Shown piece by piece: positions 1 to 64,000 of a stretch of 64,000 nucleotides of DNA. Both the position numbers and the translations under genes were made by a program. The DNA is taken from the NCBI GenBank assembly GCA_030265395.1, contig JARFYF010000104.1:86286833-86350832 (forward strand), given 5' to 3'. This stretch comes from Rhina ancylostomus (Eukaryota). Within the stretch, counting starts at the first letter, position 1; each line of letters begins with the position of its first letter. The notes below the pieces were generated by a model. That model had not been told where the DNA came from, ran no database searches, and saw only the letters and a program-made list of their open reading frames with translations.

Positions 1-3000
1 TGAGATGGTCTCCTTGGTTTACACCAAATCCTTCTGAAAGGGGAGGGGCAGGAGAACAGTTGTGAAAGGCTTTGGAGGCCTGCTGTGCCATTGTGGCTGG
101 CAGCTTCTGTAATGCTATTCAGTGCTTTTAAAGTTGAATTTTTTAAAAAGAAAGGTGCCTATGTGTTCAATTGACTGCCCTGTGAATGATTTCATAGTTT
201 TTTTTGGCCTGTTCAAATTTGAATAGTCCTTTTGCCACATGTATCACTGGGATTCGGGGACGAACAGTTGACCCAACTCCTGTCATGTGTGCTGTTGTTA
301 TCAATGGGCATATTTTAATATTTTCCAAATGCTGGCAGTGCACCATGAAATGTTTCAGCCATTATTTGCAACACAACAAATGTAAAATCCTGTTGTTTGT
401 TTTTCTCTATACAAATTGAATGTTTGATCCAAAGGAGTTTACTATTATCAGGCGATATCTTTTAACGAAAATCAAACTAGATGTCCTTGATACACGTAAG
501 ACTGAAAAGAAGTAATAGTTTCTCTGCTTCTGTTGGGAGTAGTTCTTCCTCATTTTGTGCAAAGTCTGCCAGAATTACTACATGGTTTGTGCAGCTTCTG
601 CAAGATGTTTGAAAGGCTGGGAATTGGGGAGTAGCAGTTTACACCAGCCTGTGAGGTGACTTGCTCTTGATGGGTCGTTGGGAGGAAGCCAATCCTCAGC
701 AGAATCCTACTCTCTGGGTTTACAAGCTGTCAGTGCTATTGACTGTTGTGTCTTGTGACATTTTGCCAAAGCTCTGTCATAAAATCTCGCAATCCATAAA
801 GGAAAGTGTCAATGGGAAATGTCAATCCTCTACCAAGGTTGCAATCTGGCTCTGACATCAAAGTTGATGTGTACCGACCTTGCCAGTAACAATTCAAAAA
901 TACAGTGAATCCTTTTTGGAAAAATGTATTTGTTATTAAAGAATGTTTTTTGATCGAGATTTTTAATCAGAGAGAGACAGAGCAGCCAATGCGTTTGCTG
1001 AAAGTTGAGTTACAATGGAGAATATTATCAGCCAGGTTGGCTCCAGCAAGTTTTTTTAATTGAGCTGAATCTCATCCGTGACCCAGTTGATGCTCAACCC
1101 TCCTTGTGTTTAGAACCTCAGGTGGTAACTGGCGTCACACCCACTTGAAGTTATAGTTTGTCAGTGATCACATTAAGGGACGATGCTGTCAGATCCCCTG
1201 TTCCTAGCAATGAGTTTGTTTTAGCTTGATCACTGTTGCCAATTATGAATCAATGAAACTTGGCGTGTTGTAAATACCATCTAAGTTCGGGTCCACCCGG
1301 GTATAAAATTAAGGCTGGACCCAACCAAGGCTGCTCTAAATCCCCACTGAACCCAAGGGCCTAAATTTTTTTCCATACACAGATGACAATAATTTACTTA
1401 GTTGTGTTTTGCTAATACAGAAATTATATCTTTTCAGTGTGTACCCTTTCTTAGGTAATCATGTTGGGATTAAGAATGACTTGCGTTCATTTTGGTTTTG
1501 TGGTTCTGAAACAGCCAATGAGACCAATGTGGGGCCTGCAGACTGTTCCACAGATGGGGCAGGATATCCCTGATGCGGCAGGCAGGTAGTTGGTGAGGTG
1601 ATGCACTCCTGCCACTTATGCTGGGGTTCCTGAACCAACACCATTCCAAATTGACCATCTTTGAACAATCAATGGTCAGGGATTCCCAAGAGCCAGTGGG
1701 GATGTTGCATGTTTTTCAAAGAGGCTTTGGGCACTTTAACTTTGTCGTTTGTGGTTGAAAGTATGTTTCAGTATCACACCAAAGAGGTCATATGTAATGT
1801 ATAATGTTAGTCATCATCAGCCATGGGAGTCATCACAACTGAGATTGACTTAGTAAATACTTCCACTGCAAATCACTGAATGACCCAGTGACACAGAGGT
1901 CAACTGCAATGACCCATCAGCAGCCTAACAGCAATTGCAGAAGTGACCAAGAATTGAATCTATGAATTTCCTGGTTGACACTGAAACACATTTATTCGTT
2001 GAGTCACTGTGGGATTAAAAAGGAGCTTTTGCCTTGGTTGCTTTGGAGAAAAAAAATATTGTAGAAAGTTGTGGATCATTAACTTAAACTTGAGAATGTC
2101 ATAACATTGATGTTTTGGCACAACAGATGCAAATGTTTCCTAATAGAGACCTGTGCTCTTTTAAAAGGCTGAAATTGAGGTTAACCATGTTCTTTTAATA
2201 CAGGGTAAGAATTTTCAGCATTGAAAGAAGTATTTTCATGGGATGGAGTTATATTTTACCAACAACAGCTTTTTAGTTGTCTTACACTCTTCATTTACCC
2301 CTCCAGTAAAGGCCTACAGAAATTGTAGGATGAACTTCAAAACGTTGTGGCTGAATTGCAGATAAAACAGACAAAATTTTGAAAAATATTGACATTTTAT
2401 TAATAATAGCAGTTTGCAAACGTTGGTGGGCATATTCATTTCTGGGGGGTGGGGTGGGACAGCAATCAGCTTAAACTGCATGAACGTTTTGCACTTTTAA
2501 AGAAACAGTTTATACCCAGTTATCTTGTGACTCCTGTTGAGAATCAGTGCTCTCCTTCCTCAGCTGTCAGCCATCATTCTTCAGCAAGAGGCTGAAAAAC
2601 GAGCACACTCAATACTGACGGAGAAGTTACGTTGTTCCTTCTCCTACCTTGGGCAGTGAGAGGGGCATTATTTTGAACTACTACAGGATAATGTTAATTG
2701 AATAAACTGCCAATTCACTAATGTAGCACAAATTGCAAAATAGAGCAGCTAAAAATATTCCAGATCCATTTCAAGCGTGGATGTATTTTAATTAGAAGCA
2801 CCCAAATTTGTGCCTACATCTTTCACCTGCTCTGGATGTGAATAACAAACCGTGTAAGAAAATTGCTATTAAATGCATCAGCAATAAATAACTGCATATT
2901 CTGCCAATAGTAGAGACGCCGTTCCTTACTGCTGACAAAAAAACAGTGGCAGCATCCTGTACAGAGTTGGAGAAAGCTCTATGTAAATAATAAAATTGTT

Positions 3001-6000
3001 TCTCAAGCTATATACAGACTCTGTAACATCTGTATAAGAGGCACTGGAATTTGAACATAGAATACACTCTGTTACCCTTGCAATGATCATTAATTTTCTT
3101 TAACATGTTGCAAGTAACATATTTGTTCACTATATTTATATTGCCATGTTATTGGTTGGCAGGCCAATTGTTTCACCATTAGTCTCACTCGTGGGATCTT
3201 GTTTGAAATCCAAGTCTGCCCTGTCTGTCAGATGTATGGCCTCTATTGAAATGAGTTTTACCTGGCTGAAGCAAATTCTTAGTGGAAATGCTATCACAAA
3301 TGGAAATTTGCTCCTAAACAACCATTAATCAGCGATTTCACTCAGAGACTTTCAGTGTATTTGTGCTAAGGTTGTGTAAGAGTGACACTGGTCGAGCACA
3401 GGGACCTTTGTTGTCTGTTAGGCTTTGGCATATCTCATCAATGAGTTCTTGATGCTGATATTGTGTNNNNNNNNNNNNNNNNNNNNNNNNNNNNNNNNNN
3501 NNNNNNNNNNNNNNNNNNNNNNNNNNNNNNNNNNNNNNNNNNNNNNNNNNNNNNNNNNNNNNNNNNTGTGATTAACATCCCACTCCTCAGCATAACATTC
3601 TTCACCTTGAAGTGCTCAAAATCACCTCAATGAACACTTTACAAGGAATGATAAGCACCTTCAAAGAATTTGGAATATCATAACTTGTTTATTTGTTTTA
3701 AGTGGCAAGAAAGGCTTAATCATCTGAGGATTAGAGTAATTACCAGCCTCAGGCTAGCTTTAAATTAGCACCTACAAGTTGAATAAGAATAACCATATTA
3801 TCTTGATGGAAACCTAACGGAGTATTTACTCAATCTCTTGTCAGAGTATTTACTTTTCAATGGCAATTTACATACTTGGACATTGTCTTTATTGGGTTTC
3901 GTTTGTTATAATCAGCAACTGAATTAGTAGTATTTCATAATTTTACTTATCCGTCCTTTCTAATGATATGTGTTTCATAGACATTTACAAAGCTTAAAAT
4001 AGCACGTAGTCATGCAGATACTTTGAAAAAGTGCAGAATTTGGCTTTGCTCCTGTATGCTCTTTAAAAATAACAGACTCTGTCTACCCCACCAAGGTCAG
4101 TTTGGAAAGTAGCTCACTAAAAGGTTGAATTGGTCACATGGGAATATGAGTCTCCAACTACAGAGTGACTCAGAGTTTAGCTAATGTGGAGCCTGGAGCA
4201 GAATGTTGCCCCTTGTGTTAAAATGCCTTTTTCCAAGAATACGAAGAAACCTTTTGTTCTAGTTTGAGGGAGCAGCTGAGCATTGATTGACTTCCATGCG
4301 CCCTGCAGACCCCTGAATGAAATAACAAGACCTTCGCTTTTCCTGTTCCTTTTGCTTAATGTACTTGTTGGATATGATTGTTTTTTGTCAGTCAAAATGA
4401 ATAGGACAGTTAATAAGCCAAGACCGTTGAGGTATTTCCTCTTGAGGAGATGCAAGAATGATACATGCTAATTGATTTTCATTTTAATTTAACACATGAT
4501 GCATTCAATATAGGTTTAGTTATGCTGGAAGTTAATTTTACACTGTATGGCTTCTCTTAACAGAAGATCTGTGATAGGCGTGGTATTGCTGGGTCACAGA
4601 CTGAAACAGATGCTCATTACTGTGCTGTGTCCATGCTCTCTAACTCAACCAATTGTAGCTGTATCTATTTTGCACTTTCTGATAGTTCGTACTCCCTCCT
4701 GAACAGAAATACTCAGAAGGTAATAATGGGGGACATGGAGCAGAACTGCTGGGTCCCAGAATGCTTTGCTGTGTGGCAGTAGGTCATCTTTCATTCCCAC
4801 TCATCTGATCTTTCTCTCTCATCTATATGTACGATGCATCTGCCAAGTCAAAAGCTGATACACTCTGGTTTTACACAAATCAATCCCTTTACAATTTAAC
4901 AGGCACAAAGTTAAATCAGAAGAAAGAATGGTCCTAACATTGGCTGATTGGCAGCAGAGGGCACAGTCTGAATGTAATCATTCACTGAATATAATCCTAT
5001 TCACTGAACAGAGTGATTTCTCCGGCTGGCTTTCTTGAGGCCTATACTTGACTAAAGTGATAGGTTAATGGCTGCATCTGGAGGGCATAGTTGTGTCTTA
5101 GTCACTTACAAGGGAAGGATTCTGTTACAAGAGGATAAGCAGCAGTGGATGAAGACAGGCGAGCTGCTGTGTGCTGAGCTTGGGACTGAGCCATCCTGCC
5201 TGTGTGCACCAAACCAATCCCACAATCATCACTAATTTATTAGCTTCATGATGTTTCATGAATACCCTTGGTATATAGGGTCATGAGATAAATAATGAGG
5301 AATTCTACAGAGATGAATTCCTGGGAGTCATAGGGCACTGATAAGGCAGCCACAGATGTGAGTCTTTTGTTCTCTGACAGTTTTCAGGTCAGGATCCTCA
5401 GCCCTGAAGCAGTTTTCCCTGTCACTCCTTTGTCATGTTGCATGGCACTTTGCTAATGCACTTAATGAGCACCATTTTGGAGGTGCTGACTTGGTCAGAA
5501 AAGTATGATAAAGCTCAATCTACTTGCGTTTAATTTAAGAGATCCGTTATCACCTCCATCAGCCAATGCAGGCTGCTTTTAAAAATGTTATTTTTTTCTC
5601 CATGAGTCTTTTAAAAATGAAGGGCATAATACTGTTAACTGAAATTCAGTCAATTTAATCTAATTTTTAATGCAACTGGGAGGTATTGCACTCCTGAAAA
5701 GTGGAATCCAATAAATTCTGCACATTTTCATTCTTTTGGCCTTTTTCATTTATTGGGAACTGTGAAGCCATTTGAGTGAAGAAGATTGCAGTGTTTTATG
5801 GAAGAAGTGTAAATTGTATTTTCTTAAGGAAGAGGTGCAGGCTCTTGAAAGGTAAAATGCATTTTACTGGAGTGCTTTTTGACAGAGACAGAATTCTGTC
5901 CAATGATCTCTGCTGCCTGTATTGAGACACTGTTGAAATATTGGCACAAATAAAGCAAATTGTGGCTGATGTTCCTTTTGGTGCCTTTCTCTTGCATGAC

Positions 6001-7260
6001 AGCAGGGCCACGTTCGATTTAAGAGGCGAGCTAGTTTGAGTCACGCAAGCTTCATTTGCATTCATGTCATTTTTGGCTGATACTGTATTATCACTGGCTC
6101 TTTTTGCCATGATGATATGATTGCTGTTTGGTTCCTTGTTTCAGACTGCAAAGCCTCTTGACCTCATCCTTAAAGTCTGAACTTTTCATCAGGGGATAAA
6201 AAACAAATGTGAAGGAATTACTAAATTATTTTTTGTCGAGAGAGAGAAATAAACAAAAGCAATAACGTGGAGGGCTCTGGTTCATTATTAAAATCAGCCG
6301 CATCATCATTTGGAAGGATATGGGTGTACTGAGATGACTTGCATTTGCTTTATTGGACACACTCAGATTGAAATATCAAAACCCTTTCAATGGGATTGGT
6401 GCCCAGATGGTTTCTGAAGATAATTTCAGAAACTGGCCTTGTATAATATGGGTGAGCTTCCCTAATGAGCCAGAATAATATTGTAACCCCATGTCAGAGT
6501 TTTGTTTGGTGAAGGATGCTTGTACTATGTTGGTGCTGCAGATTGTTTGAACAGTTGGTGTGTTGAAGAAAGGGCCATTACAACATGGTGCCGCTCTGCT
6601 AGAGACTGGCTTGTTTTATGAGAGCGCTGGCACATAAACACATTCATTCACATTTGGAGAGGTTAATGCACGTGCTTAGCCTCAGTCAGATGCTGGCAGT
6701 AGCAGTTAAAGGGCAGTTATTGGTCTGAACACACAGTTGGGAAATGAGCTAAGGCACTTAACATTCTCTAATTAGTTTTCACACAATCCACACCGACCAA
6801 TCGTATTTGTACAAAATTTATTTCATTGAAAGCATGTGCAACATTGGGGGGAGGGATGGGGGTAAAGGGAAGGAAAACTAAACTTTGTGCATCGTGCACA
6901 AAGTAGAGCTTTGTAATCATATCTTAATTTGAGGCAATTGATTTACCCATTTTATTATTTGTGTATTTCATCATGTATCGGATGAATACTGGGATGCTTG
7001 GCATCTTTGCCAAGAGGATCATTGTGTTCAAAACATTTTACTTCCATGAAATGCCAAGAATGTACCCATAGATATTGAAGGGGGAAATTGCTGAGCCTTC
7101 TTTCTTGGCAGCTGTATTCAGTCCGATAGATTTACAGTGTACACTTTGCAGATCATATCACAGTTCTAAGGGTGAGTACGTTATTTTATCCATTTTGTCA
7201 GAAAGGTAAACATAGATAACCCCCTTTCCAACATACATTTTGAGTTGACATGGTAGTGTT

Positions 7261-7572
7261 GGGGCAGACACAGTAGTGTAGATGTTAGCTTAACGCTTTA
7301 CGGTGCCAGCGACCCGGGTTCAATTCCAGCCGCTGTCTGTAAGGAGTTTGTACGTTCTCCCCGTGTCTGCATGGGTTTCCTCTGGGTGCTCCGGTTTCCT
7401 CCGGGTGCTCCGGTTTCCTCCCACATTCCAAATACGTGCAGGTTAGGAAGCCGTGGGCGTGCTATGTTGGCGCCGGAAGTGTGGTGACACCTGTGGGCTG
7501 TCCCCAGAACACTCCACACAAAAGATGCATTTCACTGTGTGTCTTGATGTACATGTGACTAATAAAGATATT
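7261..7572 (+). mobile_element. tRNA-derived V-SINE (HE1-like) with Rex1/Babar-type 3' tail
   Basis: B-box gggttcaattcc; V-domain gttctccccgtgtctgcatgggtttcctc..gggtgctccggtttcctcccaca; internal 19-bp tandem duplication at 7384-7421; tail tttcactgt..gtacatgtgactaataaa. Confidence 0.9.
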
Positions 7573-10500
7573 AGCACACAGTGAAGTGCATCTGTTACAA
7601 TGGACCCAAGATAGAAAAGAATGGGAAGTGAGCCAGAAGACCAAGAGGGCACTCGGAGCTCTGTTTTATAGCAGCATTATTAAGAGGGACATGAAAATCC
7701 AACATTGATTGTGACAAGTGGGTAAATGTAGCTGATGACAGAGTAGAAAACAGCATTGACTGTGGGTAGGAATATGTCGTCACATTGTCACTGATTTCAG
7801 AAACTCCATAGGAGGCAGCAGCACTGTTAGCAAGGCCACAGGACTCAATCTCATCCTACATCATTGGCGAATAATATGTTGAGTTGTGCCACTTGTGGCA
7901 TATTTTCTTATTCATTCTTTCCAGAATCACTTATTCAGTCATCAACAGAAATGCAGTTCACGATATAGCCAAACTAATATTTGAATGTGGCATATCCAAC
8001 ATATCCAAATTACCATTTGTAATAAATTTTGTAACTTCATAGAATCACAAGAATTCCCAAGGTTCACTTTTAAATCAAGAAGGCCAGCTGAGTTGTAATT
8101 ATTGCTACAAAGAGGGTTATTGAATTAAGCAAATAAAAACTTAACTTTCAGTGTATTTGTATCTCGTCTCTTCTACGTGGCAGAAGTGTGATCAAGTATT
8201 TGTGGCTAATTTCCACTCTGCATCATCAAAGAACAGTTGGCATCCCTGGGAACTGCTTGTTTTCCTAATCTGTGGAACCACTATCAAGGGAGACATTTAG
8301 CTGGGTTAAGCTTTCAAAGCATCCTTCTGTGGTGTACAGTGTCACTTGTACGATGTTCAAAACCCACATCAGAGATATTTTGCACACACTCCGTGCTTTT
8401 TTTCCTTCTCGTAACTCCTTAGCTGGTTCCATTACAAAATTTAATCAGCTGATGGGTGTTTTTAAAAATGCCAAATCAGTACACTTTTTACAAGAGAAGC
8501 TGATTATAATCACTTCTTGATTTAAAAGTGAACCTTGGGAATTCTTGTGATTCTATGAAGTTACAAAATTTATTACAAATGGTAAATACATTTAAAAGAA
8601 TCCTTTTCCTCGATATTTTTACAGCGGGTGCGGACCATCCCCATACATGGCCCAGTTATATTATTTGGATTTAAAATTAATGTGTTACAGTTGCAGTGCA
8701 AAGTGCCAAACAGTTCAGCAAGTTGGAAGAGATTTAACAAGTTTATCATAGATACAAAAAGCCCTGGGATAAATTCTATCTCGCATGCTGATACTTTGAT
8801 TTCCTTCTTGCCAGTTTGTAAATGTATTTGTACAGTTTATATGCTATGCAGTTTTAAAGCAAAGACCTGTAGAGTTCAATTGACAAGTATTGATGGAAGC
8901 TTTTACCCAGTTTGCTGGAGGCAGAAACCAAAGGAACTTTTAATAGGCCATGGAAGTGCTCTTTAAAATTCTAATCATATCTGTAATTTCCATCTCACTA
9001 TCTGCTCTGTGTTGTACTAAACCCCTGCTCATTGACATGAACCTGCTTTTACAGCAGAAATAATTGATTAGTTAGAACCCTCTGATGTGGAGCCATCAAC
9101 TGACACCTGTGCAAAATGAATAAAAAGTGATGGGAGCAAGATGTGGTATTTTGTCCCTTAGCCTCTGAACAAAAGTCGGTGAAATTAGAGAAAACTATCT
9201 CCATCTGCACACCGTATTGTGGAGAACATTGTGAAGGCCAAATTACGTTTTGCTCATGGGAACTTGAGAGGCATAATTATCTCAGCAAATTCCTTCTGGT
9301 AATCTGACATTTATCAGAGAGCAGGGTGATATACAGCTGTGCTGTGTGGAGGTGAGTCTTTAGAGGACAGCAGGCAGAGAATGGCTTTGATTATTTTGGG
9401 CTGTGTGGTTAAGTCCCCAAACAGGTGCAGCCTGATTTTAAATCCTGACAAGATGTTATAGGAAGGGGCTGTGGCCTTAGAGACCCAAAGCACCTACTGA
9501 GAAAGATGGCACAATAATATGTTTGGAAAACAGGTGTTAGTTGGCGTTCAGGTTTTTTTTAACTCGACTGTCTGAATACTTAAGGAGAGTGCAGTAAGAA
9601 GACAGATTGTTGTATTATTGTCTCAACTATTGTGTGGAATTTTGATTTCAAATTTACAGCATTGGTGGTGGACTTTATTTCATCAGTGTTGACTAAATGT
9701 TCATAAACTGCAGTGTGCTGTAATACAAATTCCCCATTGATCACAGCAAGCCTGTGGGAGAGTTGCAGCCGGTATGTCAGTAGCCCAGTGGAATGCGATC
9801 CGGTAGCAGGCATGAGTTGGCTCTGCCTGAGGCATGCAGCAGCATCTTTCATCAGATGCAGTGGTGATGTCCCAGCTGCCCGAGAGGTCATTATTCACAC
9901 ACCGAGCATTTATGGAAGAAGCCATGGATTAGAAGAATGGGAGCAGTGAAACAAAAGGAAAACTAAACTAGGGAGTGATTGATATGGAAAAGTAGCAGAG
10001 GATTCCACACGTAGCAGCAGATGCGCCTTGCTGTGATTGGTTAGTGGCATTTGTCATGGCGATCTGTTCCATTCATCTGTTGGTTGAATGGGGCCAGCTT
10101 TCAGTGCCACCCTGGAACAATTCAGGAGGTAAGCAGGTCAGATCCAATTAACCAGAGAGTTATCAAGTCAGAAAAATCTATAGGTCTTCATTAGATTTTA
10201 TGAATACTATTACATTATCAATTTTATGAAATATAAGCTTGGTCCTACTCAATTATTTTAGGGTGTCATTTTATTGCTTCAATTATTCATATCCTATGTT
10301 ATTTATTTCTAAAGTGCAGACTCGTCAAGGTCAGCATGTCATATGACATCACTCTGGCTCTGAACGTGCATATGGTGGCCCAACAATGTGCTAAATATGT
10401 CTGGGTGCAGTTTTGGTTCCATGAATAATTACCTCCTAATTTTGGCCATGATGTCAGGAGAAGAGAATAAATCAATTGACATGTCACTCATTTTCCTTCT

Positions 10501-10689
10501 AGGACTTGGATCAATAAGAACTTAAATAAAGGTCAAAGAAAGTCTTCAACTCATGGGCTCCCTCACCCTCCCCCCACCTCCACGAATTGTGGAGAGATAT
10601 CTGGGGAAGGAAATTTATGGATGGATTGTTTGTAACTTAGCATCATATTTGAACACAAGATGAGCTATGGAATGTAGATCTTCCATATG

Positions 10690-11190
10690 ATCACCTACCT
10701 TCATTCCTCCATCTGTTATTGAAACCTTCATCCCTTCCTTGCTCTAGATGTGGCCATCCCAAACTGCTGCCATGTCCCTAACTCATGACGAGACCCATTT
10801 GACCACCTCTTTTCTGCTGCTTAACATAGATTCTTGGAGATACAGTGTATTGCTTTGAATTCTCCTCTTTGTTTCCAGTTCCCTCCATGTCCTTAATTTT
10901 CCCAATCTCTATATAATCTCCTCCCAACCTACCATCTGCTAGGTTGTGTACACTCTTCTCTTGATCTTCCCCAAACTTAATTGCTCCATTCTAGGGGGTC
11001 TTGCCTCAAGCCTTTTCCGAAACCTTCCTATATCTCTACATTTTATGTCTTTTTAAGAGATTCCTTAAAATCTACCTATTTGATCAGACTTTTGGTCTTT
11101 TTTTTCCTGTCTCCATGTGGTTGGTTTCAAATTTTGTTTGAAATGTGTTCAGTGAAGTACCTTGGCATGCTTTTATACCATAAATATCAT
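10690..11190 (+). mobile_element. Old L2-like LINE 3' remnant
   Basis: Degenerate traces of the L2 ORF2 C-terminus (ETFIPS.., PNCCHVPNS.., SLHVL..PNL.NLL-type motifs) and an L2-type tail gtgaagtaccttggcatgctttta. Confidence 0.5.
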
Positions 11191-11974
11191 ACATGCTAAA
11201 AAAAAAGTTAGCTAAGGTTCTGAAATTAGGATAGGAATGGGTACATTATTTAAATATGTACAGGCACTGCTACTACAAAAATAGAGTAGAACAGATAATT
11301 GTGCTAAATCAGAAATCATACAATTCTGGATGGTGAAATTGTGTGATGCCCATATTTTTCACTTAGAAATGTTTCATAGGATACTTTAGCTTGACTCTTG
11401 TGTAATATTTGAAATAATGACACTGTTGATATATTCTACTTCATAATTATTTCTCATAAAGACACCTTGCTCAACGTGAACTTTAATGAAGGGGAAATTC
11501 TTTCTGGGTTGGAGATGGTTATTTTGTTAGTGATCTTTTAGAATCTGAAAGTTAGCCACCTGTCCTATGGGAGCCTACAATGTGTTTACTAAAATCTAAA
11601 TCAATAGTAATTGTGGAAGAGTGAGGCCAATTGAAAATACACAAGATGCTGCATTAGCAGTTAGCAGGACCTTCCCTTACAATGGCTGTGGGCTTGCAAG
11701 TCCAAAGAATATACTGTTTTCCAAGAAAGAGCTGTTCAATGTTCACTGCATAACTTAAAAATTCTTTGCAGTAATAATGTAAAGAATATTCCTTTCTTAA
11801 ATTCTAAGGGGAATAAAGCTGGTCATAATCACAAGTACATGTATCCACATGTGCTGTGGATGACTGCCTCTACCACCTACTAGAATAATCTCAGCACTTG
11901 CCTATGAGATGGAGCGAAAGTGGTGATGGTCATGGGGGCATGGCCAACATAACATGATTACTCCTTAAATTCTG

Positions 11975-13191
11975 CGTCTTCAGATAACTGGGAAGAACTT
12001 GGTCATCGGGTGCATTTTGCTCTCAGTGCTGCTGTACCTGGTGCAGGTGTGGCCTGTTCCTCACTCCTCTGCCTCGGCAATCACCCGGGATGTCTTCCAG
12101 TTTATCTGGGGGTCCAAGACGGAGCGAATCTGATGGGTCATACTGCTCAAGTCCCCTGAGAATGGGGGCAAAAGTGTACCCAATTTGTGGCTGTATCAGG
12201 CAGTGTGTGGACCCAAAGTACGTGGGCACCAAGTGTCACTTTGTGCTGAGGTTCTACCTGTCCCCGGTGTTGTGGGAGATAGGCCTGGCCCCTCTACTAC
12301 GCAATGCCCCAGTCTGCTGGACATTGCCACACTACCTGTCCTTTGTGGAAGAGTACTTCCAAGCAAACACCTTTGTCCACAAGTCCATCAGAGAGTGGTC
12401 AGTGTGGAATGTACTTACAGACACTGTGGGACAGGATTCTATGGGGTTGTTCCTGGAGCAAATGGTCCAAACCATATGGCAGAATGCCTCATCGCCAGAT
12501 CTGACCAACAAGCACCAAGTTTGGCTGGCATTGAGAGGTGCTCTCCCAGTCAGAGCTTTCCTGTACAGAAGATGTATCACCCCCAGTGTACTCTGCCCTT
12601 GAGACAGCTGCAGTGGGGAAGAAATGGTCACCCACCTCTTTGCAGACAGTGGATTTGCTAAGAGGGTGTGGAAGGATGCAAGGGTCTGTGTCCTGGTTCA
12701 TCCCCACCGTCTGTGTGATAGAGGACTCTCTGATCTACAGGCTGTTCCCGGGGATACACACCTAAAGTGTCATCAACTTGGTGAAGGACGCCCTTTGGTC
12801 TGCCAGAAACTTCTTGGTCTTCCAGCACAGCAAGATTCCCGTAAGGGAACGCTGCCGACTGGCACAGTCCAGGCTGCCAGAGTACATGCTGAGGGGTGCA
12901 CTGAAGCTCAGTGTAGCCAATGCTAAGGCTCTGTGGGGAAGGACCAGAGTATAGGCCCCTTCCACTACCGCACATGAAGGTGCAGAGTTGGGTGGGGAAG
13001 CCCCTCGAACAATGAATTGGGTATCACCTCAGGAAGTCACATGTGGCAATGGTGCTGTGTTTGTTTGTTGTTTTTTTTCTCTTTTAAGTTTACACTACTC
13101 AATGTAACAACCATGAATGGTAAGGTTTTGTTTTTGTTCTGTTTCTTCCTTTGTGTATTTTTAAAATTCTGAATAAAGTTTATTTTTGAAA
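11975..13191 (+). mobile_element. Tx1-clade (L1-like) LINE, 5'-truncated and degenerate
   Basis: Interrupted ORF2 C-terminus: ITGKNLVI..VLLYLVQVWPVP..FQFIWGSK..CHFVLRFYLSP..WQNASSPDLTNKHQVWLALRGALPVRAFLY..CP*DSCSGEEMVTHLFADSGFAKRVW (zf-RVT/CCHC region). Followed by a T-rich 3' UTR and AATAAA at 13172. Confidence 0.88.
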
Positions 13192-14414
13192 CTCGAAGCA
13201 AGAACAAAATGGTGAATTAAAGCTGGTATGTAACGTCCAGGAACATTGGCACTTTAAACAAAGCACACATTCAAAAAAGGTTTTATTCTGTGAAACATTA
13301 TTTGTCACTGCATTACATTCGTTTGATGGATAAGATTGCTGCCTTAAATTGAGGGTGGCATTTTAATATGTTAATAGAATCAGGGTTGTTAAAGTGCACC
13401 TCATGTCTCCTTTCAGAACTCTTCTGCTCCTTTCTTTGAAGCTGACACTCCACTGCACCTCATGGTTTACTGACAGCATCCCATTATCCCAGCTACTACA
13501 GATGATCCTCCTGATTTTCATTCACTGACTGACTGCCTTCAGTTTATGCATGAGTATATTCTCCAAAAGGAACAGGAAATTCAGCTTATTGACCTCTCAG
13601 AATTGATTTTCAAGAACAATTACTGTCCCCATCTGATTTGAGTTAAATACTTGCCAGGTTTTGTGGATTTCAAATTTACATGCATCAGTTTTGAATGATC
13701 TCAACCTAACTCTTGAGTAGCTGAGCTCAGAAAGAAGTGGGTCATTAACTGAAACAAAAAAATGAAGTATTCAGAAAACAAATAAGATGGCTGGTGTGGG
13801 GAATGAAAGCTATCATGTTAGTGCACTAGGAATGTTCTTCCGGGGTTGGGGGAAAATGCAGATCCCAAAATGGAAAATATCCCTAATGTACATGACGAAA
13901 ATTTGAAATCAAATCATAAAGGAGTGTTTTAGAGAATGCACAACGCTTGAAGGGTTGCCTAAGATTAGTGCTCAATAAGCTTGTTAATCTGTGGCTGCAC
14001 ATGCCAGGCATTTTGGCCCTGGGTTCACTGCTGGAAAATTCAGTAATGCTGAAGGCATCAGGTGCTATGGAATCAGCTTTATACAAGGACATAGGAAGGT
14101 ATGCTGAAGCAATTCACAGCTAGGCTAAACTGCTTTGCTTATTATGTTAATTTACTGTCTCATCTGAATGCCAGCACCTCTGAAATTGCACCACTCCCTT
14201 AACATTTATGGTGATAGACTGATAATTAAATCAAACTCATTTTCTTCTGAATCAGTTACTGATTTCAAAGTACTAAAACAGATTGGCTGCTTTTATAATA
14301 CGTATGAAAGGCGTTTTATGGAAAAGCTTCATTCAATTTTGGGGTTTATTTTCGTGCTGATGCCTGGCCCACTCTATGTCACTGATACATAATGAGATAG
14401 ATACTGTAAAGTGA

Positions 14415-14650
14415 AAGAAAGACTAGCTTTCAGATGAGCAGCTTATCACATCCCTCAAGGGTAACTTGAAGTATTTCACTTGCTATGAATGACTTTGAAA
14501 TGCAGTGACTGTTGTTATTAGACAAACAACAACCATTTGATGCACAAAGATCCATGCAATATGCAACAATATACAAAAATATACAACAATAGTTTGAACG
14601 AGCTGCAAAACTGCTTTTGGTGGTATTTTTGTGATGTTTAGGTTTGAGAA
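14415..14650 (-). mobile_element. Degenerate DeuSINE (SacSINE1-like) 3' portion
   Basis: aagaaagact..gaagtatttcac..tatgaatgactttgaaatgcagtgactgttgt..tgcacaaagatcc resembles the reverse complement of the shark DeuSINE 3' half. Confidence 0.5.
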
Positions 14651-15704
14651 TTTTTAGTTAGTTACTAGTGATAGTTACCAGTACAGAGCAGCAACCACTA
14701 CTTGCTGGAACTGTGTAACAATAGCAACCTACATTTATAATAATAACTTTTGCATAGTAAAGAGCCCTGGCTTTTTGCAGAGGAGAACTAGTTGCAAAGG
14801 ATAAATGGGATGGGAAGGTGGACATCTACAACAAGGATGTGAAATCAATGAGATGCATGGTATAATTAAAACTCAGATTAAACATCAGTGATTTCACCAG
14901 TTGTACAGATGTATTCATTACTAATGCTATATGCATCAATTCATTCTTTTCTTTGATGTATGTGAAGCTGGGGAAAACCTGCAGTTAGAAATAGCAAGGG
15001 CACGACTTTACTGTGAAAATAAATCATGCAAACAGTGAACCAGAGCTCCTGCTTGGTGAAGGGTTATGGCAAATGTAAAAGAGTTATCTTAAGACTGATG
15101 AACTCCATTTGGTTTGGAGCCAATTTTATTCAACTGTGTAATTGGAATGGAAGTGGTCCAATCAGGATTTAAGGGAGTCTTCTTCTAGAAGAATAGATGA
15201 AAAAATACTGCAAGTAATTGGCCTTTTCCAACAATAGTTGGAATAGCAGCATCTACATCTGCAGAGCAGTTTAATTCTGGGCCTTGTTTTAATTTGCCAC
15301 TGCTGTACACTGTGAACACCTGTAGCATAAAAGAGACCCACAATTATCATAATTAACAAGCTTGGCATCCTCATTTTGTTCTTAATTAACACCTGTAAAT
15401 TGTAATTGAAAGGAATGCTTTTATAGCAAACTTTCATTCTGTGAACAGACCTTCCCTCTAGTGGAGGGTAAGCTCAAAGGTGAGGTACCAACAGTAATGT
15501 GGGCTCAGTATGTACAGTTACTTTGCTAGCAGTGTCCATATAGGTTCTCCACTTTTTGTAGCAACAAAAAGAACAACAGCAGTCCCTTGGAACTTGGGCT
15601 AGTTGGCTTGCTCCTGCTTCTTTAAAGTCAGAATTAAAATGTATATCTGGCAACGAAAGTTGAATGTTCTTTATACTGGCAATCATTTCAATTTAAAGAA
15701 AATC

Positions 15705-16290
15705 AAAAGAATGCAGATGCTGGAAATCTGAAACAAACACAGAGAATGCTGGAAATACAGCAGGTCAGGTAGCTTTTGTGGAATGAGAAACAGATAAAAT
15801 TTCAGGTTGAAGATCTTTATCTTCTGACTTGGCACGTTGAAGTTTTTTGGACTCTATCAAATTCAGCCATTTAAACTTAATTCACCTTTTCTGTTTGTGT
15901 CAGAATTGGCCATTTTGACTTTAAGTCATTCATCTGTGATTTTTTGGGACAGTTCTCCAATTTTACATACTTTTTTTGTCTTTTTCTTACTTCATAACTT
16001 CCTTAATTTCATAGCATTTGTTTATATTTTTCTCTCTAACTGCTATCATTAACCCACCAACTGGATGACCGCTACAATTTGTCCCAATGGTAACCCTGGT
16101 CTTAATTTATCAGAGATATTTCCTCTGTCCTGTGCATCCTCCCCCAGCCCTCTCAGCAACTTTTTGCTAACTTGTTTTATCTTTTCCCACTTCTGAAAAA
16201 TGTCACCTGCATGATGTGTTCATTTTGATTCTTCTTCTGTAGATTCTGCCTAATCTGCTCTGTATTTCCAGCCTTTTCTGATTTTATTTG
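15705..16290. mobile_element. Penelope-like element remnant with inverted terminal (pseudo-LTR) segments
   Basis: The left arm (tgcagatgctggaaatctgaaacaaacacagagaatgctggaaatacagcaggtcagg, 15711-15770) is the inverted counterpart of the right arm (ctgcctaatctgctctgtatttccagccttttctgattttattt, 16246-16289). Same repeat family as the GIY-YIG-linked copies at 41770 and 56120. Confidence 0.7.
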
Positions 16291-19281
16291 AAATGAAGGT
16301 TTGGGCCAGGCTCTCAACGGGGTTGATGCTTTGGTGTTAATCCCACAACCGCAGGGGTTGTGGAGGGGTGTGTGCAGTGATAGTGGTTGTTAGCAGTGCA
16401 GCATATGGGGATTCCCAAGGTTTCTCTAATGATTCCCACTTGACTGTGTGTGTCTTTGGAGCTGGATCGGATGAGTAGTGTGATTCTCCCATCCATTAGA
16501 CCACTGCCCCCACCCACTCCCCCAACATTCCCAATAAATAGTTTGGGGATATTTATCCACTTTCATGTGTTTGATGTATGGTCATTTGGGAAAATGCAGG
16601 GGGTAGCTATTAACTGTTTCTCTGTCAAGTTCCGACCTTTCTTGAAGAGGAGGGAGATGACCATTTTTTAAAAATTCATTATTGTTACGGACTAGGTTAC
16701 ACTTAGTGAGGTTCCTTTAAGATTGTGTGTGTGTGTGNNNNNNNNNNNNNNNNNNNNNNNNNNNNNNNNNNNNNNNNNNNNNNNNNNNNNNNNNNNNNNN
16801 NNNNNNNNNNNNNNNNNNNNNNNNNNNNNNNNNNNNNAGTTTTTAACACGTATACATGTCTCGGTGTGTTTCTGTTGTTGCTGGTACGTAATGTTATCAA
16901 CAAGGCATCTTGTATTCCTTATGCTGCCTTTGTTTTGATGAGAGCTGCTTGTCGAGGAGGACTGTGAGTTCACCCCATGTATCTAACCTTGCTTTGCCAT
17001 TTAAATCAAAGTGTATTGATTATTTAGCAGAGGTGCTGTATATGAGACTGAAGAAGTTAGGCAGTGTGAGCAGAAGTATTTCCCTTGTCTTGAGTGAAAT
17101 GCTGCTTTGGCTGCTGATGGGACCTTCACACTGCTGCAGTGTTCTGTGGTGTGTTTGTGTTTCCTCTGCTCTTGAACAGATCTCTTGTAGAATATGCAAC
17201 AGATATGGATTGTGGTCACAATGCTTTACGTGGACTTCCTTTTTATAGCGAGCCTAGAAGCAGCTGTGTGTGTCTGCACGCTTGGTCAGCAAACCCATTT
17301 TATGGTTTTGATATCAGAACACAGTGGCTCTTTCAGCACCGATTTCATTACAAAATGTCAATGTTTTTGCTGAATGGTAGGCCAATTTCTGTGGCAAATA
17401 GCAGGAACTAAAAAATACCAGGAGCAAGGAAGGGTGTAGTCACTTTGCCTAGTATAACCCAGGAGTGTTCTTGTACCATCTGATTCTAGCATAAAGCCCA
17501 TGAATACTTGGGTCTTCCGAAGCCACTGAAACAGATCTGGTAATATTTAATGTTTGTGGTGATCAAAACTTGGACCAATCCATGCAGTTCTTGATCTGAA
17601 GAAAGCCACATTAGTTGCTTTTTTACATTGATACATAAACTGCTAGATGAGGCTCCATCTCTAATTTTTTTCAAATTTGTTACATCTTGTTTTTATTAGT
17701 GTCCTGCCTGAGCTTATCCCAGTAACTACTTGCTATGTCTGAGCCTGTCTGCATGGCATGGAATCGTAATCCTTTCCCTATCATTAACTAGAGTTAGCTT
17801 ATATTGTACTTAATTACATTCAAGCAAACTTCTTTCTATTGTAATCTCATGTGTAGCAGAACTGAATGTGCCCCCTTACTTATCTGTACTCAGTCACTTT
17901 CTATATACTTTTGTTGTAATTGTTTATAGCAACTAACACATTATGATCCTTAAGTATACCTAGTCATTGACTTATTATACAATATTGTATACTCATATCC
18001 ATGAAAAGGAAGAACTTACAATAGGGAGCAGTGAAGCACGTGGCCGATTCTCTATCTAAGAAAAACATACTGAATGGAACAGTTGCAGGGAATCTTTCTG
18101 TGAAGAATAATTTAGGGATTCCACTATTCCCTATTGTTCAATTTTAGAAGTATTTTTTTCTCAAACCCATCATGTATTTATCACATGGAGAGGATATATT
18201 AAGGAAGAAAAATCATTTAGAAGACCAAGAACATATTCCCTGTCTTAAAAGAAGAGAATATTTCACTAATGAAACCATAAAATTATCAGCAAAAAACTAT
18301 TAAGTTGTTATCTTCCACAATTCAATATGCTTCGTGTATCTTGTGAATGGTAGAGGGACATATGGTATATTTGCTAAGCTATTAAAAATACATTTCAATA
18401 TAGCTACAAAACATGCTTTATTAAAATTCATTTCACCTTTTTCAGAGTGTGGTGCATGCAATCTTTGCAAAGCTGTTTAACTCTTAAATAATTATAGCTT
18501 TAGATTTATGACTAAAGCGGCAAACTTATTTAAAATCATCAAAAGGAATTATAACTAATAACGTTATTTCTCGACAAAGGGCCAGCAAATACATGTTCCT
18601 CATGGTGACAGAGGAGGAGGAGTTAGTTTAATTATGCTCGGAAATGGTTTGGCAACTTCATATTTTCTATCTTGGCTGGTAGCCATCAAATTATTGGATG
18701 TGTAGGAATTACTGAAGGACTTTATCTTCACAGTTAGCATGTGTGACTCGGAGAACTGGGGATTATCAATTTGCTACTTGGAAGTCACATAGGTGTAAGG
18801 AATGTGAGCCTTTATGTTTAATTATCCCTAATGAGCCATATCAGACAGCAGGTAAATGTAAAAGTGTACACCATACTTAGAGTGGAGTTGGGAAAGCTTC
18901 CTGCTGTGTGCATCTAAGAATCATTATTTGCTAACACAGGCAGTCATGTCAGCAGATTAAGGGAAATTTCATGGCAGGCTTTCGTTCAGAGGTCTAGAGT
19001 CAAGCAGTATGGCAATAATTAATGTTGCGCATTCCTTTAATAACATGAGAGTTGCTTCTTGATGTTAGAATTATAGATGGTATGGCAGTGTGCCTTTGCC
19101 AATGAACTTTCAATATAAGTCTGACTGAATAGAAGGGCTATGTAAATTATTATTTGCTTTATTACCTCTTGCTGCAAGGCATTGTTGAAAATTGAATACT
19201 TGCAACAGTGCAAAATTAATGGCTGTACTTTTGATAATGAGAGTTTTACATTTATATGATTAAAGAAAAGCAAATGAATTA

Positions 19282-20962
19282 CAATGCAAGATTATTACTG
19301 AAAATTTTCAGTAAACTCTTCTTTCATGATGCTACCAAGTTTGTAAGCCTGCTTGTATAAATATATAGTGAATACTTAGAAATTTATCAAGTACATTTTG
19401 ACATAGTTGATTGTTTATTTCTATGTTTCTTGTGTTTTTCCATATGTTGTGCCAATTGATTCATTAGAAGATGATGATTTTGGAAACAATTTTGCCATTT
19501 CTCTGTCAGTATGGAAGAATTTTGATTGACTCATTTAAGTGAAAGTAACTTGAACTGGAACTAAAGAGGCATAGATCGAGTGGACAGTCAGAGCTTTTTT
19601 CCCAGGGCGAAAATGTCTCACACGAGGGGGCATAATTTTAAGGTGATTGAAGGAAGGTATAAGGGGGATGTAAGAGGCAAGTTTTTTACACAGAGAGTGG
19701 TGGGTGTGTGGAATGCACTGCCGGCAGAGGTGGTGGAGGCAGATACATTAGGGACTGTTAAGAGACTCTCAGATAACCACATGAATGATAGAAAAATAGA
19801 GGGCTCTGTTGGAGGTAAGGGTTACTTAGATCTTAGAGCAGGATAAAATATCGCACAATATTGTGGGCCGAAGGGCCTGTACTGTGCTACAATGTTCTAT
19901 AAATTTGAGATGAAAGTCCATGTTCAGCAGGTAGACACAAATAACTTAGTGTCCAGATGTAATCCATGTCTATGGAAAGAATTTATTGTTTAACACTCTT
20001 TGACAAACCAGATTTTATAAATGCTGTGATCCATTAAACCTTGCGAACCATTCGTAAGATTATTTATTTGCATTTATTGAGTTTTAGGAAGAAGTGGATG
20101 CTCTGCATTTGCAACATGTAGTCATAATATTAGAGATTAACTNNNNNNNNNNNNNNNNNNNNNNNNNNNNNNNNNNNNNNNNNNNNNNNNNNNNNNNNNN
20201 NNNNNNNNNNNNNNNNNNNNNNNNNNNNNNNNNNNNNNNNNNNNNNNNNNNNNNNNNNNNNNNNNNNNNNNNNNNNNNNNNNNNNNNNNNNNNNNNNNNN
20301 NNNNNNNNNNNNNNNNNNNNAGATGGTTCCTCCAGTAATATTATATTGACCTTCTTAAAAAAAAATAGAGATTTTTAATGTATATACAATATAAATAAAC
20401 AAATGTCAAAACCTATTGTGACTCTAACTGATTTTGAAAAAAAAAATCTGCAATAAAGACCATCACAGGAGGGTGGTAGATGACACATTCAAGAACCACG
20501 GGCATGGAACTCGGTCATTTTATGGAGCAAAGTACCAAGTAGAAAGGTGTAGACTGTGCCAACTTCGATCAGTGGATGGGTATTAATCTGCAGGTTAGAG
20601 GTACACCTGAATGGACCAGACTGTCTTCTCGTGTCTGAAGAGAACTCATTGCATCCTTCCTGGGTGCAGAATTGTCATCCAGGTTTACAAAAGAAAAGGG
20701 CAGAAATATAAAGGTCCTGGTGTTACTTCCATTTTGATGGTTTTCAACGATCACTGAGCCTATTATCACCTTCTAATGAATCTAATAGTACAACATTTGG
20801 AAAAACACCACAAGAAAAGATAGAGAAAAACAATTAATTATGTCAAAATTTACTTTATAAATTTCTAAGTATTCACTTTATATTTATACAAGCAGGCTTA
20901 CAAACTTGGTAGCGTCATGAAAGAAGAGTTTACTGAAATTTTTCAGTAATAATCCTGCATTG
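19282..20962. mobile_element. TA-flanked element with ~195-bp terminal inverted repeats (Tc1/mariner-like, non-autonomous)
   Basis: 19282-~19477 is the reverse complement of ~20763-20962. Ends are TA|CAATGCA...TGCATTG|TA. No transposase recognised. Contains a nested CR1 fragment and an N-gap. Confidence 0.75.
19562..19900 (+). mobile_element. CR1 LINE 3' end (HER1-like), nested in the TIR element
   Basis: ORF 19580-19846 (SFFPRAKMSHTRGHNFKVIEGRYKGDVRGKFFTQRVVGVWNALPAEVVEA) is a canonical CR1 ORF2 C-terminus; tail gggccgaagggcctgtactgtgct. Confidence 0.93.
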
Positions 20963-21157
20963 TATAGACAGAAATAATCTCCAAAAGATGTAGTTTGGAA
21001 TGTAAAATAATATGGATTCAAGTGTATGTGAGTTAAGATGGATATCATTATTGCAAACCAAATTTTTTTAAAATGGGATGTTCTCTGAGTAATTTTTGAC
21101 AGAGGTCATTATATAGCACGTACTGTTTCTGTTAAAATTATATGTTTATTTTTGCAG

Positions 21158-21450
21158 ATTCCTGAAAGGTGATTTCCACATTGAAGTTTGCATCAATGAT
21201 TACTTGGATGTTTTCTGCCCTCATTATGATGACTCTGTACCGGAAGACAAGACAGAGCGCTATGTTCTCTATATGGTGAATTACGATGGCTACAGCTCGT
21301 GTGATCACACCTCCAAAGGGTTCAAGCGATGGGAGTGTAACAGGCCTTATGCATCCAATGGTCCCTTAAAATTTTCTGAAAAGTTCCAGCTGTTCACTCC
21401 ATTTTCATTAGGATTTGAATTCAGACCTGGCCGAGAATATTACTACATCT
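21158..21450 (+). CDS. efna5: Ephrin-A5 coding exon 2 (most of the receptor-binding ephrin domain)
   Basis: Acceptor tttattttgcag|A at 21157/21158 and donor T|gtgagt at 21450/21451; 293 nt. Translates (R)[97 protein letters not shown](S). Near-identical to vertebrate EFNA5, including the G-H loop [13 protein letters not shown] and the conserved cysteines. Confidence 0.98.
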
Positions 21451-22614
21451 GTGAGTATTATCCTGCTTCTATTGGTTTCCCCAGCAATTTCAGAGTGAGG
21501 TTACACCACACAATGTTATTTCTATTGTGAGATGAATGTTATTTCTCAACTAACTTTAATTCACAGTTTTTAATTTCCCCATTATGCAGGACTAGAAATT
21601 CTTGTACTGTAGCATTTTTGTGTTTGCTTACTGGGAATTTAATCCAAAACCTGATGTTGCAGAGCTTAACATTTGTTCCAGGTCCTCTGTGCAACAGAGG
21701 CTATGGGGTATGGTGTTAGTTCATATTTGACGTTACCTATGCACCATCTAAGCCTGTGAATAGTATAGGCCACTCACACAGTAGGAGGCTTTACTTGAAG
21801 AGTTGAAGCTGTTCCTTCCTAATCTGGTCTGCTGCTATGGGAAAGTGTGATGCAGGTGGGTCCTTCTGAAGAACTCTGCTAGGTGTCTGACTGCATTACC
21901 CAGCCTACCTCCATCCTTAGTGTAGCCTGTCTGCTGATGTCCTTTAGGATACTGATTATGTTTCCTATTCCTCCACATTTCCAATTCCTGTCTCATCATG
22001 CGTCTGATCCACTACTACTCTGCAATCATTTTGATGCCTGATATCCCCTCCCCAAAGTTGCCCCTTATTTTCGAGGCTCCAAATCGCCTCCACACTCTGC
22101 CACCAACCAGTCCTCATCCTCCCTGGTTCCTCACTCCCAACCCTAACCACTCCTGGGTGTCTCGAAATCACTGCTCCTACTGTGATATTTGGCCTACCAC
22201 AGAGCACAGTGGAAAGTCCTTCATACACTGTGCTCTTGTGCACAATTCAATATTTTTTCTTAGGGAGGCCCTGATCAAGAAAATGCTGGAAGACAATCAT
22301 CCTAGTTTAGTTGCCAATCAAAATTTTTTGGCTGAAGAATTTTGATGAGCAGCAGTAGTATTTTCAGCATGTGAGAGAAGTTTTCCTCTGGAGCAGAATG
22401 TGTTTGTGAAGTTTTCTATGTTGACTTACCCCACACGAGAAATTTAACTGTGGATTATTTGTCAAGTGTTAACAATGGATTATTTGTCACGTTTAACCAT
22501 TTTCCACGTCAAATACCTACCCCCTTCTTGGTATAATGCTCCTTTAGAGAATTTCTGGAATACTTAGTTCTTCTAGAATTATCATCTCGGGTTCATCGAC
22601 TTTTCATAGGAAGA

Positions 22615-22710
22615 TCACTGATCCTGTTTCACAGGCACTGTCTGACCTCCTGTGTCTTTCCAGCATTTTATTTTAATTTTATTTCAGATTTCCAGCATCT
22701 AAAATATTTT
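22615..22710 (+). mobile_element. Penelope-like 3' terminal fragment
   Basis: ctgtctgacctcctgtgtctttccagcattttatttt..atttcagatttccagcatct, same family as 15705-16290. Confidence 0.6.
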
Positions 22711-22916
22711 GCATTTGGAAGGCTTTAGTCGCACTGTTTTCTCTGAAACCATGGAAATAACTGCGATTAAAATGTTCTGTGTTCTAAAACTTCTGCAACA
22801 GGGGATCTCTCTGAACNNNNNNNNNNNNNNNNNNNNNNNNNNNNNNNNNNNNNNNNNNNNNNNNNNNNNNNNNNNNNNNNNNNNNNNNNNNNNNNNNNNN
22901 NNNNNNNNNNNNNNNN

Positions 22917-23000
22917 GTACAGTGTCCTCTCTACCCAGTGACCAATGGGTACAATGTCCTCTGTACCCTGTGACAGATGGGTGCGGTGTCCTCTGTGCTC
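22917..23000 (+). repeat. 32-bp minisatellite (~2.6 visible copies, abutting an N-gap)
   Basis: gtacagtgtcctctctacccagtgaccaatgg / gtacaatgtcctctgtaccctgtgacagatgg / gtgcggtgtcctctgtgctc. Confidence 0.75.
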
Positions 23001-23671
23001 ATCAGTGTCGGCCTGGCAGGCAGTGGGATGGAAAGGTAGGCTACACGACAGGGTGCGCCCAGTCCTACCATCACTGACTCAGCCAGGCTTCCTGAGAGGG
23101 CAATTTATTTCAAGCCAATGGGCTAACAGCAGAATACAAAGGGTGACTCATACATCTGTGTTGGACCTTCTTGCAAGACATTGAGTAAGGAATTATTTTT
23201 ATTTCACTTTGATTTCTTCTTTCAGTTCACATAACAAAATCTCCATGGGAACCGGACTTTCCCAGCCACTCCATCCTTGCTTGGCTGATGTGACTTGCCC
23301 AATACAACCACTGTGTTGTGGTGATTTCAGAGGCTCTGAGTCATATTGCTTTCCATGAAGTCTCTACAGTTCTATTTACATCCCACTTGTCCCCAGCGCA
23401 CAACTTGTCCCTCTTCAGTTGCTGCTTTGTGTGGAGTCTGTCTGAGTCAGCAGGCCTGGTGGCGAGCTGTGTGTCCTTGCACAACCTGCTGACTCAAAGA
23501 GTGAGTCGAACTGATAAAGGGGTCAGCCATCGTGATGTTGGTCAGCGTAGTGGGTGGAGGAGAACACAGGGGTTGAGGGCGGTAGCTGAAGGAGGGGAGT
23601 CAAGGAGGTGGGCAAACTTTCGTCTGTCTGTGCCCACCTGTGGCACTGTGTCTATTTGTGTGTTTATATGG

Positions 23672-23713
<42 letters not shown>

Positions 23714-23942
23714 ATGATTGTGTATGTGTGTACTTGAGTGTGTGTGTTTGCATTTGTGTGCGTGTGTTGGTATGGGTAAGCAGGAGTTTACGTGCAAGTA
23801 AGTGTATGTGTGAACAGGTGTTTGTGCATGTTGGCGTGTGTGATGCGTGTGTGAACAGGTGTTTGTGCATGTTGGCGTGTGTGATGCGTGTGTGAACAGG
23901 TGTTAATGTGCATGTTTACATGTGTGATGTGTGTGTCTGTGT
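23672..23942 (+). repeat. (GT)n microsatellite with an embedded 41-bp tandem repeat
   Basis: Pure (GT)n at ~23676-23710; the unit gtgtgaacaggtgtttgtgcatgttggcgtgtgtgatgcgt is repeated ~2.4 times at 23807-23904. Confidence 0.92.
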
Positions 23943-24249
23943 TAATATCCACACAACAGTTTCTAGACTCCCTTGCTACTGGACGAAGAGCTCACTCTGT
24001 CAAGCTCTGTGACAGCTGGTGTACAATAGCTGTCCCACATTAAAAGAAGTCACACACAGGCAGCTTCCAATCCTTAATGTGAATTTTGGGACCTCAAATG
24101 TCAGGACCTTCATGGACAATTCCAACAGCGACAGACCTAAATATCGTTCTGCTATCATAGCACAAGAACTTGGATGCTCTGACACTGGTGAAACTTGAGA
24201 GGCAGGACATAGCCAGCTCAATGAGCAAGTTGGTGGGTACACCTTCTTC

Positions 24250-26725
24250 TGAAAGGGCAAAGCATTTGGCCTCTTAATTGCTTTCTGGACCTGCATGTTT
24301 GCCTTCAATGACATGCAATAGAACACTCAGTTTCTCTTTGAACATCAACACTACCCAATCTGTCACCAGTTAACGAATACTTTGCTTTTCTGTTATGTGA
24401 ACCATGGATACTTTTGCACTTTCCGCATTGTATTCCATCAGCCACCTTCTCCACTCATTCATCTGGCTCATTTTGCCTTGAAGACCCTGTACATCCTCCT
24501 CTGTGTTCATAACCCCACCTCGTTTAGTATCATCAGTATGTGATGTTTGGTGCCCTCAGTCAAACCATTGGTATAGATTGTGAATAACAGGGGCCCAAGC
24601 CCTGATTTGTGTCGTACCCCACTAGTCACAGCCTGCCAACCTGAGAAGGATCTGTTTATTCCCACTCTTTGCTTTCTGTCTGTTAACCAATTCATGTCAG
24701 TACATTAGCCCCATGTTCCATGGGCAGCAACCTTGTTGATCAATTTGCCTCATGGGACCTTATTGAATACCCATATCCAAAGAAACCACACCCATTGGTT
24801 TGCCCCCATCTATTCTACTGGTCACATCCTCAAAGAACTCCAGGAAACATCAAACACAATTTTCCCTTCACAAATTCATATTGGTTCTGTTCAATCCTAT
24901 TACTCTTTTCAAGGTGTTCTGATATTACGTCCCACATTATAGATTCCTGTCCCTGCCACTAACATTAAGTCAACAGTTCCCTGTTTTCTCTCTCCCTCTT
25001 TTCTTAAATAACAGGGTCACTTTTGTTATGCTCTAATCCAAAAAAACAATTCCAGAGTCTGTAGAAATTTGGAAAATGTCCAATGACTCTAAAGCCTCCT
25101 CTTTCAAAACTCTGGGATCTGGATCATTGGGTCCTTGGGATTTATCACCTTTCAAGCCCAGCAATCTCTCCACTACTTTATATTTGGTTAATACTAAGAC
25201 CCTTCGGCTCCTCATTCTTGTTTGACCCTTGACTCTCTAATATATCTGGCAGGACTTGTGTACCTTCTTCTGTGAAGTCAGATGCAAAACAGTTGTTTAA
25301 CTCCTCGGCTATTTCCTTATTTACCATTATAAATTCTATCTCAGATTGGAAGGGATCCACATTGCACTTGCTAATCTTTTTGTGGTTATGAACTAATAAA
25401 ATCTCTTCCTGCTAATTTTTACATTTCTTACCAGTTTACTCTTATTTTCTATGTGGCCTTTCTTAACCAAAGCCTTGGTCCTCCTTTGCTGAGTTCTAAA
25501 ATGCTCTCAACCTTCAAGCCTGCTGCCATTTCTGGCAACCTTATAAGCCTCTTCCTTGGATTTAACATGATCTTTAATTTCTCTTGCTAGCCACAGTTGA
25601 ATCACTTTTCCTGTTGAGCTTTTGTGTCTTAAAGGACTTTTTTTTTGGCAACTAATGCATGATTTAATTAACTTCTAACCATTGCCTGTCTACTCATACA
25701 TTTCCCAAGCAACTACAGCCAACTCTTTTCTCACTCCTTCATAGTCTCATTAGATTTAAGACCCTAGTTTCACACTCTTCCTCAAAAGCAATATTATAAT
25801 CAATACTTCTCGCTGCCTCAGTAAAGTGACTGGCATAATCAAAGACCCCACCCTCTCCAGACATTCTCTCTTCTCCCCCCTCCCATTGGCCCAAAGATAT
25901 AAAAGCCTGCAAGCACTGCCAAGGCTCAAGGACACCTTCTATCCTGCTGTTATAAGGCTATTGAATAGTTCCCTAGTACCGTAAGATGAACTCTTGACCT
26001 CATAACCTACCTCATAATGACCTTGCATCTTATTGTCTAGCTTCACTGCGCTTTCTCTGTACTTGTGACATTTTATTCTGCATTCTGTATTGTTTTACCT
26101 TGTAACTGTGAACATGAACTGTGTAATGAATTGATCTGCATGAACGGTATGCAAGACAAGTTTTTCACTGTACTTTGGTACATGTGACAATAATAAATAA
26201 TACTAATTCCAATTCCTTCCTCATTTCACAGTACAAGATCCAAATTAGTCCTTTCCCTAGATAGTCCCTCAACATATTTATCTCCCATACATTCCACAAA
26301 TTCTTTCTCCGCCTTATTACAGAAAATTTGATTCATCCTGTCTCTCTGTAGGTCAAAGTCTCCCATGGTTACACACGTTCCTGATTTCTTACTTTATGCC
26401 ACACCCAATGTACTATGATTATAAATAACTCCTACCGATATTTTCTGCCCTTTGCTATTTCTTAGTGCGACTCATATTGATTCTGCTTCCATGTATTGAT
26501 CTGTCACCCAAGATCATTTCTCACCACTCCTCTGATTTCCTCCCTTATTAGGTGTAAATTCACCTAAGTGTCAAATACTCAGAATATCTGGTTCCTAGTT
26601 CTGGTCACCGTCCAGCCCTAATCCTGTCATGAAACTGACATCATATCCAGTTACATCTATTTGTGCCCTTAATTCATTTACCATTTTAGTACTTGGATAC
26701 AGTGCCTGTAATTCTGTCATTTTCC
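24250..26725 (-). mobile_element. CR1 LINE ORF2 remnant (endonuclease to reverse transcriptase), interrupted by a Rex1/Babar insertion
   Basis: Minus-strand peptides AQIDVTGYD (~26640-26668), MGDF (~26360), NKEIAEELNNCFAS, LKGDKSQGPNDPDPRVLKE, NWLTDRKQRVGINRSFSGWQAVTSGV..LGPLLFTIY and a DDTK remnant, in colinear order. Confidence 0.9.
25802..26212 (+). mobile_element. Rex1/Babar-type LINE 3' end
   Basis: Open frame 25802-25984: TSRCLSKVTGIIKDPTLSRHSLFSPLPLAQRYKSLQALPRLKDTFYPAVIRLLNSS (IIKDPxHP..F..LPSG.RY..SF.P.AIR.LN motif). The 3' UTR ends tttcactgtactttggtacatgtgacaataataaa. Confidence 0.85.
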
Positions 26726-26730
26726 TTCTT

Positions 26731-26975
26731 TAAAAATTTTATTTACAGTGTGGTAACAGGCCCTTCTGGCCCAATGAGTCCATGCCACCCATTTTAAGCC
26801 CCATATTAACCTACCTGTACATCTTTAGAATGTGGGAGGAAACCGGAGCACCCGGAGGAAACCCACGCAGACACGGGAGAAAGTACATACTCCTTACAGA
26901 CAGCGACGAGAATCGAACCCCGATTGCTGGTGCTGTAAAAACGTTGCGCTAACGGCTACGCTACCATGCCACCCC
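26731..26975 (-). mobile_element. tRNA-derived V-SINE (HE1-like) with CR1/HER1-type 3' tail
   Basis: Reverse complement has A/B boxes (tggtagcgtagccgttagc..ggttcgattc), the V-domain ctgcgtgggtttcctccgggtgctccggtttcctcccaca, and the tail gggccagaagggcctgttaccacactgtaaataaaa. Confidence 0.92.
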
Positions 26976-29900
26976 TAATGGACGTGTGTAAGACCCATTT
27001 AGCTGTGTCAGGCTCCTTGGACCTGACTGAATTTATAAGCAATGGGCCCACGATCAGAAGCAATTGTTGGCATGCCACATGACAACCGATTAACGTAGGC
27101 CTCTGTTCTTGAATGTTTCTATGATTCTGTCACTCAGAAGCATTCTGAAGCAATGAAAAATACTCAAACTATTAAAAATATAAGAATAGAATTCAAATAT
27201 AAAAGCATTTTAAAAACACTGAGAAACCAATTAAAAAGTATAAATAAACAGAAGCAGTGTTTATTCTTGAAAAGCAAATTATCCAAACCTTATCTTGATC
27301 CCTCTGTGGTTCTTCTCTATTTAAATGAATGGAAACCCCATTCCCATAATGTATTATCAGGTTAGATTCCCCAGTGTGAGTACAGGGAACCTGCCACAGC
27401 TTTGCCTGCTGCCACTGGACTTCACAAGGAGCCCAACATTAACATGGAATGGGAAACACCGGCAAACAAGTCTGAAGAAGTGCAGAATTGCCAGTATTTC
27501 CCTGCTAAACTTGGGTCATTGTCCTGTCTTAATTAAAGGTCCTGCACGTAAACATTGAAGTCCCCTCAATGTGAAATTGTTCAGATTGGAGGAAAATATT
27601 TTATTAGGCATCAATCAATAATAGCAGTTTGGAGAATACTATTTACATAAAAGATCTTGTATCCAGAAATTGTACTTGAAGCAGCAGTACAATGAAGAAA
27701 AATTCACAACAAATTCAATTTCAGAATAACACAAAAGCGAAATGCTGAGAGTTAGAAATGATGTACAGGAATTATTCAGCAGCACCTGTGGGGGGGAGAG
27801 AGAAGTATCAAGCTGAAAGGATGTTACTTTCCCTCTCTACATAGGCTGGGTGACCCTTCGAGCAGCTGCATCATTTTGCTCTGAATTAACTATTCTTTGC
27901 TTCTTATGAAAATGTCTCAGTGCAAGCAAGCTATTAATTTTTCATCCACTCTAGTCCTCATACATTGATTGGACTGAAGCTGGAATCACAACAGTAGGAA
28001 GTCTCAACAAACAGATTTTTGCAGTAACTTTTAAAAATAGTTGTGCATTTGGATTAGTAGCTTCTTCTATAGGAGTTGCCTGTTTCAACCGTGATCAGCT
28101 ATTGGTCGTTTATAATGGATAACTAAGCACTTTCACTTTAGTTAAATAAAGTAGACTGGGGCTGTCAGCCCCCAACAGGAAGTCAATTTAAGAGAGCTGA
28201 CTTGTGTCCTTGTGAGAGTTTGTGTCCAAGAATGAAAATTTGCAAATAAATAGGCAGCCACAAAATTAAGTCAACGTGAAGTGGCCCCTGTGACAATCTT
28301 GAACTTTGCTAATAGAATGGTACCATGGAATGTTCCCGTGCTGCCATAGCACCATGGGGCAAATGATTGACTGGAATCGCAGAGGAAGTCTAGTCAACCC
28401 CTTTAAAGAGCTTGCAATTTTAAATGCCAGAGAAGGTTAAACTCCATGTGGAGTCAGACAACTTTGTCACTTGTATAGTTGTTTGTATTTTGTTCCTAGC
28501 ACCACAGTTCTGCCAGATACCCCACAGGTAACCCTAAAGCCCTGTTGCTTGGGTGTTGAGAGAAAGGACAATAACATTTAGTCTTATCCTTCACTGAGAA
28601 GATCAATTGCAAGTGTCTGGATATTTGAAATGTCCCTGTGAGTAGTCAGACTAGGAACCATGGGAACCATTGAAGGAAATAGGGAAAAGAGACACTTAGC
28701 TACCAAATATCTGGCAGTTGTGGAAACCTTTATTTTAGAAGTTTTTGATATTCATTATGATTTTTTAAATTGGTGGATGTAGTCTTGTATTTTTATTGTA
28801 TTTCAGAAGTGAAAGCCATGTGGGAATTCTCTTACTAATTTAATAACTGAGACTCCTAGAACAAAAAGTTATGGTCACTGGAGGAACTGAAGTATGTGAA
28901 CGACTGAATCAAAGTTTTTATTTTACTAAAATTAAATGTGCATTTGGTGATAGCAAGTAGTGGTAGGTTATAGAAAAGTACATGGTTTTTGACAGAAAAA
29001 AAGATCATAACAGATTTAATCTTTCTATAAAATAAATGTGGGAGCTAGTCATTTCTTTGGAAGTGTGCTTGTAGCTATGTGCCCTGGGAAATTATAGCAG
29101 ATCTTAGAAATATTGTGTTGGTTTGAAGTGGAAGAAATTCTTTCACTTGAATTCTCATAGGTGCTAGTTAGTCCTGCTAAATCTCACCTCAGCTTAAAGT
29201 AGGGAGGAATAAAGCTGCCCAGAACACCTTTTGTTTCTGCCTTTCCCTAGGCTGTCTGTAAAAGAAACTCTCTGTTAAGTGCAGCGGCTGAGTTATGAAG
29301 GTTAAGTACAGAGCTGTGAAGATTGATCTGTGCAGATTCAGGCATTCATTGTAAACAACTGATGGGAAGGGAAAAAAACGCTAACCCATTTCCAATAAAC
29401 TTGAACAGAATAAGCAAATTCTCTATTTAAGTTAGTGCAATTTACATTGTCAAAGCACTTTCAAAATTGTGCTATAGCACTCTGCTATTGAAAGTTTACC
29501 CATTGATAAACTGATTCACTAAACCCAGTCAATGCCTCCTTCAGAGAAACGTAAGTGTTGCAGGAGTTCAGTGTTCGTCTGGGTAGCAGAGGACCTGGAA
29601 ACAGACAAGGTGACCTTACAGCTGCAACCTGTGCCTTGATCGGGCCTTCCATGTACATTTATTTCAGTGTTATCCGAAATAAATGGGTTCATATTAATGG
29701 CAAGTAATTTTGCCATTTTTTTAATATATTAACATGTGCTGGCTGCCAAATGCAATGCTAAAAACATTTTTAACTGCCACAGTAAACAAAATAGTTATTA
29801 TAGTGCTTAGATAAAGATTAACTGTTCTGGCAATTCATTTAACAAAAACCCAATTTTACTTCAGTGTTCCAGTTCAGTGCAAGACATCACAATAAAGATG

Positions 29901-32900
29901 ATTTGTTGAGTCTCTGATAAAATTAGATGGCAAAGACAGGAGCTGGTGTAATTCATTCGAGCAAAAGAAACTAGTTAATCAACAAAACCTGTGTGGGATA
30001 AAATCAAATTGAGGCAATATTTCTTAATTTTGGCAGTCCAGCCTTTCAGGTTTGAAAGGAAAATTACCCATTCAGCCTGTTGAAAAGCAGTCGATCTAAG
30101 ATGTGTTTTGTTCACCCTTGTGTAAGAGGCATGGACATCAAATGGGTGCCACTGTACAATACAGGAAGACTTTTCAGGTGCTTTACATCTACAACCAGGC
30201 CTTTAGACACTTGATGAATGTTAATAAACAAAGGGAATTATATTGTGAAAATGGCCTATTTCTTATGGCATTGAGCTATAAATTAGTAGATCTGATTTTT
30301 TAAAAAAATACACGTAGATGATGATCTATCCCTTGGAGCTATTTCTTTTCTTTCAAACTAAACAACAGATGATAGACATAAAGACCCTGAAGCAATTATT
30401 TTAGTTTGTATATATTTTATTTTTCCCAGTCATTCTCCTAATTCATAGCAAGCATTGAAAATTCCATGTTTTTTTAATGATGAATTTCCTTTTGGACTGA
30501 CTTGATATTAGGGAAGATATGCACTTATTGACACTTCCCACAAACATAACTGCCGACAATATTTTACCACAAGTTTCAACTATAGAACTGCATAATGAAT
30601 AACTGATGAATATTTTGTTATTTATATTCCATTGCACAGCTGTGTCTTCCTTCCCCTCCTGAGCAATAGAACACACTGGCCATTTGTTGGTTAGTTCACA
30701 TTTCACACTATGGGGAATTGAGAGTATGGAATATTTAGCAAAGAGGTCCATTTGCAGCAGCCACTGCATGCTTGGATTCTTCCTGGTCATTTAACATCTG
30801 CCTAATGAGGTATTCCAGGGCCAGTTTACTTGCTTTTTTGTGCAATGATTATGACTTGGGTCATTATTCCCTCCAGTAAGAGGACATGCCGATTTACACA
30901 AATTTTGCCATCTTGAATTTAGAAGTAAATTCTGCAATGGAAATTATCCTTATTTCAGATTGACCTATTTATAGAAAATCATTTGCTAAATCAATTTTAA
31001 GAAATCGATTTTTTTTTCCTCTGTTTATGGGACATCTCAGGTGATTGCCCCCTTTATCATTTTAGCTGCTTGTTTCACCTCTGCCACTGATGCCCACTGT
31101 AGAGCTCAACTGTTTTGGCCTTGTGTGCACCCGGGTCAATCTACTTGCAACCTACTTTGATTGAAGCCTGGATTCCATGAGGTGCATTGAGGTGATTTAA
31201 ATCTGTGCAGCATTCCTGTCCACTGGCAGTACCCCTCTCAAAACCCACCTGGCTCAGAATTTTCCTTTAACTATCACTTCAACTTGAGCAAGCTGATGCT
31301 ACATTCCTTTCCTTAATCTTCTGCACAAATACTCTGGAAGAAATTTCTTCAGCAATGTGGATTGAATCTTCCCCAGCAGGAAGCTCAGGACTTGAGATCA
31401 ATCCAGGATCACTTGGGGTGGATCATTTAGCAAGTAGTCATTGCCATAGGTGCCTTTGCTAATGAAATGAATGTCTCCTATTTACATCCGCAGTGCAAGA
31501 GGTTGCTCCCTTGCTCTTTCCACTTTTTAAAGAGGCTAATTTTGTAAGTTGGAGTATTTGTTACCACTAACCCGCATTCCACATCTCCACCCACTCCCAA
31601 ATCTTTCTCTTTGATTTCTGGCCCCCCACTGTGTATAGGCACAGCAGATCAGCACCTGAGTTTGAGATAAACCACCATCTGTATGTCTTGAAAGGACAAG
31701 TTTGATGGTGAGGGCTGCTTTGATTGCTCTCCTTTCAAGTTCTTGTATGTGTTTTCGGCATAGTTATTCAATAGCTTGCATCAGACCTTTCCTGAGCAGA
31801 GGGAGCTGCAAAAAGACACAGACATTTTTAAATGTGTTGAGCCATTTGATTTAGTGATGTTGCCATTTAATGCTTGAGGTTTAGTTGGTTTTGTGCCATT
31901 ATAGAAACTAATACCAATTCGCAGATTAGACCACAGTAGCCAATACTTCCTGTTGTGAGCCATGAGAATGAGGTCATTTAGAAATGTCATCCCAGCATGA
32001 GGTTAACTGATTTGTGACTCCTAGCTTAGTTCAGTTTAGATTAGGAATTGTGAAACAGGACTTAAACCAATATCCATAATGGTGATGTGACAAAATATAA
32101 TGGTTCAATTGTGATGTCCAGCAATATTTTTATAGTTTTACATAAGAAATATTATGTAAATAAACAATCATGGAATTGCTCTAGAAAATGCCTTTTATCA
32201 TTTAAACCACTGAAACTAATAAATCAAACCAATCGCCCTTTATGAAATTTGTTGAGTGAAGTCTCTAGGTAATTTCTATAAATGTGGGAAAAAAAACCCT
32301 AAGTTTTGTTGTTACATTTTCAGAGCTGTCTCACATGAGCTATCTGTTCCTTTATTCATAAATGTAGCTCTTATAGAAGCTCAGACATCCTTGATGATAT
32401 TTCCTGTGAGAGATGGGAAGGATCTAGCATGCTCAGTTGTGCTACTGTGAATGGGAACAAGGCAGTGAGCTCTGAGACTGCGTAGTACTAAAGCAGGATC
32501 CATGATGCATTATTGTGTGTGACTCATGGACTATCTGCAGCTGTAGCCGTGGCCACATCATACTTGCCTTTGGCTTTGTCCTCTATGGGTTGGCAAGTTG
32601 GCAAGTTCACAACTACGTGTTACGATATGGGAATACTGAATGAGCTGGAGATCAGATGCCATCACATGCACTGTCTAGGGCTGTTCTGGATCATTTTGAG
32701 GCACAGGGATTGATTACGCTCTGTATATCCAACATAGGCCATTCATAGGAACGGGCTCACTGATCAGTAGTAAAGTGAAGGTTACATTTTTTCGCCATTA
32801 TTTATAATGAAATTTAAAAATAGACAAACAATATAATTTTTAATTAAATGTCATTCAATGGTGTCTAAATGTCTCTGATCATTAGGGATATTTGGCACTA

Positions 32901-33159
32901 GTTGTAAAAACTTTGACGGTTTGAGCTTTCAGAAGGGCATGAGGGTGGTTCAAGGGCAGGGCCTTGGGTTTTGCTACCTGAGGCCTAGTCATTAGTGGTG
33001 GGCAACTCTACAGGAGCGAAGCCTCAGTGATGTGGCTGCAAGAGTCTGACTTTGGGATCAATCTGAGTCTGACATTGGGTGCAGCTGGGGGACATGATGA
33101 AGGCTTGGGTCTGCTTGAGTATGATTCAGGCCAATGACTGGTCCAGTGAATGTACAGGT

Positions 33160-33255
33160 TTAAACAAAAACAGAATGCTGGCAGGCATCAGTGAGGAGAG
33201 GAACATGGTCAACATTTTAATCAAGAACTCTTCATCAGAAAGTTCATCAGATTTA
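33160..33255 (-). mobile_element. Penelope-like 3' fragment with decayed hammerhead core
   Basis: Plus strand aaacagaatgctggcaggcatcagtgaggagag..caacatttt..tcttcatcagaa; minus strand reads CTGATGA-agagttcttgatt-AAAA-tgtt. Confidence 0.55.
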
Positions 33256-35494
33256 AGCATATTTGCCCTTATCAAAATACTTCTCTAAGTTAATATGGAA
33301 AGAATGTGTCATCAAACTTGAGTGTTGTTTTATTCTTTTATTCCTTTTGCAAATTAATTCTGAGATAAATGAATACTGTGCAATAGTCAATTGACTAATT
33401 ATTTATTACCTTGCCTGAATTTGGGAATTTGGGCATATAAGAGCAGAAAAGGGTGACAGTTCAGGTCATGATCTGATTTACTTCAAATCGGGGTTAAAAG
33501 AAAAGCTTAATATTATTACAAAATGGAAACCAGTGGGCAAAAAAAGGCAAGAGTCTCTTATTCCATATTTCACATTGAGTTGTAAAACTGAATTTGAATG
33601 ATTTGTGGGTTAACAAAATAACTATGGGCTTTTACAGCAAGCCAGTAGCTTTCAATTTGGTTTGTTCCTATCCTTCAACTAAATGATCCTCCCTGCCTTA
33701 TCCACATTGCCATATGTCAGTCCAGGTTCACTCTGTGTGTTTAAATTGTGATGGTCTCAGGACAACGAGGGAAAGGTAATAAGTACTAGCCTTGACCATT
33801 GCCAATTGAATCTCAAAGTAAGTAAGAATTAATAAAGCACATTGCTGCTACTTTCAGAAATGTATCAATAATATGCACAATGAATTGTCTGCTATTATGT
33901 GAGCACATCATAAACCTTACTTTGCACACATGAGATGAATGGGCACAATGTGTTTTTTCTTTGGTCATGTGGGTAGAGGAAAAATTCATCAGAATAACTT
34001 CCATTTCTTCAAAAAAACACCAAGGCATTTATTTTGTCCAACCAAACCAGTAGAATAAGAACTAGGTTTCAAAGGGTATTCATTTCCTTTCAGCTTTTAA
34101 AGGCACTTAATGGATTAGGAGGAACAGGAGTGATGTTCTTCGCTTCCTCCCATTCAGCAACCACTCCAGTCCAGATGTTTTCCACACCTTTGCCAATGCC
34201 CTGGCCCCACCTCACCTCTACTGGGGACTGTATTTGGTCCCCAGCAGTGGCTTAACCTCCCACCAGTTCTAATACCCATATGTCAGCAGTGAGATCAGTC
34301 CTGTTGGGTTTGGGTGGACTTTAAAGTCACTGAGTTCTCAAACCTGTTGGTCCTTGTGCTTCAATTATCCTCCTTTCAAATAATACCTTAAATGATAATT
34401 ATTTTATTTATAAATAAGGTGAGGATAACCCACCCTCCAGCATTAAGTCAGCACTAAAATTAGTCAGATTGCATTTGGAGAGAGCAAAAGGAAACAGCAT
34501 TATTATGCATTAATTGCTATCCAATATTGATTATAGATACAATCGTACACTACAACATTGTAGACTACAGGAAACTTTTAAGCTGATTCACGGTTTTTGG
34601 TCAAGTTGGTTATTTTATAAATTGACTTTTGGTTTACGATCAACAAGAAAAATAGTCACAGAGCAGATGCACTATTTTTTTAAAAGCAATGTTATTGATA
34701 CACATACTTTATAGGTTTAGCTTCTGTGCACTCTGCAGTGAGATATTACCACATTAGTTTGTGAGTGGATGAGGAGAAGGTACAATGATGTTCATCTCTA
34801 CAATAGAAAGGGATGGCAGGTGCTTTAGAGTCACTGGTATAAATTACTGTAATTATTGCTGCATGTACTCTGTACATGTTAACCTGTTACAGCCTATCAG
34901 GTGATATGGTGCATATCACATATTGATTTTGGTTCTTGAATTAATGAAAAAGAACGACTTGCCTTTTTATGGCAGTTTTCATGAGGTCAGGATGTTTCAG
35001 AACAGCTGAAAAAGACTTAAAACACAAACTGATTGCAAGCATTGACTCTCAAGGTGAAAATCCTGTGTGCAATCATCATTTTGAAAGGACTTGAGACATT
35101 TAGCAGGACAACCGGCATTTGAGAGCAAATGCAAGGCTCACGTTTTGGATTGCTTTGCAGACCCAATTGTATAATGGACTGGACAAAGAGCAAAATTGTT
35201 GAAACCTGGAATACGAAGAGCCCGGATGTGTAGAAAGATGATAAGGGTCATACAGGGATTCTTAGATGAGAGCCAAGTTCTTGAAGTCAATGTGCCTGAG
35301 AATGGAGAACCAATGGAATTGAAATGGACATGACAATCTGTGAATGAGGCAAAATTTGATCAAAAAATGAACATTCTTTGAAGAATTATGCATATTATTA
35401 ACTTTGAATAATTGTTAACTTTCAGTTGTGCATTTCATTCCTGTTTTTTGCTTGAGCCTGAGAGAATTTTCCTATAAATTTGGCCAATACTCAC

Positions 35495-35860
35495 TGGAGT
35501 TTATAAGAATGAGAAATGATATTGAGAAAACAAAATGCCCAGAATGTGTGTCCTGTGGCTGGGGAATCCAGAATGAGGGGACATCTTAGGATAAGGAGTT
35601 GATCATTTAGGAGTAAAATGTGGAGATTTTTTTTAATGGAGAGGGTTGTAAATCTATGGAATTCTCCACATTTAGGAGACTGTGGATTCTCAGTCATCGA
35701 GATGATTCAGAACTGAGATTGGTGGATTTACAGGCATGAAGGGAATCAGAGGTCAAGGATAGCCCGGGAAGGTGGATTTGAAATGCAGGAACAGGTGTTA
35801 TTTTATCAAATGATGGAGCAACCTTGATGATATAACTACTGCTTCTCTTTCTTGTGTTAT
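35495..35860 (+). mobile_element. Degenerate CR1 3' fragment
   Basis: ctggggaatccagaatgaggggacat..aggataagg..tttttaatggagagggttgtaaatctatggaattct (GESR.RGH..R..FF..RVVNLWNS). Confidence 0.75.
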
Positions 35861-37684
35861 TATAATCTGTATGATTACATTCAAGAATGACAGGTGTAAG
35901 CTCTAGATTCAAATGAGAGTAGGCCATCAGTTTGTATTGTTCACTGCTGCCTTCTTTCAAATTGCAACAAGAGCATTTAATACCTGTGAATACTAATTGG
36001 GGATTGTGACATGAAACTATGTAATATTACAGCACAGTCAAACTGCCAGTCTGAACAATGTCATTTTCACACCAGTCACAATGCGCAGTGGAAACACTCA
36101 CCAGTTGAAGTTGGTTTAAAATTGCCTGTGTGACTTGTATTATTTTGGCAGATGGCCAGTTACTTGTGTTGAATAAAACCACAGCGTGTATGTGTAGCGG
36201 GGGACTTCTGAGTGAGTTAGGGGTTATAACTTTCAGTGTGCCAAGAAGGTTGGGATGGAGCTGAGTATCAATGCCAACTTTGGTGAACTGTCATAGATAC
36301 GTGAGGTTTTGAACTCTTGCAATTTTCATCATTGTTATTGCCATCCTCATTGTTTGAGCCTGGGAATGGTAATAACAGTCTCCATCTAATTACACCTGTA
36401 ATGCATGCCTCTCTGGAAACATGCCAGCTTTCACTGTGTTTCCGACAATACCCAAACAGCTGACGTTGTGTGAAACTCAAATTTGCTCTATGTCGTGGAA
36501 GCTCCCACTGGATGCTTGGCAAGGTGTGTAAAAGCTCACGAGTTTCCAAGTGAGAGACAGGTTACCACCAGCTTTACATAATAATATTGCCATCAAAATG
36601 ACTTTGAACTCAAAAGTGCAAGTTATGAACTTCACACTCATTGTTTCTACTCATTTTGCTTGGCTAATAGGGTCCTGGGTGACTTGCAAATTGAACAGAA
36701 ATAAATTTATATTGCTAAATGCAGGTTTGAACCAAGCTCATGAGTTTCCACTGACTCTGGAACTGTTTCACACTTTCTTTTAAAAGGACAATTGTGGCTG
36801 TGAAATTATAATTGGCCAGTCAGTGATAAATTGGAAGAAATCCTTAAGGTCATGTCCGGCATCGTTAAGCTTCCTAGTGAGAAAGGGAACATAAGATAGC
36901 CGTAGAGTTCAGGGTAAAGCTTTCATCAGTTATTATCTTTCAGGGTTATACTCTGTATTGACAGGTTGAGTTCCTTTCTGCGCAAGGTCTGATCTCTCCA
37001 CTGAGCAAACAGAGGAGGAACAGAGCCCAACAAAGGCTGATTGATCCAGTCTCACATCGGGAGCATTCTTTTAAACACAGCCCACTGTGGCATTATACAA
37101 ATGGCTAATGTTTAGTTTAGGCACTGTTGAGCAAAAACCCTTTGTGGATATTTTTAATCCATGCTTGCTTACTGTTTGAAAGTACAAGAAACTCAGTTAA
37201 TTCTAACTCTTGATTGGTCAAAAACTGTAAGTCATCTCACTGCATCTTAATAACTGTTTTTATCTTGTATTTAAAGCTGGGCTAGTTCTGCTTGCTTATA
37301 TCTCTTCCAGCAGTAGTTGGGCCGTAACAGTACCATCTCATCCCTTTATATAAGCTTTGTACACTTTCTTTTACATCTACATGCCTTCTCTCATTTCTAA
37401 TACCCTCACTCTTTCCTTGTACATCCTCGACGTACTGCTCCATTGTTCTCTTTCTCTTCCGTAAGACTTTTGGTAGCTTTTCACTGCTTAAAGATAACAG
37501 AATACCCTTCACGTTAAACAGTAATGATCTTTTTTGCACAGAGCCAGATTTGCAAAATTCACATGAAAACTTCCGCGTAAATAATTACTTTGTTACGTTG
37601 TATGAAGATATATCTTTTAAATTTTTTAAAACTGATCCAGTGAAGTAGCCAACGGCTGAGCCTTTTATATAATTGCCAACACCA

Positions 37685-37830
37685 AATTGAAAATGCTGGA
37701 AACAAACAGCAGTTTGGGGAATGCATAGGAGGAGAGAAGCCAGACTAACATTCAAGGCCATTGATCTTGAGTGTTTCAGCATTTTCTGTTTTTATTTCAG
37801 ATTTCCAGCACCCTGCACTATTTTGTTCTT
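37685..37830. mobile_element. Short inverted pair of Penelope-like terminal fragments
   Basis: aaaatgctggaaac..(minus orientation) is followed directly by gtgtttcagcattttctgtttttatttcagatttccagca (plus orientation). Confidence 0.6.
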
Positions 37831-39360
37831 GTTTTGATTGTGAATGGGGTAGAATGTCTGACCCAACTTCTGCCTGCTGCTCACCAATGCCTGTGGCTAC
37901 TATGCATACTGATCAGGAAACCTGAGCCATCCTTGTTGAACTCCTGACTGAGTTTGGTGGGATGAGCCACTCTGTACCCCTCACTGGTCATCAGCGTATA
38001 GGGAAAGACCAAATAACTAACTGGCCCTTGTCCATGCTGACAGCATAATTCCTCTGTTTTATAGCTGATTGACAGTTTTCAGCCGTGATGGTTTGAGATA
38101 GGATGTGGTTTAGTATTCACCATCTGCCTCAGAAGAAGGATACAGCTGAGTTGTTTTGCTGGATTTTCCTTCTCATCCTCCAGAAGGGAGCAGAAGTACA
38201 GAAAATATTTAAGCAAACATTTAGGGACAGCTTCTGATTTCATTATTTTCCCAGAATATTCCTGCCTGGTTGGCGGGCATTTTAGGCAAACAATTATGTG
38301 AGTGCATAACGTTTACAAAGTTCAGTCCTGCCACCACTCTCCCATCTCACTTCCACTCCCACTGACCACACAGATTCCCAAGGAATGGCTCTGGTTGGTC
38401 TTGCTCAGCAAAAGGTCTCCTGCCACTCAATGGTCTCGTTGTGCTGGAAATATCAACAGAGCTCTGCTGCTGAATAGTAGGGGCTATCCAACAGCACCAA
38501 GGCAGGGGGATTATATTGCCAAGCAGTATGGCAAGAGAAGGGCCTTGCTCACTTGTGGGCAGTTGGAAGGTGGCTGGCTTGGCAATTGGCAAGCTACTCC
38601 ACTAATCAGGCCTGGCTCCAAGCTGAAATGTGGGTAAGTACCAGTAGTTGGTCCTGTTATTGCTGCTTTGATGGGTTAAGCAGTGAGAGATGTTGAGAAT
38701 ATCAGGTCTTGTCTAACCTGCCCCTGTTCTCTTTTACTGGATTTCCTGTGGACAATTAAACAGACCCTTAGATTTAAGCAACACCTCTTGTTACACAGGG
38801 TTAGCAGAACCCACAGGAAAGTGGTCATTTCCTGTCAGTAAACACTAACCTCAAGTACTTTACCCTAATAGCAAGTTGTGGTGCTTTCATTTAGTAATAG
38901 AGGCAGCAGCTCTTGGTTGTGTGATCTGGTGGGAGCTTCAAAAAAAAGTTGCTACATATTTTTAAGGGTTTAGATGGTACAAAGAAATCAAAGCTTAAGA
39001 ACCAATTTCACCACAGAACCTTTTGCTTCAACTTTGTTTCAAGATAATTAAATTTGTGGTTTAGACCTCAAAGCATTCCAAGTTATCCTTTCCAAAGCCT
39101 CAAACGCCACAGTTTGTAACTCCTGACATTGAACTGATAAACATTGTCGTTGACTGGGGTTACTTAACTGTCTTTATCAATGTGCTGTAAAATTACACTT
39201 TCAAAATCTTGAAACCTTTTCTAAAGCCAAAGCACTCCACTGCCAGTTGCAATTGCTGATCTTAAACATGTTTCAACCTGTAATAAATTAAAGAGGGAAA
39301 ATAGATGCTTTATTTACTTCTGTACAAAATCCTAAAATGGTTTCTATTTACACTTCACAG

Positions 39361-39426
39361 CTTCGGCTATCCCAGATAATGGAAAGAAGACTTGTTTAAA
39401 ATTGAAAGTCCTCGTGCGACAATCAA
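39361..39426 (+). CDS. efna5: Ephrin-A5 coding exon 3
   Basis: Acceptor cacttcacag| and donor |gtaagt; 66 nt, phase 1-1. Encodes (S)SAIPDNGKKTCLKLKVLVRQS(N), compared with human [23 protein letters not shown]. Not in the ORF track. Confidence 0.96.
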
Positions 39427-39774
39427 GTAAGTTTCTTCAGCAGGCTTGCAGGAGTAGCTTTAGCGCATGCTTTATTGTAACCACTGGTAAAACTTTTCTT
39501 TCTTATTGTGTATATCCTGTGTGGTATCTGTTCTGTACATAGCATTTTCTGTGTTTTTTTTCCATCATATTTTTTTCTTACATTTCTTCACTGAGCTTAT
39601 ATGGCAGTTGCTAACTTGTTGTTTCTGAAAGTTTACCATGGTTGAAACAAATGGACAAGTTCAGCAATAAACAACGTGGAACAATTTTTTTAAAAAAAAG
39701 AGAAAGAAAAAAAGCAGGGAAATTAAAAAATGTCACACTAACATATTTGGCTATTATTTCTATTTTTGTTATAG

Positions 39775-39855
39775 ACAGCTGTTCGAAAACTGTAGGTGTA
39801 CATGAAAGTGTTTTCGGTGCTAACGACAGAGTAGACAGTTCATTAGAACCAGCAG
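39775..39855 (+). CDS. efna5: Ephrin-A5 coding exon 4 (27-aa linker exon)
   Basis: Acceptor tttttgttatag| and donor |gttagt; 81 nt, phase 1-1. Encodes (N)SCSKTVGVHESVFGANDRVDSSLEPA(D), compared with human NSCMKTIGVHDRVFDVNDKVENSLEPAD. Confidence 0.95.
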
Positions 39856-40633
39856 GTTAGTATGCTTAGAGAATCTTTTAACCAGTTCGTCTGTCCCCCA
39901 CCCCACCCCCTTTTCTTAATTGTCCCTCCTTCACAGTTTGCATGCCCTGCATGGGTTCAGTGTTGAAAGCTTGTTCCCCTCCTTCCCCTTTTTTTTGATG
40001 ACTTTCTTCTCTCTTTATTGCAACAAGACAATGCAATAACTCTTGCATGGTGTGCCAGATTTTTATTCTGTGCAGTGCTGGATATTCTCCTTGATACAAG
40101 TGTATTGAGCTGGGATATCCAGCAGGTAGAATGCTTTTGCTGTCTTTTAACTGTTATATTGCATTTGCTTCACAGAAAAGAAGCTAATACAAAAATTGTT
40201 TAATAGGGAAGTTGATCTGTTCAGCATTCCAATAAAACTGACTAACGATTTATGGAAACAAAAGCATGAAACTAACTTTTTTTTAATTGGTATGTGAGAG
40301 GGAGGCGGGTTGTTCCAAAATTGAATGGGGTTCCAGTTTTCATGCACTCTAAGAAATGTGTCCGTGACAGCTGAAAATATTGTCACATTGTGACATCCGG
40401 TCCCTCACTTTGGTCAAATCCAGGCCTCTATCTGCCTGCATCACTGCTTTGAACAGAAATAGATCTGTCCGGAGCATATTTACGTGTCCTTGTATTTTTA
40501 ATGTTGTCCTTTTCATTAAAGTCCGCCACCAACATTTATGTCGCTGAGTATATTTGGTTGTGTTTGCTGTCTGCTGCTGTCAATATTTTAGCAACCCTAA
40601 CATGAAGAAATGATGTCATTTTCATTATTTTGA

Positions 40634-40810
40634 GGGACTGAATGGCACAGTGGATTCGATATGCTGTTCACTTCTGGAATCAGGTTTTGGATTCAACCCA
40701 GATTGATGGGATCATATTCTGCACTGCAGTCCATGAGAAAGAAATTATATTGATGTGGGGTTGCTCAAGACTGAGGTGTTCCAAAACTCAGTGCAGCCAA
40801 TAAACCATGT
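40634..40810 (+). mobile_element. Ancient tRNA-derived SINE head resembling LF-SINE
   Basis: gggactgaatggcacagtggatt..ttcacttctggaatcaggttttggattcaacccagatt resembles, from memory, the LF-SINE 5' end GGGACTGGATGGCTCAGTGGATT..TTCACCTCTAGG..GGTTCAAATCCAGCCCAGGT. Confidence 0.45.
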
Positions 40811-41069
40811 TTTGATGCATTGTCACTGTTTTCAGATTGTATAATATTTACAGCACATGAGGAGGCCTTTTGGCCTGTTGTGCCTGTATCAGTAATGTAG
40901 AAGATGTGACTGAAAGTTAGTGCATGGCTGGATCACACCAATATCAAGGAAGCAAATAACTAGATTATCTTTGAATGTTTGTTTATGGAAAAAAAATGTG
41001 ACCTAGATACCAAATGACATTGCACGATTTTGTTTGAATCATTCCTGAGTATCATTTACATTCAACATA

Positions 41070-41245
41070 TAAGATCAGCTCTCAGCTTAACATCACATAC
41101 GAAAGATATCATCTCTTGTGCAACAGTCACTCAGAACCCCACTGTAGTGTCAACCCAGATTTTCTGGTCAATTCCCTGTAATGAGCCTTGAACCCACAAC
41201 CTTATGACTTGGAGGTAAACTCACTACGACACTACTAAAGACAGC
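41070..41245 (-). mobile_element. DeuSINE (SacSINE1-like) tRNA head and Deu domain
   Basis: Reverse complement: agtcataaggttgtgggttcaag..aaaatctgggttgacactacagtggggttctgagtgactgttgcac..tctttcgtatgtgatgttaagctgag. Confidence 0.7.
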
Positions 41246-41287
41246 CTCTGCCTTTTATATTAGTGATATTAGGTCCTGGGTAAAAAG

Positions 41288-41392
41288 GACCTAGAAACAT
41301 CAACTATCCCTTTGCCTCCTGACCAGATGAGTTCCTCCAGCAGCTCGTTTTTTGCTCCAGTTTCCTGCATCTGCAGTCTTTTGTGTCTCCTG
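41288..41392 (+). mobile_element. Penelope-like 3' terminal fragment, 5'-truncated inside the hammerhead
   Basis: gacctagaaacatcaactat..gagttcctccagcagctcgtttttgctccag..catctgcagtcttttgtgtctc. Confidence 0.7.
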
Positions 41393-41769
41393 AGTAAAGG
41401 ATTGTTGGACAGTTTAATTTGAAGATCCGTTATGAATGCATAATCTAAATGAACACAAAACTATCAAAAAGTAACGATTCTCACCCGATCCCACATTTTT
41501 ACACTTCTTGGTGGAACTCACCAGAACCTGTTGGTATACTTAAAGAACATCATTGAGATGGCTGACTTGAGCGTAGTTTCTTTCCTTCCAAATCAAATTA
41601 TTATTCTCTTAATTGTCTTATCTCTTGTGCACGTCAGTAGTGTTTTGTTCTTCCACATAAATATATGTCTACTGGTACCATAAACCTCTTTATTGCCTTG
41701 GCTAAGTGATTCTACACAGTCAGTGCCAATGTTGGATCTGATATCCAAATCAAACTTGTTCTCAGCCAA

Positions 41770-42400
41770 CTTGAAAAACACAATGATGCTGTGGGAACTC
41801 AGCAGGCCAGGCATCATCTGTGGAGAAAAGCAGGCAGTCAACATTTCGGGTCAGGACCCTTCTTCAGGACTGAAAATAGGAAAAAGGGAAGCCCGATATA
41901 TAGGAGGAAAAGCAGAGCAGAGATAGGTGGACTAAAGGGAGGAGGCAGGGTGGGCACAAGGGGGTGATAGGTAGNNNNNNNNNNNNNNNNNNNNNNNNNN
42001 NNNNNNNNNNNNNNNNNNNNNNNNNNNNNNNNNNNNNNNNNNNNNNNNNNNNNNNNNNNNNNNNNNNNNNNNNNTATAGGAGGAAAAGCAGAGCAGAGAT
42101 AGGTGGACTAAAGGGAGGAGGCAGGGTGGGCACAAGGGGGTGATAGGTAGATGCAGGTAAGAGAGAGTGATAGGTGCGGGGGAGGAAGGGAGAGCAGATC
42201 CATCGGGGATGGGTGGAAGGTAAGGAGAGAGAAAAAAAAGGCTAGGAAAGGGAAGAAGCAAAGAAGCATCATGGTGGGGGTGGGAGAGGAGAGGAGTTTG
42301 TGGGGATGACCTAAAGTGGGAGAATTCAATATTCATGCTTTAGGCTGCGAGGTTCCAAGGTGGAAAATGAGGTGCTGTTCCTCCAGTTTGCGCTTGGAAA
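41770..42400 (-). mobile_element. Penelope-like retroelement 3' end (GIY-YIG C-terminus plus 3' UTR/pLTR)
   Basis: Minus strand encodes SKRKLEEQHLIFHLGTSQP/MNIEFSHFR (Penelope endonuclease C-terminal motif), then a pyrimidine-rich UTR, a hammerhead core and the terminal gatgcctggcctgctgagttcccacagc repeat. Confidence 0.88.
41835..41872 (-). ncRNA. Minimal type-I hammerhead ribozyme motif (Penelope-associated)
   Basis: Minus strand: CAGUC-CUGAAGA-A-GGGU(CCUG)ACCC-GAAA-UGUU^GACUG. Perfect 5-bp stem I, 4-bp stem II, loopless stem III (AUGU, probably CpG-decayed ACGU). Predicted cleavage between 41840 and 41839. Confidence 0.65.
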
Positions 42401-45280
42401 CTGAAATTGGAAATTGTTCTCAGCCATCTCACACAGGTGCGCCTTCTAGTAAGGATCAGGGGCAAGCAGCCCAGCCCATCTTTTTCCGCTTTTCCCAGCT
42501 TCTTCCCTTGACACCAAAGCTTCAGCTAATTATTACTCTTCCATTTGTCATCAGCTATCGGCTAAGTCAGCATGTGCAACTTCATCCTAGAACCTACACA
42601 GTCCTTTTGACTTTAAAAAATGAGCTAAAATTTAGCTTGATTTTTAAAATTTAAGCTCTCTTGTCTGCTCTTTTGTGACAATTCTGTCTTTCAATGCTTC
42701 CAACCAAAGCAGCAAAGATGCAACTCCCTTTACTAACTTCAAGGCACACGATCAAAAGGACGGGTGCTATTGGTGGGGTTTCATGTTACGTTTATGAATG
42801 TCTCTTCCTCCCAAGAAGGTGGCCTCCTGCTCCCCCAAAGATGGGAGTCAACCCAAAAACTGCAGTCACTCATCAAAACACAGAAGAATCATGTGTTTCA
42901 AGTAAAATGGTACCTCACACCACAGGGAAAAATCTAACCTGGGCACCAGTTTGTAGTGCATTTCCCTGCAGTTGGCGAAGAAAGCCCACTTTAATTTTTA
43001 AAAAAAGGCTGCAGTGTTAAATAATCTCAGTGCTAAAATAGGAAAGTGGAATTTTGTGATCAGAATGTACATCAGTGATGGGCTCCGGATTCAAATTTAT
43101 CATTAGTCCCAATATTAAGCTAATGTTGAGGAGTTCTTGCAAATTCTGTAATCTCAGACAATCCTTATCTGGATGGAGGTGGCTATTATTGGCTATTACA
43201 CACAGCTACTTCCATTTTTAATCATGTAGCCAAACATCTCTGAGCACATGTTGGAATGAGAGGTGGAAATCGAGTGGAATGTCATAGAATTTGGGGAGGA
43301 GTAAAGACATGAATAAAAGTGCAGGTTTTTAGTGTGGTATTAATAGCAGAGAGTATTAATACCACACTAATTAATTACTCTGTGGTAATTAGTAACAGAA
43401 TGAATCTGAAAGTTAAAAATGAGGGGAGCATAAGACAGGAGATTGGAGAAAATGAGGAATAAAGAATAATTGTATGATATGGTAGGGAAGTTGGAAGCTG
43501 ATAACAAATACTGGGGAATGAATGCAGTACAGGGTTGAAAGTCANNNNNNNNNNNNNNNNNNNNNNNNNNNNNNNNNNNNNNNNNNNNNNNNNNNNNNNN
43601 NNNNNNNNNNNNNNNNNNNNNNNNNNNNNNNNNNNNNNNNNNNNTGAATGCATTACAGGGTTGAAAGTCAGTTTTGAAAATGATCTGGTGCTTAGAAAAA
43701 TCAGTGGATCTTGGTGAAGGCAAGATTTGTAACTACTGAATATTTAGCAAAGGACAATGTCTGCTGCACTGTTGTTCAAGTGGGTCAAGTTTTTGAAGGT
43801 TTTAGTTAAAAACAAACATTGCCAACATGTTACATACTGAAAGGATTAAATTAGAAATGTAATTCATATATTACTAAATAAATACAGAAAGTATAAAATG
43901 ACGATTGAGTTTACAAATTCAGAGATTTCTACATGAAAGCTCTGCGTTTTAGATTATTCCATCTGTCAATCTGTTGAAAAGATCATCCTTGGTAAAGTAA
44001 TACAGTGGATTAACTGTGATTAATAGCACTACAAGTGCTATTGTGAAAAGAAATCCCTGTTATATCTCAAAATATTATTAAAAGCGTTCAGTGGAAAATA
44101 TTTAATATTTTGCTAATATGTAGAAGTGTTAACCAGAGGAAATCATCTTTTGGGTCTCTTAAGTTTTGGCAATGGCCTCACCTAGATAAGGCAAGATTTA
44201 AAATTAATAGAGACCTTCCCAGACTCAGTGTCATTTGTTGTTGTTCAAATGGAAAATACCACTTTATAAAATATTGCATAGGCTGGTAACTGAGACAAAG
44301 ATTCCATTTGCCAAGTAAGGAAAATTCGTGTAACTGAAGTTTCTCCTGTTGACATTTGTGTAGAAGTAAATATGGGAATTGTCCCTCCTCCTGGAGCTGT
44401 TGTCTTTCGAAGCCTGAGATAGAAACAGAAAACAGATCCTACCCTACATTTGTGGCTTCCACTTCCAGAGACAGCAATGAAAACAGACGTTCGAAGATTT
44501 TACAGCCAGTAATACACATTTTGCCATCTATGCAACAAATGGAGAATATTTATATTAGTTCCTCATTTCCACAGTCAAGTTTGGATGAAGAAATACACTC
44601 ACTGTGCCATTCGGCTGTTGCCAGTTTCTGTCTGGGTACAAAGAAAGGTCCTTGTGATCACATTAGCAGCAACTCAGTGAGATACTCTGTTGGTTTTCTC
44701 ATGCAGTTTGATTATTTATGCAAACAAAATCATAAACATTGAATTTGAATAGTTTCAATTGCTTCAATTTGTTGGAATAAATTTAATCTAAAATCCTCCA
44801 TATTAGGTATGTGATTCCAATCTGTCAGCAGCATACACAATAGCCAATTTTAAAATAATTCTAAATAATCTGATGAGAAAGCCAACAGTGGATGTGGTGC
44901 ATGAAATCATTTATTTTTTAATTTGTTGAGCAAACTATACAGAAATTAGTTAGCTCCTTGGCATTAAATGTCTGGCTTGTAAGCTGAAATATTGCTTTAC
45001 CTGCAGTAATTGAAGCTCCTTATGTCCTCCTCCCAGCCACTGCTTTTGATTTGCATTTGTCTTTCATTAAATACCATGAAAGATTTTCACGTTGTAAAGA
45101 AAACAAGAAATTTGAAGTGCTTTGTCAGTGGTTAGAAGGTGAATTGCCAGTGTGGTGATGAAATGTGTTTGGCCAAGGAGCTTAGCTGACCTGTAATTGT
45201 GACTAAGGTACTGAGGAACATTCTTTCCGTTGGCTTTTGCTGTAACAGCATTGCTTTCTCTCTTTGTTCTGTCCAAATAG

Positions 45281-45399
45281 ATGACACCATCCATGAAGCT
45301 GAGCCATCGCGAGGTGAGAATGATGCTCAAACACCCAGGATATCCCCGCTACTTTTGGCGACTGTACTATTCCTTTTCTTGATGCTTTCAACATTGTAG
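45281..45399 (+). CDS. efna5: Ephrin-A5 terminal coding exon 5 (GPI-anchor signal, stop codon)
   Basis: Acceptor ctttgttctgtccaaatag|. Encodes (D)DTIHEAEPSRGENDAQTPRISPLLLATVLFLFLMLSTL*, compared with human DDTVHESAEPSRGENAAQTPRIPSRLLAILLFLLAMLLTL (one residue shorter here). Hydrophobic C-terminal GPI signal with probable omega site at N in GEN-D-A. Confidence 0.96.
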
Positions 45400-47866
45400 T
45401 GCTCAAAGATACAAGGAACCTCTGACACAGCATGGCTGGATCAGGAAACATCGCAAATTCTGTAACTGCACTGTTGAAGAGGGGGACATTCCGTTTTATC
45501 CAGGCATAAGATTTATTTTCTGTCCGGAGAGTAAAGAGTGATTTAAGAGGGATGATGTGTCCAAACTGATAAACTCCTGCAAAAATGCCAAATTATATTT
45601 TGAGACTAATGATTCTTATTTTCCTGTGCATTTCTTCTTTCAAAGTACCCTTAGGTGGTTTGGCTTTTGTCATCCAAGTGCAGATGAGAAACAGTAGTGG
45701 CGGATGCACTGACTGAAGAATAAGAATATTGAGCAGAAGCCCAAGAGGGTTTTAGTCCTCCATGCAATATTTATATGTTATCACTCAATACCGTAAGATG
45801 ATCACGCAAGGCATCGAGTCACCATGTCAGAACTTTAGGGGAGATATTACAAATGGATATAACCCCATCCCTCTTGGGACTTATAATTGAACATGTGTCT
45901 GAAGAGAGAGTTCTTGTGCTTGTGCAGTAGCTAATATGGTCTGTAACATTTTGTATTTTCCACACATGTCCTGTTTCATGGGCTCTTAGCAGGGCTTTGC
46001 ATTTTTTGTAGGAGATACGTGTACTTTAAATAGCCTTTGAAAAATTTTGGAATCACCACAGAGCTGAAGAGTGGTGCACTTTGCAATAGGCTATGAGCTT
46101 CATGCTGAACCATGTGAAAAACACAAATATAAAGGTAGATTAGAAATGCTGGTTTCATTTGTAATATGGATAGTTTTCATGTGAATAAGGATAGGCATTG
46201 TGAATAACATAACAGTTTGCAATTTATTTTAACACCATATTCTACAAGTGAAAAGCTAATGAACTGAGAATGTAAAATACTGCATCATTTTTATTTCCTG
46301 TAGAACTGGATTGCAATCCAACTCTGTAATAGTGATGTAACAATTGCATTTTGTTTTTCTGTCAGCTGTTAGCAACACTATTTCTGGCTGTTTAGGCAAG
46401 CCATTGCCAAGATATTTTGATAATGAATAGACTCAATATGAAACTATTACCATTACATACTTGGAGGATTCTAACATAAACTGGAGGCCCCTGATGTTAT
46501 TGGAGAACATTTGAGACCAACAACTTTTTGCTTGTTTGTTTTTAGTTGCCTTTTTTAAAGCAGGGAAATAAGGATCAGTCTGTTCAGTGGATACTGTGTA
46601 TCCTGTAATAGTCTATAACAGTAGTGTTAGCTTAGTACATTGATTTGTACCTTTTATTGGAGGGCAAAAGGAAAAAAATACATTGTTTAAATTCTGTATT
46701 ATTAGCAACCTATGTTGTAAATAGTGTTTGATAAAGTATTAATTCCAATTCTTACATCTTTTATAATTGAATACAATAGAATTTCTGGATTTGATTGAGC
46801 AGTTTAAGCAAACAGATCTATGTTGGAACGGAAGATGTGCTTCAACAGTACTGATCTCGGCTGACACGAATTGTGCAAATGCTATAGACAGCCGGCAGCA
46901 CAGAACTGGGTGCAGCCTGCAAACTGCTTATTCTCGATGAACAGAAGGGAGCAAAAAAAATACTGACTTGACATTCAACGTATTGCTCCTAAATGTTTAT
47001 GAGGTGATGTGGATTTCTGATCGCGAAGCCATGTGTGAAGAGGCATGTTGGTTCTGAAAGTCGATTGATTGGTGTTCCTGATTATTTTTTCCTGCCCGGA
47101 AATGAAGTGAATATTTTATGGAAAGACCTTGCCAGCATCATTGTGGCATGCGCATGGACTCGAGTAAGAAAAAGAAAGTTTGTCCGGTATAGTTTAGTAA
47201 ATTTTGTCTCCTGTTTTTCTCCCTCTTTGTGTGGAAGCGGCTCCTTCCAGGGACAGAAGTCGGGGTGCACTATACCTGTCAGCAACCAGTCACACTTTAC
47301 TGACCCACCTTGCAATGTGGAATGGAAATGGTTCTATAAATTTAGAAGCATAGAAATTTATTCACTCCACGTAGATCAGCTGTTCCCTGCTTTCATCCAA
47401 GCCTTCATTGAGCGGTGAATGGGTAAATCTGTTCTATTTGGCAACTCCGAGTTTTTCCCATGCATTAGCCCCCAAACTGTTCTGATGCGTGACGAATCTT
47501 CTTACAATAGCGTTGCTGCCATTGTCTGTACAGTTTAATAAATGCTGGCATGCTGAAGGTTACTCATGGAGTCTGCTAAATCTGTTTTAGATGCTTACTC
47601 TTGACACTCCGTCAGAGTCACTCATTGTTTGTGCGTCTGGATATTAGAGTCCAGCCATTGTTGTCCTGTGCCTGTACTGCCCTGCTCAAGAACCGCTTGA
47701 AATGCAGATTCTTTGCACTTATTGAAGAGTGCTTTTTTGACATGCTTATAAGAGAAAGAAACAAACCTATGGTCTTCTGCCATGTGGATACTCTATACAT
47801 CTGTTTTGTATATACACGTGTCTGAGCAACTATACATAAATAAAACTAAAGATGTTCATCATTACA
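45400..47866 (+). other. efna5: Probable efna5 3' UTR (~2.5 kb)
   Basis: No recognised repeats; AU-rich stretch from the stop codon to the AATAAA at 47839-47844. An alternative AATAAA is at 47537-47542. The 3' end is inferred, not observed. Confidence 0.6.
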
Positions 47867-47882
47867 ATGTTCTGTGTCTTTA
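47839..47882 (+). terminator. Probable polyadenylation signal of efna5
   Basis: AATAAA at 47839-47844, a CA about 20 nt downstream, then a GU/U-rich element (tgttctgtgtcttt); TGTA upstream at 47807. Confidence 0.6.
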
Positions 47883-48239
47883 GCCTTTAAAAGTTGGGAG
47901 ATAATGTTTCAAAGGGCAAAGGACCTCATCTTAAATGTTCAGAAAATAGCATGTTTTATTGCGAGTATCCTCGGGTATCCTCGGGTATTTTGTACAAACT
48001 AAATCCCATGACATGCATTCAAAAGTGAAATTTCAGCAAGAAAGACTTAGNNNNNNNNNNNNNNNNNNNNNNNNNNNNNNNNNNNNNNNNNNNNNNNNNN
48101 NNNNNNNNNNNNNNNNNNNNNNNNNNNNNNNNNNNNNNNNNNNNNNNNNNTAATACTTTTCTGGAAATATATTACCTGCTACACAATTCAATTCAAACGG
48201 AGTGGTCCTGACATTTAAAAAATGAACAGGGCGCGGACG

Positions 48240-50250
48240 CGACTCATGGTCAAAGGTAGTTTATTACATACGGCGCTAATCTGGAATATGGTCAATTCTA
48301 CCACAGCACCTATAAAATGCATAAGAAAAAATATGCCCATGAAAGTGGGAAAGCAACGGAACGGTTTGATATCCTTCCATTCTCGCATCTGAATCCGGCG
48401 AGATCCAATTGCTTGGAAATTCCATTTGGGTGCTGGCCCTGGTGTGGACTCGGTGATCAAGGGTTTCCAGCACAAAATTGCCCTGCACCTTTACACCGAC
48501 GCCAAGTCTTGCAGAGATGAAAAAAAATCGCTCTGGTGTAGAGGAGAAAGTTTGCTATCTGTTGTAGTGCTCCCTGATTCCAGATCGCCCGGCTTCAAAC
48601 ACTGGGGATTGGATGGAAGATGATTTAATTTCTCAGCACTCACCTGACGGCCTGAACACGACAAAAACCACTGGACAGTGAACTCGAAACTCCTTCTGAA
48701 CGTGTAAACTTTAAACTCGGTTGTTCATTCAATATCGTGCCTCGTCGTTATACATACGTTACGATAATTTACAGCAAGATATTAAATGTTGATCTTAATG
48801 TTCTGTAATAAAACACGAGCTACTGAAATTGTACCCTTTGCAAGATGGGATTAGGTTATAACTGCAGAGTATTAAAATGTAAAATGAATCTCGAGTGGCC
48901 GTCTTGCATCGTAGACAAAACCCAGGGTTGTTTTCACGTACTGTACATTGCAGAGTCAGTATGTCCCCAAAATCAGCGGCGTTTCCATTTATCAAAAGAC
49001 TAAAGGCACTATTTTTCACCCTTAATGAATCGGTTATATTTTGTTATTTATCGAAATAGCTAATTAACACAAATATGATTATTATAGATTAAAAAAAGAA
49101 AATATCTTAACTATAGGTTGTTCCTTAAATACTATAGGGCAAAACTACTCCCCCCCCCAAGACAACTTGACGTTAGCTCTTGATTTCAAAACCAAGTTCT
49201 CACACACAAGCCCTATGAGACCCCAGGGCGAATTTATAACGTGTTTTGAGGTCATATAATTTTTAAAAAATAAGTTGTCTTCAATCTTGATACGGAGAGC
49301 AAGGGCGGAATGGCAGATCGAAAGGTGAACAGCGCAAAGAAAATCGATCATTCTAAATAATCACTCATTTTTTTCGACGGGGAGAGGCAACATTAACGTT
49401 GTTCGGCTTTATTGTATTTGAAGTGGTGAATATTAGTGGAATTTCCAGTGGTTAATGTTTTGGAGTAAAAGTACCTCTTTTTACTTGTGTTCATCTTTAC
49501 CTCCCTAACATCTGTAACTAAATAAAACGATACAAGTCATCATTACTATCTGCCCACCCATGGCCCAGAATTTGGATCGGAACCCTGTTCATTCGCAGAA
49601 AATAAAATATGCATTCAAGTTCGCACCAAATAGGACAGCAAATAAAATATACTTTACGCAACGTAAACAATGATAGCTGGCGATAGGAAAGGAATATTAA
49701 ATTTTACAAATCAGGTCATTTTCAACTTTTCCTCTCAAAGATCAGACGGGCTCTCTGAAGTTTTTAGATACTTGATTGCATTCCACTTGACTTGCAGTAA
49801 TATGACTTTCTTAACATGGACACGTTCCGCACGAAGTCTGAAGCCACCGTGTATACTCATCAGAATTTTTGGTTCATAAATGGGTTACTAGCAGATAGAA
49901 TATGAACCAGGAACTCCTGGGAAAGCCAATCCATTTCTTCATTCCAATAACTGCTGATGGGATAAATCCCGAAATTTGCGTAGAGTAACTCACAGGTCTT
50001 ATTTAGGTAGGGTTCCCTCCTCTACAGATTTTCAGACACACCGGTAAAATTTATTCAAGGGATTGGGTCAGAAGAAGTTACTTGTACAACTGAGTCTCCC
50101 AGGCGAATGGTCGGTGAACATATACACCATTGTGTCCTCTCCAGCCTTTTTCTCTCCCGAGAGCTCTTCAGTAACTGCATTTCTTTTTGGTAGCATCATT
50201 TGGCAAAACCCCAGTGTGTCATTTCCACGAAACACGACCTTTTTTTTCAG
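48240..50250 (-). ncRNA. Putative spliced non-coding transcript convergent with efna5 (candidate exons 50250-49994, 48802 or 48861-48644, 48532-~48240)
   Basis: Minus-strand acceptor tcttatacttcctgtattag|50250; donor 49994|gtgagt; acceptor gtgttttattacag|48802; donor CAG 48644|gtgagt; acceptor ctttctcctctacaccag|48532; AATAAA at 48265-48260. No continuous ORF. Confidence 0.4.
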
Positions 50251-50879
50251 CTAATACAGGAAGTATAAGACAAAACATAGAGGGTAGATATGTCAAAGAT
50301 AAACGCCGGCAAGACTTCGTTTACATTATTCTGTGTATAAATATTGTATACACACACACACACAATATGGGATAAGATTAACAATTTGTGATGATTCATC
50401 TGAGCAGATGCGTACTGGTAGGTTAGGAAGCGTGACTATATTTGATTCAGGTGATACAGGACATCTTGGAGTCATGTCACTTCAGTTCCGTGACTTTTCA
50501 CGAGAATTGCAAATCCTTTCCAGCCCCCTAGATATCACTCGCGTATAAAGTTCTGATCGCCCCGGAATGAGATGTGGGAGATCACGCAGCCGCGGTGACA
50601 TTAAGCCCAATTCAGATCAAAATCAGAGGTAAAATCGTGCTCAGCAGAAATGAGACCAGTCGGAGGCGTGATAACAACACGCTCAATTAGCCGGAATTCC
50701 TGAACATCACTCGTGGGAAAGAAAATAAAGTGGAGGTAGGCAAAGCAAACAGCCCAGGTTTGGAAGACAAATCATTTGGTGCACACGCCTTAACGGCAGT
50801 TGATAACCATCTTGACAGTAGGAAAGGGTCCGCTGAAGGGTGGGTGTTTCACAGGTCACCCATCAGCTCAGCAAGTGAT

Positions 50880-51100
50880 GCAGCGGAGGGAGAGAGAACG
50901 AAGTGACTGCGGAGCGGATGCCCCGCGGGCCCTCCGAGGTTCAGGTCTCTGTGTCCCGGGGCTCCCGACTCCCTGACCAGGAAGGTTGACAAACTGCACC
51001 GGGAGGGGGCGGTGGAACGGCCGCTAGCGCCGGTGGAACGACCGCTGCGCTGCGCTGCGCTGCGCCAGGTCCGCCCCGTTGTGCAGAGAGCGTTTGTGGC
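50880..51100. promoter_or_regulatory. GC-rich promoter-like core
   Basis: GC boxes GGGGCGG (51006-51012) and CCGCCCC (51071-51077); 16-bp direct repeat cggtggaacg(g/a)ccgct at 51010 and 51031; (GCGCT)n NRF1-like run at 51044-51065. Confidence 0.6.
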
Positions 51101-52583
51101 ATCAGTTTATCCCACGATGGAGAGGCGTTCACTTGAAATAAACACAAAAAATCATCAACACGACCTCAGGAGCGTCAGGGAACGTTTTGGGTCAATCCGC
51201 TTTTGCTTTTCAAAACACGTAAATCTGGGCAGATCAAATGCCGTTTAATGCAACACTTTCACGTCATTCTGCAAAGTGAGGGATTTAGACACGATCCCTT
51301 TTTACTGCAAATAATGCAAACAAAAACTTCGCAAACGGCGTCGAACGTGAAGCACGATGCAACTTCAACCTCCCCCCCCCCAAAAAAAACCCGGAATTCA
51401 ATCAATCTGGCAGATTGGAAGGCAGAACCACGGACACATCTCTCAGGAAAGGGAGGTGTTGAGGGAGGATTTGGCCGGGTGCAGGGCGCAGTTTTGGCGA
51501 TCAGAACGTGCAGGTCGTTGACATTTCAATCCGCCGACAGCTTCCTAATTGATTGCCCTAAAACAGTTTAAATTTGCTGAGCTCATGTCGCCCGCCAGGT
51601 GATAAAATATCAGATCTTCACCTTTGCCCCTCACCCCTTCAACTAGATTTAACCTCGGAGATAAGGTTTAGACCAAAACAAACTGAGGGAGGACACCGAA
51701 CTTCACTGATCTGGGAACTAGCTATTTTCATTGAAAGTATACTCGTTATATTCACTCGTGTCTTACGGTGGGAGGAGCGGCGATGCATTTGCAAATGAAT
51801 TGAGCAATCGAGCTGATTTGAACAGTATTATAAAATAAAACAGACGCTGATTTAATGTTTAAAAACGCAGGCTTAATTTGTGACTTGCAGCCAGTTAACT
51901 TTTAAAGGGTCTTCATGTACATAAACATCCCTAATATGCTGTGTTATTTGCACATTTTATGTTTTCTTGAAAAAATAAAAACCTCAGTAAAGACATCATT
52001 GACACACGACTCAAGGGATGGTTTGTGCCCGGCCACACAGTCGTTTCCTTCCCATATATTTATAATGCTATATTTAAATAATTTGTTCAAAAATGAGATG
52101 TTGAATCTCGCTACGCCAGTGATTTATGTATTTAATATCTCACTGCGGAGATACGTAACCCAGCGTTAATAGTAAGGAAACAAGGCCAACTCGTTCTCTT
52201 GCCATCAGTAAACTGTTCTTGTATTTTACGGTAAGGTATTCAGTCGAAGAAAGAACTGTCAGAAATAATTGTTGATCTGAGGAATTAACGATTAGAAATT
52301 GAGTGGGTCGGGGCCATTAGCGGCTTCACAGAGCTCCGAGAATGCATATTTTCCGTTTATGGGGTACAGCGATCTGCTAACATCACGTTAAGAAAATCAC
52401 TCAATTGTCAGTAACTGGTTTACCGTAACCGTAGCTTTAAACCAATAAAGTACACAACTGAAAGATAAATTGTTATTCCAAAAAACTGTCCGCTTTATTT
52501 TTCCCATCCTGTTTTCATTTTCATTATCTTTGTTTTGTAATTTTTATTAATCAAAGTAAATCGAATATTTCTAAATATTCTCT

Positions 52584-54267
52584 CTGAAATGCTTGCATTC
52601 TTTTTTGTTTTAACTAGTTGCTTTGAGGATGAGATCAACCTTTTTAAAGATCTAGATTTGATTACCTGAAACCAATGATTGAATGGTGATGTCTAAACCT
52701 ACTTTTAAACCCACACTCAAAATTTCTCTTCAGAAATCCATCCCTGCATAAGACGCCAAAGTGACCCCTCATAAAAAAAGCCTCAACACTGACCCCCATA
52801 TACCCCAAAAACCCTTCAGACTTAACTGGGCTCAAATAATTCCTTTAATAGTCCGAAGATCAGCTCTGAAAACCTCAACTGCTTAGGATTCAGTTGGTTG
52901 TAAAAATACTTCACAGAGACTGTAAACAAAAACAAAACTTTTTGTGAATCATCAGGTGGGAAANNNNNNNNNNNNNNNNNNNNNNNNNNNNNNNNNNNNN
53001 NNNNNNNNGAGCAGATACAGATAGCTTGCAACTTAACATTTGTTGCACATAATTTGTTCAAGAAACGGCCCAAGTTTGGAAATGACAAATTCTATACTTG
53101 TCTGCTTTTCATTGATTCAACACACAAAGCAGAAAGCTTCAAACAGGCATCCTTATGCTTTACTGAAATCTTAATGGCAATTGTACACTTATGTGGATTG
53201 ATAGTTTCAATTTGTTTGTTCTCAGGATGTGGGTGATGCTGGCAAGGCAAGGCCACATTTATTGGTCATTCCTGGTAGTTATGCAACTGTGGGTTGCTAG
53301 GCTACTTAAGAAGGCATTAAGAGTCAGTCTTGTAGGACTGAATCCTAACGTTCCCACATGTGAGTGGATTGGATTTAGGGGTTCAGCAGCATGCAACACA
53401 GCTAACAGTGGGTTTGTTAGTGACTTGCTAACAACTTCAGTTACCCAACCAAATAGGTTGAGTGGTGTGATGATGATGCGCATAATTCAACTTCAGTTTC
53501 ACTGTTTGATGAGACATTACAGACATGGCAATTGACAGGTCTGTAGTCGGTTACTTAACACAATGAAGATAAAATATGGAGTGCTAAGAAGCCACGGTTG
53601 GTCTTTGATTCAGGATGTTGTCCTGCAGGGCAGTGGTCTGACAGGAATATCATATCTTCTGACGGGACAAAGAAGCCTGTTGGAGACATAGAGCAAGCAC
53701 CCTTGGTGAGCATTCTGGGATATAGCAGCCTAACAACATCACCTGGATACAGGACACACTCAGCTACCTCTTGATGTGGGTATTACTTCAACCCCTCAAT
53801 CTAGCCAAACTCCCTAACATTGCTCCCTATGGCATCCCTTCTAACCCAGTCTGTTTTTCTGCACATCCCCATATCCTTAATCACTCTCACATTTAACCAC
53901 AGTCTCATGAATTGCCTCCACAGGTACCAGTACCCTAGAGATAAGGGAACACATGACCTCAGAAATGGGGAGATGGGTCTCGCAGCTACCCGAGACCAGC
54001 TCCTCTGGCTGTCACCTCATCCATCACATTAAACGTGCATTCCCTTCATCACTTGCCCAGAGAATGCAGTGTGTTTCATCGACAAAATACAGGCAGCAGA
54101 AGATGTGCGGCAGCTTGGTGACTGGAAGCAGCTCTGCAGCTTGTTGCTCGCTGGAGAGTGCGGGATGATGGTGAGCTCGCTGAAATGTTTGCATTCTTTT
54201 TGATTCAGCTAATTGCTTTGGGGATGAGATCAACTTTTTGAAAGATTTAGATTTAGCTGAAACCAAT
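52584..54267 (+). repeat. ~90-bp imperfect direct repeat pair (52584-52676 and 54180-54267)
   Basis: ctgaaatg(c/t)ttgcattcttttt..ttgctttg(a/g)ggatgagatcaac..aaagat(c/t)tagattt..ctgaaaccaat occurs twice, ~1.6 kb apart. Confidence 0.85.
53215..53440 (-). mobile_element. Old chondrichthyan SINE 3' part
   Basis: Reverse complement tgactcttaatgcc..gcctagcaacccacagttg..caataaatgtggccttgc..cagcatcacccacatcctgag; the tail is related to the LINE end at ~62475. Confidence 0.55.
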
Positions 54268-55634
54268 TAAACCTTATCTATATCACCCATTACCTAATGC
54301 ATTTCTAAAGTTTCTGATGGAATCCCAAAGCAAAGAAGTTGAGGGCAGTGGTGACTTTGTCAATCACCAGCAAGTTATCACCTCCAGACTGTAGTTCTTA
54401 TTCTAGAAGGCTGCAAATAAAGGTTGCTCCCTAATGTGGTATCTGGAGCCTCCTGTGACACTGATGTTTGGACACTGAGGAAGCCAGCTGTGGTATGGTT
54501 TCCCATTCCTGGTGCAGCTGGAAGTGGAGCAGGAGAAGTGTGCTGCTCTTCTGGAGAATCCTGCTGGTGTTTGTGGCTGAGTTCTAAATGTGAACTGCAG
54601 CAATGTTATCTGATCACTGAGAGCTGCCAAGTGCAGTCTGCCTGTAGGCACCTCCAGAGTGGGTAAGTTGAATGGCAGCATTTTGAAAACTTAGTTCAAA
54701 CTTAAAAAAAAGTCTTAAACAAATTTGCTTGAGAGTAGATAGTTTTACTTGTTAATGGATTTGCCTCTCAGATCTATAGCTTCCCCCAAAGCTGCAGTTT
54801 TCTAGCCTGATTTTCACTGTCAGGTTCCAGAAAGCTCAGGAAACCCATGTGTACTGAGTTAAAAGTTCAACACTGCTGGTTAAAATTGCTGTTTGTGAGC
54901 ATTTAATGTACTGAAATTGGCAATCCACCTCCTGCATGCAGCCTGATGTGCTCAGGTTAGTTGCAGGGGCCAATGAATTGGAAGCAGATCCTGGATAACC
55001 CACTGCTAAATCCAGAAGTTGAAATCTAGGCCTTGATGTAGGAGACTCTTGTGAAGCTTGACCCATGGAGGTGATAAGTCCATTTCCTGAAAAATTTTTC
55101 TATGGTTCTGGCTTGCAATTTGCCAGATTTATTGAATTCCAGTTTTTCTGGTCATAACAGTAGGAATTCAAAGTGCTGATGTTTGGGCTGCTAAGGTAAA
55201 AATATAACTAATTCACAGTGATAACATTTTTATTCATATTTTCCTGTTGGAAGCCACATTTACAGATTGGAAACATTTCCTGTTTCCAATGTAAATGCCA
55301 TATGTAACATCGATGCATGGACAATAATCATCCCTTTAACGATTGTTTATGCAATTCTCTGTGGCCTTTTATTGCAACAGTCTTTTGGGTACAGAAAGCT
55401 CCAGAGGAGATTATTGGAAACAAAGCAACTATAAGCATTTCAGTGGCTTTGCAAGATGTTTCAAGAGTAATGAACCTTTGTTTAACTTACTGTTTCTAGC
55501 CTCAAAGACTGTGAATAAAGAGGGTACTGAGCCTCTAATCACAAGGGGGATCCAGTATTTAGGGCATGTTCTCAGCTTTTTCCTCGTGCAGTTATGGTAT
55601 CTTCTGATATTTCTGTTTCAAGTCTGAAAGCAAC

Positions 55635-55700
55635 TAAGTCCAATACAGCACTGAGGGAGTGTTGCATCGTTGAAGGTGCAGGCTTTTGGATAAGACATTA
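55635..55700 (+). mobile_element. DeuSINE Deu-domain fragment
   Basis: cagcactgagggagtgttgcatcgttgaaggtgcaggcttttggataagacatta. Confidence 0.6.
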
Positions 55701-55891
55701 GAATCAGGTTTATTATCACTGACTTATATGGTGTGAAATTTGTTTTTTTGTAGCAGCAGTACAGATACATAAAATTACTATAAGTTTAAAAAAAATAAAT
55801 AGTGCAGAATAAAAGGAATTATGAGATAGCGTTCATGGATTAATGGACCATTCAGAAATCTGATGGCGGAGGGGAAGAAGCTCTTCCTGAA
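55701..55891 (-). mobile_element. Rex1/Babar-type LINE 3' end (second family)
   Basis: Minus strand FRKSFFPSAIRFLNG, followed by a 3' UTR ending aatttcacaccatataagtcagtgataataaacctgattc. Confidence 0.75.
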
Positions 55892-56117
55892 AAGCAGATC
55901 AGTGATAGGCGGACAAAAGAGGGGAGGTGGGGTCAGCACAAGGTGGTGATATGTCGATGCAGATTCACTGCTCTGCTTTTCCCTCCTATACATTGGGATA
56001 CCCCCTTTTCCTATCTTCAGCCCAGAAGAAGGGTCCTGACCCGAAACGCTGACTGCCTGCTTTTCTCCACGGATGCTGCCTGTCCTGCTGAGTTCCTCCA
56101 GCATCATTGTGTTTTAA
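55891..56117 (+). mobile_element. Penelope-like 3' end with inverted 5' segment and mutated hammerhead
   Basis: 55891-55961 is in minus orientation and 55963-56117 in plus orientation; both match the 41770-42160 copy. The core reads CAGAAGA-A-GGGUCCUGACCC-GAAACGCU (56023-56050), with two core substitutions. Confidence 0.85.
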
Positions 56118-56119
56118 AT

Positions 56120-56379
56120 TTACTGGAGGAACTCGACGGGTTGAGCAGCATCTGTGGGAGGAAAGGAATTGTCGAAACCCTGCATCAGGACCGAGAGCGG
56201 AGAGGCAAGAGGAGGAGGGGACTGGTGGGATAGGGGTCTGAGGTGATTGTGGACTGAGGAGGGGTGTAAGATGACAGGCAGGTTGTGCCTGATATTCTGC
56301 CTGGGTAGTCTACAACCCAGTTGCATGAACATTGAGTTTTCCAATCTTAGATAACCCTCCCCTCCGGTGGGTTGTTTCC
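56120..56379. mobile_element. Penelope-like fragment with internal inversion
   Basis: A minus-orientation 3' UTR (56120-56288) is joined to a plus-orientation GIY-YIG C-terminus LIFCLGSLQPSCMNIEFSNLR* (56289-56355). Confidence 0.8.
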
Positions 56380-56699
56380 NNNNNNNNNNNNNNNNNNNNN
56401 NNNNNNNNNNNNNNNNNNNNNNNNNNNNNNNNNNNNNNNNNNNNNNNNNNNNNNNNNNNNNNNNNNNNNNNNNNNNNNNGTCTCATTTGCATCCTTCCCA
56501 ATTCTCTCTAAGTAATCAGTTGAAAGCCCCTCTCAGAGAAAGTGTTGTATCATATGCAATGCACCATTACTGATTCAGCTGACACTTCAGGTACATAAAT
56601 GTGGCAAATGCTGGACTGTTTTCAGCACATTATGAGCTCCATCATTATGTCAAAAACACAGGAATATAGGAGCAATTATGATTAAACTTCTTTATTTTT

Positions 56700-57265
56700 A
56701 AACTTCAACCCTTTTGCAATAAAAGCCAAAGTGCCCTCTTAATTACTTGCTGCAGCTACCTGCTAACTTAATGCACTGGAATACCCAGATCCCTCTGTGC
56801 TTCACTCAGTTGCACTCTCTCTCCATTTAGATAATAAACCACCTTTTAACTCTTCCTACCAAAGTGCATGACCTCACACTTTCTCACACAGACTTCCATT
56901 TGCTAAATTCTTACCCAATCATTCAGTCTATCTACATCCCATTGAAAAGTCATGAGACCCTCATCACAATATTCCCCCTATTTTTGTGTCATTGGCAAGC
57001 TTGGATACCTTCCACTTTGTCACTAACTATTGTACTTTGTTCTATTTTGTCATTAACATAACTAGTAAATAATTGAGGGCCAGCAACAAATCCCTGAGGT
57101 GCTCCACTGGTTACATCCTTCTGCCCTGAAAAAAACCTATCTTTTCCAACTCACTGTCTTCTGTGTGAGAGTCAGTTTTTGATCCATACTAACGTACTTC
57201 CTCCGATACCATGACCTCTTAATTTATGCACCAGCCTCTTATGCGGGACCTTGTCAGATGCCAAA
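56700..57265 (-). mobile_element. Degenerate CR1 reverse-transcriptase fragment
   Basis: acccagatccctctg, ctaccaaagtgcatgacctcacactt, aattgagggccagcaacaaatccctgaggtgctccactggttaca (reverse strand VTSGAPQGFVAGPQLF). Confidence 0.8.
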
Positions 57266-57409
57266 GACCCTGTTTAGTCATTACTATGGTCCAAGCATGC
57301 ATCTCATTGCATTCCAACTAATTTTTGGTTTGCAGATCATGCAAAAATATCAAAGTTCAACAAGTTGGGCAATCGTAGATTGGTGCAGGATGTACAGACA
57401 CAGTTTACC

Positions 57410-57885
57410 CATCGGCCTCTCCCCTCCGCCCTCCCCTATCTAGTTCTGGGTCCATCTGCCATTCACCTCTCCCCTAACGGTTCCCATTATCACCTCCTTT
57501 ACTTGTCAGAATCCAGCACCAGTACCCTTTGTGTTCCTGCTTATCTCTGTCCAGCAGCTGTCTCCCACCTTCTCACTCCCTACTCCTGCCTTGCTCCATC
57601 TGCTTCTCAATATGTTTTTTCTCCCTCTCTCTGCCTGCCTCCATCTATCATTCACCTGCCACTGTCTCCCATCTCCATCCCTTACCTGGCACAACCAGCC
57701 TGTCAAGTTATACCCTTCCTCTGTCCACCAATCACCTTGGACTCCTGTCTCACCACTCCCCTCCTCCTCTTTACACTGGCCATCTCACCTCTCCCCTCTC
57801 AGTCCCGATGCAGGGTTTCAACAATTCCTTTCCTCCCACAGATGCTGCTTGATCTGCTGATTTCCTCCAGCAGATTGTTTGATGC
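57410..57885 (+). mobile_element. Penelope-like 3' UTR/pLTR
   Basis: Pyrimidine-rich UTR ending agtcccgatgcagggtttcaacaattcctttcctcccacagatgctgcttgatctgctgatttcctccagcag; inverted relative to the same-family copy at 56120-56288. Confidence 0.82.
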
Positions 57886-59413
57886 TTTGAGTTCTAGATA
57901 ACTTTGATAATGAGTACATTGCGAATATACTTCATTAGCTGCAAGTGGCTGGGCACATCCTTAAGAGTGCAATTTTTTTTAAGAAAAGGTAGTTTCTTGC
58001 TGCATTCAGATTTGACCTTTCTTTGCCCGTAGCCTCATAATGACAGCTTCGTCTCTCTCCTCACAGCTGCTAATGTCTCCAGCAGGTGCTCTTCCTCCTG
58101 ACCCCTGGTTACTTCCGTGCTTTCAGGGCCAGGGTTGTACTGCTGTTTAGCTGCTGAATGCTTGTGTTAGTTTCGTCCTTGGATATTTCTTCAGATACTT
58201 CCTTCAAGTATTTTTTTTAAACTCCTTAAACGTGGACCCTGGAGCCTTTGACTGCATGTAAAATTTAAATGCAAATATCTGTTTAATTACCATATATTGC
58301 AGACTCTGTTACTAGCAGACCTTAGAATACTGATTTAGGATTTTTCCACATATGCAGAAATGGTGCTTGGAGCAACTCAAATAAACTTCTATGCCCAAAA
58401 TATTCAAAACAGATAACCCAACAAGTAAGCATTAAAAGTGCCAACGAAACTTGCATGCTTATGAGACACCTCGCCAGTGTTTTATTGCTGTACAAATACC
58501 CCCAGCCATTGTTTGGGCAACCCATTAATTGCAGATTAAGTCCTTGTTCTTTCATTTTCTCCTCTTTTCCTTCTTGCTCCTTTTGCTGTTGCACCTGTGC
58601 AAGCTACAAATAACTCTCCAGTCTCTCGTCAGCCATCCTCCTAGCTTTCTCAATGTTCAGGTGGCATAATCCAATTTTCTTTTTTTTCGCTGAGTTCCTT
58701 TGTTTGTCATTCCCTTTGCAGTTTTCATTGGCTTTGCAAGACCGTAAATTGCCCCTGTCCTTGCCTCCCTCCTCTGACAGCTGTTTGACATCCTGCACCC
58801 TCTGGAGCCATCAGTATTCAAACCATGGGTGTCAAGGCACAGCTGTCACTGCTTCTGCTCAGCTCAGCTACTTTCTGCTTTTTTTTTCGTGCCCAACATG
58901 TTCTTCTGTGACAGGGAAAAAATCTTTTCTACCTACAAAGAAAGTCACATTACCAGTATATAAGTGAGAGGTGGCCCAGATCTTTCTCTTTGATTTCCCT
59001 ATTGTTACCGAGGTAATGTTGAGACAGATTTTCAGATTTGACAGATTGTTGTCACTCACAGATTACTATTTGTTTTAGGATGGTTCACTAGCAGCTCTTA
59101 TTTATTTAGATGTTTGATTATACATTATATGCAAGTAACTATCAGCATAACCGGCTTTTCTGTCGAGGCATTGGAAATAACATTAGCATTACATATGGTG
59201 TCTATGGGTTCTAGGATTGAAATGGCTTCGTTTTATGTTTTGGATTGTGCTTCCTTTGTTTTGGGTTTGAGATGGGTAATTTTACATATAGGTTTAGTAC
59301 AATGGACCTTTTTTTTGAGATGTTGATTGCCTTTCATTAGCTGCATCTACTTGCTCTAACTCTGCAGGCTTTGGTGTAACCACACTTGGAGGACCATGTA
59401 CAGATTACACTCC

Positions 59414-59454
59414 TTGCTTTAGATATCTTTGCTTTAGAGATCTTTGCTTTAGAG
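59414..59454 (+). repeat. 15-bp tandem repeat (~2.7 copies)
   Basis: ttgctttagatatct ttgctttagagatct ttgctttagag. Confidence 0.85.
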
Positions 59455-60619
59455 GTGTTGCTGTGCAGTTTCACTAGATTGATTCTTGATTGTCTTACGA
59501 GGAAAGGCGAAGCAGAATGGAGCTCCAAGTGCTCGAATTAAGAAAAGCTAAGTGATCGTATAGAAACATATGAAATTCTCAAAGATATGGTGGAAGATTA
59601 TATGCCTACTGTAAATTACCCTTTAGAATGAATTATAGGATTGAATGGAAAAAATAAGAGGAGTGGTTCTAATGGGATTACTCTCTTGGGAGCTGGCATT
59701 GTCATAGTGGGCTGAATGGCCTTTCTCTAAATCATAATAAGTAAATGATTAAAATTTGGATAAGGATTTTATGGTTCTAGGAAGATTAGGTTCAAATTAT
59801 GACAAATTCTTGGTCAGAAACCATTCCGTCATTAAAATGGGTAAGGTAAGCTTGTCTTCAGTGATAGGCCTACATTTTTACAGCTCATTTGGTCTGACGG
59901 ACTGTTTTCCCCACCAGGTTTAAATGGCAACTCACCATCGGACAGTAAAACTGATAACCTCAGTGACACCGACACAATAGGGGAGAGCGACCTCTAGCAG
60001 TAAGCTCATTTCTGCACCAGATAGATCAAGTCTTCAGCAAGACAACTTTCATTGCCCCAAGTCTCAGATTAATGAGTTAATCCTTTCTCTGTTGTGCCTT
60101 CAGATTTTATTAACTGTTGCAAATAGCGATTTTTAGTAGACTTACCAGTGAAAACAGTCTGCTCCAATCTCCACCAGACATCTGGTACAGTATATTGCAA
60201 ATGGCACCTGGGTGAATTATAGCTAATGCTATATTACTCTCTGAACTTCAAAATTATAAAATTCACATCATTTCAGTTCTTAATAGAACATCTCAGTACA
60301 AGAAAATTGTGGTTCATAATTCTGCGCAAACATGTGTTATGTCTTAATAAAAGTAGGGGAAAGAGTTAAACATTAACACAATATCACATTCTCTTAAACT
60401 GAACATTTCAAAGCTGCAGGTTCCCATGATTTTGGTTAATTATGGAATGAAACAATGATTCTGTGTTTTGTTATAATCATACTGACTTAATTTGGCAATA
60501 ACTTGGTCACACTATTCCAGGTATACACACATTCTGTTTCATGTTAAGGGAAGAAACTTTACTGGCCTCCAAACTATTCTCATTGATAAAGTAATTATGT
60601 GTGCCTCTGCACTGATTAA

Positions 60620-60800
60620 AATGCCTTTCCTGAGTTTTGAATCTCTCAAAGCACTTCACAACCAATGAAGTATTTTTAGCATGGTCACTTTTGCAATCCA
60701 ATCAATTTGCATACAGCAAGCTCCCTCCATCAAACTAATGATTAGATAATCTGTTTACCAAGTGGAGACTGAAAGAAAAATATTGGCAAGGAGATGGCTG
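60620..60800 (-). mobile_element. DeuSINE (SacSINE1-like) 3' portion
   Basis: ctcaaagcacttcacaaccaatgaagtatttt..caatttgcatacagcaagctccc..agataatctgttt..aaatattggcaagga. Confidence 0.65.
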
Positions 60801-62474
60801 AATCTTGCACATGTTTGTCCTGAATTTGACCAGCTGGCCTTGAAACAACTCCCACATGTCAGATGTGGACTTGCTTATTAAGAGATGCTCCCAATCCACT
60901 TTCCCCAGCTCCACCCATTGCTGTTGTGATTAGCCTTTCCCCAAGGTTCCAGTCTTATTCTTATGCACAGCTATCTGAAAATTTAGAGTAATGATCATTG
61001 TTCCCAAAATGCTCTCCCACTGAAATTCTGACCACCTGGCCAGGCTCACTTCCCAATACAAGATCTAATATGGCCCATTCCCAAGCTGGAATATCTGCAT
61101 ACTGTTTCAAGAACACCCCCCACCCAACCAAAGTAATACCAGCACTTTACATTTTGGGATGTGTATTTTCTTTAATGAGTTGTGTGCTACTGAAAAATTT
61201 TGTTTTCTGTAGTATTTGATATAATGTGAAAAGCCAATGTTTTTATTATATATTAAATTAAATTTCATAGTTCAGGTAATGCACTTGGGCCCACTGTGAT
61301 AATGGGGCATTAACACATTGAAAGTAGCTGAGCAAACTGAACGTGGAGTAATTTCCTAACTTGCTTTTTGATGCAAATGTTCTCTCATGATGTTTGTTGG
61401 ATCCCTGAATTCCGGGGAAGTATCTTCTGGATTGGAAACTGCTGGTGGGAAGCTTGCCAATGTGAGAAAATGGAAACAAGATGTAATTAACTTGTCAAAA
61501 CATAGTTTCACAATTAGTTGTTTGCAAATCACAAAGTACATGCTGTAATTTAAATATCATAATTGTAGTAAAATCCTTTTCATTGTACTTTTATCTAAGT
61601 TTCCCTGTGGCTCAGTGAGTTAGTTGCTAGGTACTTTATTTGGGCTAGGCTTCATGTGTTGGCTGCTCTCGGTTATGGTGAAGCTGCTGTCACTGGGCTT
61701 TAATGACCCTAAACTAGGGACTGGAAATATCAGCTTCCAGTTCATGGTGGCTGGAGGTTTGTGGAATTCGATGAACTCTAATTACTGTGTTGGCAATCCT
61801 TGTCCAATGCCACCATAAAGAATCAAAACTTGTGTAACAGATGCCCGTGATACAGTATTAGCTGGTGCCTTAAAGGAAATAAATAAATATGGTGAAAAGA
61901 AGATAACAAATTTTTTTATGAAATGTGTTTAAAGCACAATGGTTTCCCATCTTCATTTTCTACTTTTGTCTGCGTACTAAGTATAAACAATTCAGCATTT
62001 GGCATGTGTGGAGAAATCTCTCAGACAACAAACAAACTAATTTGGTTGTGAATTATATCCTCTGATAACCCTTTATGAATTGTTTTGTACATTCCATTGG
62101 TGTATAGTATTTATCATGTAAATTTATTTTAATCTTCTTAACTTGCTCGTGTGCTGGAGCACTGCCCTGATTGTCAGGGACAATAATGAAGCATTCAGAA
62201 ATTCTAACCTGTGTTTTGGATGAAGAGATGTTAATCCTTTGATTCTTTAGTCCTGAGTGCAGTGTTGAATTGGCAGATGGCATTCTTGGGCTTTGTAGCA
62301 GTAGGATTTATAACAGTGATTTTTATGGCAGTGAGCTTTGCTTTGCAGTTTATAGGATGGGATTGATACTGATGGTTTGTAGCAGGTGGGGTTTGCAGAT
62401 ATTATATTAATGTGCTTTATAGCAGTGGGGATGACGAGTGGGATTTATAAAATATTGAAACAATGCTCTGTATT

Positions 62475-62810
62475 TTGGGATCTTGGTGTCATTGCAAAAA
62501 CCAACATTTATTGGCATTAAGAAGCTGAAGGTGAACGACTTGAACTACTGTAGTCCTCTCGTTGAAAGTATTCCTACAGTGCTGATGAATAAGGAGTGCT
62601 GGGACTTAGACATCAGGCCGCTGAAGGATTGGGCAATATATCTCCAACTCAGGATAGTGTGGCATGGAGGTGGTTATTTTCCCATGTGGCTGCTGCCAAT
62701 TTGTATTTAGGTGGTAGAGGTCATGGGTTTGTGAGGTGCGATTAGAATAACCTAGGTGGTGAGTAACTGTAGTGCATGTTGTTACAGACTACAGCTGGTG
62801 TCAGCTTGTT
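62475..62810 (-). mobile_element. Old LINE (CR1/L2 group) 3' end
   Basis: caacatttattg..ttgaactactgtagtcc..ttcctacagtgctg..tgaaggattgggcaatatatctccaactcaggat..taggtggtagaggtcatgggtttg, a common shark/ray LINE end as remembered. Confidence 0.6.
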
Positions 62811-62839
62811 GCAGGATGCCCATCCTCTGACCTGTTAAA

Positions 62840-63290
62840 TGTTCCTTCCAGTTCCACCTAATTCTGGATTTTAAGGTGAAGTCTCTTACTCTGGTTTTAT
62901 TCACCAGAAGAAATAGCTTCTAGCTACCAGGTTGATTTATTTGATTATTATAAACATCTCAATTTGTTCAACCCTAAATTCTCTAAGCTCCAGGAGAATA
63001 AGAGCTTTATCTAAACAATCTATCTTTGACCAATTGACCTAGATTTCATTCTGGTGAAACTGCACTGGACACCCTCCAAGTTCATTGTATCCTCCCTGAG
63101 AACACAGTCTTTAGGATTATATCTAACTAGAGCTTTATATAACTGTAACATAGCATCTACCTCTCTGCACTTCAGCCCCCATGAGATGAAGACCAACATT
63201 CCATTAGCCTTTTAAATTATCTCTTATCCTGCTCAAAACGTTGAGCGATTTCTGTATTTGAACTACCAAATCTCTTTAGTCCTGACATAT
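62840..63290 (-). mobile_element. Degenerate CR1 fragment
   Basis: cattctggtgaaactgcactggacaccctccaag..tatcctccctgag..gaccaacattccattagccttt are typical reverse-strand CR1 RT C-terminal motifs. Confidence 0.65.
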
Positions 63291-63725
63291 ATTTCATTCA
63301 TGCAAAAGGACTTGCATTTACATAGTGCCTATCACAGATACAAGAAAAAGGCTTTTCTTTCTACTGGTTGAGAATTGGAAATGATCCCATGTAGTTTCAA
63401 CACAGCTTCTCATAGATGCAACTCAGGAGCACAAGTGACTAAGCAGAAGCTGGTAATTCTATTTGGAAGAGCTTTCAGTGCCTGGTTTGGAAAAAAGTGG
63501 TGGGGGTTGGGGCAGAAAATTATGGGTGCCATTTGCAAAGATGTATCTTTGAATACAATATTCTTCACTAAAAATGGGAAAATTATTCTTTCTATCTTAT
63601 AGTGTGCCTTTTGGCCTCTCCTGTCCATGCTGACCAGCAGGTAATTATTTCCACCAATCCCATTTGCTCGCACTTGGTCCATAGCCTCTGTGCCTTGGTG
63701 ACTGAAGTGCCTGTACTGATACTTG

Positions 63726-63860
63726 GAGATACAAGAGAGACCACAGAGGCTGGAAATCTGGAGCAATGCACACAAAATGCTGGAGGAACTCAGCAGATCA
63801 GGCAGCATCTATGAAGGGAAATGAACAGTTGACGTTTCGGGCCGGGACCCTTCATCAGGA
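63726..63860 (-). mobile_element. 135-bp Penelope-derived insertion with 15-bp target-site duplication
   Basis: Flanked by ctgtactgatacttg (63711-63725) and ctgtactaatacttg (63861-63875). The body is the Penelope terminal repeat, starting at the hammerhead. Confidence 0.85.
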
Positions 63861-63864
63861 CTGT
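63825..63864 (-). ncRNA. Minimal type-I hammerhead ribozyme motif with complete catalytic core
   Basis: Minus strand: ACAGUC-CUGAUGA-A-GGGU(CCCG)GCCC-GAAA-CGUC^AACUGU. All core nucleotides present, GUC triplet, palindromic ACGU stem III, stem I ACAGU/ACUGU with one C.A mismatch next to the cleavage site (63831/63830). Confidence 0.75.
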
Positions 63865-64000
63865 ACTAATACTTGCATGTTGTGAGAGTTGCTTCCTACA
63901 CCACCATCTCAGGCAGTGTATTCCAAACCACAACCACCCTCACAGTGAAAAATTCTTCCTTATAGCCCCTCTAAACCTCTTATTCCTTAGCTAAAACCTA

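Follow-up and report, generated by a model that had tools for sequence, protein, structure and literature searches.

Minimal hammerhead ribozyme motifs (min-HHR) residing in the pLTRs of metazoan Penelope-like elements (PLEs) have been described by the thousands, mostly as single, dispersed motifs, and were attributed to truncated PLEs (Cervera and de la Pena 2014, PMC4209133), while TATA and Inr-like motifs are also known from a pLTR, in an account that puts solo pLTRs down to recombination or to deletion and invokes self-priming, with an antisense template, for the inverted arms (Arkhipova et al. 2013, PMC3846280). For PAc, a Poseidon PLE of Anolis, the pertinent sections report two internal reverse transcriptase (RT) starts bounding the tail in vitro, with the uncut RNA as the main substrate (Frangieh et al. 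2024, PMC11167929). A CX2-5CxxC linker before the endonuclease is given for Neptune and Nematis, but not for Penelope/Poseidon, in the relevant part of another survey (Craig et al. 2021, PMC8557442), and non-LTR retrozymes have, by the definition given in their description, two or more ribozyme units in tandem (Li et al. 2026, bioRxiv 10.64898/2026.07.22.740005). Three questions are still posed in the literature: how are PLEs copied, which strand serves as the template, and what does the hammerhead do (PMC3846280, PMC8557442, PMC11167929)?

The locus considered here belongs to a stretch of 64,000 nt, which was analyzed as a whole and is referred to as the window. The 135-bp insertion with a 15-bp target-site duplication (TSD; one mismatch) proposed by the initial annotation is real: the two flanking 15-mers (Table 1) differ at one base, the match between them ends there, with none beyond 15 bp, and, because, among the fetched loci, six homologues in which the host repeat is not interrupted each have a single copy of the 15-mer stretch, the duplication was created at insertion. 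The same goes for the microhomology suggested between the outer part of stem I and the target, as the final three bases of the upstream TSD (CAG) are identical to the family sequence. TSD-like matches with a score of at least 8 adjoin 19 of the 63 sampled copies, versus 3 of the 150 mismatched flank pairs put through the same search. The split host repeat is presumably a CR1-like ORF2 end (a label given on the strength of the translation rather than from a database).

Table 1. Coordinates of the hammerhead motif, the insert, its surroundings and the other PLE fragments of the window.
Feature	Position	Strand	Remarks
Minimal type-I hammerhead	63826..63863	-	sequence reading
Stem I	63863-63859 / 63830-63826	-	
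Core CUGAUGA	63858-63852	-	C3 = 63858
Extra A	63851	-	
Stem II (GGGU-CCCG-GCCC)	63850-63839	-	
GAAA	63838-63835	-	
Stem III (ACGU)	63835-63832	-	loopless, palindromic
C17	63831	-	
Predicted cut site	63830..63831	-	base 63830 is A (G in the family)
PLE terminal stub, comprising the ribozyme, a conserved segment downstream of it and the tail	63726..63860	-	family positions -2..+132 relative to C3
Optional 35-nt tail	63726..63760	-	putatively bounded by two internal RT start sites, by analogy to the excerpted account in PMC11167929
TSD, tail (3') side of the element	63711..63725	+	single in empty-site homologues
TSD, 5' side of the element	63861..63875	+	1 mismatch
Microhomology CAG (3 nt) common to target and element	63861..63863	-	63862 is A(-4) of the family, putative transcription start
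Host repeat split by the insertion	63630..64000	-	compared with uninterrupted homologues
Longer family-2 copy, tail-less	41778..42395	-	endonuclease end (42395-42270), 3' UTR, ribozyme at 41867
Family-2 copy (56001-56112, +), directly adjoined by a decayed copy on the opposite strand (56196-56118)	56001..56196	.	
Older copy running on upstream	57644..57886	+	ribozyme partly deleted
Decayed short copy	15708..15821	-	start near the ribozyme
Short copy	41293..41388	+	most of the core missing

With the insert as the query, the 2.2-Gb genome yielded 5,384 first-look candidates; the two first genome searches were ranked by similarity to the insert and were left out of the end statistics. The large dispersed population supposed by the initial annotation does exist, and in two families at that, exact tail-motif matches numbering 1,486 for family 1 and 1,462 for family 2 genome-wide. 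Longer copies continue upstream into ~365 nt of pyrimidine-rich sequence and then into the end of a GIY-YIG endonuclease-like frame, with RT-like motifs and a C-X4-C-xx-C linker (seen in loci L174, L178 and L179) further upstream. The putative RT and endonuclease motifs were identified by eye in the broken frames of the long copies, and a Pfam search with the RT and endonuclease fragments returned nothing significant. Judging from its sequence, which matches the last 135 nt of the family, the insert constitutes the end (ribozyme and tail) of an abundant PLE with a Neptune-type linker. Its designation as a Penelope terminus with a minimal type-I hammerhead stands; the longer copies run on into the RT/GIY-YIG-like frame. 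A full-length pLTR-ORF-pLTR copy was found neither in the 10 long loci examined nor among 257 tail copies, and none of the latter (0/257) continued downstream into an ORF common to them, one pair sharing another repeat. An ATG at +50, with a TAG immediately in front of it, begins a frame that in the family reference (63808-63726 of the window, minus strand) is open through the tail end, and is a candidate start of the ORF of the element. The open frames at L178:5988-7194 (+), close to a PLE fragment, resemble a core-2/I-branching glycosyltransferase gene.

Direct copies have their 3' ends near +132 and their inverted partners near +97, an adjacent inversion being present in 25 of the 92 family-1 copies. 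Truncation at the 5' end, an inverted 5' partner, a one-sided tail of 30-40 bp, TSDs, solo pLTRs and TATA/Inr-like motifs within the pLTR are all features shared with the Neptune/Nematis EN+ PLEs, as far as the excerpted accounts describe them (PMC8557442, PMC3846280). Likeness to PAc, in the sections cited, would lie in internal RT starts bounding the tail, priming of both strands, an uncut template and a ribozyme placed slightly upstream of the tail (PMC11167929), whereas the family studied here has the CX4CxxC linker absent from Penelope/Poseidon, and its putative transcription start and genomic 5' ends are mapped here and not in those sections of the PAc account. As the optional tail, the two internal RT starts and minimal hammerheads in truncated PLEs have all been described, the element type is already known.

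Read on the minus strand, the motif of the insert runs CAGUC, CUGAUGA, the extra A, GGGU-CCCG-GCCC, GAAA, CG and UC^, with the G10.1-C11.1 pair kept (G 63850 with C 63839) and GUC at 63833-63831 as the NUH triplet. The initial annotation had called it an essentially complete hammerhead, and the minimal type-I layout is indeed present; what had been overlooked is that pair 2.1-1.1, right beside the cut, is a C·A mismatch in the insert, the family majority being C-G (stem I is thus 5 bp long by the family majority, with the C·A included in the insert). The mismatch is a product of CpG decay. A mismatch at pair 2.1-1.1 would impair cleavage, and the ribozyme of the insert is likely impaired by this one. 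The core, the extra base between A9 and stem II, the G10.1-C11.1 pair, the loopless palindromic stem III and, by the family majority, the short stem I are as in the min-HHR, unlike stem II, which has 4 bp in the insert and 7-8 in the motifs characterized in the cited part of that study (PMC4209133). Since an Rfam scan of the window matched no hammerhead family, and the motif folded alone was not significant (z -1.8, the minimum-energy fold being an alternative hairpin), it is the family, and not the single copy, that provides the evidence for the motif; a loose core pattern was likewise not enriched in the window over shuffles (4 versus 1.7 expected). The insert itself is an ordinary PLE fragment, probably a dead one, and represents no new ribozyme class.

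Once inserted, copies decay neutrally, with no selection on the core seen: the core shows 38 non-CpG differences per 450 positions in family 1, versus 146 per 1,485 in the downstream flank, and is thus no better conserved, an outcome that the initial annotation had listed as refuting its proposal. Because of three CpGs (at G12, stem III and the cut), just 1 of the 45 sampled family-1 copies has a fully intact ribozyme, exact intact motifs numbering 246 genome-wide. All 38 of the 38 family-2 copies have U at position 17 (a GUU triplet), and the majority sequence of this family (copies at 41778-41905 and 56001-56112 of the window and in L182-L211 and L222-L261) has an A·C mismatch in stem I; as family 2 was amplified with both, a likely weak ribozyme was no bar to its spread.

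Could the 135-bp units form a non-autonomous family that propagates by itself in the manner of a SINE or, as the initial annotation had deemed possible, of a retrozyme? Their discrete length, thousands of copies and TSDs would suit such an interpretation, as would internal RT initiation, which would make any transcript containing the tail copyable, and with the non-LTR retrozymes, in the excerpted description, the insert has in common a non-coding, PLE-derived nature, a type-I hammerhead, dispersed monomers and occurrence in a cartilaginous fish (Li et al. 2026). Short and long copies (25 and 24, respectively) nevertheless interleave in the tree, with 14 label changes versus 16.7 when shuffled (58 of the 500 shuffles being as low), a short/long split of 13/11 and 12/13 in the two subfamilies, no site diagnostic for the short copies at p<0.05 and equal divergence (0.124 versus 0.111, p=0.29); 43 of the 92 copies were left out of this tree as intermediate or censored, and with 101 columns it has weak support and low power for small side lineages. 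Neither were there any true tandem ribozyme pairs among the three close same-strand pairs checked (0/3), all of which straddle assembly N-gaps. The stub, moreover, has no A/T box upstream, keeps its ribozyme uncut and does not begin at the cut, so the supposed retrozyme-like family is not supported and is, in our opinion, very improbable; in contrast to the retrozymes as characterized in the cited portion of their description, the insert is single and the stubs show no sign of a lineage of their own (Li et al. 2026). The apparent tandem ribozyme/tail pairs of L262, L263 and L264 are sequence duplicated across gaps of roughly 100 N, likely assembly artefacts able to inflate retrozyme counts in this assembly.

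For the analysis of 5' ends, copies of family 1 were sampled in the order of their positions with an exact 24-nt tail motif as the only criterion, the first 90 loci giving 92 copies, of which 61 had a scored 5' end, 25 were censored and 6 had internal deletions. Ends falling at -12..+10 of C3 accounted for 27 of the 61, a rate 7.6 times that of +11..+80 and 10.4 times that of -112..-13 for a window picked after seeing this family, and none of the 20,000 constant-hazard simulations reached 27 ends in any 23-nt window. Restricting the analysis to the 67 non-inverted copies left 17 ends in the interval (ratios 8.6 and 12.3), and 21 of the 25 inverted partner pieces likewise end there. In family 2, for which the interval had been fixed in advance, 16 of the 35 scored ends (73 copies, 38 censored) fell within it, with ratios of 5.6 and 7.8. 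The 5' ends, for which a genome-wide check of discreteness had been proposed, are accordingly discrete rather than random, with a peak in both families, and they lie ahead of the ribozyme instead of at the cut, the preferred stop being 3-6 nt in front of the hammerhead core.

Random 5' truncation might be brought up here, the peak then being an artefact of failed alignments or of gaps in the assembly within the low-complexity tract upstream, seeing that censoring, by N-gaps or because the reference ends, affects 25/92 and 38/73 copies and that heavy 5' truncation is known in PLEs, according to the part of the survey cited (PMC8557442). This is, nonetheless, hardly credible: the peak stands above both the upstream and the downstream rates, TSDs adjoin several peak ends (that of the insert included), the inverted pieces show the same peak, and the G bias described below is position-specific. 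Cleavage by the ribozyme as the source of the 5' ends was rejected for the non-inverted copies, in which there was no excess of ends at the cut (2 ends, p=0.31).

Genome-wide, at least 471 junctions lie at -5, 695 at -4, 621 at -3 and 247 at -1, all of these being lower bounds, as the patterns demand two non-family bases, while 3,481 copies run through to -9; mutated long copies made up 2 (at -4) and 4 (at -3) of the 30 junction loci inspected. Tallying the preceding bases by hand, G was found before the -4 junction in 68 of the first 100 cases (background 0.40, p=1.4e-8) and before the -3 junction in 49/100 (background 0.40, p=0.05), with no enrichment before -5 (14/100) or -1 (24/100), for each of which the background is ~0.25. 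An initial tally for -3 (G in 13/16) had largely mirrored microhomology with inverted partners and was abandoned when the share fell to 49/100. Non-inverted -4 junctions have the preceding G in 12 of 19 cases, and in L274 a G stands between the TSD and the element that is missing from the target copy. TG precedes the -4 junction in 41 of the 68 G cases, that is, in 41/100 overall versus ~13% expected; a second untemplated base, CpG decay or a preference for certain targets may lie behind this.

An A/T box is located 31 nt before A(-4), counted from the box start, in the references of both families (TATATA in family 2, TTTTATT in family 1), and the context of A(-4) resembles an initiator. When a 5' cap is copied by an RT, an extra G results, a phenomenon for which our literature search of open PMC and bioRxiv returned no source. 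From the peak of ends, the -4-specific G, the spacing of the A/T box and these cap and initiator properties taken together, we infer a transcription start at A(-4). No pile-up of RNA starts, and neither sharp starts nor sharp ends, were seen when three RNA runs (one study, fragmented library) of a related species were compared with L094, a null result that is weak because of the library fragmentation and because 96-97% of the reads run on into unlike sequence and so come from embedded copies. The terminal segment at L094:1460-1980 is heavily covered on both strands in these runs, which is consistent with passive transcription of embedded stubs.

The same stretch may also be read as a 3' splice site, with the 5' ends marking a barrier at which the RT was halted by splicing factors or a splicing intermediate on the pyrimidine tract. 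Both families have such a tract and a CAG directly before -2, some ends lie at -9..-12, and the family-1 A/T box fits the branch-point consensus as well. Furthermore, helix I marks the end of an intron in the D. virilis Penelope, whose start site lies further upstream, in the excerpts of the accounts cited (PMC4209133, PMC2377424). We nevertheless regard a splice barrier as unlikely, for under it no extra G would be expected at -4 in particular, the hazard within the tract is low, no peak copy has a shared upstream exon, and the family-2 box is a TATATA at TATA spacing. Another stop, one linked to the ribozyme itself (the cDNA snapping back, or the RT leaving the template, once both stem I strands have been copied), would account for the peak being at the 5' edge of stem I and for the 5 junctions at +23..+32 in inverted insertions (p=0.003), where the stem I strands are complementary. 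Stem I is just 5 bp long, however, and a hairpin should halt the RT at its 3' base (+32), at which the non-inverted copies show no excess; family 2 has the same peak despite a weaker stem I, and the extra G and the A/T box are left unexplained, making this stop distinctly unlikely. A frequent arrangement in inverted insertions is an inverted piece that ends near -5 and is joined to a direct piece with its start near +28 (L064, L142, L143, L144, L040, L042 and L050), and at such joins, the stem I strands being complementary, two cDNAs could anneal without any cleavage.

We consider it rather probable that the insert, a Neptune-like Penelope terminal piece, arose by run-off copying of the capped 5' end of the element's uncut RNA. 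A promoter in the terminal repeat would start transcription at A(-4), the protein of the element would nick the target DNA, and reverse transcription would begin inside the RNA at the tail, i.e., at +132, or at +97 for the other strand, by analogy with the in vitro behavior of the anole PLE. Starting at the site near the 5' end of the RNA, the RT would copy only about 136 nt, up to the cap, the ribozyme being uncut in the template, and the stub would then be joined to the target (via the 3-nt microhomology in the case of the insert), giving rise to the 15-bp duplication; the insert would later have lost pair 2.1-1.1 by CpG decay. Several observations count against this run-off reading: the peak is broad (-12..+10) and not a single base, the cap alone does not explain the TG excess, the insert was joined by the CAG microhomology without an extra G, and the start stretch is readable as the 3' splice site discussed above; the RNA reads with no pile-up of starts, the lack of a full-length source among the copies examined and the Pfam result for the RT and endonuclease fragments also weigh on this side. 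Neither an accumulation of 5' ends ahead of the motif nor an extra G features in the excerpted min-HHR account (PMC4209133), and whereas the sections of the pLTR account drawn upon invoke recombination, deletion and antisense self-priming, the data presented here favor direct insertion of short cDNAs made from capped sense RNA (PMC3846280). Our search of open PMC and bioRxiv (supplements aside) came upon no description of a run-off or cap reading.

More tentatively, and with slightly more doubt than confidence, it might be proposed that PLEs routinely insert such "strong-stop" cDNA, an internal RT start at a tail site near the 5' end yielding a 136-nt copy of the capped leader. The thousands of stubs would then map the start to one base, prove that the template is capped, sense and uncut, and place the hammerhead right at the 5' terminus of the mRNA; cleavage would there take off the cap and serve as an off-switch, not as a step of unit-length processing. 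If the stubs do stem from run-off on a capped leader, the start site is recorded in the genome, the in vivo template is uncut sense RNA, and the role of the ribozyme shifts towards decapping or regulation; the family-level pattern of ends is, in any case, a useful and testable clue to the PLE mechanism.

As for the rest of the window, it contains 10 PLE fragments, and the initial annotation was right about at least six core-bearing or core-decayed copies, six having been found (at 63858, about 41867, 56022, 57812, 56190 and 15820), only 2 of which pass a relaxed hammerhead descriptor. Not all of them are mini-insertions, as at least three (41905, 56001 and 57644) reach the PLE 3' UTR upstream, one of them as far as the endonuclease end, and the U-A pair noted in stem II of the 41.8-kb copy is there, but at 41856/41851 instead of 41835. 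The Rfam scan of the window also gave three sub-threshold miRNA-family matches, all on the 56-kb fold-back of two opposite-strand PLE ends (56047-56177), which is the source of these spurious matches.
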